Assembly: GCA_040437565.1 (NCBI GenBank)
Contig: JBDOQK010000016.1
Span: 248,001-312,000, forward strand
Origin: Albugo candida
Taxonomy: Eukaryota
DNA length: 64,000 nucleotides
Reading direction: 5' to 3'
How positions within the stretch are numbered: position 1 is the stretch's first letter; the number at the start of each line of letters is the position of its first letter. Made by a program: the position numbers and the translations under genes. The notes beneath the pieces are model-generated. The model was not told where the DNA came from, did not search any database, and was given only the letters and a program-made list of their open reading frames with translations. Below, one piece after another: positions 1-64,000 of this stretch.

Positions 1-158
1 AATATACTTGGGCCGATACCTGTTCTTCAGCGCTCTTCTATACTTTGTACGCTACAGCAAATTTCACATCTACCGCCTAATAAACACGTTTAGCCATACC
101 ACGCATTCTGGTGTACGTCATTTAGTTTACGAAGGCTGCAGCTAGCTTGGGCCAAGAT

Positions 159-1055
159 ATGAATGATTCAGACGCTAACTGGATACCAGTGGAACGCAAT
201 ATGCTGTCAAGGCTATTGTATGCGAACCCGCTATGTCTGTTGTCGGTGTACAGCCCCAAGACAGGTTCAAAAATGTGATGGCAATTACGTGGCTTACTTG
301 TATCAACAATAATGTAAGAGATACACAGGTTGACGTTGTGTCATGTCATTGATGTCAAGGCGTACTGATCGCTAGGGTGCTTTTATATGCTCCATCAATT
401 CTCGGCGACACACAGCTCGCTTCATAAGACAACCTGGAAGCTTTTTCGGTTTGTAATTGCATTCGTATCACAATCCATATGTCTTTGAACGGAGCTTCCA
501 TTGCAGTTCTCAACGTTCCGGTACAAGGCATGGAGGATATAATTCTGTCTATTGGAAGCTGTTCGGGAGCTTCCATCGATAAGTTCGAAGCGTTTGGTAT
601 CAAAACATGTATCCCGGGCTTCCAGTTGCAGTCACTTGAGTCGAAAGTGTGCGATGAAGATGGCATCAGCATCAAATATAAAACGCATTCCAAAAAAGAG
701 AAACGGAGACTAAAACTTGAGCATGCACTACAAAGTACTATTGCCATTGAGAGCACAGTTGCTCATTGTATCTGTGAGATCAATTCTGTGCACGAAGACG
801 ACGGGCATCTGATAGTACGGTGTTCGCAACTTATCGCCTGGTGTCGTGAAGAATACTGGAATGGCCACCAATTTTTTCCTCNNNNNNNNNNNNNNNNNNN
901 NNNNNNNNNNNNNNNNNNNNNNNNNNNNNNNNNNNNNNNNNNNNNNNNNNNNNNNNNNNNNNNNNNNNNNNNNNNNNNNNNCTTCATTTCTCACGTTTAT
1001 GGGTAGCAAAGTATTTGGGTATGTCGCACAAGATAACAAAATGCAAAATATTTAG
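159..1055 (+). CDS. Flavin reductase-like (FMN-binding split barrel) protein, multi-exon; apparent 1-nt frameshift in an A-run near 270
   Basis: Reconstructed exons read RLLYANPLCLLSV..NVMAITWLTCINN / GAFICSINSRRHTA / VLNVPVQGME..IGSCSGASIDKF..DGHLIV, typical of the family. GT-AG introns are present; the N gap covers 882-981. Confidence 0.65.
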
Positions 1056-1246
1056 TATTTCGATTTATCGGATTACAAAGCTGCCGTACAAAAGGAAAAT
1101 ATGGTACCGTATCACCTAAATATAAATACTTATCGCTATTATCCTCAAATTCTATTAAACGACCAGCTCGAAGGAACCTCCTTGTTTAGACCGTAACTAT
1201 CATCTTCCAGAGGCTAAAAAGACTCGCAGTGATCATTCAAGTGGAA

Positions 1247-4200
1247 ATGGTGGAAATCGAGGAAGAAGTATATCAGCGTCTAATTATCGCCATCCAAGTG
1301 AGTCATTCGAATAGCTCATCCAATCATGAGAAAAATCAAGCGTACGAGTTTTGTGAAGCATTTAAAGTGCGCTCTGACTCGATCTCATATGCTTTCGCCA
1401 TCTACAAACAATCCACTGCGCTTTGTCAGAATGTGACGGCACCTGACGCATTGTTTGAGCTTCATATTCGCCGTCATTTTTCTCTACATCTTGTAGAATC
1501 TTATCTAATCAATCACTGGAAGTCTCTCACGGTGGACGAACAAGTACAATTACGAAGTAGTCTTTTACATCTAATATTCACGTCACAAAGCACAGAAAAT
1601 GAACCAAATTTTGTTCGCGAGAAACAAGTCCTCTTGATTGTCGAGCTCGCCAAACGTCAGTTTCCACAACACTGGGAAAGTTTATTTTCAGATCTTTTTC
1701 ATTGTTGCCCAGTGCCCTCGGAATCGTTAGCATTTCAATTATTACGCGTCGAGCTAATTTTCAGATGTTTTCGATTTTTGGCGGAAGATTGTTCCAACAA
1801 TTCCTTCAATACGTCGCTCCCAGCTACTCGTCGCAAGGAAATTTTGCAAGGTTTAAATGCTTGTCTACCAGAGCTAGTGCCAATGGTGTACCGTGAGGTC
1901 GAAATGCAGTATCAGCGCTACAGGAATCGCACCGAAATCGATCAAGTAAACGAAGTCGACTTAACTCAGATCGAACGCTTAATTCAAGCAGGTTTGGAGA
2001 GTATGAAAGAATTTCTCGAATGGATGCCAGTGGAACGAGCTTTCATCGCTGAGTGTAATTGGATGTGGATCGAACTTTCTTTGATCACCGAGAAGCCATT
2101 TCGGTTGCTGGCCATGGAAGGTATACAGGTGTTCTTTTCACGAACATTTGAAAAGGAAAATCAGCTGATTTTGAAGCAAGTAAGTGCATATGCGGCCGAA
2201 AAGTTTGGGCAGCTTTCGTTCGATATCACAAGGGAACTTGTACACGATACTACGAGACTTGATGAGGAATTGCTGTTTCTCAGGAAAACCAACGATGCTA
2301 TCGTAACCTGGTGCACCTCTCAGATAGATTGCTTCATATCTACATCGACAGACGTGAATGTTGTATCAAGGCAGGCACAACGCATTGAAGGAGGGAATTT
2401 GTGCTTGTCATCAGATGAAAAGAATATTGTCCAACGAATGTTGGAATATTCATGCCGCCTTTTTTGCCATCCGTCGTACGGGATTTCCGAAGCACAAAGC
2501 ACAGCGTGGTTGAGTATGCTTAAGAATAAGCATCTTCTTGAACAGTCTTTTTTGGTGCCCATCATCGAGAATTTGAGGATTGCATCCTTTGAGAAGTATT
2601 TCAAGCTTGGATCACCGAGTCGTGTGGACCCTGAGCAAACATTAGCGTGTTGTTTCGATACGACGCAAGATCCTATGCTGCAGGCACCTATGCTCTCGTC
2701 ATACATGATAACGAGTGTCTGCAGTGCTGAAGAATTTGACAGTGATGAAATGTTTTCTGCATTTTATGGAAATTTTCGATGCCGTTTGTTCAATATAATC
2801 CGTCACCTTCTTGCAATGAATCCAGAAAGATTCTTGTCCATGCTTTTGGAGCGTATGATACTCATTTATCGTCATTTCCCGGTGGCCATGGACAACCAAA
2901 ATAGTCAAGGCTTTTGTACAGAATCAAGTACTACGTATCTCTGCCATGAAGGTCTATCATCCCTTCTGGATTGTGTGCTAAAGCAACTACCATCATCAGC
3001 GTTTAACGACGATGTTTGTCAAAAAGTACAGCAGCAGTTGTTACAAGCCGTCCTCATATTCAAAACAATCGATCCTCTACTAAAATATAGACAGCTACTC
3101 ATGGTAGGATCGTTTGCCACTTTCTATGGACATGAATGCGGAGCCAGTTTTCTTACCCCAGTTTTTGAGCTTTTGTTTGAAAGTATTCAATTCTCCCTAC
3201 CGGACGATATGGCTCTTCATTCACTAAGTTCTGAATCCATATCCGTTCGCCGAAGAGCGTTGTCCTCACTCGTGACGATTTGCCAGACAATCCCTGCGCA
3301 AATACTTCCTGTTCTTCCCGTTTTATGTACCAAAGTGCAGGAATTGTTCACGGCAGATCAAGTATTGGACGCAGAAGCCGTTCTTTTATACGAAGTTTTG
3401 GTGCTGGTTTCCAATTCCATCGAAAATGACCAAACTCGGATACAGTTTTTGCGGGAATTAATCAATGGAGTGCTCTCTGAGTGGACCAGCCCAACGATGA
3501 CGAGCCTAGTGATTTCGCCAGAAAGCCTCGTATCAACAGTAGAAGCTTCAGTCTCCGATGTGGTGAATCAGAAAAACCTGAGAAAAGTGACGAAAACGTT
3601 GACGAGTATATATGGTATCTTGAAGCGAGCAAGTGTATGCTCTGGTTCTATCTCAAATCCAGGCCCCCTCCAGGCTCGCAATGAAAACTCCTCGACCAAT
3701 TTTGACCAAATCAACGTGAAGAACAACACGTTTGCGAAAACAGTTTGGCCCATTTTACTCCCGAATTTGCTCGCTCTGACGCAATCATTGCATGCATTAC
3801 GCATTCCTACATTCGCTCAGTCTTTGTGTAACACTACCGTGGCACGATTTTTACTGTATATGTCCCTCGATGAAGTCGCACAATTGCTGGGTGGAAAGAA
3901 TCAATTGGATGACGATTTAGTCACTTCACTCCCGGGTGCCATTCGCTGGTCAAAATGGCAGAAAAATGTCCGCGATATCGTGTATCACATCATTGGGTTG
4001 ATGTTTGCTCATCCAACGTTGTACGAGTTGGCAGTGGAGAATTCAGATCCGAGCGTTCAAGCTATCTTACACTATTTTGCGAGTGGAATCTCATGTCATT
4101 TGGATGTAATGGAGCATCGTCATTTGAAAGTCCTGATTGCTTATGTATACATTCCTTTTCTGCGAATGTGCCCGGCAGAACTGTACGGCTCCTTATTGGA

Positions 4201-5170
4201 ACCAGTGCTCGCAAATGTCTTCAGGCATCTGTCAACGAGGCTTGAACGAAGCTTTTATGTAGATTCGACATCAAAAAACCATGCATCCGATAACTTGGCT
4301 AGCGGTACGATAGAGCCTGCTTGGGTTTCATCCATCGTTGGCGTAGAAGTAGCAAAAGTCGATGTTGCTCATGAAAAGATTCTGATGTATTTGGTACGAC
4401 AAGTTTCGGAGCTTGTAGAGCGTGCTGTCGACCCCAAAGTGGTCGTAATCGCCGGTGCAAATCAGCAGAAGCACGTCCTTCGTAATCAAGATACTATGTT
4501 AATTGAGTACAGTCTGTACGAGTCCAAGACATTACCTAGGCTGCTGGGTCAATTACTCACCGAAATCATGGGCTGGAAGGATACACAGAGTTGTCGAAAA
4601 GCTGTGGTTTTAGCAGATAAAATGGTGACTTGCTTGCACGATCGACAGGAGTATCACATCTTGTTAGGAGTCGATTTCTTCAAGGCAGCTTTGAAATCTC
4701 TTTTTCTCGATATCGGCACTGTTAAGGAAGATGGTCTTAGATGGGAGCTGATCAATTTGATTCGTAATATTTATTGCCGTCTAGTGCTCGGATTGAATCC
4801 TGTTGATGAGTGCAAAGGTGTTGATCCAGCCCATCAGCCAGCTAAACCTGCCAACGAACTCTGCTTATTGCCTCGCGAAATACTAGTCTCTCTTCCCAAA
4901 ATACAGAGCTCTGATTTGGATTTTATTGATGCGTTCTTGCGAGAGAGACACAGTATCAAGACGCAAAAGAATGCGTTCAAAGAACTACTCGAAGGTCCAA
5001 TGGAGACGGTGCGACAGAACTCCCTATCTATGAATTTGACAACATTGAAAAGAATTGACGATTTGCCCCACAAACTCGTCATCTTGTCCAAGCAAAATGA
5101 AGCCATCCAAAGGGAAGTTGCGCATGATCGTGCAAACTGGAATACAGCTTTCTTATTTGGCAATGATTGA
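1247..5170 (+). CDS. XPO5: Exportin-5-like importin-beta family HEAT-repeat protein, single exon
   Basis: ~1300 aa. N-terminal importin-beta-like helices (AYEFCEAFK, RHFSLHLVE..W) and an Xpo1-domain motif EPNFVREK..LIVELAKRQFPQHW. First ATG at 1247. Confidence 0.75.
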   Translation: MVEIEEEVYQRLIIAIQVSHSNSSSNHEKNQAYEFCEAFKVRSDSISYAFAIYKQSTALCQNVTAPDALFELHIRRHFSLHLVESYLINHWKSLTVDEQVQLRSSLLHLIFTSQSTENEPNFVREKQVLLIVELAKRQFPQHWESLFSDLFHCCPVPSESLAFQLLRVELIFRCFRFLAEDCSNNSFNTSLPATRRKEILQGLNACLPELVPMVYREVEMQYQRYRNRTEIDQVNEVDLTQIERLIQAGLESMKEFLEWMPVERAFIAECNWMWIELSLITEKPFRLLAMEGIQVFFSRTFEKENQLILKQVSAYAAEKFGQLSFDITRELVHDTTRLDEELLFLRKTNDAIVTWCTSQIDCFISTSTDVNVVSRQAQRIEGGNLCLSSDEKNIVQRMLEYSCRLFCHPSYGISEAQSTAWLSMLKNKHLLEQSFLVPIIENLRIASFEKYFKLGSPSRVDPEQTLACCFDTTQDPMLQAPMLSSYMITSVCSAEEFDSDEMFSAFYGNFRCRLFNIIRHLLAMNPERFLSMLLERMILIYRHFPVAMDNQNSQGFCTESSTTYLCHEGLSSLLDCVLKQLPSSAFNDDVCQKVQQQLLQAVLIFKTIDPLLKYRQLLMVGSFATFYGHECGASFLTPVFELLFESIQFSLPDDMALHSLSSESISVRRRALSSLVTICQTIPAQILPVLPVLCTKVQELFTADQVLDAEAVLLYEVLVLVSNSIENDQTRIQFLRELINGVLSEWTSPTMTSLVISPESLVSTVEASVSDVVNQKNLRKVTKTLTSIYGILKRASVCSGSISNPGPLQARNENSSTNFDQINVKNNTFAKTVWPILLPNLLALTQSLHALRIPTFAQSLCNTTVARFLLYMSLDEVAQLLGGKNQLDDDLVTSLPGAIRWSKWQKNVRDIVYHIIGLMFAHPTLYELAVENSDPSVQAILHYFASGISCHLDVMEHRHLKVLIAYVYIPFLRMCPAELYGSLLEPVLANVFRHLSTRLERSFYVDSTSKNHASDNLASGTIEPAWVSSIVGVEVAKVDVAHEKILMYLVRQVSELVERAVDPKVVVIAGANQQKHVLRNQDTMLIEYSLYESKTLPRLLGQLLTEIMGWKDTQSCRKAVVLADKMVTCLHDRQEYHILLGVDFFKAALKSLFLDIGTVKEDGLRWELINLIRNIYCRLVLGLNPVDECKGVDPAHQPAKPANELCLLPREILVSLPKIQSSDLDFIDAFLRERHSIKTQKNAFKELLEGPMETVRQNSLSMNLTTLKRIDDLPHKLVILSKQNEAIQREVAHDRANWNTAFLFGND

Positions 5171-5252
5171 ATCCACCCAACACGAGATCACGAAAGACAG
5201 AGTTGTATTACTTTACTTGGCTACTTGTCATTTCTCTTCCCTAATTCCACAG

Positions 5253-6470
5253 CTACGCAACAATATCCGTTTTAGTCTGAACGGCCTTTCCTGGCTCGGA
5301 CACAAGAGGTTCTGTGGAAAATTTTATATGTTTGAATTGCTGCTCATACACAGGAGACGCTGCCGAAGATTCTTTGCCGGCAGTCGAAGAACACAAACGG
5401 GACACTTTTTCATTGTTGGACAAAGCAGATACAGAAATGCCGGGAGCTTCATATTGGCATTCTGGAGCCAGAATTTTGAATCCCGCGGAAATCGCGTCAC
5501 TTTCAGAAATATCGTCCAGCGCATGAAAAATCGATTTCTCGGCTAATTTTCGTGCAAGTGAGGCGTTAGGACATGGCAATGCGCGACTAATTATATCCGA
5601 TCCACTTCGACACGGACTGAGATTCGGATCCTGGATCTTCTTTGTCAGTACGGCACTGTCAGGAATAGATTTCAACAGCGTCAATCCTGCGCCGACGCGC
5701 TGCATGGGGTCGTGACGGATCTCTTCTTGTTTTTTGATATTTTCCACGGCTGCTTCTGTTGCGCTTTGCAACGTTTCAGCAGCACTGGAAGTAGCTTCGG
5801 CTTCTGGATGATTGTTCTTGTATTGTTCAATTTGATAATCCGCAGAATCGAAATGCCTTTTTTCTCTCAATTTTTTCTGCATGAGAATATTTCTCGCGGA
5901 TACAGCACCACTTGCCATAGATCGAGACGTCCCAAGAGCTCCATATCTTGAACGATCTATGCGGAATGCGTTTTCGCGGGTGCCGGCATCCTTATTATCA
6001 AATTTTTGGCTGGCTGTGTGATCTGATACTTCCGGCGACGAACAAACCCTTGTGTCGTCGCTGACTGAAGATCCGTCATCGAGTTCAGGCTTGGACCCAC
6101 TAATCTCCTTCGACGATTCCGTTGCGGTATTATCACTATTTCCTGCCATCGCATAATCCGCTGAATCAAATCTTTTACGCTCTGTTAATTTACGTTGGAT
6201 GAGGATATTACGCGCTAGTAGAGATTGCATCTTTTCGTCCCCATGTAGCTTCTGACCGATACCATCCAAGGTGGCGGTAGTTGTGTTTGATGTCGGCATA
6301 TGTAGATCCATTGCGTTCCATTGTTTTGGATTGGTACCACGGGTCGCACTACATACTGATTTTGGAGTTCCTTGCTGTCGCTTCAGACTGAAGTATTGCT
6401 GTGAGCCTTGCATTGGCGCACCACCTGCAAAAAGTGCGTCACCAGCACCAGCTACTTGCTTCTTCTCCAT
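5253..6470 (-). CDS. Disordered protein with two endosulfine/ARPP19-like FDSADY motifs
   Basis: 405-aa ORF containing ARNILIQRKLTERKRFDSADYAM and ARNILMQKKLREKRHFDSADYQI. Confidence 0.65.
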   Translation of the reverse strand: MEKKQVAGAGDALFAGGAPMQGSQQYFSLKRQQGTPKSVCSATRGTNPKQWNAMDLHMPTSNTTTATLDGIGQKLHGDEKMQSLLARNILIQRKLTERKRFDSADYAMAGNSDNTATESSKEISGSKPELDDGSSVSDDTRVCSSPEVSDHTASQKFDNKDAGTRENAFRIDRSRYGALGTSRSMASGAVSARNILMQKKLREKRHFDSADYQIEQYKNNHPEAEATSSAAETLQSATEAAVENIKKQEEIRHDPMQRVGAGLTLLKSIPDSAVLTKKIQDPNLSPCRSGSDIISRALPCPNASLARKLAEKSIFHALDDISESDAISAGFKILAPECQYEAPGISVSALSNNEKVSRLCSSTAGKESSAASPVYEQQFKHIKFSTEPLVSEPGKAVQTKTDIVA

Positions 6471-8008
6471 TGAATGCGATGCCTCTGTACAAATGATGTT
6501 TGAGAATGAGAGTGCGGGAATTGCGCGAGATCTGCAAACAGTACGATATTCCTGTAGGTCTTTGTTTTTAGCTCATAAAAACGGCATTCGATAAGTCAAT
6601 CCGGTGAGAAGTTACGTTACGCTTTAGTGCCTTTTTATGGAGTTGTCCCATCGGGCATCCGAAGCAACTCGACAGATATTTCAGAAACAAAACTGACACC
6701 CACTCACGCTCTGTTCGGAGCGAGAAAATGGTATCTCTCGGTTCGAATTTAGTATCATGCTCAGATTTAGTGCTCAAGACTTCCTCCTTTTCGTTTGAAA
6801 TAATACTGATCTACTGGTCTACTTAGAGCAATGTTTATCCCTCCTACACTGTGAGAGCGCCAAACAGCAAGAGTTGCTCGGCGTGTGCTTTAATAGTCTA
6901 TTCCTTTTATGTCTGCAGTGCAAATCTTTCCACAGTGACAGATCGTAGCGGAACACGTCACAGAGATGGTTGCTCGATTGACTAAATATGATAATTGCAA
7001 GTTCTCTTTCTAGGCCACAAATTTTGAATCTCAATAGAAAGCCGTTTCTTTATGTTACAGCGCCTTTTGGAAATTAACTGGGTTTACTTCTGGTTCGGAT
7101 ACAGCTGCTTTATGTAATCCACCACATTCAGCGAATATTGATTGTTACAATGTTGCACGAAAACGTGATGATTTCACGAGTCAGAATTTGTAGCTCCATA
7201 TTTGCGTATCTTTAGTGTTACGTCCATTACTACACGTACTAGGTCCAACTCGTGCTACTTCTCTACAAACTGAATAAAGCACAAGGAAATCTATCATATT
7301 TTGGTGAAAGAAGCTGACTGGACCCTTCATACCAGCCACTCGACCCATTACGGTATTCTCATGTAATTACAGGCACATCCTGCTGCAAAAATTTAGAACC
7401 TGTTACTTGAATATGATTGCATCATGTGTCCTGAAACCCTGGTCAACCCGACCACGACCTATATCAATCCAGTAACTAACCATCTGGGACTGACTGGATG
7501 AGTTCGCCTGAAAAAACTTCAAGAACATGTACTTTATAATCCCATGGAAACGGTAAAATGAGCATCAAGAAAAGGCTGATACCGTGACCGTCTGGAGGGA
7601 TACCTTCCCCAAATGTTCTTTGAGAACTCGCACGTCACTCTGACCAGTCAGCCACTTCTACAAATGCAGCAATAGACTACATGAAGCTTCCTGGACACAG
7701 AACGCCATAGCTTATACAGTCGCATGCGTGCCTGTACCCAGCCTACTTACTATGCTGTTTCCACTACCTAATTGACGTTGAAACGACACGAAAAAAAGGA
7801 TCCTTTAATGTACATCATGTAGCAGTACATAGTACCATAGGCTCCTCTCCTTCGACAAAGGTATCATACTCGTACTGATACCTCACGCTGAGCTATCACA
7901 TGACTAAATCTTTATTCGATCAGCTTGAAAGGGTTTTTGTGGTGTTCTCACTCTTTCTGGCTCTTTTTGATCGGGCATTTGTAAAACCGCTGCGTCATCC
8001 AAACAATC

Positions 8009-10620
8009 ATGATGCAATTCTGTCCCAATCTAACAGACACAACAACATCTGACCGAACGTCGACTACTATTACTGCTGATGTTCACGACCCACAGAATTC
8101 TTCCAAAGGATCACCGAAAAAAGACTTGGCTTGTATTAATCAAAACCATGATAGTAGAAACCCGAATCCGATATCCTTATCCTCCTATGTTGGTTCAAGC
8201 GCTAAACAACAGTCAGAAACTTACTCGATGGTATCAGTTCTGGCCCCGTTAACCATGAGAGTAAGGTCGATCAAGACGGGCCCAAAACCTTCGATGGTAT
8301 CTTCTAGCGACAGAACTTCCATGGGATCCCATAGCTCGATTAAGAAAGACTTGCCGCTTTTTCGTTCCTTACTCCATGCAGCCTTATATAGTACCTCTGG
8401 CATCCAGACCGTTGATGTTGAGGTCGGGTGATTACTTTGTCATACATTCTTTCTCAATGGTCGATGCTAAACCTTCATGTGATTTCGCTGTGATAGAATT
8501 GTACTTCGGTAATCTCAAAAAAGAGTATTTTTGAGAAGCCGATCCTGGTCACAAGCAGGATCCCACGAAATGCGGAAGCGAGTACGAATTTACCACCTTT
8601 AGCAGTAGAGGACGTGAGCAAATTGCTGGGTAAGTACAAATTAATCATATTGTCAGCTGCAGCATCTGACGTGAGCTTCTGTCAATCGCATCAGAAAACG
8701 GATACTCGGTACGATCAATCAACGTGGGACAGCAAGAATTTTTTAATTTGTCCCTTTTTAATTGGAATGAAGTATTCCCCCAAACAGGAGGACAGGATGC
8801 TGCTCTGCGACCTCAAGAGATTTGGAACGCTCAGTTTCGATTAACAGATTATACACAGCTCCAATCAGCGATATTAAAGGTTCCAGATGCAATCACAACT
8901 CTGGACTGGTTTTATCAATATTCATTCAATGCTTCCAAAGCATCAAGCACACAACAGCTTATTCAGAGCCCGATAAACGAAGAAACATTTGGCGCAATAT
9001 TTCGTTCAGGAACCTTTCAAGATTTTACAGTGTGTTGTGACGGGAAGGCGAGCTGGTATCATGTAACACAGCGAGAATTGTGGGTTTTCTTGGTACCACC
9101 TTCGGATGCCAATCAGAAATCCTTTACCGAGTGGAGAAAATCCATTCATGTGCGAACGCATTTTTTTGCATTATGGGCAGATCGTTGCATCAAAGTAATA
9201 GTGAGGACAGGTGATACTCTTGCAATTCCTCCAGGATGGATAACTGCACTTTATGCTCCGATGCAAGATCTTCACAGAATAGACGCAACATCACATTCAT
9301 CATTCTATTATGGATATTTTCATTGCACCTATGCTCTGCCCAGTCAACTTCGAACTTACAAGTACGAGCTTACCGACTTTCCAGATCTACAACACCACAG
9401 TGTATGGCAGCCGGAGTACCAATTAAGCGCACGATTATGGACGGTGTTAAGTGCGTATACACAACGCTTGACATTCATGATGAGCATGAGTGATGACGAT
9501 AGAAAAAATGTCAACGAAATCGAAAAAGCTTGCTTGAAGCAGTTTGTTGGTGCAGTACGTACTAATTTGTCTTGGCTTATGGAGTGTAATAAAGATCAAA
9601 AGCTCGGAGCAATTGTAAAACCAAGGGAGGAGCACGTCGGATGCGACATTCCTCAAACTAAACTGGAGGCAGAGACAATTTTGGATAATTTGGACAATCT
9701 TCTCAATTCATCTACCTGGTTGGAATTAAGTGAGCTAGAACCTCTCCCTTGTCAAGTTTATCCACAGCATGGAAACTTATATATAAACTCAACAGCGCCG
9801 ATCCAGCAACTTGCCAATGGTACTTGGAGCTCAGTATCTCCATGGCCAAGTCCAAATCCTGAAAATGCGTACGCTCATCACCCAGATTTTACCCAAAGTC
9901 TGGGTACATTACTCAAGACAGAAGAACTGACGTCGGATACTTCGACAGTCATAACATGTGGCACAATGCCGTTATCGTCTTCTTCGTACATACAGTCTAG
10001 TCCAGGATACTCTCCGTATTTTCCTACACTCGGTCTCAAAACCCAGAGTACCCCAATTATTCCATTCTCTCCATCTCCGCCGCTAAGTGATCCTTTTGCA
10101 TTTTATCCTCACTCCACTATGCAAAACAATTTGCTGGATCTTTCCAGCGTACAATCATGCTCATCTCAGCCGTCCTCTTATATGAACATCAACGATTCCG
10201 GTTTGAATCACGAGATTGATACTGCGCATCAACTACATAGTGCCTCACATATGGTGGAATTCTTCAATCGTCATCGCATATCTTGCCATCGTTGTGGGAA
10301 CCTGAGGAAGAAGAATGTGAGGTGTCTGAAATGTCCGCACATCTTTTGTCAAAAGTACGTTCGAAAACCATGAGGCATCACACTCCTAAGCTAATCGAAT
10401 TGATTAAGGTGTAGCGAAAAAATGATGCAAGAGCACGGGCAAGATGCATTTTTACAAGGCTGTCCTGTATGTAAAGAGAAGTGCTGCTGTGGGAAGAATA
10501 GATCATCTACGTGTCGTCGCACGGTAAGTGGCTATTTCTCTACACGAACTGGTACACTTACTATCTTTTTTCTAGTACCACTGTTACAAAAAGTGTCCAA
10601 CGACAAAGGTTGTGCATTAG
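8009..10620 (+). CDS. JmjC-like (KDM2/JHDM1-type fold) protein with C-terminal Cys-rich zf-4CXXC_R1-like finger, multi-exon
   Basis: SWYHVTQRELWVFLVPPS..W..CIKVIVRTGDTLAIPPGWI. C-terminal SCHRC..RCLKCPHIFCQK / C..GCPVCKEKCCC..C / HCYKKC spans two introns; stop at 10618-10620. The 5' exon structure is uncertain. Confidence 0.65.
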
Positions 10621-10738
10621 AGTACCGCTAGTCGCTAGGAAGTAATGTTCATTGATGTCCATATATGTTATTTGTCGTCTGATTGGACAAATCAATTTCG
10701 AGTCAGATTTTCTGACTTTAGTCATTCTGAAGTCAAGC

Positions 10739-11686
10739 ATGGGACAAACGACGTCGCGCATTGAGCATGCTCGTACAAAGCATAAAAGCAAACCAAGATC
10801 CAGCAAATCGATTGAGGAGAAAAAGATCAAATTAGCGCAAACGACTGGTGTATTGGCCTTGACCGATTCGAAGCTCAAAGAAATCCCGATATCAATTATC
10901 TCGAATGGTGACTTGCAAGAAAAGCTACGGAGCCTGGATTTATCGCGAAATCAGATCACACGTGTACCAACAGAGATGAATACAGTACGATTCAGCAATA
11001 TGAAGTCTTTAAAATTACAATCAAACGCAATCCATAGTCTCCCTGATCTTTCGCAATTGATGGCGCTCACAAAGGTACATTCGAGACTGATGTTCATCAT
11101 TCCGACATAATCGTTTCTTTCTTTCAGCTGATCTTAGACAGTAATCAACTTTTAGAAATAACAGCCCCTTTGCCACCGAATTTAATCAAATTGTCGCTTC
11201 GAAGTAATCGGTTGCAGATTATCACCACAAAAATCACAGATTGCATGGACCTGAGGAACTTGGAGCTTGAAGAAAATAATATCTCAGAAATTCCTTCTCA
11301 TATTGCACACTTGAAAGACCTTGAGATGCTTTGCATTGACAAAAACCGCCTAACAGTATGTTGCGCTTTACTATTTTCGTGAGAGGTACTCACCACATTC
11401 GAACATTTAGGGTTTACCTAACTTCTTGGCTGAATGCCCAAGGTTAAAGGTAGTTTCAGTGCGTCAAAACAAAATCACAGGCTCTCGAGAGCCTCAAGCC
11501 ATTGCAGAACAGATTCTGGCACACTCCAATATAGACATTTTGAACCTAGATGGAAATGCAATAACAAAACTCCAATTAGAGGCAATGAATGGGATCTCCC
11601 AATTTATGGAACGACGAAAGGAATTGAAAGACAAAGGAATTCTAGCTGGTATTTCTGCAGATATGAGCTTGTGTGGTTTAGATTGA
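10739..11686 (+). CDS. Leucine-rich repeat protein, LRRC57-like, 3 exons
   Basis: MGQTTS start (possible myristoylation), AQTTGVLAL motif and repeated LxxLxLxxN. Introns at about 11075-11127 and 11356-11410. Confidence 0.75.
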
Positions 11687-11744
11687 GCGATAAAAAACTT
11701 GATAATTCATGTATATACTCAGCCTTATAAAGCTCTTGGATACC

Positions 11745-12086
11745 TCAATGCGACTTCAGCATGTCCGTCAGGTGCTTCGCTTGAATTTGGATCGTTTCTA
11801 ACTGAAAGGGAGCTTGGTTATTTCTCCTTTGAAAGTCTCCGTTTGCATTACCTGTGTTGCTGCTAGTGCATGGAGGAACCTACAAAATGGAGCATAATGA
11901 GTATCGGCTGCGAGTTTGTTAAAAGTCATTTTACCGGAGTCGATCAGGATTAGTTTCTTCCCGATGAGTGTCGTATTCGGCACGCAGCCTTCTCCTTATG
12001 AAATTTATACGATCTTTTGTCGGCATCTTAGCAGCAGCACGATGAATTGCGCAGTATAGCCGCATCGATTCGTTCACTGCATTCAT
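11745..12086 (-). CDS. Small LYR-motif (Complex1_LYR family) mitochondrial protein, 3 exons
   Basis: MNAVNESMRLYCAIHRAAAKMPTKDRINFIRRRLRAEYD.. / FLHALAATQ / LETIQIQAKHL, joined by GT-AG introns. Confidence 0.6.
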
Positions 12087-12138
12087 TTTTCTGAATGACG
12101 AACGTGCTGTGTATGAGTGACTTAAACTAGGATCAGAC

Positions 12139-13577
12139 ATGGAGCAATACCTATTACAAGTTCCAAAGAATCTAGCTGGAGAAATTCGATCTCATATTGC
12201 GAATGGAACAGCCCAAAATATTCAGCTTGTCTCGAAAGGTATGTCACCATGACTATATATCTCACTACACACTCATGGACATGTTACTAGCGGACAATCG
12301 ACACTTCACATTCGTCTTAAGCGGAAAAGAGTATTTTGCGAAAATTGGTACTATCCAAACCACCGGAAAGCTCATTCACTATCTTTTTATCGACTTTAGC
12401 GCAACTTCCATGCGTATTGGAAACACATAAAACTTACGATGACAACTTTTTTTACAAGAGCGGTGAAATTGGTCAAATGTTCATTGTTTGCGAGAAAGAA
12501 GACGAGAAAGAAGCTGCGAAAACTATCACTGAAATTAGTAATGGAATCACACCACCGAATACAAATGTTGTCAAGCGCAAATATGAAAAAACGAAGCATT
12601 ATACACCGTTTCCGGTTGATCACCATTCATTTTCTTTAGGAGCTAAAATCTCGTTCGCTCGATAGAAACCTGATGTTGCACGAGTGGAAGAAGATTTGAT
12701 CAAAATTCTGCAAGGTGGACCTTTTGAAGAAGTTGGTAAGCAGGGGCTCGCATAAGCTTTTTTCAGAATTTGAATTCTCTATAGAGGAAGAGCTGGTCGA
12801 ATTCCATGATTGGATGGTCGATGAAGCACATCCGAATGGCCTGATTGTCACGGATGAGATGGAATTGATACGTCAACATCCTGAGTACCTGAATCTGACT
12901 CTAGGAGGCTATACAGAGGAGGAGATGGATCGATTGCAGCTCGAAAACGAACTCGAAAGTGCAATGGATTTGGACTCTGCAGGAGCGGAGCTTGAAGATT
13001 TGTCGTTCAACCATATATCTGATGATAATGTACCTCCAATGACCCACGCACCGCTAGAAATGAATGACGAAATAGAATTACAAACTAGTCGAGATTTAGA
13101 AGGGTCTTCTTGCTTGGCACCTAGGGCGAGCCCATCTTTGTCGCAAGATGACGATGGAGTTGACGACCTTGAAAATGAATTGCTGGACGGCTTGGATGAG
13201 AAGTCAGCTGCTGGAGGTTGAATGCTGTCGTGTAGTGTTCATTTTATCCGAGCTTACTGCTCAATCATTGCAAGTAGATGCATCGTATCAACAGAATCCA
13301 AATTATCTCGAATTGGTTGCGACACGAGAACGACTCCAGAAGTGTCTTCAGGATTCTAATAGAAATATTTTCGAGCTTGCGGCCAAAGTGGACGCCAACT
13401 CTAACATAGTCGTCAAGGTATATCACTTTCGTACTTTCATTGTCGGCTGCTCAAGTCAAATCGTATTTCCAGAATCGATTCAAGCAGATGCTTGAAACAA
13501 CACAAGCACAAAAAGCGAAGATCGCTCAAGAACTCGTAGAAACCGTAGAAAGAATCAAACAGATGGAAACTGTCTAA
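12139..13577 (+). CDS. TAF7: TFIID subunit 7 (TAFII55 N-terminal domain), multi-exon
   Basis: MEQYLLQVP..; LPCVLETHKTYDDNFFYKSGEIGQMFIV; NGITPPNTNVVKRKY; C-terminal coiled coil with NIVVKNRF. Confidence 0.85.
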
Positions 13578-13663
13578 GCTTCCTTGAAAATCAGCAAAAG
13601 CGTCATTATTGAAATTAGCCACTAAAAGGGTCGTCTGTGTCTTCCTTCAACTCAACTGCGCAA

Positions 13664-16459
13664 TCAGTGCTCGTGTTTCCACTTGATTAATGCTTTCGCC
13701 AAATCATCAGTTAAGTCAAGACCGGGTATCTTCTTCAAACCCGCGATGTCATGTTCAAGATGGTCTTTTGAGCCTTTTTTGTCGTGCTGCGACACAAATC
13801 AATGAGATGAATGACACTTTCTAGTATATGTGTAGCTTTACCACATCGGTTTGGGATTTCAGTTTGTGTAGTAATTTACGCAAAGCTTTTTCGTCCTCCT
13901 TGCTGGATCAGAATTAGTCAATGGGATAGAATAGAAGATACAAACACATACTTGAAGTAAGATTTCTCCGCCGCACGTTCTTTTTGATCAAACCGATCGC
14001 TGAAAGATGCGATGAGGAATGGTGTTTGACTCGGTAAACATACATGCGGTAATCGGACGGATCCGCGCTGAAGAATTCGACACAATGCCATTTACAAATC
14101 TTTTTTTAAATGCTAGTTTTTGTGTAATGTACATCAACTATCAATTCGCTCTCTATTTTGNNNNNNNNNNNNNNNNNNNNNNNNNNNNNNNNNNNNNNNN
14201 NNNNNNNNNNNNNNNNNNNNNNNNNNNNNNNNNNNNNNNNNNNNNNNNNNNNNNNNNNNNATTTTTTCAAAGTCTGCGAAGGAATTCTCAATCCTACTGA
14301 CTTGCTACCTATTCCTTTTTCCATATTCGTGCTTTTCTGTAAAAACACATGATAGGGATGCGCTGCAGATAGATATCGATATTACGCTTACCATTTTGCG
14401 AGCGGGTTTTCGCAAAAGTTTGGTTTCGTTCTCCTGATTCAAGAGTCGATTTTCAGATTGGTCGCCATATTGATCGTTGACCTGCCCACACTCACTATGG
14501 AAAGTCTCGTCCGATTTATTCGTCCGTTTAATTTGCTCTGGTCCATGTTCACCGATTCTCATCTACAGAAATAGTGTATCAGCTCCACATAAGCACATCG
14601 AATCTTAGACAACCTCCAAATGATGGAGCCTTTCCTCCAACGCAAGCGCCTGTTTCTTGATCCTACATTCGTTGTTCGTATCACTCTGCAATATAGAAGT
14701 CACTATTTGATGGTTGCAACTCACTTGCAAATAATATCATGGTAATTGCCAGCTTGAGAACGGTTACGCTTCTCTTCCGATGTTATTAGCAATCGTCTCT
14801 CGCTGAGTCTTTTCTGCGGAGTTGATATTGCCGAGGTAACTTGTTGTCGCTAAACACCGCACGAATTTAACGAAGAGAATGATAGTTTCTGTGTGGATGT
14901 GAGGTACCAACTGCTTGACGCTTGAACAAGTTACTTTTGATAGCCTCTCAATGTGATTTTCGGATTTTGTTAGTTGATTGACCAAANNNNNNNNNNNNNN
15001 NNNNNNNNNNNNNNNNNNNNNNNNNNNNNNNNNNNNNNNNNNNNNNNNNNNNNNNNNNNNNNNNNNNNNNNNNNNNNNNNNNNNNNTTGCAACTCACTTG
15101 CAAATAATATCATGGTAATTGCCAGCTTGAGAACGGTTACGCTTCTCTTCCGATGTTATTAGCAATCGTCTCTCGCTGAGTCTTTTCTGCGGAGTTGATA
15201 TTGCCGAGGTAACTTGTTGTCGCTAAACACCGCACGAATTTAACGAAGAGAATGATAGTTTCTGTGTGGATGTGAGGTACCAACTGCTTGACGCTTGAAC
15301 AAGTTACTTTTGATAGCCTCTCAATGTGATTTTCGGATTTTGTTAGTTGATTGACCAAATCTTGCATGAGCTTTCCAACTTCTAGCTCAGATCTCCTAAG
15401 ATCCGCTTCAACTTGCTCACGGAAAGATTCCATGGACTTTCGTATCATTTTATCACCACAATTGCTACTAGCCGGGTTTGATTCGAGTCGTGAATCCATC
15501 TCGATTTGCAGGGAAACGATACTGTTACCGAGAAGCTGCTGTGCGTCCAGCGTTTTACGTACCATGTCTCGTAATTGCGTGGTCTCCGCTCGAGAACCAT
15601 CGAGCTCATCCTCTATTTTTTGAACAATGATGTCGTATCTGGATGCCTGAGTCTCATCCATCCGCTCCAGCTTTGCGTACATATCTCTCATTTTTTCTCC
15701 TTTCCATAAAGAGAACTGCTGGTGCTGAACATGGTGAAATCGATCATGTTGTTTTCTTCAAATCTGTCATCAACTACTTACCAGATCTTCATTCAGATGT
15801 TCCAGTCTTGCGTGTTTTTCTTGCATGGTACTTTGTACGATATCGTGTTCGCTTCGAAAAGAGTTCCTTATGGTTTCTATATGACCAAATAATTTTTCTT
15901 GAGTGTCTTTCAAATCCTGCATCCTTTTCTCGGCTGCACACAATGTCAACCGGCCATTCTCGGCTTCCTTAGCTAAGAAACTCCGTAATTGTGCGACTTC
16001 TTGACCCATTTGCATAGTGAGTTGATCCGTATTGAATTCCAGACTCCGTAAATTACTTTCCATCGAAGCAATTCGGTGATTGTGGTCATAAAACTGCGAC
16101 GAACACTGCTCCTTCCATGTATCCAGAGATTTTGCTATCACCGCTCCATTTTCCGTACACTCTATTCTTATCTGCTCTTGATAATCTTGATTTAATTGAA
16201 TGATCTTTGAAAAAGAGGCAAGCTTTTTATCCTGGTCATTTTGCGATGTTTCCAGCTCCAAAAGTCTTTTTTCAAAGGATTGCGTGGCCAAACACGCTGC
16301 TGATACTCGCTCTAGCTGCACTTCCAAGTATGAAAGGTACGCATTTCGATCGGTCATAACTTTCTGTACTGAATTTGCATTATCTCCCGCTTTATGCTTT
16401 TGCAACGCATTCGACCGCATATATTCTTCAAAGTAGGATCCCGATGCATTGACGCGCAT
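13664..16459 (-). CDS. Coiled-coil hypothetical protein, multi-exon (3' exons approximate; interrupted by two N gaps)
   Basis: ORFs 15770-16459 (DRNAYLSYLEVQLERVSAACL), 15137-15691 and 14305-14562 are linked by apparent GT-AG introns. Confidence 0.55.
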
Positions 16460-17004
16460 GCTTCCTGTGTCGACTCAAGTTTCCAATCATTGTGATTGGG
16501 TAAAAACAAACCAATGCCGTTTATCACAGTCACTTCTATGTCATAAGGCATCCATGCATCGAAGCTTCTGCATCGCAAGGGAATATCGTGTAAATAGTCT
16601 AAATAGTCTGTTGCATTAAATGATAAACTATCAGTGCACCAGAGAAATATTAGGTTTATGGTTACTAGCAAGTTGTTCCTTTTCATGTACTTTTACAAAT
16701 TTATATAGGATAAGTATGGGATTACCATCTGGGTGATAAAGGCGACTTGTATAGTAGAAAAGGGCTTCTAACTACTAGGGTTCCATCATGTAAAATTATA
16801 AACTATTCACATCGCGCACGCCTACTCTATTCCGTGCATAACACTGAATCTACTCATTCCATTGTCTTTGCTGCACGGACTACTTGGTACAGAATCGCGG
16901 GCACCTTCCCATCGAGAAGAATTTGATTGCATTCAACGCTAGAAATCTCGCTGACTTTAAAGCACAGCATCTACAATCAACGATATACACACAGACTTCG
17001 TACG

Positions 17005-19698
17005 ATGGATGTTTTCATCGCCCAACCGCAGGTCTTTCTATCATCTCCATCCGCACTCATACAATCTCATCGAGCACCACCCTCAGCTCCTCCTCAACGA
17101 GCACCGCCCTCAGCTCCTCCTAAACGACCACCTCCACCGCCGCCTACTTCATCGTCACAAATTGTGAAGGAAGCTGCATATCAAATTGTCAAGCCCACTC
17201 CTGTGTGCTCAAATGCGGCCACTTCACCCGTCTCTGCATCGTCTTCTTGTACCGCGGAATCAAGCCCATTGCAATCGTTTACCACCAAACAAGCAGATAG
17301 TGAAGAAGAAAACCCACAATTTCAAAGCTTGTCTCAAGAAAAACGTAATTTATTAACTCGCTTTATCGATGAGTCGGTGCAAGACGCTTATGAGCTTAGT
17401 CAAGGCCTGGGAAGAATCCAATGGTACGCGACCAAAACACGCGAAGGCGTTTCTATATGTCACGCAAAAGCCGATGCAAATTTGTCGATTGATGCGGCAG
17501 TACGGAGTAAATGTAACTTGATGGCATCTGTTGAAGAAATTTTAGATTTACTGACCACAGAAAGCACTGAAGAATTTTCAGGACTCGAAATGATCATGAC
17601 TCCTCAAGAATTCCTCGACGGCCAGGTGTTATACACACTGCATCCAAGGGATCGTAGTCATCAAAATAATGTCCGCTTCGCATGTGTAAAATGGCATTGC
17701 TTAAAGACACTAGCTCCAGCAGTAACCACCCACCGCGATTATCTGTACGTTGAGCTGGTTGACCAGTTTATCGATCCGACCACAGGAGCCCTGGTTGGAT
17801 TCCGGCTATCAAAATCTATCGAGTTGAATGAAATTCCTGTCGATGATACTGCCCATCTATTTGTACGTGCACGGACATTGATGCTGACAACAGCCACCGC
17901 CAAAATCATTGCTCCAGTCAAAGGCGAAGAACATACACTCAGCTCCTCTGTAGAGCTTTCATCAATGATCATCAATGATCTAGGTGAGCGATTACCAACA
18001 TGGCTGGTGAATAAAATGGTCGACTCAGCCGCATTACGATCAGCCCGCCTGCGCGACCATATAAACCAGAAGAAAATGGATGTATTTGTCTTTGTTCGAT
18101 CCAGCGAAATGGTGCCATTTTGTAAGCGTGTATGCTGTATCATTTGTACCAAAAGTTTTTCATTCATACGGAAAAAGTACAATTGCGTCGCTTGTGGTGA
18201 TGTCATTTGTACTCAGTGCAGTATTCATCAATTGATTGTTCCCCAACAATACGCAGAACACATTGGCAAACGAAAAGCTAGGATCTGTATTCAGTGCAGT
18301 AGCAGAATTGGGAAGAAGAAAAAAGATTCAGAAACCAGCACTTGTCCCAGTTCGGTAATTTCCTTCGATGAAGGTGGTAAAACAGATTTTTCTAGAAATC
18401 GTGACTCTTGCGAATCGTACGTGTCTAGAAATTCAAGTGCCGGCGCACGAAATAGTAATGGTAGACTCGATGGAAGCTCTTGTCATTTTCGGACGGGAGG
18501 GGATGATGATAGTCGACCAAGTTGGCTTTCAGTTGGAACGAATACAACACTTTCTATGGACTCAAATGCTTCTATGGAAGACTCAATCTCCAGATTTTGT
18601 ACCACTCGTGACTCAATCACTGCTCCTCTGAGCCTTACCAGTAGCATGGATGAAGTCGGAAAATCGGAACCATTGCAAAGACCCACGGAGGCTCGGAAAC
18701 ACGTCTCAAACGTAGAAATTGATCTTGGAATTGGACGATACAAGACAAAATTAACGCGAACACAGTCAGACCTGATACCACCATCCCAAGACTTTGCACG
18801 TTCAAACAAGATGGAAAGACATTCCGAACGATGCGTTCGGAATCCCTCCTTGCCTTCACGTCAATATCTTTCTGAAACTGGAAGAGGAGATAATCCAACA
18901 ATTGAATTAGAAGAAACAATTCCAGAAATAGTGATGAAAAAGACTACGCGCGTCAATTTGCGAAACTCCATTTCCGCAGAAGTGATTGCAGAAATTGGTG
19001 ACGCAGAGGTGAAGCTCCCACATCGAACGTCCATACGACCGCAGCGTAGTCATGTACCAGAGGCACAGTTGCAGCGGCCCAAAAGAGATCCACCTGCCCG
19101 CCCTTCAGCTCCTCCGCCCAGGAAGCCGCAGCTACAATCGCTCCCTCTTCCTCCCGAGACCCCTCGATCATCCTGTGTGGATTTTGAGAACGATACAGCT
19201 GCCATGGCGAGCCTTCAAGTGCATTTAAATCGAATGACTGAGATTTCGCAATCCTTACGCGAATTGAATGTTTTTGACAAAAGGCATTTGCAGACACGAG
19301 CCAGCACAGTGAATGCTTTTGCCAGTTTGTCCAAGATGGAGGGAATTCCAGACGCAGTGGATCCACTTTCTATCACTATTTCGACGAGTCCGTTGCCAGC
19401 ACTCGCTTTACATGAAGTTGATAGTGCTACCCTGGCAACTATACAACAAAGTGAAACTAGTCCAACGAATGCCTCATACTTTGTGGATGGGGACAAGACG
19501 TTCCCTGGTTTTCTACCCGACTCGGCGTTTGTCGAATCGCTCGAAGAAGGAGAACTTGCAGATGGATGGAAAGCTGTTCATTCCAAGACAACCGGCAAGA
19601 TGTACTTTTACAATGAATCTCATGGAACAACTTCCTGGACTGTGCCGGACGCAGAACCTCAAACAGAAGACATAGATGCCGCCTATTTGATTCTATAA
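17005..19698 (+). CDS. START-like + FYVE + C-terminal WW domain protein
   Basis: FYVE: CIICTKSFSFIRKKYNCVACGDVICTQCS..RICIQC. WW: LADGWKAVHSKTTGKMYFYNESHGTTSWTVP. Upstream START-like region (RDYLYVE); Pro-rich N-terminus. Confidence 0.85.
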   Translation: MDVFIAQPQVFLSSPSALIQSHRAPPSAPPQRAPPSAPPKRPPPPPPTSSSQIVKEAAYQIVKPTPVCSNAATSPVSASSSCTAESSPLQSFTTKQADSEEENPQFQSLSQEKRNLLTRFIDESVQDAYELSQGLGRIQWYATKTREGVSICHAKADANLSIDAAVRSKCNLMASVEEILDLLTTESTEEFSGLEMIMTPQEFLDGQVLYTLHPRDRSHQNNVRFACVKWHCLKTLAPAVTTHRDYLYVELVDQFIDPTTGALVGFRLSKSIELNEIPVDDTAHLFVRARTLMLTTATAKIIAPVKGEEHTLSSSVELSSMIINDLGERLPTWLVNKMVDSAALRSARLRDHINQKKMDVFVFVRSSEMVPFCKRVCCIICTKSFSFIRKKYNCVACGDVICTQCSIHQLIVPQQYAEHIGKRKARICIQCSSRIGKKKKDSETSTCPSSVISFDEGGKTDFSRNRDSCESYVSRNSSAGARNSNGRLDGSSCHFRTGGDDDSRPSWLSVGTNTTLSMDSNASMEDSISRFCTTRDSITAPLSLTSSMDEVGKSEPLQRPTEARKHVSNVEIDLGIGRYKTKLTRTQSDLIPPSQDFARSNKMERHSERCVRNPSLPSRQYLSETGRGDNPTIELEETIPEIVMKKTTRVNLRNSISAEVIAEIGDAEVKLPHRTSIRPQRSHVPEAQLQRPKRDPPARPSAPPPRKPQLQSLPLPPETPRSSCVDFENDTAAMASLQVHLNRMTEISQSLRELNVFDKRHLQTRASTVNAFASLSKMEGIPDAVDPLSITISTSPLPALALHEVDSATLATIQQSETSPTNASYFVDGDKTFPGFLPDSAFVESLEEGELADGWKAVHSKTTGKMYFYNESHGTTSWTVPDAEPQTEDIDAAYLIL

Positions 19699-19738
19699 GA
19701 CACACAGAATATATTGTTTCGTGACGTTCATTTTATCT

Positions 19739-21143
19739 TCATTTGTATGGACATAATTCAGAAGTATGGGCAGATGCGGGAACACCACAATAGGCGCACT
19801 CGTTTTCATTCTGAGAGACGGATGCTACTTTTGTCTCACATCCAGATTCATTTTTGTCGGTAACCTTAGCCTGGATGTCCGTCCGATGGTGGTCGAACCC
19901 GTCTTGATTCGATGCGATTGGCAATGGACTCGTGCTTGGATGCGATGGAAGAGTTTCGGGCGTTTCTGCAACTGCCGCTTTTGAGTTCACTGGTCTGAAT
20001 GTCGCAAATCGTATCACTTTTTCTTTTCGCCCAAGCTTTCCCAGCAATCGAGTCACCTAGCCAGAAACGCTGCAAACTCAGGTTTACAGCTGCGAGGATT
20101 CGATAAAGAACATACTTGTTGCAACGACATGAGAGAAGCGTTGACTTCATTGATACCGATTATATACATTCCCGGATACACACTACCGTGGGTTTCAATA
20201 GGTCCTCTTCCTCCTCCTGGAATATCGACAAATCCATGTATCACTGCACAGTCTTGAATTCCACTATTTAAAAGCACGCCGAGCGGGCCTGGAGGAACAC
20301 GAATTTCAATCACATCTTTGATTTCATTTTCTTCTTCGCTGTCACTGTCATCATCGAAAAATGCCTGTCCTTGCAATAGAGCATCATATATTTCCTCTTC
20401 CTGTTGTTCTACCTGCTTCTTTTGCAAATCTTGCGGCGTGATTGCATGGATCGCTTCTGCGTACGTAAAATCAAGTTTTCGAAGCTCTTCATAGTGTGGA
20501 TTCAATCCAATGATACGATAATCGATGCCTGACCAGAGATTCACCAATAAGCATTGCCGAGTGTCTTCATAGTAAAGCGCTCGGAGACTTCGATTTTGCA
20601 TGGACACTATAGGCTGATAATCCACTACTGTTGCTCGATGCCCAAGGTGAAGTATAACATAACCGTTCAGGCTTTCGGGTTCTTTAATTGGCGCAACGCA
20701 TCCCTGTGAACGCAAAAGTTCGATAACCTGCAAATGGCCCTTCCAAATTGCAAGATCCAAGGCGCTGTAGCCGTCCTACCTCCGCATAAAAACAGAATTA
20801 CTGATATAGACATAAGCAAATACGACAATTCGACATAGACTTAAGAAAAACAATATTTACATCTGTGAGCGCCATCAAATCTGCACCTAATTGTAATAGC
20901 ATCAAGACGATTTGCGTGTTACCCATCAAAGACGCACAATGTAGCATACTGAATCCTCCGCTCTGTGGGCTGAGAGTCTTACTCGTGCGCAGAATCCGAT
21001 GCATCAGGAGAATTTACCTCTGTTATCGCTGATACATCGGCCTTGCCTAATTTCAGAGTAAGATACCTCCGCGCCTTATCTATATTTTCCTCCAAAATTG
21101 CATCGCGTAGAAACTGATTGCTTTTTTGCTGCAGTAAATTCAT
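19739..21143 (-). CDS. Ankyrin-repeat + PDZ-like + C-terminal CCHC knuckle protein, 4 exons
   Basis: GFSMLHCASLMGNTQIVLMLLQLGAD / GYSALDLAIWKGHLQVIELL; VPPGPLGVLL..YPGMYIIGINE; CAYCGVPASAHTSELCP. Confidence 0.7.
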
Positions 21144-21249
21144 AGCGAGATAAACGGTTGATGAAAGTCAATGTCGGGTTTAATGTGGTTCACATCAAAC
21201 GTATTGTATGTCTGATTGGCTGCACCAATAGATTGCTCGCGCAAAACGA
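21144..21249. promoter_or_regulatory. Candidate bidirectional promoter with opposed CCAAT boxes
   Basis: 106 bp between divergent start codons; ATTGG at 21215-21219 and CCAAT at 21225-21229. Confidence 0.45.
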
Positions 21250-24200
21250 ATGGCAAACATGCTGAAGAGCTCCGGGGACGATCTCATCCGAACGATCGCA
21301 TCCGATGATGAGGTATAAGTATCGCTTGATGGAATATATGATATGGCTAGACGAATGTTTCTTGTAGCTTTCGATGCATGGCGCGTCAAGTGATGACGAA
21401 AGCAGCATTCACCCATATCTCCTGACCGCTCAAGAAAAAAAGTCGGATGAAAGTGTTCCTGGAAATGTCAAAGATGGCCTTGCAGAAGATTTTCAATTTG
21501 ATGAAGATGAATGTGTGTTTCTTGCAGACAAAATGACAAACAGTCACAACTCTAGCATAAAATCGCGTTCTTCTCGGACAACTTTCCTGCAGCAAAGGAT
21601 CGATGAAAGAAGAAAGAATAAAAGCATTGATCGCGCAGTACAGGATGAAGCTAAAGAAGAAAAACAACAAAGCCCTTCCAGTATTACAGAGAATTCTGAT
21701 AATGAAGATCAAAAAGAGGAGAATACCGATGCAACAAGTCATAGTACTTCAGACGAGGAGCCAGATAAAGTGACAAAGCAGCCAGGTGTAGTCGAAGAAG
21801 AAGCTAGACTTCAAGAGGCGTTGAAAAATGAGAAATTACGTGCAAAAAGTAAGGTAGAACCAGAGCAAGATGATGAAGAACGCGTCAAAGCATTAGCATT
21901 CTTTGAAAATAATCCGTTTGTGAGTTCGGGTAAAAACAAGCAAGTCAGCACTATAAAGGTAGACACATTTGCGGACTTCAAATTATCACGACCAATTCTT
22001 CGAGCACTGAACCAAATGGAACTCACAAAGCCAACATTGATCCAAGAATATGCGATCCCCATGGCTTTACTTGGCAAGGATATCTGTGCGAGTGCGCAAA
22101 CAGGCTCGGGTAAAACCGCGGCTTTCTTGTTACCCATCTTGGAGCGCTTACAGCTTCGGTCTCGTCGTATTGCCGCAACTCGTGTCCTCATCATTTGTCC
22201 TGTCCGTGAGNNNNNNNNNNNNNNNNNNNNNNNNNNNNNNNNNNNNNNNNNNNNNNNNNNNNNNNNNNNNNNNNNNNNNNNNNNNNNNNNNNNNNNNNNN
22301 NNNNNNNNNNCTGCAGCAAAGGATCGATGAAAGAAGAAAGAATAAAAGCATTGATCGCGCAGTACAGGATGAAGCTAAAGAAGAAAAACAACAAAGCCCT
22401 TCCAGTATTACAGAGAATTCTGATAATGAAGATCAAAAAGAGGAGAATACCGATGCAACAAGTCATAGTACTTCAGACGAGGAGCCAGATAAAGTGACAA
22501 AGCAGCCAGGTGTAGTCGAAGAAGAAGCTAGACTTCAAGAGGCGTTGAAAAATGAGAAATTACGTGCAAAAAGTAAGGTAGAACCAGAGCAAGATGATGA
22601 AGAACGCGTCAAAGCATTAGCATTCTTTGAAAATAATCCGTTTGTGAGTTCGGGTAAAAACAAGCAAGTCAGCACTATAAAGGTAGACACATTTGCGGAC
22701 TTCAAATTATCACGACCAATTCTTCGAGCACTGAACCAAATGGAACTCACAAAGCCAACATTGATCCAAGAATATGCGATCCCCATGGCTTTACTTGGCA
22801 AGGATATCTGTGCGAGTGCGCAAACAGGCTCGGGTAAAACCGCGGCTTTCTTGTTACCCATCTTGGAGCGCTTACAGCTTCGGTCTCGTCGTATTGCCGC
22901 AACTCGTGTCCTCATCATTTGTCCTGTCCGTGAGCTAGCAACTCAGTGTCAATCAGTGCTTATCAAACTTGCTCGATTCACCGATATCACAAGCGCATTA
23001 GTCGTTGGAGGACTGCCTCTTAAGGCTCAAGAGCTGGAGCTCCGAACTTGTCCGGATATCATTGTCTGCACACCCGGTCGAATGATTGACCATTTGCGAA
23101 ATTCTCCGAGTGTGCACTTGGACTCCCTTGAGATTCTTGTGCTGGACGAAGCAGATCGTTTGCTTGAGCTCGGATTTACCGAGGAAATACAAGAATTAGT
23201 TCGAATGTGCCCAAGAGCACGGCAAACAATGCTTTTTTCGGCCACAATGACATCAAAAATTGACCAGCTGATTGCCTTATCTATGAAGCGCCCAGTACGA
23301 ATATGCGCAGATCCTTTGTTCGATATGTCCAAGCATTTGGTTCAGGAGTTTGTACGCATTCGACCCAACCGGGAAGCAGATCGTGATGCTATTTTGCTTG
23401 CACTTTGCACTCGGACATTCACACAGAAGACAATTGTTTTCATGGAGACCAAGATTCATGCACATCGGATGATGATTCTATTTGGATTGTCGGGAATCAA
23501 AGCTGCTGAACTGCATGGAAACCTTTCTCAGCAGGAGCGACTTGATGCACTGGAGCAATTTCGGCAAGGAGCTGTTGATATTTTACTATGTACGGATGTA
23601 GCCGCACGTGGAATCGACGTGAAGGGAGTCCATGCTGTCATCAATTATGAAATGCCAAAGGATATCACTACCTACGTTCATCGTGTTGGGCGAACAGCAA
23701 GAGCTGGCCAAGTCGGACGTGCAGTGACACTCACAAGCGAGTCTCGTCGTCTTATCATGAAACAAGTGACTCGTCATTGTCATGGGTTCGCTAAAGCACG
23801 GGCTGTTCCCGATACTGTCATAACGCAGTGGAAAGCCAAAATACAGAGTCTGCAGCAGGATATCGCACATATTTTGATGGAAGAGAAAGTTGAGAAACGC
23901 ATGCACAATGTTGAAAAAGAAGCTCGCCGCGCTCAAAATCTGATTTCGTACCAGGACGAGATTACTTCACGACCAGCTCGAACCTGGTTTGTATCGGAGA
24001 AAGAGAAAAAAAAGATTCAGGAGAACGCCGCGTTACAGCGCCTTGAGAATCAATCTGCAGCCGCTGAACAAGGTACAAGCAAAAAACGTAAAGCTGATGG
24101 TGACGCAGGCGTCAGTGAGACCAAAACGAAGCATTTGAATCATCGAAAACGGCGCCTCCATGAGATCCGTCAACATGAAGAACAGCTTGTCAGCGCTCAT

Positions 24201-24578
24201 AAACAGCATGATGAAGAGGGACAAAACACTAAACATGCAAAGAAACCGTTTACGGAGAAGTCAGTCGTTGGAGCCGCAAAACGAGCTAAACGTTCCAATC
24301 TTCAGGCCACTAGACATAGAGAACAAGAATCTATAGCTGATTTATCGAATCGAAAACGTCAAAAGCGTCAGGCTACGGGTAAAGGCAAACGTCAAATGGG
24401 ATCCGAGGCTTTCAGTAGTGATGGTGGTGGCGCAAGGAATGCAAAAAAGCAAAGCCGGTCGTCTGATAAAATACGTAAGCCTGCTTTTGAGTTCAAGGAG
24501 AAACTCACAGATCGTAAGCATCACACGAAGAAAAGCAAGCAAGCCTTCAAGTCCAAATCAAAATTCAAACGTAGGTAG
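21250..24578 (+). CDS. DDX27: DEAD-box RNA helicase DDX27/DRS1 (segment 21587-22210 repeated across the gap)
   Basis: Q motif, AQTGSGKT, PVRELA, TPGR, DEAD, SAT, ARGID and HRVGRTAR; C-terminal RPARTWF and SKSKFKRR. Probable first exon DLIRTIASDDE from 21250. Confidence 0.9.
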
Positions 24579-24608
24579 ATACACTTCCAAGCCACGATGT
24601 CTATCAAG

Positions 24609-26236
24609 TTACGAAAAATGGCCGGGGTTGTACCACATTTGGATATCTTTACAAAGCTGAAGATCTGAATCCTGTATGACGTCTAGGACAGGATAAGTGA
24701 CTCTACCATCTTTCAATTTATCACGTACACCCGGATCCAATTCTTTATACTCGTGGCTGTTTTCTGCTTGTAAACGATCGTCCCACTCGGTGATTTTTTG
24801 TCTCGGATCGTAGTCTGGAAATGAGTCTGCTGAGTATTTCGCTTCATTACACCTCATCCCTGTGTCGCTATGTTGGGAATGGACCGTATTGGTACCCAGT
24901 GTCCTTGTACTTGATTTGTGTTGCTGTCCATTCACCTGAAGCGTGATGCCTTGACGTACTTCCTCTGAGTCGTCAAGAGGTGGTGGCATATTGCTGTCGT
25001 TGGCGTCACGAACCTCTAGTGGCTCCATATCGGAAGAACATGCTGATGTGTATTCCTGAACATAAGTGCTCTTTGGCCATACAGTCGCTGTACAATGCTT
25101 ACACCGTTTTTCTCGCGTTACGTCTTCACGGTCATTTGGCAATAAACTCCCTGCCTTTCCAGAATCAGGTCGAGGCTTTTCCGACTCCAACAATGCTTCT
25201 TCCATTTTCAATCTCCATTCTTCCATGATACCTTTGACTTTATCCGGTAAATGTGCTGAATTATTCAAAAAATAACTCACGTCGAGAGTACTTTTTGAAG
25301 CTTGCGGACTCGAGGAAGATGAAGCACCCGGCTTCGAAATGTCAAGCTTTTGCTCACTGCGGTTAAGCTGTTCTTCAAGACGACATTGTCGCTCGTGATG
25401 CAGCTCTTCCCGCGTTTTTTGTACCTCTAGCTGCAATTTTTCCAACATTGCTTCGTGCTTCTGCTTTTCTATTCGTTCCCTTTGTTGAAAACCTTGCTCT
25501 TGTTTTATGAACAAAGCGCGTATTTTGTCCATTTCAGACTATCAATAACCAAGTCACACGAGTTACTCTCATCTTCATGCAGCATACCCTAAGCTCATCT
25601 ATAGTTTCTTCCATTTGAAATCGACGTTTGGTTTCCCTTTCATTGGCTTTTTCCAAAACTTTGATGCGCTCACGATAAAATTGACTTTCAACAGCTTGAT
25701 TGTTAATCTTTTTCTGATAGTGCATCTTCTGCTGACGTGCCTCCTGCTCTTTCGATTTGAATGTACGGATTTCTGTAAGTAATTCGCTCTTTTCATCGTT
25801 CCAGCGAAATTCTTGCTCCTTGTGCAACTTTTCTAACTACCACAAATATTATCGGATCAGTTGTGCTCAAGTTTCTACTCTGCGTGGAACAGCAAACCTG
25901 AAGCAATCGTTGTGAGACACTGAGAACGTTTTCACGTTCTTTTTTAAGTTCTAAAGATTCTTCCGTCCAGGTTGATCTCGCCTGAGTAGCGCCTCGAGCC
26001 GTAGTACTCATTTCTCCATTCTTTTGGTACGCATGGCGAGATTCTATCTGGCTTACATGTTTATTTCGGCCATTCTGTTGCCGTATGCTCTCTTTTGGTG
26101 AAACATTATATTCTCTCTTATTCTTGTTAGATATCTTCCGTTTCTCATCGACACTGTTCTGCATTCCGACCACTTTATGGCGCAAATTTTCTGTGTAAAT
26201 CGCTGGTCGACGGCATGTACGGCTCCAGTCTTGCAT
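24609..26236 (-). CDS. Coiled-coil hypothetical protein, 3 exons
   Basis: ORFs 25793-26236, 25534-25827 and 24609-25532 with heptad-rich EKR content and plausible short introns. Confidence 0.55.
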
Positions 26237-26549
26237 CTGTTGTGATGGATACCATAGTACCTATATTATCCAGTAAATGTCCCTCGACTATCATTTCCAC
26301 CAATCATGATTACTTTTTGCATCTGATGAATCTTCAGAAGACGTGCGAAACAATCATCAGCTCAACCGCGATCAAAACTGTGATTATACTTGCCTGTACA
26401 AAGCACTTCATCGCTTGCAATCCATTCTGATCTATAGATCATCAAAACACATCTCACAACAGGCCATGATCGGGCAATCACGCTTTTTTATCTAATCTTG
26501 TTCGCTTCTTTACATCGACAAAGACTAAAATGAGAAATCATGAAAAATT

Positions 26550-28244
26550 TCAGGGAGGAGGTTCCCACCTCTTCCTCGAACGATGTGGGTGATCAAAGCT
26601 TGTCCTTTCTCTTTCTAAATTGATCGGAGGGATAGGAGTCTGTCCGGACGCATTATCCGAGGTTGAATTTGAGAACAATGGCAATCGATCTCTCTCTTTA
26701 TTGCCGCGTAATGCAGCCTTCATCTTGTACAGACTCATTGGAAAGCCTTTATGAGACCAAAATGATTCTTTACTACTTTCCTGACATCAGAATAAAAAAT
26801 TGTCAATTGATGTAGCTTAGAGAACTCCAACCCTCAATCATAGCGGTTTGCAAAAAATACTACTTACAGGCTCGATAGAAATCTTCACCCCAGGTGATAA
26901 AGACATTTGTAAAAAGGGATTCGACAGTTCTGCTGTTTCTAGCTCTTGGTACTTTCTGAAACTCTGTCGAGATCGATTAGTATCCTGCATGTTATTAAGA
27001 TCGCTCTTTGACAATGAGGCGACAGGATCCTGATCAAGGTCATTACGCAGAGGCTTTTCGTCGAGTTTGCGAGCGGAAACTTTCTTAATGCGACCATCAC
27101 GACGTTGTACAGCTTTTTCGCATTTTGTTTGAATACTATATTGAAGCTGAATCGATTGAGATCCACTTGCTCGGACATCACCAGCGCTCGACGCATCAGA
27201 ACCGGGAGAAATTGCATGCCAGACGGTCGGTACAGAAGTAGAATTGCACACCGAGTATTTTGTCCGTCTTCTTTGGATAGGAGAGTGAGAGCGTAAAGAC
27301 TTTGAAGTCGCCGCTAATGCTACAACTTTCCGATCGCAAAGTACCAGAGTTTTGAGATTGACTGGCTTGGTAGAAGCAGTATCTACACTAAAAACTTGAC
27401 CAGGTTTCCGTCCATTTGAGATGTCCGATGGGATCGAATCGCTTTCAGTGTCAGACTTGGCAGGGATACCAGAACTTTTTGAAGCTCGAGCTCGTAGCTG
27501 CGGCAGTCTCATGCGAATGGGAGAGGCTTGATGTTTGAACAAACGTAATAGATTGTGAGCTCGATTCGTACTTAGCTCNNNNNNNNNNNNNNNNNNNNNN
27601 NNNNNNNNNNNNNNNNNNNNNNNNNNNNNNNNNNNNNNNNNNNNNNNNNNNNNNNNNNNNNNNNNNNNNNNNNNNNNNAGATTGACTGGCTTGGTAGAAG
27701 CAGTATCTACACTAAAAACTTGACCAGGTTTCCGTCCATTTGAGATGTCCGATGGGATCGAATCGCTTTCAGTGTCAGACTTGGCAGGGATACCAGAACT
27801 TTTTGAAGCTCGAGCTCGTAGCTGCGGCAGTCTCATGCGAATGGGAGAGGCTTGATGTTTGAACAAACGTAATAGATTGTGAGCTCGATTCGTACTTAGC
27901 TCCGCAATGCGAGCCCTAGCTAACGCTGCATCGATCACAACGTCAGGCGGTTGTTCCATAAGCTTGTTCATTGTATCGGTGCTTTCAGTCTCTTGGAACG
28001 AATGAACAAATGCAAAAATTTCAAGTGTGTTTATCAATGAGCTAACGGCGTTTTTTGACGTTTGTTTGAACATCTCAGCAACGCGAGAATGCTCACCCAC
28101 AATGCCGACACAGCGAGATATGAGATCACTCAATAGTTCAAGGACCAGTAACTGAGCCTGAGATTCATCCTCAATGTCATCCGGTATCATATCAGCCTGA
28201 CGGCCGGAGGAATTGTCGTGGTCTCCTACATCCATCTGTATCAA
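26550..28244 (-). CDS. Hypothetical low-complexity protein, 2 exons (segment repeated across the gap)
   Basis: Long ORF 26838-28244 plus a probable last exon 26550-~26781; no recognisable domain. Confidence 0.5.
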
Positions 28245-28845
28245 GCCAATCTATTCGGCGGGAGAATCGCAAAACAGACAAATATACACGCATTCTATTT
28301 ATGTATTATGTTGTATGAAATTTCAGAAAAACTGTGGCAGATATTGGAGACAAACTAGCGACATGCGCCAGAGCGTACTATGGTACTGCTTGTTTGTATC
28401 GGCTTCTTTATCGAGGAATGTGATAGTGCGACTGAGAACCAGCCACATATACCACATCGTCTTAAATACTGAATATCTAGGCCTCTTGTAAGTCGAAGCC
28501 AAATAACAACAAATGCATCAGAGAGAAGATATTGGGGTTATGTCAGCGTAGCCTTGAAGGTTACTCCGCAATTATGCATTACACGACTGAAGAATCAGCG
28601 GTGTGGAACGATCAATTGCTTTGCTCTCATCACGCGCGTGTGCTGCCCAACTCTACAACTTTTCCATTCTACCAATAGTCAAGAGGACTCCGCTGTGGCC
28701 AGTCATCCGTATAAATGGGTATGATAGGATGAAAAACAAGTAATCACCTACCCCAGACACGATTGTATTGTGAAGGATGTGTATATTCAGGTCTGATTGG
28801 ACTAAATAAAGAGTCTGCTTTCAATTGAATACAAGCGCTTTTGCA

Positions 28846-31405
28846 ATGCTTCATCGACTTTGTGTGAGAATCGATATCCGCAAGACCGCTAACATGGCGC
28901 GTAATTGGCGACGTCGAAGCGATTTTCTATGCAAACGATCAAAAACGGGTCTTGGATTATTTCAAATACCTGATTTATACTCTGCAAATGACTTTCCACG
29001 GCTGACTGCACAGGTCAAAGTGCGGTGCCAAGAGTATTGTCAACGTGTAGGAGACTTGCAGTCATCAACCATCTAGAACCATCACATCGCTTTCTTTACT
29101 GTAGATCGAGAATAATGCTCCGAGCCTGCAGACTGTGCAATTGATATCCACATTTAGACCCTAGTTCTCTACATCTGCCGAGTTTTGATCGATTCCTTAA
29201 GTATATGTGCTGTTGTTGCAGCGTTTATTGTGCACTTGGATAACATTTCCAATACGATTTGCTGTTTGATTGATGCGGCGGAACTTTGTCGAAATGTCCA
29301 TCCGCAGGAGTACGCTGTTGCATTGCTCATTTCCATGACGGCTGATTTGAAATACCTGATAGAGAATTCCGCAAAGCTTCCAGTCAATGTGTGACAACCT
29401 TATCTACTTTCATCCAAGAACTCAATACAAACGTTTTCTTGTATAAACGGCTCGCCCAAGTAACCGCCAATTCCTCATTGATGCAATCCTTCACTGAAGA
29501 ACAGCAACGAATGGCCATCTTATTGCAAAAAGAATACGAAAGGGATGGAATTCATCTGGAAAGATCTAAACGTGATCGAGTCATCACTATTCGGGATGAG
29601 ATCATGCTCCTGGGAATGGATTTTCAAAGAAATATTCAATCGGCAAGAGCTTATGTTGAGATACCCGAAAGACTCATGAGACCTTTACCCTATCATATAA
29701 AATCACACTGTGATAAAAGTGTATATCGACCGGATATATTGCATGTACCCACGGACGGTCATGTAGCGGATGCTGTATTGAAGTGGATCAAGGATCCACA
29801 AGTGCGAAAAACAATGTACATGGCTTCTACTTCTTGTGCCCTGGCTAACGATGAGGTGCTGGTGGCGGTTTGTTAAGAGCAATTCACTAAAAGTATGCTT
29901 CAGGTTCTCTATCGCCTGAAAAAGAAGCGTCATGAGCTGGCAACGTTACTTAATTTCAAGTCGTATGCGCACTTTGCCATGAGGTATGGGGTCTGATGAT
30001 GTAGCAGCATGAGCTAACGGCGACTCAACGTAGTGACCGCACAATTCAATCGCCCAACGCAGTCAGATCTTTTGTGTCAATGCTATCCAAGCGGCTCATG
30101 CCCAAGGTTACTACATAAAACATATAATAGTCAAGGCTTATGTGGAAATGGCACAGGCAATAGAAGAGAAAAGGCTTTTACTACGGGCGAAACAGCGACA
30201 TGAGAGCGCGTCAGCTTGCGATTTGCATCTATGGGAGGTCCCTTACTACATGGGTATGCTTAAAGCACAAGCTTTTCAAATCGACTCTCGCATCATATCA
30301 TCATATTTCTCGCTGGAGCAATGCTTGAAAGGACTTCACCTACTATGTCTTCAATTATTTGGTCTTGAATTGCGCTCGTCACCGATGGATCCTCACGAAG
30401 GTTGGCATCCGGATGTTCAGAAGCTGATGCTTGTACAGTCAGGATCAAGTCGATCGGAAGATCGCATTCTCGGTTACATCTATTTTGACTTGTACCCGCG
30501 AGCAAACAAATATCACCATGCCGCTCATTTCACGATACGATGCGGTAAGCGACTCTCGAAATTTGAGTATCAAAAGCCTATCGTTGCATTGGTTTGTAAT
30601 TTCACCGTACCTGCTCCCGGTGCACCAACATTATTGACGTAAGCTCTCACGATGACGATTCATACTCAGCTGTTATCTTTTGTTTCGTAGCCATTCTGAA
30701 GTTGAGACTTTATTTCACGAGTTTGGTCATGCGATGCATTCTCTCTTATCTCGTACGGAGTTCCAACATCTTTCAGGCACGCGAGCACAATTAGATTTTG
30801 TGGAGACTCCAGCGCATTTATTCGAGTACTTTGTATGGGATCCCCGATTCGTTGAACAATTTGCACTTCATTTTTCCACAAATAAACCAATTCCACAAAA
30901 TATGATCTGGAATCTTCGAGCTTCTAAAAACATGTTTGCCGCTATGGATGCGCAGGTACAAAGTTTTACTGTCGCCTACTTGGAATAATTCTTGTTTCTT
31001 TGGTAGACGCAATGCTTGTACTCCTTGCTTGACTTGGTGATTTTTGGAGAACAACCGCTACCCAACACTGTGACTGAGATCGCTCGAGGGCTTCAAAATC
31101 AGGTCACTGTTCTCTCTCCGGTCAATTCGGTGGAATATAAAGGTTCTTGGCATCTTCGAATTGGTCATTTGGTCGGCTACGGTGCGGGATATTATAGCTA
31201 TTTATATGCCAAAATGTTTGCTTCTAGCATCTGGCAGAGTGTGTTCGCTCACAATTCTTTATCAAGAGATGCAGGAGAGCTGATCATAAATAAGATGATG
31301 GTCCATGGTGGAGCAAAAGATCCGATGATCATGCTTCATGAGATTATCGGAGAAGACCCAATGACAGAACGGTATTATCTACAGGAGCTTGGGATGCCTA
31401 GGTAA
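28846..31405 (+). CDS. MIPEP: Mitochondrial intermediate peptidase (M3 metallopeptidase), multi-exon
   Basis: Arg-rich presequence; LDNISNTICCLIDAAELCRNVHP; GYIYFDLYPR..K.HHAAHFTIRCG; ETLFHEFGHAMHSLLSRTEFQHLSGTR..DFVETP; HLVGYGAGYYSYLY. Confidence 0.9.
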
Positions 31406-31776
31406 GATGATCATAAATGGGACCAAGCGACAATTACACTCGACGAACCCTTGCACTTATCAACTACTGGCAGCATCGAACTACAATCAGACAGGAGTTT
31501 TTCGGTACGTTAAATCGATTAGGACGTTTCCTGGATCATCGATATCTTAGTAGTCAAGTTGGCGTAGAGTATGAAATTTATAAACTGGATAGACATTGGA
31601 TCGATTTACTAGACATGAATAACAAACCGCGGAACGATTAAACTTGAGCACAAATACTAAGCTGTTTGTTCTGATTGTCAAAATGTAGTTTTGTATATGG
31701 CCTTCCTGAATCCCGTACGTATTTCTAGGGACGTTGGTTCAGCCGTAGCTGAACGATTTAGTGACGTTTGTGCTGG

Positions 31777-31953
31777 TGTTGTAAATCCGCACTCACAAAG
31801 GCAGCCTCGCCGCTCTTCTTCACACGGCTCCGGTGTAGTGTATTACTTAATGTCTTTTTATTAGGTAAAAACAATCTACCTATCCCGCGTCCACTCCGTG
31901 TTGTTCCGTAAACCCGCGAAGTACTCAGACTCGGATCCGATCCGGACCCAACA
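31777..31953. mobile_element. Candidate solo LTR (177 bp)
   Basis: TGTTG...CAACA termini flanked by GCTGG / GCTGC (4 of 5 match, degenerate 5-bp TSD). Confidence 0.5.
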
Positions 31954-32529
31954 GCTGCAAATATAATGCTAACCTCTGTGTTAGCACGTCGTTACCTTTA
32001 AGTTCGGTCAAAGCGCCAAATCATCATTCATCAGTACTTCTTACCGATGCTTTCACTACCAATTTTGCGTGTTTCGGATTTGAATTATATTTCATGGCTG
32101 GCCTCACACATGGTCGTTGCTACATGACTCTCATCACCTTCATTTCTAGAGCTGCATGCTTATCTAGCATGAAACTGAAGGTATTCTAGCGCCCGGCTTC
32201 CCTTTGATGGTGATTGCTTTTTATACACTGGGTATGCTCCAACTCGTGGATTCAAAACATGTACTTCATTTTCATCGCTGTTTTTTTTGCTTGAAAAGCT
32301 GTTCAAGTCTGTAGAAACACTTGTCGCGTGCCGATCGAAAATGTCATCAAAAATGTGGCATGACATCAAACCCGAGGAAAACTATCGACAAATCAAGGAT
32401 CATTGGGGTGGTTTCATGAGTTCACTTTATAGCTCCGAGACCAAGTCAGATAATACATGAAAAAGAATCACAAAAAGCTACTGGTTTCGATTCAAGTTTT
32501 CCTCGAGTCAGAAGAGCAAGACGGTCTCA

Positions 32530-33746
32530 CAACTCGCTTAAGATGGCGGAAGTGATCAAGCACATGCGAAGTAATTCCTCTCAGGTATGGATGGATTAAC
32601 AGCTGCATTCAATTATCGTGATCTGGAAACGTTTGGCGAGTGTCTGATAATCGCGTTCGAATATCAGCTGGAAAGATTTATCTTACTTCGATCACTACGT
32701 CACTCTGCAATCATTTTTATAAAACACCGAAGCACGAGGGGATCCTGCAACTATCGACAGATCACACTACGTTGTGTCGATGTGAAAGTAACTTCAAAAG
32801 TATCGGTGCATCGATTGCAACCATTTTTGCCGAAATCAATCCATCAAGATCAAAAAGCATTTGTGCGAGAAAGATTGGTGCATTATCAAATTCGACATCT
32901 CACCCACATACAAGATCTGGTCACTCGTCGTGTGGAGGAAGTACATGCGGCTTTTTCTCGACTTTGAGAAATCTTATGATCGAGTGAATTGGACGAAAGA
33001 ATGGGCATTGGGAAAATTATCGATTGGGTTCGTCTTTGACAGCAACACGGAGGCTCAGTTGATGATCAATGAAAATATCACACCTTCCCATACACCATAG
33101 CGTAGAGTTAAACGAGGCGATCCTCCCTCTCTAAGCATTACTTTTTCTGATGACGATCAAATCTTTGAGAAATTTACTTCGTCAACACGAAGAACATGGT
33201 ATTTGGATCAATGGCACGACTGTCGCCACTGAATTTATTTTTTCGGACGATTCGACATTGCTTTTTGAAACAACAAATGGTATTTTGACGCAGCTCGTAC
33301 TCGTTCAGGTCTGATGCGAGGAAACAATTTGAGCAAACCATTCTTGCTCTTGTTGGATTGGACCTTGCTGTATCCACTTATACCCAATTTGACCATAATG
33401 GGTCCGGAGAATTCGGTCAAGTATTTGGGCATTCCGTTCGGATAGACACCAACTCATTCGATGCTTATTTTAACTCTAGACAAGCATCTATATGATGTAT
33501 GGTTCAGCGTGCACGAACTGTCCGTGGTCGACTACTGGTTGCGCAGATGATGAGTTTGTAACGTCTTTGGCATTACACTATTCACGTAGACATACTAGCA
33601 GAGACTACTCAACAGTGGCATTCGATGCTAAATCGATTTGTGCTTGGTCGGGAACACTGTAAGGGATTCGAAGTCCGTTCACCTATATCCTCGCCGAGAA
33701 GAGGGTGGATCATACTTTCCTTTTTTGGTAGGACGACTGAAGCTAC
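32530..33746 (+). mobile_element. Degenerate LINE 'B', RT region (5' part, interrupted by the Copia element)
   Basis: GMDGLTAAF, NYRQITLRCVDVK, IHQDQKAFVRER, FLDFEKSYDRVNW, RGDP, FSDDST and PRREEGG, with stops and frameshifts. Confidence 0.8.
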
Positions 33747-33977
33747 TCTTGGAAAGTAACGACTACACATTGCGATCCGTCGGACGTTTTGGTAAAACGA
33801 TCCAAGGATCTAAAAAATGGTCTTGTATACCTTCCGCTATGGACTGTCCCGACGCGGTGGTTTCGTGACCAACAAAGGCTGTAGGAAGAAAAACTTACAG
33901 TCATGGATAATATACTTACTTCTATTTTTGCCTCCCTTCAGTAAAGCGACTTCCTATTCCCTGCGGTGTTTACGACA
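33747..33977 (+). repeat. Copia 5' LTR
   Basis: Inverted homolog of 43607-43838. Ends in CA directly before the PBS and is preceded by GCTAC. Confidence 0.9.
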
Positions 33978-36900
33978 GGTTATGAGCCCAACGTCTATGG
34001 AACAAGTTGCTCGAGATCAAGCACAAGCTCCAGTCGCAACTCACACCGACAACGTTGGAGCCAGTACGGTTTCAAGTGCGGATGAGAACATGGAAAGGAT
34101 GCTAGATATGGTCGCTGAACTGAAAGTTGACATTGAAGCTTGCCTCACCAGGCTTGGAGCTCGAAGATTCGAGGATGACCAAGCTTCTGTCGTGTCCACC
34201 GGCAGCAGCACTTTTCGCGCTTATGCGGAGACGCACGCGGGACTTAGCCGGGATAGGACGATATCCTCGCTTGAAGACGAGTTGATAAGGAGTCCAGCGC
34301 GACATCACTATGCAAGACAGGGGCATCACCGATTGCGTGAGGAAGGTCGCAGACAAGGAGCACCCATACAGCCGCCAACGGGTCCATCATACAGGCCAGT
34401 GCCAGCACCGTCGTACTTTGAATCGCAAATATCCCTGCAGATAAGGGACCTGAAGCTCGCCATCGAAAATGTCGACGGCAATGAGGTGTACCCAGGCCTC
34501 GAGTCAGGTTTTGGACCGTGGGGGAATCGGTTTCTGAGGCAGGTCCAGATCGCTGAAGACCTCAGTGGGTGCATGTGGACTGAAGAAATATAGCTGGATA
34601 TTCTCGGTCGACATCTGTCCGGTAAAGCTGGACAGCACTTTCACAGCCAGGTGGGCATCTGGTACGAGGAGAAAACCCAAGTTTGGTACTCAATGGACCG
34701 ACTGGACACCAAGTTCGGTCCTTGAATTTCGAAGTCACAAGCGTTCAAGCTCTTCGCATCGAAGAAAAAGGAGACTATATCGTTGAATGATCACATGCTG
34801 TACCTGATGGCTTTGAGTGATGCTGTCGGTGGTGCTCACGACCAAGTTCTCGAAAAGATTGCAAGTTCGCCAGCTCTTCGAGTGACTTTCAGGGCGTGCT
34901 ATTGGCACGACTAAATTCTCAGCGTGAAGATTACTTACGACATGCAGAGGAACTGGTCCATCTTGCGCAGCTAAATGATCCAAGAATTCGCCTGGGAAGG
35001 AAGACGACGAGGGCCGCTGTTTAAAAGCACTAATGTTGGACGACTTAGAAAAGGTGAAGAGTGCCAAAGGAGATAACCAGGTGCCTGATTCAAGTGTGGA
35101 AAAGAAGATCATTACAAACGTGACTGCAAGCAAGAAGTCAAGAAAGATTTTGCACTGGTAGTTGCAGACAATGTCGACACCACATGCCAATGGATTTTGG
35201 ATAGTGGATCGAGTCGTCACCTGATGATGACAACATCACAACTTTACAATACAAAATAATGTGATGAAGAATGCCTGCTACAAAATGGAATAAGCCTGAA
35301 AATGCACTCCAAAGGAAACGCCGATTCTGTAGTACGCGTCGAGGGAGATCTTCTTCGCATAAACTAAGCGACGTCTACTACTGGGCAGATATTTCGTGGA
35401 ATATGCTTTCGTTTGAAAGAATCGAAGAAAGAAGTTATGACCTTCGTTATGATGGACGCACGCACTCGATGGTCCGACGCAGCGACGGTTTCAAGATCTT
35501 CGACGTTGACAAAGACAACAATAACGTATTGATGGTACGTGTTCTGACCGAGGATGTAGTTGGACTTGGTGCCAGGAAAGCTGAAGACTGCATATTAGCA
35601 GCTCTCGCTGAATCCGTCAATACAACAATCCCCGATTCACAAGCGGGAAGTCAACTGGATTGTCACTTGCGATTTGCACATCTGGCTTATGAAACCATTG
35701 AGAGGATGGCAAACGACCCAGAGAGCGGCATAATTCTTACGAATAAAGAAAGGCCAGCGTTCATAACATGCGCGCAGGGCAAGCAGACTCGCAATAAACA
35801 GTCGATTAAAGACACTGGAATGAATGCTCCTATCGACCGAGTAGGTGGCATTATCTGTAGCGATATCAAGGGTCCAATCAATCCAATCGACAGATGGGTA
35901 AACAGTAACTTATTGATTTCGTGATCACAAAAGCAACTACTGCCGTGTGTTTTCTGGCAAAAACGAAGGACAAGGCGACCAAGTCATTCGAGAACTTTCT
36001 CGTATACTTTGAGAAGCGCTTTAGCTGTAGGATTCACTGCCTACGCACCGATGATAGAGGCGAGTACAGGGTCGTCGACCCGTTATGTGAAAAATCCGGT
36101 GTGCGACGTCAGGTATCGGAAGCGGGGAATCAAGCTTCAAACGGGAAGGCGGAGCGTCTACATGAAACAGTAATGAACATGTTGCACTCCATGATTTTTG
36201 AATCGGGGCTGCCATTTATTTTTTTGGGGAACGCTGCAGAAAATGCGTCCTACATTCTCAACCGCAGCCCGACGCGGGAAAATGAGAATCGTGCTCCGCC
36301 GATCAAAGTTCTGACGGGTTCCATCCCAAAGCTGACGGATATTGTTTTTTTTTGCTCCCCGTTCACCGCAATCCGGAACCCGAAACACCAGACCCTAGAT
36401 CGACGTGGAGAGAAAGGATTGCAAGAGCGACGAAATGAAAAGGTACAAGTTGAAGTTTACCAAGGATCTCGTGGTGCGAACAACGCAACATGTCAGAGAT
36501 ATAAAAATCCTCAGCGAGGATGCAAGAGCGCAACTTGTTCGTCAAATAAATGAAAACAACGCGGAATGAGCTAACAATATAAAGACCTCTGATTCCATTG
36601 ACATGATTGTCGAATAAGCATATGAGGTGGACGCGCTATGTGACATACGGACAGAAACAACCAGCCATCTTGCATAACGGGAGGAGCTGCGAGTGGTAAC
36701 GAGAAACTTCAAGAAGCGCGGCAAGTGTGGCAGAAGAAGAAGAAGTAATCTGAACAAGATACAGTCAATCAGCCAGAATGAACATGAGGACGAGATATAA
36801 TGGAACAAAGATCCCGCCAGGTGAGATTATAGGTGCTGTTCATCATGCGGATCCGAAGAGTTGGAGAGAAGCCATGAACAGTGACAAGTTTGTGGAGTGG

Positions 36901-37390
36901 GAAGGCACTGCTGAGTCGGAGAAAGATTCTCTAATGGCCAATGACACGTGGGAGATGATATTGCGCACGGATGAAATTCTTCCTCTTCACGCAAACTGGG
37001 TGTTCAAGACAAAAATAGATGCTAGTGGAAACGTCGAGCGCTACAAAGCACACATGTGGCATGCGGGAATGAACAGTTCTTTGGTAAAAACTATACACTA
37101 ACATCCACCGCCGTTATGGACATGACGACTGGGAAGGTTATCCTTGCACTATACGAGATGTGAGGTGTACCGGTGCGTCATGGGAACGTGCCTAATGCGT
37201 ATGTCAAGGCCTCCACTGAACCGGATCTGGACAGTTACCTATACGTTCCACAAGGAATGAAAGTGAGTGAGAAGGAGCTACAGCGTATGGCGCTCAGCAC
37301 ACGAAACAAGTGGTGCTTCGAATACAGCGCAGCCTATATGGATTAAAACAACCTGGAAGACTCTGGGCGCAGCTTCTACATGCATAACTA
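33747..37390 (+). mobile_element. Ty1/Copia LTR retrotransposon, 5' part (LTR, PBS, gag, protease, integrase, start of RT); degenerate
   Basis: LTR 33747-33977; PBS GGTTATGAGCCCA; decayed CCHC knuckle; WILDSGSSRHL; HLRFAHL; LRTDDRGEY..NGKAERLH; PKSWREAM; WVFKTK; LYGLKQ. Confidence 0.9.
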
Positions 37391-39874
37391 TTTTCTGACT
37401 CTGCACAAGCTCTTAACTCTGTCTACGTACCCGACCGATATTTGGTTGTTCGTATGGCGATTCTTGGAGCTCCAGTATATATCCATAAAGTTTATGCTAC
37501 GGTGAATCCAGCGGAACGCAAAACATTTTTCGATCAACTTCCAACGGGACCTTTTGAACACAGCGCGACGCACATCGTTTGTGGCGATTTGAACACAGCC
37601 TTGTGTCCCAGTTTGGATTGCTCCAGTGGTGTACATAGGCACAAGACAAGTCGCCTCTCATGTTTGGAATGGCTTTCCAACTTGGCTGTGCTGGATGTTT
37701 GGCGTCAACATCATCCTGAAGCATGTATCTTTACTGGCCCCCAACCCAGAAAAAACTGGCTGGATTACATCCTTTCGTCGGAACCTCTTTTCCAGTCAGT
37801 TTACAAGGAGTCCAGTTACGTTTCACTCCCACGGACGGGTGATCATCTGGCTCATGTTGTAAAGTTCGCGAATCCATCTCAGCTCCAAGGTCGTGGTTAT
37901 TGGAAATGTCCTTTATCATTATTCGACTATCCAGTAATCAAAGAAGCGATCGAGGAGGAGGCGGATCGTATCTTAACAAAACTTCGTGTTTCTTCTCATN
38001 NNNNNNNNNNNNNNNNNNNNNNNNNNNNNNNNNNNNNNNNNNNNNNNNNNNNNNNNNNNNNNNNNNNNNNNNNNNNNNNNNNNNNNNNNNNNNNNNNNNA
38101 TTCCGTCAGTGGTTTCGTCGGGCCAGAACAGTTCGTGGAAGATTACTGGTGGCACAAACTATGGTTTATCACGTTTATGGCACTTTACAACTCATTTGAA
38201 CATTCCGCAATATATACTTCGCCGGTGGCAGTCGACGCTTAATCGATTTGTTTTGAGGCGGAAGTATAAGCGAGAACTGAAGAAACAACGCTTTCGGTTT
38301 TTACAACAATTTCTATTGAATTCCAGAACAGCTTTACCCAGCAACTGGACACTTACTGGATTGGGGATCACTCGATGCATCTAGCCCGATTTTGGGCCAT
38401 ATCGATCACTCGATATGCTCTCGATATCACCACGTCGGCATAGCACTATGGTGCATTGGAATATAGCGTCATCATGGTGGCAGACATGTATTTGGTTTCA
38501 CCAAAGTCGGTGAGATCTTACCAGCAACGACCTATCACAGCAAGAGAGATTTTCCACGCTGTTGGATGCCCCCCTATGGTTTCATATCGACCCTCGGCTT
38601 CACTTTGAGAAGAGGCAACGGTCAACAAGTGTCTCTGCTCATCGACGATGTTTGGCAATAGTACCCGAACCAGCGAGCAGCCTTCGGATGCGCTTCGCTC
38701 AAGTATTTCACAACCGGTCCCTACGCGACTTGTTTGGTGGAAGAACGGACTGTTTCGCCTCTGATCTCGAATTCATTTTGCGTTATAGTACAACGGAGGT
38801 TGGGAAGCCGTCCGATCAGTCTCAATCGAAGTTTTTACGCCGGTTGTACTTCGAAGCAACGAAAATTCTTCGAAGAGCTCAACCAGTTGGAGTATTATAC
38901 TGTCCCGAAAGGGAAATAACACGGGCATTTCCGGCTCACTTTGGCATTCAACTTTCGGACAGAAAGTTTTTCTTTCCGCTGATTCCTCGGAACCAACTGT
39001 ATCGCGTCGTGGGGAAGGCACCGCCACCGGATAAATCACACCCACTGTTGCTTCACGTATCAGAACGTGATCGAAGTGGGACGTCAACATGGGTGAAAGA
39101 TTTTTACAAGTTATTCAAACGTCTTCGCAGACGTTTGCTACCGATCTATTCAGATGTCCAGTTCCGACTATCTTTCTGTATCCTACCAGTTCGAGCACGA
39201 TTTTGATTTTTACAACAATCACATCCAGAAATCATCCTTGCACTCAGAAGCAGTGTGGTGATGTCGAAAGTTACCAGAATTGTTTTCTCGATTGCAGCAG
39301 GACAAGTCCAATTTGAGAGGGGCTCTTTCCGTCGTGAAATTTTTTCTTCTCTGTTCGATCACGATGGTCACACATCGCGTGTGCACGGATTCCTTCACTT
39401 CGTGATGCGTGGAAACCTTTTAGAGTGGTGCTGGAGGATCTCTGGTTTACATTAGTCGCGGTCGCGATTCATTTTATTTCGCACGGATCGGAATCGCAGA
39501 CTTTTGCTCACGGCACTTCAACACCTACTGCACCTGCTGTTTCGGTGATTTATAGCACCCTGAGTGACCATATTCAATATTTTCAACGGCAGTGCTATGC
39601 TACGGAGCATCTAAAGCACTTGACAAAAGGGTTAGTCATATCAACATACTGCTTCAGCACGGAAATATTTCTCTGCACGGCCCGATCTTCTTCACCTTCG
39701 GCGACGCTAAGAATTTTCAGTCGCTCATGAGAAGCGTTTCTCTTCAACACACCTTATTTCCACTCCGCTGAAGTTCGGTTTGGATTTAAACTTGCATTTA
39801 ATTTTGTTTATTATTGTAGTTAGGCATTAGATCAATCATTTACGTCTACTTCCAGTAATATAGACAACTTCAAC
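37391..39874 (+). mobile_element. tRNA-associated LINE copy 3, 3' part (APE endonuclease, post-RT region, Cys finger, 3' UTR); inside the inversion
   Basis: HIVCGDLN, DVWRQHHP, LDYIL, GDHLA and GRGYWK; CTQKQCGDVESYQNCFLDC; ends TAGACAACTTCAAC. The RT core is probably hidden in the N gap. Confidence 0.85.
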
Positions 39875-39888
39875 TAGGCCACAAGGAC
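39875..39888 (-). repeat. tRNA-Arg nt 1-14 copy (TSD between copies 3 and 4)
   Basis: TAGGCCACAAGGAC is the reverse complement of GTCCTTGTGGCCTA. Confidence 0.9.
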
Positions 39889-39890
39889 AG

Positions 39891-42555
39891 ACTTCTCAAT
39901 TTGCCGAGTAGTACGTACCTCTCAAAAAACAGCAACACCGCCTTTCTGGTTAACCACTGAACTTTCAACCCTTTCCTGTCGAAGACAAATCGTTTTTATC
40001 GACATTTCCAGCTTACCGATCGTGACATCGCCAGATGTTGATAACAGGTCTCCGCGCAACTTGTCCGCTAGTGACTCGAGGGTCTGCCCTCCCCTCGCCT
40101 ATACCGTCAGACCCTTCCCCGTTTGAAGTGGTTATTGGCCAATCAGAGGCCGATATGGATGACGCCTTACCGTCAGCACCTTGGGAACCGGTTGAGCAAA
40201 CAAAGAAAACCGGAAATCGGCCAAGTCTCGCCGATATCTTGAAAGGGCACGAAGAGCTTCGAAAGGATTGGGTTCGAACGTAGGCCCAATTTAAGGTCGA
40301 AATACTGAAACCGTTGGCAGCGGATCTTCTTGCTATCGAACAACTATTTAAGGGCGGACGGCCGAGTTGGGAGGTTTTGTCTGCTAGCCTGGAAGCAGCG
40401 AACCGTTCTCAATATCCGTATCCAAGTATGCAATCTTCTTTGAAATGGGTCAAGATCTGATTCGGACACCACCGGCCCGAATGCTACGTTCCTTTGCTCA
40501 GGATCAAGCCAATGCAGTTCTCATAAGACTCTTTGAACAAAAGAAATTCGGCCATTTGGCAAAGTTACCTAGGGTAATTTGCGGTCTTTGGTCACAAGTG
40601 AAGAAGTGTGACAGAAGCTGGCACAAAAAAAGGTCACAATACCGGGCAACTAGTATTTACTTCGAGCATATGATATGTTCGGGTCCAATTCTTTCCTGGA
40701 AATCTTCTCATTAAACCGAAAATTTGTCCATCGAGCATCGCATAGGCATTGTATTCGTTAGGATGCAACATACTCTATGCTCATTATCGTGAAGAAGTGG
40801 CTTCACAGAGCATAGCAGTGTCGACGTGGTGAGTGTATATCCACTCTACAGTCCCGCTGGTCGTGTGAGGAAAAGTCTTCGAGAAAATATCGAGGGGAGT
40901 TACAATCTTGCTCGTAGAAAAGGAGCTCAACTCTCTTATGAACGATTACGTATGGAGCAGCGCAGTCCGTACTGCTTACAATTGTCCGTGACAACTTTGG
41001 ATTCGCCCAAAGCGATAAAAGCCAAAGCGGTGAGTAAACAGCCGCCGCAAGCAAAAGCTAAGAAGAAATTAGCACCAATACACCTTTGAAACGTTCTGAA
41101 GATGTCTTTATGGAAGACAAAGACATTTCTACTCCGTGGAAAACATTTCCGGTGAAAACGGGCTTTCTATACTTCTCCACTGACTCATCCCTCCTTTTTG
41201 ACGAAACAAAAGAAGTAGACGTCCCTGGAACACCGGAACAACATGAACCGCAAAAGAAGGCTACTTATCACCCAAATCCCTGTTTTTGGAAGCTTTTTCT
41301 CCCACGTAACAAACGTAATCGTTCGCTCGATATTTTACAAAAGCGTGGATAGGAAGGCTCCACGTCAAAAGCTGGAAGGCCTTGCTACGAGTTATTATTT
41401 TGACGTCCTTCAAACTATCGACATGGAGTACGCCAAAAGCTATGTAACAAACCACTCGGAGCATGGAAGACGATTTCAAATCGTCCCTCCACTGTAGTGG
41501 CGAGCAAAGCAGTCGCAAGTCCAAGCAGGCTACTCATTTTTCTTCACCGAAAATGTGTCGACGGCAGTGGCTTCCATCAAATCAGACATGCTCCTACGGG
41601 AGGATTTGCACGTATCCAAAGCAGAAAAACACCTGGATTTTACCCCCAATGATGATAATATTCTTAAATTTGCTTCCAAACACCCGATTGCGCTGTACTG
41701 ACTGCTTAATCGGAGTGTGAGGGCCAATGATCCCAAGTTGGCCGAACTAGTGTAGGTAAGCAGAATCAATCTCGTTCTTGCAGCTTCGGATCCATGTTCA
41801 GAGACACCATTTATCATCAATTGGTCCAAGAAAATGGGGGGGAGGGAATTCCTACAAATCGGGAAGATATGTTCGATTCAGTCGCGCAATGGTGGAAAGA
41901 TTCCTCCAAATCGACGACGTGCTCCGAGTGCGCAACTCTCGCTATCTTTGAGCTAATGCTCCTATGCACAGCTCCAACGATGTTCAAGAATGACCATTGG
42001 ATTCAACACAGTGATAGTTAGGCCGTCATTCGGATTTTTGTGCATCACTGCAGATTGCTTGACGCGGATAATTTGCTTCGGGTCTTGCGCTCTCCATTGG
42101 GAACGCTCTGCCTAAGCGAATGGTTTTACGCACAATGAGAAATCCCACTTTTTGGCGACATGGAAGTTCTTCAATTATCGAAGCTCTACTTCTTTTAGGA
42201 TGCATCTATTTTGCAACTGAGAGAAGTGGAGGGAACAACAGCTAGTCGCTGGTGCTCTTTTAGTTCAGTATTAGGGGAAGCTCATAGGAGACCATCTCGT
42301 GGAAGAACAAGACCATTCTTTCCGTTTATATGAACGGAATTATAAAGAATTGCCACCTTTTGATACAGCACATGCTATCGAACTACGCCATTTGTTGCGT
42401 ACAAGAAACTCAATTTCGCGACCGTCAACACCTAGAGACTTTTCAGTTTCACTTGGCTTCCAAATTCAAACATCATCTTTTTCTCAGTCATTCGAATAGT
42501 CTTCACTCTCAACCCCATTCGGGAAAGAGTAAACGGAGTATTGAAAATTATTCGC
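39891..42555 (+). mobile_element. tRNA-associated LINE copy 4 (5' UTR, decayed ORF1, start of endonuclease; 3'-truncated)
   Basis: Starts ACTTCTCAATTTGCC; NRPSLADILKGHEELRKD matches ORF1 of the other copies; ICCVQETQF endonuclease motif; many stops. Confidence 0.85.
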
Positions 42556-43601
42556 TCCCCAGTGATAGCACAATTGAACATGAAAGATGCTCCCAACGTG
42601 GTCGGGATGAGAAGAATGGATCCCAAGTGCAGAGTTACTCTATCCATGATTGTGCCATGTGATCGCACTCGAGAAAAAGATCTTGATCGGATTCACTGCG
42701 CCACACAAAGGCTGCGTGAACAATATAATGTAGTTCTAAATATCCGTGAGGCCAGACGAGACTACAGTTCTTCGAAAGTGGTATGACACATTCCGAAGAT
42801 GCCGTTGTGTAGCCATAAATGTTCGAACTGGGTATGTATCTGTTGCGTCCGTTCTCTCCCATGATGACCTATGTGTTGACAATGGTTGGTCCGGGAGGCT
42901 TACATACGATACATGAGAGTTGAGAGCGTGGAATAGATGGGAACATGCTTACTCTACTGCTTCGTACTCCCACATAAAACGATCTGCCACGTTCATTTCG
43001 TTCAATCCAAGTGATGAGACAAATCGTCTAGTGGATACGCTGTAGTATCTGAGTGACTTCAGTGCAAGGGCGACTCAGTGACTTTCTTTCAGCCATATCC
43101 GATGTACACAGATCTTTGTCGATGTAATATATGTCGACGAAAGCTTCTTCCGTTGGCCATGTGTCGTAGTCTCGAAAAATGTCTTGAAGGCTTCAAAGCT
43201 CGAAAGCTGTAGCGGAAAAATCTCCACTAAAAATTATGCGATATGGTTCGTTCATCATGACAAGATTGTACCAAAACATGTGCGTTCTCTGTTTACAAGT
43301 AGAAGCTTCATAATGTAATTCTTGGTTGCAGTGGAGCCACATCGGTTATTTATGTAGTAGTTACGGCGTCGTAGAATATTCAAATCTGTAATTGTTATGC
43401 TCCAATCCATCTAATGCCACATTATGAATGCGTGTTTCCACCAAAAAGATTTGCTCTACCATTGTACCATTTTGCCATATCGACGGGGTGCGCTGCTGAA
43501 TATATTCATCGGCTTGTGTGGCTTAACGGAAGGTTGATAAGTCAATGCGCAGGAAAAATCGTCGTCGCATCGGATGCGAACTGCTGGAGAAATTGGATGT
43601 T
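42556..43601 (-). mobile_element. Degenerate LINE 'B', 3' part (continuation of 32530-33746, inverted)
   Basis: The minus strand reads IQFLQQF, APRRYGKMVQW, PMWLHCNQELHYE and ESDQDLFLEC. These parallel copy 3 (FRFLQQF, SPRRHSTMVHW, PLWFHIDPRLHFE, ESYQNCFLDC). Confidence 0.75.
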
Positions 43602-43606
43602 GTAGC

Positions 43607-43838
43607 TGTCGTAAACACCGCAGGGAATAGGAAGTGCCTTTACTGAAGGGAGGAAAAAATAGAAGCAAGAATATTATTCATGACTGTTAATTTCTCTTCC
43701 TACGGCCTTTATTGGTTACGAAACCACCGCATCGGGACAGTACATAGCGAAAGATATACGAGACCACTATTTAGATCCTGGGATCGTTTTCACAAAACGT
43801 CCGACGGATCGCAAGTGTGAAGTCGTTACTTTCCAACA
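43607..43838 (-). repeat. Copia 3' LTR
   Basis: TG...CA, 232 bp; follows the PPT and is followed by GCTAC on the minus strand. Confidence 0.9.
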
Positions 43839-44960
43839 CTCCTTCCTCACGGCGCCGTTTTTTTGTTACCTCAATTCATGTCCTGATTCTTGCTAGTTTC
43901 GCGTATCAGCAACATAGTCCCATCAATAGTTGTAGTCGAATAGCGCTAAATGACTTCGTGACCAAGTCAGCTACCATCTCTTCGGTGGGCACATAACATA
44001 GCTTTACGATGCCCTTTTTAGCACAATCTTTGATGAACTTGAACTTAATGTCGATGTGCTTGGATCGCGTCGAGCTTTCTTCGTTTTCCATCTGTCGGAT
44101 AACTGCTTGGCTGACTATCTCCATCTGCATAGGTCATTGCACGTTTATCCCCAGTTCAACAATTAGCTCGCGTAATCCTAGGAGCTCTTGATCGGCATGT
44201 GAAGCCGAGTGAACTCGGCTTCCATAGTCGATAGCGATACTGATACTTGCTTCCGGCATGTCCAGCCTACTATCATGATACCCACACGAAAGATCGCTCC
44301 GCTTACCGACTTGCGGCTAATCTTGTCCCCTGCAAAGTCCGCATCGCATACGCTTGAAAGTTGCACAGTAGTGATTTGCTAAGCCTGTTTCTGTCCAAGC
44401 TGAAACTTGACGTTCTTGGTTCCTTTGAAAACCTGGCAATTATTTTGCTCGTGTTTCATTCGCTTACCGTAGGAGCATGGGCCCGACGCGTAGCTCGCTG
44501 CACCGCATACGCAATGTCCGGTCGTGTGCATCGAGCCAACCATAAAAGTGATCCCACGATTGACTGAAGTTGTTTTAGTGATGCTGATCCGACTGGCCCA
44601 TCCACGGGCAGGATCGGGTCGGCTTCCCACATGTCAGTATCATGATCGAGCCCTATGGGTGTCATCACGTGTTGTGCATCTTGTAGGCCGAACTTCGAAT
44701 TGTAGCTCATCTATCATTTTGTTCTTGGTCAATTCTATAACCAAATTCCGGGGAATGAGTCGGTCGCATTCCTAGAAACTTGCTTACGACGCCCAAGGCC
44801 TTGATCTGGAGCGCTACCAATTGTTTAAACACATAATCCACTCATGTCCCGGTCACCAGAAAATCGTCAACATATACTCCGACGACAGCCTTTCCATCGT
44901 GATCTCTTTTATAGTAGAGGCACGAGTCTGCGACACATTGTACGAATCCGATACGAACCA
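43607..44960 (-). mobile_element. Ty1/Copia 3' part (RT, RNase H, PPT, 3' LTR), inverted
   Basis: DSCLYY..GVYVDDFLVTG; CTRPDIAYAV; DADFAGDKISRKSVSG; RSKHIDIK; PPT GAGGAAGGAG at 43839-43848. Confidence 0.9.
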
Positions 44961-46761
44961 GGAAAATCTTGACGAATAATTGTCATAACCCCGTTTACTC
45001 GTTCCCTAACGGGATGAGAGGGAAGACTATTCGAGTCACTGACAAAAAGATGATGTCGGAATTTGGAAGCCAAGTGAAACTGAAAAGTCTCCAGGTGGTG
45101 ACGGTCGCGAAAATGAGTTTCTTGTACGCAACAAATAGCGTATTTCGATGTGTGTGTTGTATCAATAGATGACCATTCTTATTGAATCCAATTGTATTTA
45201 CGGAAAGAATGGTTTCATTTGTCCACGAAAGAATGTCCGTTGAGCTGCCCTTAGTATTGAACTGAAAGGGGTCCAACGACGAGTTTTTTAACTCCGTCTT
45301 CCTCCTTCAGCTGTAGTATGGAAGCTTCGTCGGTAAGAAGAAGGGTCGACGACTGTAACTGCACCAAGTCATCGAAAATTGNNNNNNNNNNNNNNNNNNN
45401 NNNNNNNNNNNNNNNNNNNNNNNNNNNNNNNNNNNNNNNNNNNNNNNNNNNNNNNNNNNNNNNNNNNNNNNNNNNNNNNNNAGTAGCTGTTACCGAGAAT
45501 CCTTACTTTTTCATTGGCCAATCTCTGGCAGACTTCCTCTTCGGTAAAAAGTAGTCTCAAATTACCACCAGGTAATTTTGCCAATTGGCCAATTTTTCCA
45601 GTTTCAAAAAGCTCGTCGACTATCACATTACCATGATCTCGAACAACTTCTCAATTTGCCGGCTACTAAGTAACCCGCCAATTTAGTAAAACAACTCGAA
45701 AAACAACCTTTATCAACTCCTTCTTCTCGAAAACAATGGTTCAAGTCGACATATCGACACAACCAAGGGTGCTAGCGTCCACTTGTAGTGACGTGGCAAC
45801 CCTCATGAGTCACCCTGTTTTGGGTGATTGTATGATTGTTGATCAGTCATCACCCCTGTGTGATGACGTGGAAAGTACCCCCACCCCCAGNNNNNNNNNN
45901 NNNNNNNNNNNNNNNNNNNNNNNNNNNNNNNNNNNNNNNNNNNNNNNNNNNNNNNNNNNNNNNNNNNNNNNNNNNNNNNNNNNNNNNNNNATAGCCTAGG
46001 CAACTAGAGAAGTCAGTTAGTCTAATTCTAGTAATATAGACACCTTCAACTGATCTCGAACAAAAGATTGCAAAATGTGCGCTGGTGGGGTTCGAACCAG
46101 CGCTTGTCCAGTCTCCAAAACAACCGAGAATTTGGCGCTCGGTAATACGAAAGGTTTGGCTACAGTTAAGTGAGCAGACAAAACCTCCCAACTTGGACGG
46201 CCCTCTTCGAACAGCTTTTCAATTGTGCGTAGATCCGACGCTAAAAGCTTGGGCATTTCAACCTTCCAGGTTGCTTTTTGAGCCGCTTTATCCTTGCGGA
46301 TTTCCTCATGACCCTTCAGAATATCAGCGAGACTTGGCCGATTACCGGTTTTCTTTCCTTGCTCAACCGGGCTCCGAGGTGCTGACGGCAACGCGTCATC
46401 CACCTCTATTGCGACCGGCTGATTGGCAGGAATCGGATTGGGAGAGAGAGGTGTCTCAATCTCCATATCGGCCTCTGATTGGCCAATTACCACATCAGCC
46501 GGTAAAGGGTTGGACGGGATAGGTGAGGACGTGGGCGCATCCTTTACAGGTAACGGGTCAATAACGGACGAGTTACGAAGAGACAAGTTACCCACATCCG
46601 GTGATGTAACGGACAAGTTGTTTGGATACGGGTGGTCAGCATCCGGTGAGGTGACGGTAGGAAGGCTTGAGATGTCGATAGAAACCATTATCTTCGACAG
46701 GGTAGAAAGTTTGCTGTATTCTATTTGGCAGGTACGTAAAAGCTGGCAAATAGAGAATTGT
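44960..46761 (-). mobile_element. tRNA-associated LINE copy 3, 5' part (ORF1, start of endonuclease), interrupted by copy 5
   Basis: ORF1 MVSIDISSLP..NRPSLADILKG..QSFVRD continues as HGNVIVDELFETGKIGQLAKLPGGNLR after the nested insert. Endonuclease start ILSVNTIGF..NGVMTIIRQDFPG. Confidence 0.85.
45646..46050 (+). mobile_element. LINE copy 5, off-target and nested antisense in ORF1 of copy 3 (body collapsed in the N gap)
   Basis: Begins ACTTCTCAATTTGCC and ends TAGACACCTTCAAC. TGATCTCGAACA is repeated at 45634-45645 and 46051-46062. ORF1 start MVQVDIS at 45736. Confidence 0.85.
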
Positions 46762-46775
46762 GTCCTTGTGGCCTA
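46762..46775 (+). repeat. tRNA-Arg nt 1-14 copy (TSD between copies 2 and 3)
   Basis: GTCCTTGTGGCCTA, identical to 48685-48698. Confidence 0.9.
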
Positions 46776-47346
46776 GTTGAAGCTGTCCAGATTACTAGAA
46801 TTAGACGTAAATGACTTCTCTAATGCCTAAACTACAATAAATAAACAAAATGAATGCAATGTTGGTCTAGAAAGCCGCAGCTAGGTTCAGCGACTGGAAT
46901 AAGATAGTACTGTGTNNNNNNNNNNNNNNNNNNNNNNNNNNNNNNNNNNNNNNNNNNNNNNNNNNNNNNNNNNNNNNNNNNNNNNNNNNNNNNNNNNNNN
47001 NNNNNNNNNNNNNNNGAAATTGAAGTGGGAGAGGGAGGCGTCTCAATCTCCATAGCGTTCCCTGATTGGCCAATTACCTCAGCAGACGTCGTGACAGAGG
47101 CCAACGGTAGAGTTGTGCCAGTGGATGTACTTTCCGCCGGCAACGTGCCCGTGACGGACAAGCTACATGTAGACGTACTAGCCACATCAGGCGATGTAAC
47201 AATTGGGAAGCTGGAGATGTCGACAATAACCATCGTCTTCGACAAGAAAAGGGAAGCTTGCGTGTTATTCTGAACAGGCGGTTTGGCTGTATTCGTTAAT
47301 GCAGCGTACGTGTCTGGGATGCGCTGTAGCCGGCTGAGTAAGAAGT
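46776..47346 (-). mobile_element. tRNA-associated LINE copy 2 (both ends visible, body in the N gap)
   Basis: 5' ACTTCTTACTCAGCC; ORF1 MVIVDISSFPIVTSPDV; conserved 3' end ..TGGACAGCTTCAAC; tRNA 5' fragments on both sides. Confidence 0.85.
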
Positions 47347-47361
47347 GTCCTTGTGGCCTAA
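47347..47361 (+). repeat. tRNA-Arg nt 1-15 copy (TSD between copies 1 and 2)
   Basis: GTCCTTGTGGCCTAA, identical to 48685-48699. Confidence 0.9.
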
Positions 47362-48684
47362 GTTGAAGGTGTCTATATTACTAGAATTAGACGTAAATGA
47401 CTTCTCTAAATGCCTAAACTACAATAAATAACATATAATACATGCAGATGTGNNNNNNNNNNNNNNNNNNNNNNNNNNNNNNNNNNNNNNNNNNNNNNNN
47501 NNNNNNNNNNNNNNNNNNNNNNNNNNNNNNNNNNNNNNNNNNNNNNNNNNNNACAAATTTGTTCGCAAACTTTTCCAGCCACGACCAGAGGTTTAGGACA
47601 TGACGTGGAGCGAAAATACACTCTCCACGTAGACATGGTTAGCCGTTTAGAAGCTACAGCTTCACGAAAGTTTTCATACAAAACATCGCAGCCAAGACGA
47701 TGCAGTGCTGATGCAACTGTTATTGTGGACATTTCCGGTCCAATTCCGAAAACGTCCATGAAGTAGCGTGACCCGAGCACATCGAACTCTCGGAAGGAGT
47801 ACTGGTTCCCCATGAGGGAAACCGTCTCATGAGCCAACTTCTGGCAAACTTCCTCGCTCGTGACGAGAAGGCGTAAATTACCTCCAGGCAATTTAGCCAG
47901 TTGGCCAATTTTCCCCGCATCAAATAACTCGTCAAGGATCTTGTTCCCATGATCTCTAACGAACGATTGTAGGATTTGGGCGGGTGGTGAGCGTACAAAA
48001 GTTTGTCCCGTCTCCAGGACAATCGAAAACTTTGCACTTGGTAGCATAAACGGCTTTGCTGCCGCCAAGTGTACAGCCAAAACATCCCAGGACGGACGTC
48101 CGTCTTGAAAGAGTTGTTCGATAGCACGCAGATCTGATGCTAAAGGTTTTGGCATTTCAACCTTCCACTTCGCTTTTTTTACAGCTTTGTCCTTGCGTGC
48201 TTCTTCTTGACCTTTCAAGATTTCGGCTAAACTTGGACGATGGTCGGTTTCACACGCCGTTTCAACCGGTTTCGAAGCTGATGACGCGGTGTTGTCATCA
48301 ACCTCCATTGGCACCGGCTGATTGGCAGAAATTGGAGTGGCAGAGAGAGGCGTCTCTATCTCCATCTCGGTCTCGGATTGGCCAATAACCCCAGCGGACG
48401 TGGTAGAGTCCGACGGTAGAGGTGTGCGGGTAGCTGTACTTTCCGCCGGTAACGTGTCAGTAACGGACACATTACATCGGTAACGTGTCAGTAACGGACA
48501 CATTACATGTAGAAGTACTACTCACATCAGGCGATGTAACGATAGGTAAGCTGGATATGTCGATAGTAACCATTGTCTTCGACAGGAAAGGGTGGAAAAG
48601 TGCGTGTTTTGCTGAAAAGGCGCTTTGTTGTATTCGTTTTGCATTTTGTTTTGGATATATGTAGTAGCCGGCGAATTGAGAAGT
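47362..48684 (-). mobile_element. tRNA-associated LINE copy 1, abutting tRNA nt +1 (ORF1 visible, rest in the N gap)
   Basis: 5' ACTTCTCAATTCGCC; ORF1 from ATG 48573 (MVTIDISSLPIVTSPDV..RPSLAEILKG..GQLAKLPGGNLR); 3' end TAGACACCTTCAAC. Confidence 0.88.
48447..48508. repeat. 31-bp perfect tandem duplication that frameshifts LINE copy 1 ORF1
   Basis: CGGTAACGTGTCAGTAACGGACACATTACAT x2. Confidence 0.9.
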
Positions 48685-48757
48685 GTCCTTGTGGCCTAAT
48701 GGATAAGGCATCGCCCTCCGAAGGCGGAGATTGAGGGTTCGAGTCCCTTCAAGGACT
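48685..48757 (+). tRNA. tRNA-Arg, anticodon CCG
   Basis: Acceptor stem GTCCTTG/CAAGGAC; D arm GCCT/AGGC; anticodon arm TCGCC-CTCCGAA-GGCGG; T arm GAGGG-TTCGAGT-CCCTT; 73 nt. Confidence 0.95.
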
Positions 48758-48930
48758 ATTGATAGCAATAACTGGAGTGTTTAATACATCTGCAACTTAA
48801 TTGTACAAAGTACCTGCATCCACTACTGGCCTAACGCCACACAAGGAATCCGATCTAGAGGCATTATCTTGCCTCCATCACCATTTCATTCGTAAGGTAC
48901 TTGTATCTGACCTAACCAAATTGTAATTTT

Positions 48931-51900
48931 TCACGTTCGCTTGGCATTCGCAACTGTAACGACATGGAAGCGTGTGCCGTACGAAAGCCTGTATGGATTA
49001 AAATCCTAAAGAGGCATTTAGAAAAACTCACGCAAATGTGTGGAACTTGTACCTCTGTAGCTTGAAACGTGTCAATGAAAATGATTTCCCCACAGATATA
49101 CGCCGGGAATTGATTATTTTCTTCCTTCTTTTCATTCATGCGAGCTGCTTGTATAGCTTCACTCGACAGAAAGTAGTTTGGCATGCCTTCATTGAATGCA
49201 ACATACGGAAGCTTTCCCCCCTTGAGAAAAAATAAAGCCAAATGATTGATCTGAAACTTTCTGAACGAAATGCGTTGATGCTGATTGAATGTAATTGAAA
49301 CTGATGAAAGAGAAGGTTGGGACGACGTGGTGGATGCATCGGATGCTTGGTCGTGCCGTGGACATAGAGGGCTACTAGTAGCTGTGGGAGTTGATAAACC
49401 AGCTAGTTTCTGAGACAAAGGAAGTGCTTCCGTCACGCCATCGCCATTTTGCGCGTTGCTCATGTCAAACCAAGAGGAAGATAAAGGCGCTACAGTCACT
49501 ACGTGGTATTTCATTCCTTCTCGAAGACAATAGGGCTTTGACTCCTATCACAAAAATGTATCAGAGCCGGTAAATGGACTAATGATCACGTACCTTTGTT
49601 GTGACATAGTCTTCAACATAGACAATACAACCGAGTACGTATGGTGGATTTCTAGTACAACGAGTAAGAAAAGTGGTAAGGGAATGAAAATCTACGTTGT
49701 ACTTTTCATCACGTTTGAAAGCTTCGATGGACTCGTCGGACAAGTAATAATGTGGGCAGCCTTCATGAAATGCAATGTAATCGCCAAACGGTGTCGGGAC
49801 GAACAATGCTACGCTCCCACATGCAAATGAACGATACGAGATACCTAAAAATTCTTCGATTTCACGTTCTTCTAAATTCCGCTCCCGTTTTCCTTCGGAC
49901 AATAAAGCTTCTGCAAGCTGTTGCGTCGTCAAAATTGTAGTTCGAGGGGATGACAAAGTGGAACTCTGGGGCATAGATGTGGATATTTGATCGGCATAAT
50001 TTTTTCTTGGTCGATCGCTGATGNNNNNNNNNNNNNNNNNNNNNNNNNNNNNNNNNNNNNNNNNNNNNNNNNNNNNNNNNNNNNNNNNNNNNNNNNNNNN
50101 NNNNNNNNNNNNNNNNNNNNNNNAGTAATAATGTGGGCAGCCTTCATGAAATGCAATGTAATCGCCAAACGGTGTCGGGACGAACAATGCTACGCTCCCA
50201 CATGCAAATGAACGATACGAGATACCTAAAAATTCTTCGATTTCACGTTCTTCTAAATTCCGCTCCCGTTTTCCTTCGGACAATAAAGCTTCTGCAAGCT
50301 GTTGCGTCGTCAAAATTGTAGTTCGAGGGGATGACAAAGTGGAACTCTGGGGCATAGATGTGGATATTTGATCGGCATAATTTTTTCTTGGTCGATCGCT
50401 GATGATTTTATCCAGTTCTGTGGCGCTATTTTCAACGCTTATATTTTCAGGAAGATCCAACGTATTTGGCAACTTGTTAGGTGTGTCATGAAATTCCATC
50501 GAGAGTTTATCCTCTCCCTTTATGGTATCAGTTGCCAAGGTTGTCGTGGATCCAACCGGTAATTGCTCTATCATATCAACGCTTAGATCTTTCGTGTCTA
50601 ATACTTTCCGGCCAACATCCTCATATTCTTTTTCCACAATCACATACTCTTCACTGAATGTGGCCCAATCTTCTGCTAAAGACAGTCAGTTATTGACGCA
50701 TGAGGTATACCTGGGCACATACCGTAATGTATTTGTTCTTCGGCAATTAGAGCATGTTTGTTTGCGAGGCTAGCACTACCGGATTCTAGCTCCTTTGCAA
50801 TCTCTTCTGTTGGGAGAGGTGGAAGTAAAAAATCGGCTCGAAAGAAATCTTCAAACGAAATTCGCTCTTGCGGATCAACTCGTAACAAATCCGCAACAAG
50901 CCTTGCACACTCGACAGAGACCATTACTTTTGCGGGAAAGCGAACGTGATCATTGTGTCGAAAATATCGATGGATATTTCGCCTTAATGCCAAATGATTT
51001 GTCGCCTGGCAGTTGTCCACGAGCAAAAACGGATGGTCGTTCGCAAGCATCTCATACAAAATGATTCCCACAGACCATAAGTCAGCTTTTGCGTCATAAC
51101 TCTTATACTCCAGTAGTTCGGGAGCCATATAAAGAGGAGACCCCACAACACTTTCAGCAAGCATTTCTTGTTGTAATTCCCGAGCAAAGCCAAAGTCGGC
51201 TGTGTTGATTTATTACATCCGAATCTACTTCCAATCGTTTAAAGCGACACGTACCGATTTTCAATTTCGCCGTACTTATGTTCTTAGAAGACAGCAAAAG
51301 ATTTGCTGGTTTTAAGTCTCTATGAACGACATTTTGTGAGCGTAAAAATTGGAGTCCAGCCGCTACAATTAACATCCATCAGATGACACCAATCAATTAT
51401 GGTGATAAGTTACCAAGCTGTGCCATAAAACTTCTGGCCTCGTCCTCAGATAATCCTTGCTGAGCTTTGATTATTTGTGCAATATCTCCTCCGGCGCAGT
51501 ATTCCTACAGAAGTACCCACTGAGTTTTTATATAAAGATAATTCGGAACATACGTACCAAAACAATAAAAATGTGGTGCTGTGATTCTTTGGTGCAAAGA
51601 AGGCGAACAATATGCGGATGCCCGTTTTCGTATTGCTCCACAGCTACTCGCATGGTTTCTATTTCTTTTTCTATGCTTTGCCGCTCATGAGGCCGTCGCA
51701 ATTTATCTTTAGCGATCAATTTGATTGCGACAGCGGCTCCTGTTGACAAATTGGTAGCTTTATGGACCTAGATAGCGATATGAGATTTTGGAGGTCAATG
51801 ACATCCACCTATGTACACTACCGTTCCGTATGATCCTCTTCCGATTGTCTCGACCAAACTGTAGCTTGTATGAGCATAGTCTTTTTATATGAGTATTGAA

Positions 51901-51957
51901 AGCGTACCGAAAGATGTTGCCGCAAACTGCGATCGACTGTCCATTAGTTGTGCTCAT
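48931..51957 (-). CDS. ATG1: ATG1/ULK-like Ser/Thr kinase with two C-terminal Atg11/FIP200 Claw-like domains, multi-exon
   Basis: GRGSYG, VAIK, HRDLKPANLLL, DFGFAR and GSPLYMAPE..YDAKADLWSVG. C-terminal ISYRSF..VALFVPT..AFHEGCPHYYLS and ISFRKFQ..LALFF..AFNEGMPNYFLS. Confidence 0.85.
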
Positions 51958-54900
51958 GATCGATAGTCAACAGTTTGGCTTTGAGCAATATAGAATTGAG
52001 TTCTTTTTTCCGCTTGCTCTATCCTTACATGATCATCTGTAGCAGGTTACGCATTCATGGCGTATATCAGCTCTTAGAGTCGAAAGGACCTGCCGGAGGT
52101 AAGATTCTCAGTTAGAAGGAAATAATGTAAGGTGACTGACAATTTCTGATTCTAATGTGCTCTTCGTTGCTGTCCCGTATCCATTTCTGTCATCTTTCTC
52201 TACCTCACTTACAACGCAAGAAAAACCTCTCCGATTACATATATATAATGCAGCATCTTATCACACTTTCAGGATTCTCTTGATCCATTATCCATAGTAA
52301 GTCAACAGAGAAAGTCATTTCTGTGCAGCGCGAATTGTGAGCAATCAGTATGGTAGCAAGGTAATTCTGCTTGATCACATGCAATCGTATGACTCATTTT
52401 ACGGCTCTTTTGAAACTAAGCGATAAACGGTGCCATTGAATTTAGTAATCATTCAAATTAACGTTTTCACTAAATCCCTCTGACCAGATTTTTAAATCTA
52501 ATCTATGACGCCAAGTGTCATGAGTATTTGTGACAGAGACAGATAGGAAGCTCCAATCAAATGTAATCGGTGATGTCAATTTTATTCTCTGTGCCCATGA
52601 TAATGCGGTATACAATTCTTAAAATTATTTCCATCAGAAAGCTCGAAAATCCGAGCGCTCCGTATCAGATTTCAGAATCTCTTTTAGATAGCGCTATTGT
52701 ATGTCTCGTTCTGCCCACGATCATTGCTCGTAATGTGATCAAGGTTGCAGAGCAANNNNNNNNNNNNNNNNNNNNNNNNNNNNNNNNNNNNNNNNNNNNN
52801 NNNNNNNNNNNNNNNNNNNNNNNNNNNNNNNNNNNNNNNNNNNNNNNNNNNNNNNATCAGTATGGTAGCAAGGTAATTCTGCTTGATCACATGCAATCGT
52901 ATGACTCATTTTACGGCTCTTTTGAAACTAAGCGATAAACGGTGCCATTGAATTTAGTAATCATTCAAATTAACGTTTTCACTAAATCCCTCTGACCAGA
53001 TTTTTAAATCTAATCTATGACGCCAAGTGTCATGAGTATTTGTGACAGAGACAGATAGGAAGCTCCAATCAAATGTAATCGGTGATGTCAATTTTATTCT
53101 CTGTGCCCATGATAATGCGGTATACAATTCTTAAAATTATTTCCATCAGAAAGCTCGAAAATCCGAGCGCTCCGTATCAGATTTCAGAATCTCTTTTAGA
53201 TAGCGCTATTGTATGTCTCGTTCTGCCCACGATCATTGCTCGTAATGTGATCAAGGTTGCAGAGCAAGCATGACCGGGAAGACGGCAGTAAATTGTATAA
53301 AACCGCAACATTACCCATTAAGTCATAAATAGCTGCACACTTCACTCGAGAACGACGAGAGCCGCGGTAATTGGTGGCTTTTTTTTACCATAAATTGGTA
53401 CTTAGCCTCTTACAACCAAGATGCATTGACTTAGAAACCAAACCGCTAGTTATCTTATCCAAAGCGAACCTCAACAAGACATGGATGCATTACCGAACGC
53501 AGTTATGTCTACACCGCTTTCTTGCTTCTACATGTCAACCAGCTAATGAGGCTTTCATGATAAATGGTGATCGGATCACGACCACAAATGGCGCGTTCGC
53601 CTTGATTTCAATCTTTCTATCCTCACTTTTGTGTTCCGGATATACTTGTTCAACAGCATGCTTCAGAGCATGAAAGGCCATGTTTGTACTTGCATGGTAT
53701 CATGATATGTATAAGCTACTCTTGTACATTGGGATGCTTGATGATTGTTGATACTACTTCTATCGATCCAAATTATGCAGAGACATGCGATCAAGAAGGT
53801 GAACTCGTGGCCAATATGGATTACTTATCCAGTCAATTGCGAAGACTTACCCTTCTCAGCTAGTAATTGATCTGATGGAAGTACGAGGATTGGAGCTGAG
53901 CTTGCCGGATTTCTTGATAAGGGTGCATCTCAAGATATTCATGTGGGGATGAGAACGATGACATTTGGAACCCAATTAAGAGCGCAATGTGAGGAACCAA
54001 AGTAACTGGCCCTCAACTGTGTTTTTAAACCGCACGAGAATATTGACAACCTAAAGGGGTTAGTTGTCCTGTTCTTCACGCGTATGTTGGAATAAGCAAC
54101 CTTTTCTTCTCCGTAGACACTTTTAGCGCGTCATGCCTTGATCTTGAATCCACACCATGCCTTGACACACTCCAGATCCTTTCAGGTAACTACCCGTTGA
54201 CGTCATATTTTTCTATTCATATATATCATCGGTAGGGCGGGCGTCAGGACGCGACATTAGCAAGCATCAAATTGTACGACCAAAGCACCCCGTCAAAACG
54301 TTCAAATATATATAATGATAAGAGAACTATCAATCTCTACAAGGGAGCTAGGGATTCGTGTTTTAATCAATAGCAAAATAGCTCTCGTTTACATATGACT
54401 GTAGAACTTTGTGATCACTCCACGGAAGAATATTGAAAGAGAAAAACTGATTGATCAATGATCTCTGCATTTAAATAAGGAATCCTGATGATGAAACCGT
54501 GAGGATAGGGTCGGAGGTAATGACGCAATGTTGTGGCAGACTTCCGAATGAGAATCTCATACCACTCAGCACCAAAAATACTCCGTGCATGAACCTTTAC
54601 AAGGGTAAGTAGCGAGATAGGTTTGCCTAAGCACACGTACAATTACTAGAAAATTGTAGAAATACGTCTTGTTGCTTGAAGAAGGAACTGAATCATCATA
54701 AGGGGCTTGCCTTCAATTTTCATCATTGAGTTTGTAACATCAACAAGCAATTCAATATGAAGCATCTCAACTATTGTGGTCGAGTATATCAGTCTTCAAA
54801 TCCAGATCATTATCTTGAAGCATCGAAATGTCTACTCTATGATGGCAGTAACTAATTCTGCAGCTCAGAATCCTATAAAATACTAAGCTGTTTCTAGATC

Positions 54901-55960
54901 GGTGTAATTTGGATCATAAGCGATCATAAGTATATAATCTATCACGTTGACATCTACCAATAATGAATCACTCAAGAGCTTGGGAAACGTGAATAACTAG
55001 AATAACTAGAAAAACTTCACTGTTTAGGATGACGAAACTAACCACCTGATCACCAACTCGGATGTATGAAGGGATTCATCTTGCTAGAATAATGAGATGA
55101 AGAATCCAAACTATATATATCGTCAAAGCTGCAACGGTTGCGCCATCTCGTGTCCACCTTACGTGATGGCGACTGTCACTTTGACCCATCGATATCTTTT
55201 TGGGCTGAAAGCAGACGTGAATAAAAGTGTATTATATCTCGATGATCAAAATATTGCTTATGTAGCAGGTCACGTTATTGTCATCTACTCCCTCGATGAG
55301 AAACGACAGAGATTTTTGCCGGGTACAGAAGGAACGCTCGGAATCACTGCGATTGCTGCAAGTTCTGGAGGTCGAAACTTGGCGGTAGCTGAGAGAAATG
55401 ATCGAGCTGTCATCAGTATCTTTGATATCAAAGCACTCAAGCGACGTAAAGTATTAAGTAACGCAGAAGCCCAGACTCGAATATACGTTGCAGTTGAGTT
55501 CAGCTCTGACAACCAGCTTTTATTGGCACAAGGAGGTGACCCAGACTGGGTATTGTATTGCTGGGATTTGTCCAAAGGTAAACTGATGGCGAGTATCACG
55601 AGTCCTTTGTCACTTGGCAATATTATCAACGCACCTCAACCATCACCACTTGTAGCCAACAGCACATCACATCTGTCTCCTAGCTTGCAATACAGGTCAA
55701 GAGGCTCCAGTGTATCGTTTGGTATAGATCCATCAAGCAGTGGATCAGGTAGCCTTATCTCAACGGCTANNNNNNNNNNNNNNNNNNNNNNNNNNNNNNN
55801 NNNNNNNNNNNNNNNNNNNNNNNNNNNNNNNNNNNNNNNNNNNNNNNNNNNNNNNNNNNNNNNNNNNNNCTAGAAAAACTTCACTGTTTAGGATGACGAA
55901 ACTAACCACCTGATCACCAACTCGGATGTATGAAGGGATTCATCTTGCTAGAATAATGAG

Positions 55961-58900
55961 ATGAAGAATCCAAACTATATATATCGTCAAAGCTGCAACG
56001 GTTGCGCCATCTCGTGTCCACCTTACGTGATGGCGACTGTCACTTTGACCCATCGATATCTTTTTGGGCTGAAAGCAGACGTGAATAAAAGTGTATTATA
56101 TCTCGATGATCAAAATATTGCTTATGTAGCAGGTCACGTTATTGTCATCTACTCCCTCGATGAGAAACGACAGAGATTTTTGCCGGGTACAGAAGGAACG
56201 CTCGGAATCACTGCGATTGCTGCAAGTTCTGGAGGTCGAAACTTGGCGGTAGCTGAGAGAAATGATCGAGCTGTCATCAGTATCTTTGATATCAAAGCAC
56301 TCAAGCGACGTAAAGTATTAAGTAACGCAGAAGCCCAGACTCGAATATACGTTGCAGTTGAGTTCAGCTCTGACAACCAGCTTTTATTGGCACAAGGAGG
56401 TGACCCAGACTGGGTATTGTATTGCTGGGATTTGTCCAAAGGTAAACTGATGGCGAGTATCACGAGTCCTTTGTCACTTGGCAATATTATCAACGCACCT
56501 CAACCATCACCACTTGTAGCCAACAGCACATCACATCTGTCTCCTAGCTTGCAATACAGGTCAAGAGGCTCCAGTGTATCGTTTGGTATAGATCCATCAA
56601 GCAGTGGATCAGGTAGCCTTATCTCAACGGCTATCGTTACAGCATGTACTTTCAATCCAACAGACCCTGGTCTCATTTGTGTCACGGGAGCAAACTTGAT
56701 AAGATTTTTTCGACTTACAGAAAGCACGTTTCGTCCTTTGCCAGGTATCGGGACTGAAACAAACAATTATACGTGCCACACTTGGGTCAAACAAGTCGAG
56801 CATTTCGTTGTAGCTGGTACAAGCTCTGGTGATCTCATACTTTTTACGAGTGGCGTCTTTAGCTGCAGTTTGAATGCATCGCCAAAGACACTGATGAAAA
56901 CTGAACCCGACGAGCCTCATATAGGAGTTTCTTCCCTCGTATCTGTACATAAAGGCATTCTATGCGGGCTCGATAATGGAACAGTGTTTATGTACAAAAT
57001 CAAAGATGGAGAAGATATAACGAGCAAACAAGAGCTTGAGAAAGGTGATCTCCTGGTCCCTCAGCGTCGCCTTCGAGTCGAGTCAAACCTCTGTCAGATC
57101 CGGACGATAGCTGTGCCACCTGTGGAAGATACTATCCTTGTGTCAACTTCGAGCGGCCAGCTATATACTTTTCCATATCGTATAAAAATTGACCCTTTCT
57201 TAGTGAAAACACGATCCCAAAGGAGAAAAGTCACGTTCGGCATCAAGACCGAGCTGATACCAGTCAATGCGAGCTCGCTTTTTGAAGACAATTTGGTGCA
57301 AACGGGGGATTATGAATCAGAAGTAACGGACGATGAAGTCGATTATTTGATCACACCTTTCCATAGTGCCCACGATTCAATGAATGCGTCTGGGTCGATC
57401 ACGGGGCTGGATGTCTGTGTCCGAAAGTCGATAATAGTGACTTGCGGCTATGATCGGACGGTGCGTTTATGGAATTATATTGATAAATCGTGTGAGATAG
57501 TTAAGACATTTGGTGAAGAAGCATATAGTGTTGCTCTGCATCCTTCTGGTCTCCATCTTGTCGTCGGATTTGCCGATAAATTACGTCTGATGACAATTCT
57601 TATGGACGACATTCGACCGTTTAGAGAGTTTGCTATCAAAGCCTGTCGCGAATGCCAGTTCGCGAACGGTGGACATTTGTTCGCAGCTGTGAATGGAAAC
57701 ACTATACAAGTATACAATTTCTTTTCCTGCGAGGTCGTGGCCAATCTTCGCGGTCATAATGGAAAAGTCCGATGTCTCTACTGGACTTTTGATGACGCGT
57801 ACTTGATCTCTGCTGGAATGGACGGAGCAGTGTATCAATGGGACTTTGAGGAATCCAAACGAGAAGCTGAATTTATACAGAAGGGAGTCCCGTATGTATC
57901 CGTTATTTGCAACCGTGAAAGAAGTGCTATTTACGCTGCTGGAAGTGATAAAATGCTCAAAGAAATCGAATTTCCATCGTCTCAGCTGCAACGGGAGTTT
58001 GGGTGTGGGAATACCTTGGGTCAAATCGTGGTCTCCAATTCCCAGCGAATGTTTTTCGCATCCACCGCAGATAGCGATAGGCCTGGAGCTGTTCGCGTGT
58101 ACGAATTCCCTCTAACAGGTGATTACTATGAGCTTCAATGCTCGAGTTTTCCCATTACGCGTCTACGCATCAGCTTCGACGATACTTTCTTATTTACAGC
58201 AAGCGAAGATGGAATTGTTGGTATTTTTGAAATTCGCGACAAAGAAGGCCGATCTCGCTCACGAGAAGCACAACAGTCCATGCAACTGGGTCTTAACAAC
58301 TGGACAACGAGTCAGTCTTCTGATGAGATTCTGGTCACAAGAAGCGATTTAGAAGATAAGACCTCTACAATAACTGAATTAAAGCATAAAGTCGACGAAT
58401 TGATACTTCAAAACGAGTATCAGTTGCGATTAAAGGACATGACATTTCACGAGCAATTAAAAGAATTAAATGAACGCTTTGCACAGGAAATTACCACCGA
58501 AAAAAACACGTTTGAACATTTCAGAGTCGAAAAGAACAATATGGAAATCGACTATGAAGAAAAAATCAAACAATTGGACGAACGACATTTTGAAGAGATA
58601 CAGGAAACTGAAGCTACTTACCAGCAAGAAATTATGAAAAAAGTAGAACAATATCAACATGTATTACAGGAGAAAGAGTATCAGCACCAACGGTGGAAGC
58701 AGGAACAGATGGGTCTGATCACTACGCATCAAAATTATGTGAAACAAGTGACAGAAGATTTGGAAGAGCGGCTCAGTGAAGATCGATTGCTTCGAGCGCA
58801 TATGGAGGATGAGAATAAGGCGATTGATCGTGAGTATCATGAATCGATGCAGCAGATGGAGTCGGATGTCGATGAGGAGATTGAGCACTTTAAGAACCGC

Positions 58901-59968
58901 TTCAGCGACGCCATTCAAGCCGAACGAGAGATGACATTGCGTTTCAAAGGCGAAAATGGGATTATGAAGAAAAAATTTAGCGCCCTGCAAAAAGAGATTG
59001 AAGAACAACGCGATCAAATAAAACAAATGTTGGAAAAAGAAAAGAAATTAAATGAAGACATCAAGACGATGGAACGAGAAATTCAAGGTTTGAGACGTGA
59101 GATCCGAACGCGAGATGAAGCGATTGGCGATAGAGAGAAACGAATTTACGAGCTCAAGAAAAAGAATCAGGAGCTCGAAAAATTCAAGTTCGTCCTGGAC
59201 TACAAGATCAAGGAGCTGAAGTTGCAGATTGAACCACGCGAGAATGTGATTTCAGGACTCAAAAATCAGATTGAAGAAATGGATTGCGAACTAGAATCAT
59301 TTCATAAAAGTAATACGCAGCTGGATGGTATGATAGGTGAACAGCGCAAACAAATTAACTTCATACAAGAAGAAATTATGAAGATTAGAAAAATCACAAA
59401 ACGTCAGGAGATTTGGTTGCAACGTTTCCATTTTGATTTGCATCAATGTATGCAGTACATTCAAAACCCATCACACTTGAACAAAGAGTTTGATTCGCTG
59501 TACAAAAAGTACGTTATCGAAAACGTATCCAGCAGCGATCTTGAAGTGAAAATCCAGCAAGAATACACTCGTCAAAAAGAATATTTAGAGAGAACGATGC
59601 AAACATTGCGTCAAACGTACGTGGAGGAAGTCATAACTCATGAAAATGATCATTCCAGGATTACTGTGCAGAATCTGAATTTGATCAAAGAAATCAATCA
59701 GTTACGTTCCGATTTGAGTAGTGCAAAGACACAATTACAGATGGAGAAATCCGCTGCGAGTGGCAGTCTACTTCTTCACAGACGGAGGCAAAAGGAACAA
59801 TTTGTGGGCAGAAGCAATACTCTCTTGAAGAATCCGCAGCTGATGATTACGGAGCAAAGCAATCGGATAATTGAGTTACGACGGGCCGTGCAAGCTATGG
59901 AAGGCAAGCTGGATGAGATACGGCACTCCGAAACGCTATTTCCGCCTATTCGAGGCGTCGAAGGGTAA
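55961..59968 (+). CDS. CFAP57: Cilia- and flagella-associated protein 57 (WDR65); true start may be 56030
   Basis: WD40 repeats followed by a long coiled coil containing REKRIYELKKKNQELEKFKFVLDYKIKELKLQIEPRE; also GLDVCVRK and ALHPSGLH. Confidence 0.9.
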   Translation: MKNPNYIYRQSCNGCAISCPPYVMATVTLTHRYLFGLKADVNKSVLYLDDQNIAYVAGHVIVIYSLDEKRQRFLPGTEGTLGITAIAASSGGRNLAVAERNDRAVISIFDIKALKRRKVLSNAEAQTRIYVAVEFSSDNQLLLAQGGDPDWVLYCWDLSKGKLMASITSPLSLGNIINAPQPSPLVANSTSHLSPSLQYRSRGSSVSFGIDPSSSGSGSLISTAIVTACTFNPTDPGLICVTGANLIRFFRLTESTFRPLPGIGTETNNYTCHTWVKQVEHFVVAGTSSGDLILFTSGVFSCSLNASPKTLMKTEPDEPHIGVSSLVSVHKGILCGLDNGTVFMYKIKDGEDITSKQELEKGDLLVPQRRLRVESNLCQIRTIAVPPVEDTILVSTSSGQLYTFPYRIKIDPFLVKTRSQRRKVTFGIKTELIPVNASSLFEDNLVQTGDYESEVTDDEVDYLITPFHSAHDSMNASGSITGLDVCVRKSIIVTCGYDRTVRLWNYIDKSCEIVKTFGEEAYSVALHPSGLHLVVGFADKLRLMTILMDDIRPFREFAIKACRECQFANGGHLFAAVNGNTIQVYNFFSCEVVANLRGHNGKVRCLYWTFDDAYLISAGMDGAVYQWDFEESKREAEFIQKGVPYVSVICNRERSAIYAAGSDKMLKEIEFPSSQLQREFGCGNTLGQIVVSNSQRMFFASTADSDRPGAVRVYEFPLTGDYYELQCSSFPITRLRISFDDTFLFTASEDGIVGIFEIRDKEGRSRSREAQQSMQLGLNNWTTSQSSDEILVTRSDLEDKTSTITELKHKVDELILQNEYQLRLKDMTFHEQLKELNERFAQEITTEKNTFEHFRVEKNNMEIDYEEKIKQLDERHFEEIQETEATYQQEIMKKVEQYQHVLQEKEYQHQRWKQEQMGLITTHQNYVKQVTEDLEERLSEDRLLRAHMEDENKAIDREYHESMQQMESDVDEEIEHFKNRFSDAIQAEREMTLRFKGENGIMKKKFSALQKEIEEQRDQIKQMLEKEKKLNEDIKTMEREIQGLRREIRTRDEAIGDREKRIYELKKKNQELEKFKFVLDYKIKELKLQIEPRENVISGLKNQIEEMDCELESFHKSNTQLDGMIGEQRKQINFIQEEIMKIRKITKRQEIWLQRFHFDLHQCMQYIQNPSHLNKEFDSLYKKYVIENVSSSDLEVKIQQEYTRQKEYLERTMQTLRQTYVEEVITHENDHSRITVQNLNLIKEINQLRSDLSSAKTQLQMEKSAASGSLLLHRRRQKEQFVGRSNTLLKNPQLMITEQSNRIIELRRAVQAMEGKLDEIRHSETLFPPIRGVEG

Positions 59969-60911
59969 GAATGACGAGGTACATTGCGAGTCTAATCAAG
60001 CACGGCCAAGTATGCCATTCCAACCAGCCTAGCTGCAAAGCAAAATAGCTCCGGACCGCAAAGTGCATCCGTATGGAAAGCGTGCAATAAAGGTTCGTTG
60101 CGGTAACAACGAAAATCGCAGCAGATTGCACTGTATGGCGCAGTAATTAGTACCGTGCATATGAATGGGTGAAAACGAACAATCTCAATTAGAAAAGAAG
60201 TGTGCGTAATTTTGTTTGCTGGTCTACGAATAGTTTTCTCGAGAGTGGAATTGTCATACTGTGCTTGGGTATCGAAGCAGATGCCACCACGGTAAGATTT
60301 CCGTCACGGAAAGAATTCTTTCGACTTTGTGACTGTAATGTGAGTAACACTTGTGCGGTCGAGTGAACTTCAACCCTAGTATGGTCGTCCGACCTAACCA
60401 CGTGTTCTATAACCATTGTTCAAGTCTACCTAAACACATAAACTTATATCTCCTTTCCACGTTGTTGGGGAGATAGCCTTTCCAATCATCTGGCAGCATG
60501 CTATCCGCTTCCCATTACAACGCTTCTTCATCTGAAATTGAGAGTCAGTGTGATCCATTTCTATTTTCAAATGTGACATGGAAAAGGGGTGTAAAAGCAT
60601 ACTACACGTAATTGCACGAAGTGACAAGGGTACTCCAACACTTCATAATATCATAATCGTTTCTTTGCAACACTTGACAATTTCTTATCGACTCAACCTG
60701 TAATTTATCGAGTTAAAAGTTGTATACTGATCCCACGTATTCTCTTCGCAAGAACTCCGGCATAGGCAGATCAACTCGCAGAGTGAATTCAAGTACTGGA
60801 CCACATCGATTCCTTACTTTTTCTCCCACGCTTTTTTACAACGTTGCGAGATATCATAATATTTCAGCTACTTGACTTTATCACGTCGATCTTCCTAATT
60901 AGAATTTTGCA

Positions 60912-62174
60912 ATGCGCTTTCGGCCGTATCACGTTTTAATCGCTGTATGGGCACTAAGTCTTCATGACCAAACCGGTGCGCAGCTCGATAGTCCAACCGA
61001 GTCTATGCTTGATTCGCCAGCACCCTCAACACCGGCTGCCACAACGACTTCACCCGCACCATCCATCTCGCCGGCATCTACAACGCATTCACCGAGAACG
61101 ACGACACCGCCACCATCAACCACACAACCGAGTCTATCTGACTTGCCCTCACCGCCTCCACCCTCACCACGTGAAACAGTTCCAGAACCGCCTGAAACAA
61201 GAAACCCTTCACCAGCTAGCCCAATCGATGAGCCAAGCGTACCTCAACCGGAGACCCCCACACGTTCACCGATTGCGAATTCTCCACCTGCGCCAAAGCC
61301 GAGGGAAAAACCACCAGGGGATACGAATGATCCTGCACATTCTGCCAAACAGGACGAAAAGACAAAACCGCCTGAGAAAGCGCTTACTCCTCCGGCAGTA
61401 CCTCCGTCAACTCCTCCACCTCCTAGTTCACCAAACACAGCTCCAAAAAAGTCGACGGATGCATCACCACAGCAACCGGCACGGGAGAATAACGATAAAG
61501 ATCAAAACACCGCAAGCTCCACAAACTCCAAATCAAAGTCAAAAAGCTCGCTTCCTTCGTGGCTTGTTCCTACAATTATTGGAGCTGTGGTCGTCGCAGT
61601 TGCAATATTTGTTCTCGTTGGTATACGCAATAACCGAAACAAATATGAAGATGATAACCATGATGAGTCCACCGACCCGACAAATGATAATTTCATTGCT
61701 CCCGGCACACAGACACTTGTTCCAAAACGTGGCGGATCTTCAGTTAGAGGCAGTATGGTACCTCAGAACTCAATCTACAATTCTTCAGCGCAATTGCCAG
61801 GACCGCCTGGTGCCCGTGGAACGTATCATGGCTCTCAAACGACGGCAGGATATCAAGCATCACAGGCTTACAGTAAGCCACACTATCCGGGGCCCGGTGG
61901 ACAATTTGCCGGAACTTCTCCTCCTGGTGGACCGCATTACGAGAGGCTTTCTCGGAACTCGGTGGGTGGGTATGGAAGAGGTCAATCCTACCATCAGGTC
62001 GGGTATGACGCAGCTCCTGCTCAAACTCAATATCGAGAGCCCGCACCAAGGCAATTCAACACACCTTCAGCACATCCGAATGATCAAGCATTACGTGCGC
62101 CTGGGCAAGCTCCTCCCGGTGCGTATGCAAATCAGAATCCACAAAATACAGCTGCTATTGGCGTGACTTTATGA
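60912..62174 (+). CDS. Mucin-like Pro/Ser/Thr-rich single-pass membrane protein
   Basis: Signal-peptide-like N-terminus, PST-rich ectodomain, TM segment WLVPTIIGAVVVAVAIFVLVGI followed by RNNRNK, and a G/Q/Y/P-rich tail. Confidence 0.8.
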   Translation: MRFRPYHVLIAVWALSLHDQTGAQLDSPTESMLDSPAPSTPAATTTSPAPSISPASTTHSPRTTTPPPSTTQPSLSDLPSPPPPSPRETVPEPPETRNPSPASPIDEPSVPQPETPTRSPIANSPPAPKPREKPPGDTNDPAHSAKQDEKTKPPEKALTPPAVPPSTPPPPSSPNTAPKKSTDASPQQPARENNDKDQNTASSTNSKSKSKSSLPSWLVPTIIGAVVVAVAIFVLVGIRNNRNKYEDDNHDESTDPTNDNFIAPGTQTLVPKRGGSSVRGSMVPQNSIYNSSAQLPGPPGARGTYHGSQTTAGYQASQAYSKPHYPGPGGQFAGTSPPGGPHYERLSRNSVGGYGRGQSYHQVGYDAAPAQTQYREPAPRQFNTPSAHPNDQALRAPGQAPPGAYANQNPQNTAAIGVTL

Positions 62175-62353
62175 TGATGGAAGTATTGTTGTAATTTAAC
62201 AGATTTTGAAGCTTTCGCATTGAATGATAAAGACATACCGAAATTGCATCTGTATTTCATAAAAATAAACAGTTTTCTTGCACAACAAGCTCGTTGACAT
62301 ATCACGTTCTTTTCTCGGTCACAAAGTCACGAAGCGCCTGGTCATGATTTCGA

Positions 62354-63706
62354 TTAAAAGAAGCTTTCCCAATCGCTTGAGCTTGCACTGGATGTCGGCC
62401 TAGCAAAATGATAAAGTTAAATTGTGATGTAAGCCTGCGTCATAATTTGTATCCGTACGCAAATGTGTTGGCCTGAGCTCCGCAAGATTCGATAGATGCC
62501 GTATTTTTGTTGGGAGAACTTGCTTCCATCCAATTTCCGTTATTGAAATCCGTTGTTTCAGCGTCTGTATGCTCATTTTTCTTTTTCGAATTGATTTTGA
62601 TTTTGATTTTTTCTCCATCTTTGAGCGAGTAATCCTTGGAGACATTAAGACCCGCGCGTTCTTTTTCGGCTGCGTTTTTTTCCCGTTGAAGTTCCCTAGC
62701 ATTTGTGTCAGAATTCTTGCGACTAATGTATGGNNNNNNNNNNNNNNNNNNNNNNNNNNNNNNNNNNNNNNNNNNNNNNNNNNNNNNNNNNNNNNNNNNN
62801 NNNNNNNNNNNNNNNNNNNNNNNNNNNNNNNNNATAATAAAGTTAAAATGTGATGTAAGCCTGCGTCATAATTTGTATCTGTACGCAAATGTGTTGGCCT
62901 GAGCTCCGCAAGATTCGATGGATGCCGTATTTTTGTTGGGAGAACTTGCTTCCATCCAATTTCCGTTGTTGAAATCCGTTGTTTCAGCGTCTGTGTGCTC
63001 ATTTTTCTTTTTCGAATTGATTTTGATTTTGATTTTTTCTCCATCTTTGAGCGAGTAATCCTTGGTGACATTAAGACCCGCGCGTTCTTTATCGGCTGCG
63101 TTTTTTTCCCGTTGAAGTTCCCTAGCATTTGTGTCAGAATTATTGCGACTAGTGTATGGATCCATACTTTTGATGATCGTCAAGCGCCACATTGAAGTCA
63201 AACGCATCGCTTCGGTTCTCAAATGCAATACCGATGAATGCGTGACGACCTGGAAATGAACCATAGGTGATACGCTCGTTGTAAATATGAAGGTTTTCTA
63301 CCAGAATTCTGGTCGACAACTCGAAGTACAAAGTACCGACTGCTATCGACGACTGTAGTCAAATGAAGATGAGTCCTGCAACGCTCTTTGTCACATAAGC
63401 GCAAACCTTTCTGTACTGCAGTTGGTCCGTTTCGTTTCATCGGACATGCAGCAAATAAAGATCCGTTACTGCTATCACGGAGCTCGATCATGAGGTCCTC
63501 ATCACATGAAAAGATGGTCAAACGCCCTGTCCAAACTGGTTCTTTCGGCCAGGAATCGGCTCGATGTCCGGCCGCGGAGACTTGAGGTGGAATCTTGAAC
63601 ACAAAGCATTGATTTATCACAGCAAGTATTCTTTTCACACCTTTTAGAGATATAAGTGATAGACAGACACATTTGAGAAAGCATTTTTCGTACCAATTTC
63701 GGCCAT
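62354..63706 (-). CDS. NECAP: NECAP (adaptin ear-binding coat-associated protein), multi-exon
   Basis: [75 protein letters not shown]-terminal DWESFF. Confidence 0.9.
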
Positions 63707-64000
63707 TTTGTCGGAGCTCGCGGCGCTTCAAGGTCGACCTCTAATATAACATATCCTGTGTGTCATTGTACATCTAATGGCAATCTAGCGATAACGTCTN
63801 NNNNNNNNNNNNNNNNNNNNNNNNNNNNNNNNNNNNNNNNNNNNNNNNNNNNNNNNNNNNNNNNNNNNNNNNNNNNNNNNNNNNNNNNNNNNNNNNNNNT
63901 CTAATGGCAATCTAGCGATAACGTCTTGCAGGAACTAATGTTTGGGGCTCACTTTCGCCGATTCTTGAATCATCCCACAGGACCTAGAACAACTCACTTT

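What the first reader, a model, noticed from the sequence alone, without database searches (positions are those of the whole stretch)
37391..48757. LINE family that repeatedly inserts at the 5' end of a tRNA-Arg(CCG) gene and leaves it intact
Seen: the first 14-15 nt of the tRNA (GTCCTTGTGGCCTA[A]) recur at 47347, 46762 and, inverted, 39875. Each copy sits between the conserved 3' end of one LINE (..CTTCAAC) and the conserved 5' end of the next (ACTTCTC..GCC). The last LINE starts exactly at tRNA position -1 and points away from the tRNA. The elements have ORF1, an APE endonuclease and a C-terminal Cys finger. Known: Tx1-type elements target small-RNA genes or their arrays (Keno at U2, Mutsu at 5S, Dewa at tRNA spacers), and Dictyostelium TRE5/TRE3 insert near tRNAs. 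Inference: a target-specific L1/Tx1-like family nicks within the A box/D arm and duplicates nt 1-14/15, so the full tRNA is kept after each insertion. I do not know of this being described in oomycetes, but cannot check.
Basis: partly seen in the sequence, partly recalled or inferred. Interest (0 to 1): 0.92.

Follow-up and report, generated by a model that had tools for sequence, protein, structure and literature searches.

The report
LINE that inserts inside tRNA genes
A family of jumping genes in a white-rust oomycete repeatedly lands at one exact spot near the start of a tRNA gene and, by copying the gene's first 14-15 letters, leaves a whole gene behind that can be hit again.

Summary
One intact tRNA-Arg(CCG) lies at 48685-48757. 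Its first 14-15 nt recur three times (0 expected), each between the conserved 3' end of one LINE and the 5' end of the next.

The copies differ strongly from each other while the tRNA pieces are identical. They are therefore separate insertions, not a duplicated block. The "inverted" piece at 39875 belongs to the same array, turned round by a real inversion (37391-44956) between a Copia element and a LINE.

Public contigs from four studies bridge the key junctions. They also show many other 3'end-spacer-5'end joints. Five of seven distinct spacers read as 5' ends of other tRNAs, and one looks like a recurrent off-target inside the LINE's own ORF1. The target is therefore probably nt 14/15 of tRNA genes in general, not Arg(CCG) alone.

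The element has an ORF1, an APE endonuclease, a reverse transcriptase and a CCHC finger, with no poly(A) tail. It is closest to human L1 ORF2p and widespread in oomycetes. Tx1 membership was not tested.

No whole genome was available, so the genome-wide association rests on contig fragments. I found no description in six literature searches. [quoted passage not shown]

The parts
48685..48757 (+). Intact tRNA-Arg(CCG), the standing target
   Evidence: ARAGORN. Rfam tRNA 66.1 bits, model positions 1-71 of 71.
47362..48684 (-). LINE A, the newest copy. Its 5' end at 48684 abuts tRNA nt 1. The 5' UTR is about 111 nt and the ORF1 ATG is at 48573. The interior is lost in the gap 47453-47552. The 3' end ...CTTCAAC is at 47362.
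   Evidence: Sequence, alignments, ORF1 aa 63-313 in one frame. Contigs of X1, X4 and X7 bridge 48684/48685.
47347..47361 (+). 15-nt copy of tRNA nt 1-15 (target-site duplication between A and B)
46776..47346 (-). LINE B: 5' end at 47346, gap 46916-47015, 3' end at 46776
46762..46775 (+). 14-nt copy of tRNA nt 1-14 (duplication between B and C)
44957..46761 (-). LINE C, 5' part: 5' UTR, ORF1 and ORF2 aa 2-114. It is interrupted by D and by the gap 45382-45481. It ends at the inversion breakpoint.
   Evidence: tblastn with P0001 and P0144; alignment.
45646..46050 (+). LINE D, from the most abundant subfamily, nested in the ORF1 of C in the opposite direction. Only 245 nt of the 5' end and 60 nt of the 3' end are assembled (gap 45891-45990). 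It is flanked by a 12-13 bp duplication (45634-45645 and 46051-46062). This is not a tRNA site.
   Evidence: Sequence. Contigs of X1, X4 and X7 skip 45633->46051, with 13 letters fitting both sides.
37391..39874 (+). LINE F, the 3' part of C displaced by the inversion: ORF2 aa 116-1395 (the RT is hidden in the gap 38000-38099) plus a 3' UTR of about 167 nt ending ...CTTCAAC
   Evidence: tblastn with P0001, 59-74% identity. The joint 37394<->44961 on opposite strands appears in all 4 runs.
39875..39888 (-). 14-nt copy of tRNA nt 1-14 (duplication between C/F and E)
   Evidence: One 856-867 nt contig in each of 4 runs spans it with 1 mismatch.
39889..42558 (+). LINE E, the oldest copy: two extra letters, then 5' UTR, ORF1 (start codon lost; pieces in three frames) and ORF2 aa 8-110, then cut off
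43900..44956 (-). Copia RT/RNase H part. It continues the Copia that ends at 37390 on the + strand, and so marks the inversion.
   Evidence: Translations...LWAQLLHA*L at 37390 continues as LVRIGFVQCVADSCLYYK...VYVDDFLV from about 44966 on the minus strand.
36173..37390 (+). Copia part up to the start of its RT, ending at the other inversion breakpoint
   Evidence: Contigs of X15 (37123-37423) and X4 (37250-37483) bridge 37390/37391.

Best explanation
This is an oomycete L1-like non-LTR retrotransposon that integrates by target-primed reverse transcription at a fixed place inside tRNA genes. It carries an ORF1, then an ORF2 with an APE endonuclease, a reverse transcriptase and a CCHC finger. 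Its 3' end is ...CTTCAAC, with no poly(A) tail.

Shown:
- The 3' junction lies after tRNA nt 14 or 15 on the tRNA-sense strand.
- The 5' junction lies at tRNA nt 1, give or take 0-2 letters.
- The duplicated target is nt 1-14/15.
- A whole tRNA remains on one side and is hit again. The result is an array: tRNA, A, 15 nt, B, 14 nt, C/F, 14 nt, E, with the newest copy next to the gene.

Inferred:
- The APE endonuclease itself reads the conserved D-arm/A-box sequence (G10...A14, then TGG a few letters on) and nicks after A14/A15.
- The second nick falls 13-15 bp upstream. This equals the distance to nt 1, so the duplication rebuilds the gene.
- Because that motif is shared by most tRNAs, the family uses many tRNA genes, not only Arg(CCG).
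- A look-alike motif in its own ORF1 (codons for RDHG) is an occasional off-target.
For: Fragments and ends:
- Four copies of the 14-mer against 0 expected.
- All 3 fragments lie between a LINE 3' end and a LINE 5' end.

Separate insertions:
- The 5' regions of A, B, C, D and E are only 59-77% identical pairwise, yet the three tRNA fragments are identical to the gene. The copies therefore differed when they arrived.
- E, which is farthest from the tRNA once the inversion is undone, has the most broken ORF1: five pieces in three frames.
- D, in a non-tRNA site with its own 12-13 bp duplication, fixes the element's true ends and shows that the tRNA piece is not part of the element.

Public contigs:
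- The F|14 nt|E junction is spanned in 4 of 4 runs.
- The A|tRNA junction is spanned in 3 of 4 runs.
- 28-35 contigs per run diverge just behind the 3' end plus TGA. Their consensus starts GCTA or GCTG, which is the reverse complement of tRNA nt 8-11.
- In the 12 rows shown of 32 in table 5c, 10 rows join a 3' end to a 5' end. They give 9 distinct strings, which collapse to 7 spacers of 14-15 nt.
- 5 of the 7 spacers have T8, R9, G10, C11 and A14, and 6 of 7 have G10 and C11. These match the upper-case positions of the Rfam tRNA consensus.

Element class: Pfam Exo_endo_phos and RVT_1. The best solved relative is human L1 ORF2p, E 3e-48 over residues 26-820. C1239, C1244, H1252 and C1257 are invariant.
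Against: - No whole genome was available, so no tRNAscan intersection was done.
- The multi-tRNA reading rests on 14-15 nt spacers from contigs laid at 90% likeness or more. Only 12 of 32 spacer rows and 24 of 777 loose-end rows were shown.
- The shown spacers are biased to targets that share TCA at nt 12-14, because the alignment ran on through TGA.
- Two of the 7 spacers lack T8.
- The A|B and B|C junctions were not among the contig rows shown.
- Endonuclease specificity is untested, and tethering to the Pol III complex would give the same coordinates.
- The tRNA's expression after insertion is unknown.
Confidence: 0.78

Rival explanations
1. Same element and same insertion point, but the site is chosen by contact with the Pol III transcription complex (TFIIIC on the A box, or TFIIIB), as in Dictyostelium TRE5-A or yeast Ty3. 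On this reading the endonuclease does not read the DNA sequence.
For: The same tRNA coordinate is used in tRNAs whose acceptor stems differ completely (spacers). Tethering is the known way by which other retrotransposons find tRNA genes (PMC3706591 passages; PMC5006619 passage).
Against: Copy D, and a second and different spacer ending in the same ...CGAGATCA, sit in LINE ORF1 sequence. No tRNA gene, and so no TFIIIC site, is expected there, but an A-box-like G...A|TGG motif is present. The junction is precise to within 1 nt, which is typical of sequence-specific APE elements rather than of tethered ones, which insert within windows beside the gene.
Confidence: 0.2
2. The family is specific for tRNA-Arg(CCG) only. 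The other spacers seen in public contigs would then be unrelated or chance sequences.
For: Within the window, all 3 tRNA-derived fragments and the only tRNA are Arg(CCG).
Against: Seven other spacers of exactly 14-15 nt sit between a 3' end and a 5' end, and 5 carry T8, R9, G10, C11 and A14. By my own estimate, not run as a call, the chance of T8+G10+C11 in one random spacer is about 0.014. In addition, 28-35 different flanks per run follow the 3' end.
Confidence: 0.1
3. There is no targeting. The pattern comes from local tandem duplication or unequal crossing-over of one LINE-plus-fragment unit, or from scaffold mis-joins in a gap-ridden assembly.
For: There are five 100-N gaps in the span and an inversion in the same region. 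Tandem tRNA arrays formed by unequal crossing-over are reported in other oomycetes (PMC9584435 and PMC11540230, passages).
Against: The neighbouring LINE ends are 59-77% identical while the fragments are 14/14, 14/14 and 15/15. Contigs from four studies bridge the F|E and A|tRNA junctions and the inversion breakpoint. The oomycete arrays in the literature carry a whole tRNA per unit, not 14-15 nt.
Confidence: 0.04
4. The 14-15 nt tRNA-like piece is part of the element itself, as a tRNA-derived head or tail like that of a SINE, and is not a duplicated target.
For: tRNA-derived heads are common in SINEs (PMC4494074 passage).
Against: Copy D has the same two termini without any tRNA piece, and is flanked by its own 12-13 bp duplication. 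The spacer differs from junction to junction.
Confidence: 0.02

Closest known systems
Tx1-clade target-specific LINEs (Keno in U2 snRNA genes, Mutsu in 5S rRNA genes, Dewa in the tRNA-Leu spacer of zebrafish)
   Same: An APE-type endonuclease. Insertion at one sequence in multicopy small-RNA gene units. The target choice is ascribed to the endonuclease (PMC4494074 and PMC3706591, passages).
   Different: Dewa sits in the spacer, not inside the gene. Tx1 is described there as an animal clade. Membership was not tested here, because no Tx1 reference sequence was available. This element appears to use many tRNA species.
tRNA-gene-specific elements with a restriction-like endonuclease: NeSL-1_TV (tRNA-Pro), LIN15_SM (tRNA-Arg), LIN25_SM (tRNA-Glu)
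   Same: Non-LTR retrotransposons inserted inside tRNA genes (PMC4640811 passage).
   Different: They have a different endonuclease (PD-(D/E)xK type) and belong to the early-branching NeSL group. Each is tied to one isotype. Their exact insertion points are in a supplementary figure that I could not open.
Dictyostelium TRE5-A / TRE3
   Same: Non-LTR elements that use tRNA genes as safe sites in a compact genome.
   Different: They insert about 50 bp upstream or downstream through the Pol III factors, not at a fixed nucleotide inside the gene (PMC3706591 passage; abstract listing).
Dada DNA transposons
   Same: Insertion at fixed positions inside tRNA or snRNA genes.
   Different: They use a DDE transposase, a cut-and-paste mechanism and 6-7 bp duplications.
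Human LINE-1 ORF2p
   Same: It is the best solved relative: E 3e-48 across endonuclease and RT. Both have a C-terminal CCHC motif. The ORF1 model gives weak RRM-like fold hits.
   Different: L1 has a poly(A) tail and a loose target (recalled). This element has a fixed non-A 3' end and a defined target.

Membership tests
Non-LTR retrotransposon of the L1 group (APE type) | N-terminal apurinic-like endonuclease domain in ORF2 | tested here: met
   PF03372, E 1.4e-09, at residues 32-247 of P0001, the 74%-identical full-length relative. The window copy F alone scores only 16.1 bits, below the cut-off. It aligns to P0001 aa 116-316 at 74%.
Non-LTR retrotransposon of the L1 group (APE type) | Reverse transcriptase domain | tested here: inconclusive
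   RVT_1, E 1.4e-32, in P0001. In the window the RT of this family falls in the gap 38000-38099, and no intact RT motif was found.
Non-LTR retrotransposon of the L1 group (APE type) | C-terminal CCHC zinc motif | tested here: met
   C1239, C1244, H1252 and C1257 are invariant in 27 sequences. In copy F the His position reads N, so the motif is decayed.
Non-LTR retrotransposon of the L1 group (APE type) | Closest to L1 rather than to other solved RT elements | tested here: met
   Human L1 ORF2p E 3e-48 over 26-820, against R2 at 1e-20 over the RT only.
Non-LTR retrotransposon of the L1 group (APE type) | Target-site duplications flanking a full copy | tested here: met
   D has 12-13 bp. The tRNA site has 14-15 bp.
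Tx1 clade | RT groups with Tx1 references in a phylogeny | not tested
   No named Tx1 or Repbase reference could be obtained. Outside oomycetes the nearest hits are plant L1-like proteins with zf-RVT.
Target-sequence-specific non-LTR retrotransposons | Independent copies share the same insertion point in the same target sequence | tested here: met
   Four copies (A, B, C/F, E) at tRNA-Arg nt 14/15. Copy divergence shows they are independent. Similar joints occur in contigs of 4 runs.
Target-sequence-specific non-LTR retrotransposons | Most genomic copies lie in the target | not testable with these tools
   No genome is held. The only evidence is partial: spacers and loose-end consensus from contigs.
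Target-sequence-specific non-LTR retrotransposons | The endonuclease cleaves the target sequence specifically | not testable with these tools
   This needs an in vitro nicking assay.
Pol III-tethered tRNA-associated retrotransposons (TRE5/TRE3, Ty3 type) | Insertion in a window beside the tRNA gene, not inside it | tested here: not met
   The junction lies inside the gene after nt 14/15, precise to 1 nt.
SINE or LINE with a tRNA-derived terminus | The tRNA-like sequence is carried by the element at every copy | tested here: not met
   D lacks it. Spacers differ between junctions.

The most novel reading that the evidence does not exclude
An L1-like, APE-type retrotransposon lineage reads the conserved D-arm/A-box motif shared by nearly all tRNA genes. 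It has matched its nick position (nt 14/15) to its own 13-15 bp stagger, so every insertion rebuilds the gene and leaves the target reusable. That would make it a pan-tRNA safe-harbour strategy.

The trait is held by subfamilies that differ by a third of their UTR sequence, so it may be old in oomycetes. It may also shape the surroundings of tRNA genes in these compact pathogen genomes.
Probability: 0.45. Interest if true: 0.82.

Novelty: new variant of a known kind. Interest (0 to 1): 0.7.

Why it matters
Target-specific retrotransposons show how a parasite can multiply in a compact genome without killing its host, and they are models for programmable insertion.

The known tRNA-linked cases differ from this one. 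They sit beside the gene through Pol III factors, or use a restriction-like endonuclease tied to a single tRNA, or are DNA transposons.

If confirmed genome-wide, this element adds two things:
- An APE-type enzyme that recognises a motif common to many tRNA genes.
- A geometry in which nick position equals duplication length, so the gene is regenerated and arrays build up.

There is also a practical point. These arrays explain assembly gaps next to tRNA genes in Albugo genomes, and they produce 14-15 nt tRNA fragments that annotation tools do not see.

Tried and rejected
- **Whole genome:** none is held for this window, so the proposed genome-wide BLAST and tRNAscan intersection could not be done.
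- **Metagenome scan** for the 3' 20-mer: 3 loci, all chance matches with no other likeness to the window.
- **Viral contigs** with the family alignment: 56 pattern matches, 0 relatives.
- **Prokaryote genome contigs**: 36 loci, all distant LINE contaminants at 38% identity or less. None belongs to the family.
- **RNA runs:** no RNA holder listed.
- **ORF1 Pfam:** no family.
- **ORF1 structure:** mean pLDDT 50.5. Foldseek gave nothing at E <= 0.001; the weak rows are mostly RRM domains, with human L1 ORF1p at rank 47. This is a hint only.
- **Consensus fold of the last 75 nt of the 3' UTR:** -3.35 kcal/mol, with no compensatory pair. No supported structure.
- **D as a short SINE-like derivative:** I considered this because its ends are very deep in contigs. 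I rejected it as unproven, because proteins of that subfamily carry an ordinary ORF1 of up to 415 aa and the interior of D lies in a gap.
- **Link to oomycete tRNA arrays:** a link to the large tandem tRNA arrays of Peronospora and Phytophthora is not supported. Those units hold whole tRNAs.
Full report
**1. The observation**

ARAGORN finds a single tRNA in the 64-kb window, tRNA-Arg(CCG) at 48685-48757 on the + strand. Rfam scores it 66.1 bits over the whole model. Its first 14 nt occur four times: at the gene, at 47347 and 46762 on the + strand, and at 39875 on the - strand. None is expected in 100 shuffles.

The 20-mer at the LINE 3' end occurs four times with up to 3 mismatches, with 0 expected. 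Three of those copies touch a tRNA fragment.

The 5' 15-mer gives five matches with up to 2 mismatches. Four are 5' ends. The fifth is an inverted copy inside a 3' UTR.

Read directly, each fragment lies between ...CTTCAAC and the conserved 5' end. The fragment at 47347 is 15 nt long and the other two are 14 nt. The 5' end of the copy nearest the gene (48684) touches tRNA nt 1 and points away from it.

**2. Anatomy of the array**

I mapped the window with a full-length relative found in the protein collection: P0001, 1398 aa, 74% identical to the window's endonuclease piece. This gives the following copies, with LINE sense on the minus strand near the gene:
- **A:** 48684 down to 47362.
- **B:** 47346 down to 46776.
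- **C:** 46761 down to 44957, holding the 5' UTR, ORF1 and ORF2 aa 2-114.

On the + strand further left:
- **F:** 37391-39874, holding ORF2 aa 116 to the end and the 3' UTR.
- the 14-nt fragment.
- **E:** 39889-42558, holding the 5' UTR, ORF1 and ORF2 aa 8-110.

C stops, and F starts, at the same residue. At the same two points a Copia reverse transcriptase is cut. It reads ...LWAQLLHA*L up to 37390 on the + strand, and continues LVRIGFVQCVADSCLYYK...VYVDDFLV on the minus strand from about 44966.

A single inversion of 37391-44956 explains both breaks. Undoing it gives one array: tRNA, A, 15 nt, B, 14 nt, C+F (a whole element), 14 nt, E.

The inversion is real. Contigs of two runs bridge 37390/37391, and all four runs hold contigs that join 37394 to 44961 on opposite strands, as intact copies would.

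Five 100-N gaps lie in the span. The interiors of A, B and D and the RT of F are therefore not seen.

**3. Separate insertions, not a duplicated block**

- The first ~140 nt of A, B, C, D and E are only 59-77% identical pairwise. The last 60 nt are 83-95% identical.
- The three tRNA fragments match the gene at 14/14, 14/14 and 15/15. Had one unit been duplicated and then decayed, the fragments would have decayed too. The copies therefore already differed when they arrived, and each copied the fragment afresh.
- E, the farthest from the gene, has lost its start codon and has ORF1 in five pieces over three frames. The assembled ORF1 of A and of C each read in one frame. This agrees with the newest copy lying next to the gene.
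- Copy D (45646-46050, + strand) sits inside the ORF1 of C, with the same two termini but no tRNA piece. It is flanked by its own duplication.
- Contigs of three runs skip exactly 45633->46051, with 13 letters fitting both sides. D therefore fixes the true ends of the element and shows that the tRNA piece is target, not cargo.

**4. Public contigs**

Logan contigs of four runs from four studies were laid on 37000-49200 at 90% likeness or more. One of the runs may be the source of the assembly.
- One 856-867 nt contig per run spans the F|14 nt|E junction with 1 mismatch (4 of 4 runs).
- Contigs span the A|tRNA junction in 3 of 4 runs. In the fourth, the contig starts at 48691.
- The A|B and B|C junctions are not among the rows shown.
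- The ends of D are very deep. At place 45724 the summed depth is 2860, 88063, 117474 and 8159, against about 7, 60, 130 and 15 on the unique flank. The tool warns that this is not a copy number.
- Behind the 3' end plus TGA, 28, 28, 35 and 28 contigs diverge. Their consensus starts GCTA in 3 runs and GCTG in 1.
- Table 5c shows 12 of 32 rows. Ten of the 12 join a 3' end to a 5' end through a few letters.
- Together with the window letters they run on through, these joints give 7 distinct spacers of 14-15 nt.

Reverse-complemented, 5 of the 7 spacers have T8, R9, G10, C11 and A14. Six of 7 have G10 and C11. These are the positions written in upper case in the Rfam consensus.

The seventh ends in the same letters as D's own target. 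Like D's target, it can be read as the ORF1 codons around RDHG, which are present in ORF1 proteins of this subfamily.

I read this as insertion after nt 14 of many tRNA genes, plus a recurrent look-alike site in the element's own ORF1. The sample is biased towards targets with TCA at nt 12-14, and it is small.

**5. What the element is**

- P0001 carries Exo_endo_phos (residues 32-247) and RVT_1 (559-807).
- Its best solved relative is human L1 ORF2p, E 3e-48 over residues 26-820. R2 proteins reach 1e-20 over the RT only.
- In 27 family members C1239, C1244, H1252 and C1257 are invariant.
- ORF1 has no Pfam family, but is 41% identical to the N-terminal part of a 2228-aa Globisporangium protein.
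- A low-confidence ORF1 model gives only weak, mostly RRM-like, fold hits.
- Named relatives come from Albugo, Globisporangium, Plasmopara, Peronospora, Phytophthora and Aphanomyces. Beyond oomycetes the next hits are plant L1-like proteins.
- The element ends in ...CTTCAAC without an A tail.
- Whether it belongs to Tx1 was not tested.

**6. Mechanism**

Target-primed reverse transcription is the established route for such elements (recalled). On that basis the tRNA-sense strand is nicked after A14 (two fragments) or A15 (one fragment), and the free 3' OH primes copying of the RNA from its terminal ...CAAC.

The other strand is opened 13-15 bp upstream, at tRNA nt 1 give or take a letter. Filling in then duplicates nt 1-14/15.

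A shorter stagger would leave the gene headless. Here the nick position equals the stagger, so the gene is rebuilt with the element's 5' end at -1 and can be hit again.

That the endonuclease itself reads the motif is an inference. It rests on three points:
- The junction is precise to within 1 nt.
- The motif is shared: G10, A14, then TGG within a few letters.
- The ORF1 off-target lies where no Pol III factor is expected.

Tethering to TFIIIC/TFIIIB remains possible.

The terminal CAAC is the reverse complement of the GTTG that follows A14 in many tRNAs (recalled). For those targets the nick could lie up to four letters further on. The Arg site, which lacks GTTG, fixes it at 14/15.

**7. Comparison with what is known**

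From passages read:
- Target-specific non-LTR elements are concentrated in the early-branching, Tx1 and R1 groups (PMC4640811).
- tRNA-gene-specific families NeSL-1_TV, LIN15_SM and LIN25_SM have a restriction-like endonuclease.
- Dewa (Tx1) sits in the tRNA-Leu spacer of zebrafish. TRE5-A inserts beside tRNA genes through host factors (PMC3706591).
- Tx1 is described as an animal clade (PMC4494074).
- Dada DNA transposons insert inside tRNA genes with 6-7 bp duplications.

Six full-text searches found no oomycete LINE that targets tRNA genes.

The two Albugo genome papers were read as passages only. They give 153 and 314 tRNA genes, and LINEs at 7.3% of the genome, with no word on targeting.

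Repbase and journal supplements could not be checked, so a catalogue entry cannot be excluded.

**8. Verdict**

The name is too narrow: the target is probably tRNA genes in general, not Arg(CCG) alone. Tx1 membership is unproven, and the decisive genome-wide table is still missing.

Noticed in passing
window 37390/37391 and 44956/44957: There is an inversion of about 7.6 kb. One breakpoint lies in a Copia RT and the other in LINE ORF2 at residue ~115. The letters CTGG are shared at the breakpoints. The inversion splits one full LINE into C and F.
   Followed up: yes
window 45999-46013, and the matching places in the 3' UTRs of A, B and F: About 45 nt before its 3' end, each copy carries an inverted copy of its own first 7-15 nt (ACTTCTC... 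against ...GAGAAGT). The RNA ends could therefore pair. No covariation test was possible with four copies.
   Followed up: partly
window 48414-48475: A tandem duplication of about 31 nt shifts the frame in the ORF1 of copy A. Contigs of three runs show a joint that goes back 33 here, so the repeat number may vary between isolates.
   Followed up: no
window 45634-45645 / 46051-46062, and ORF1 proteins P0141 and P0144: The ORF1 codons for RDHG form a tRNA-like G...A|TGG motif. It has been hit by the family at least twice, in different subfamily backgrounds. This amounts to self-targeting.
   Followed up: partly
window 42578-43533 (- strand): This is a fragment of a different LINE lineage, 29-38% identical to P0001 aa 953-1286. 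It is cut at its 3' side where it meets the truncated E. The stretch 42698-43104 is very deep in all four runs. A deletion probably removed the original upstream flank of the tRNA.
   Followed up: no
window 55235 and 56099: The same 70-residue peptide is encoded twice, 864 nt apart, on either side of the gap 55770-55869. This is probably a scaffolding duplicate of one exon.
   Followed up: no
L005 8460-9990: This contig is filed under a bacterial MAG but is eukaryote-like. It holds six tandem tRNA-Ala(GGC)-like units with a 244-nt period, plus an inverted partial unit, next to a 5'-truncated LINE that is unrelated (30% identity).
   Followed up: partly
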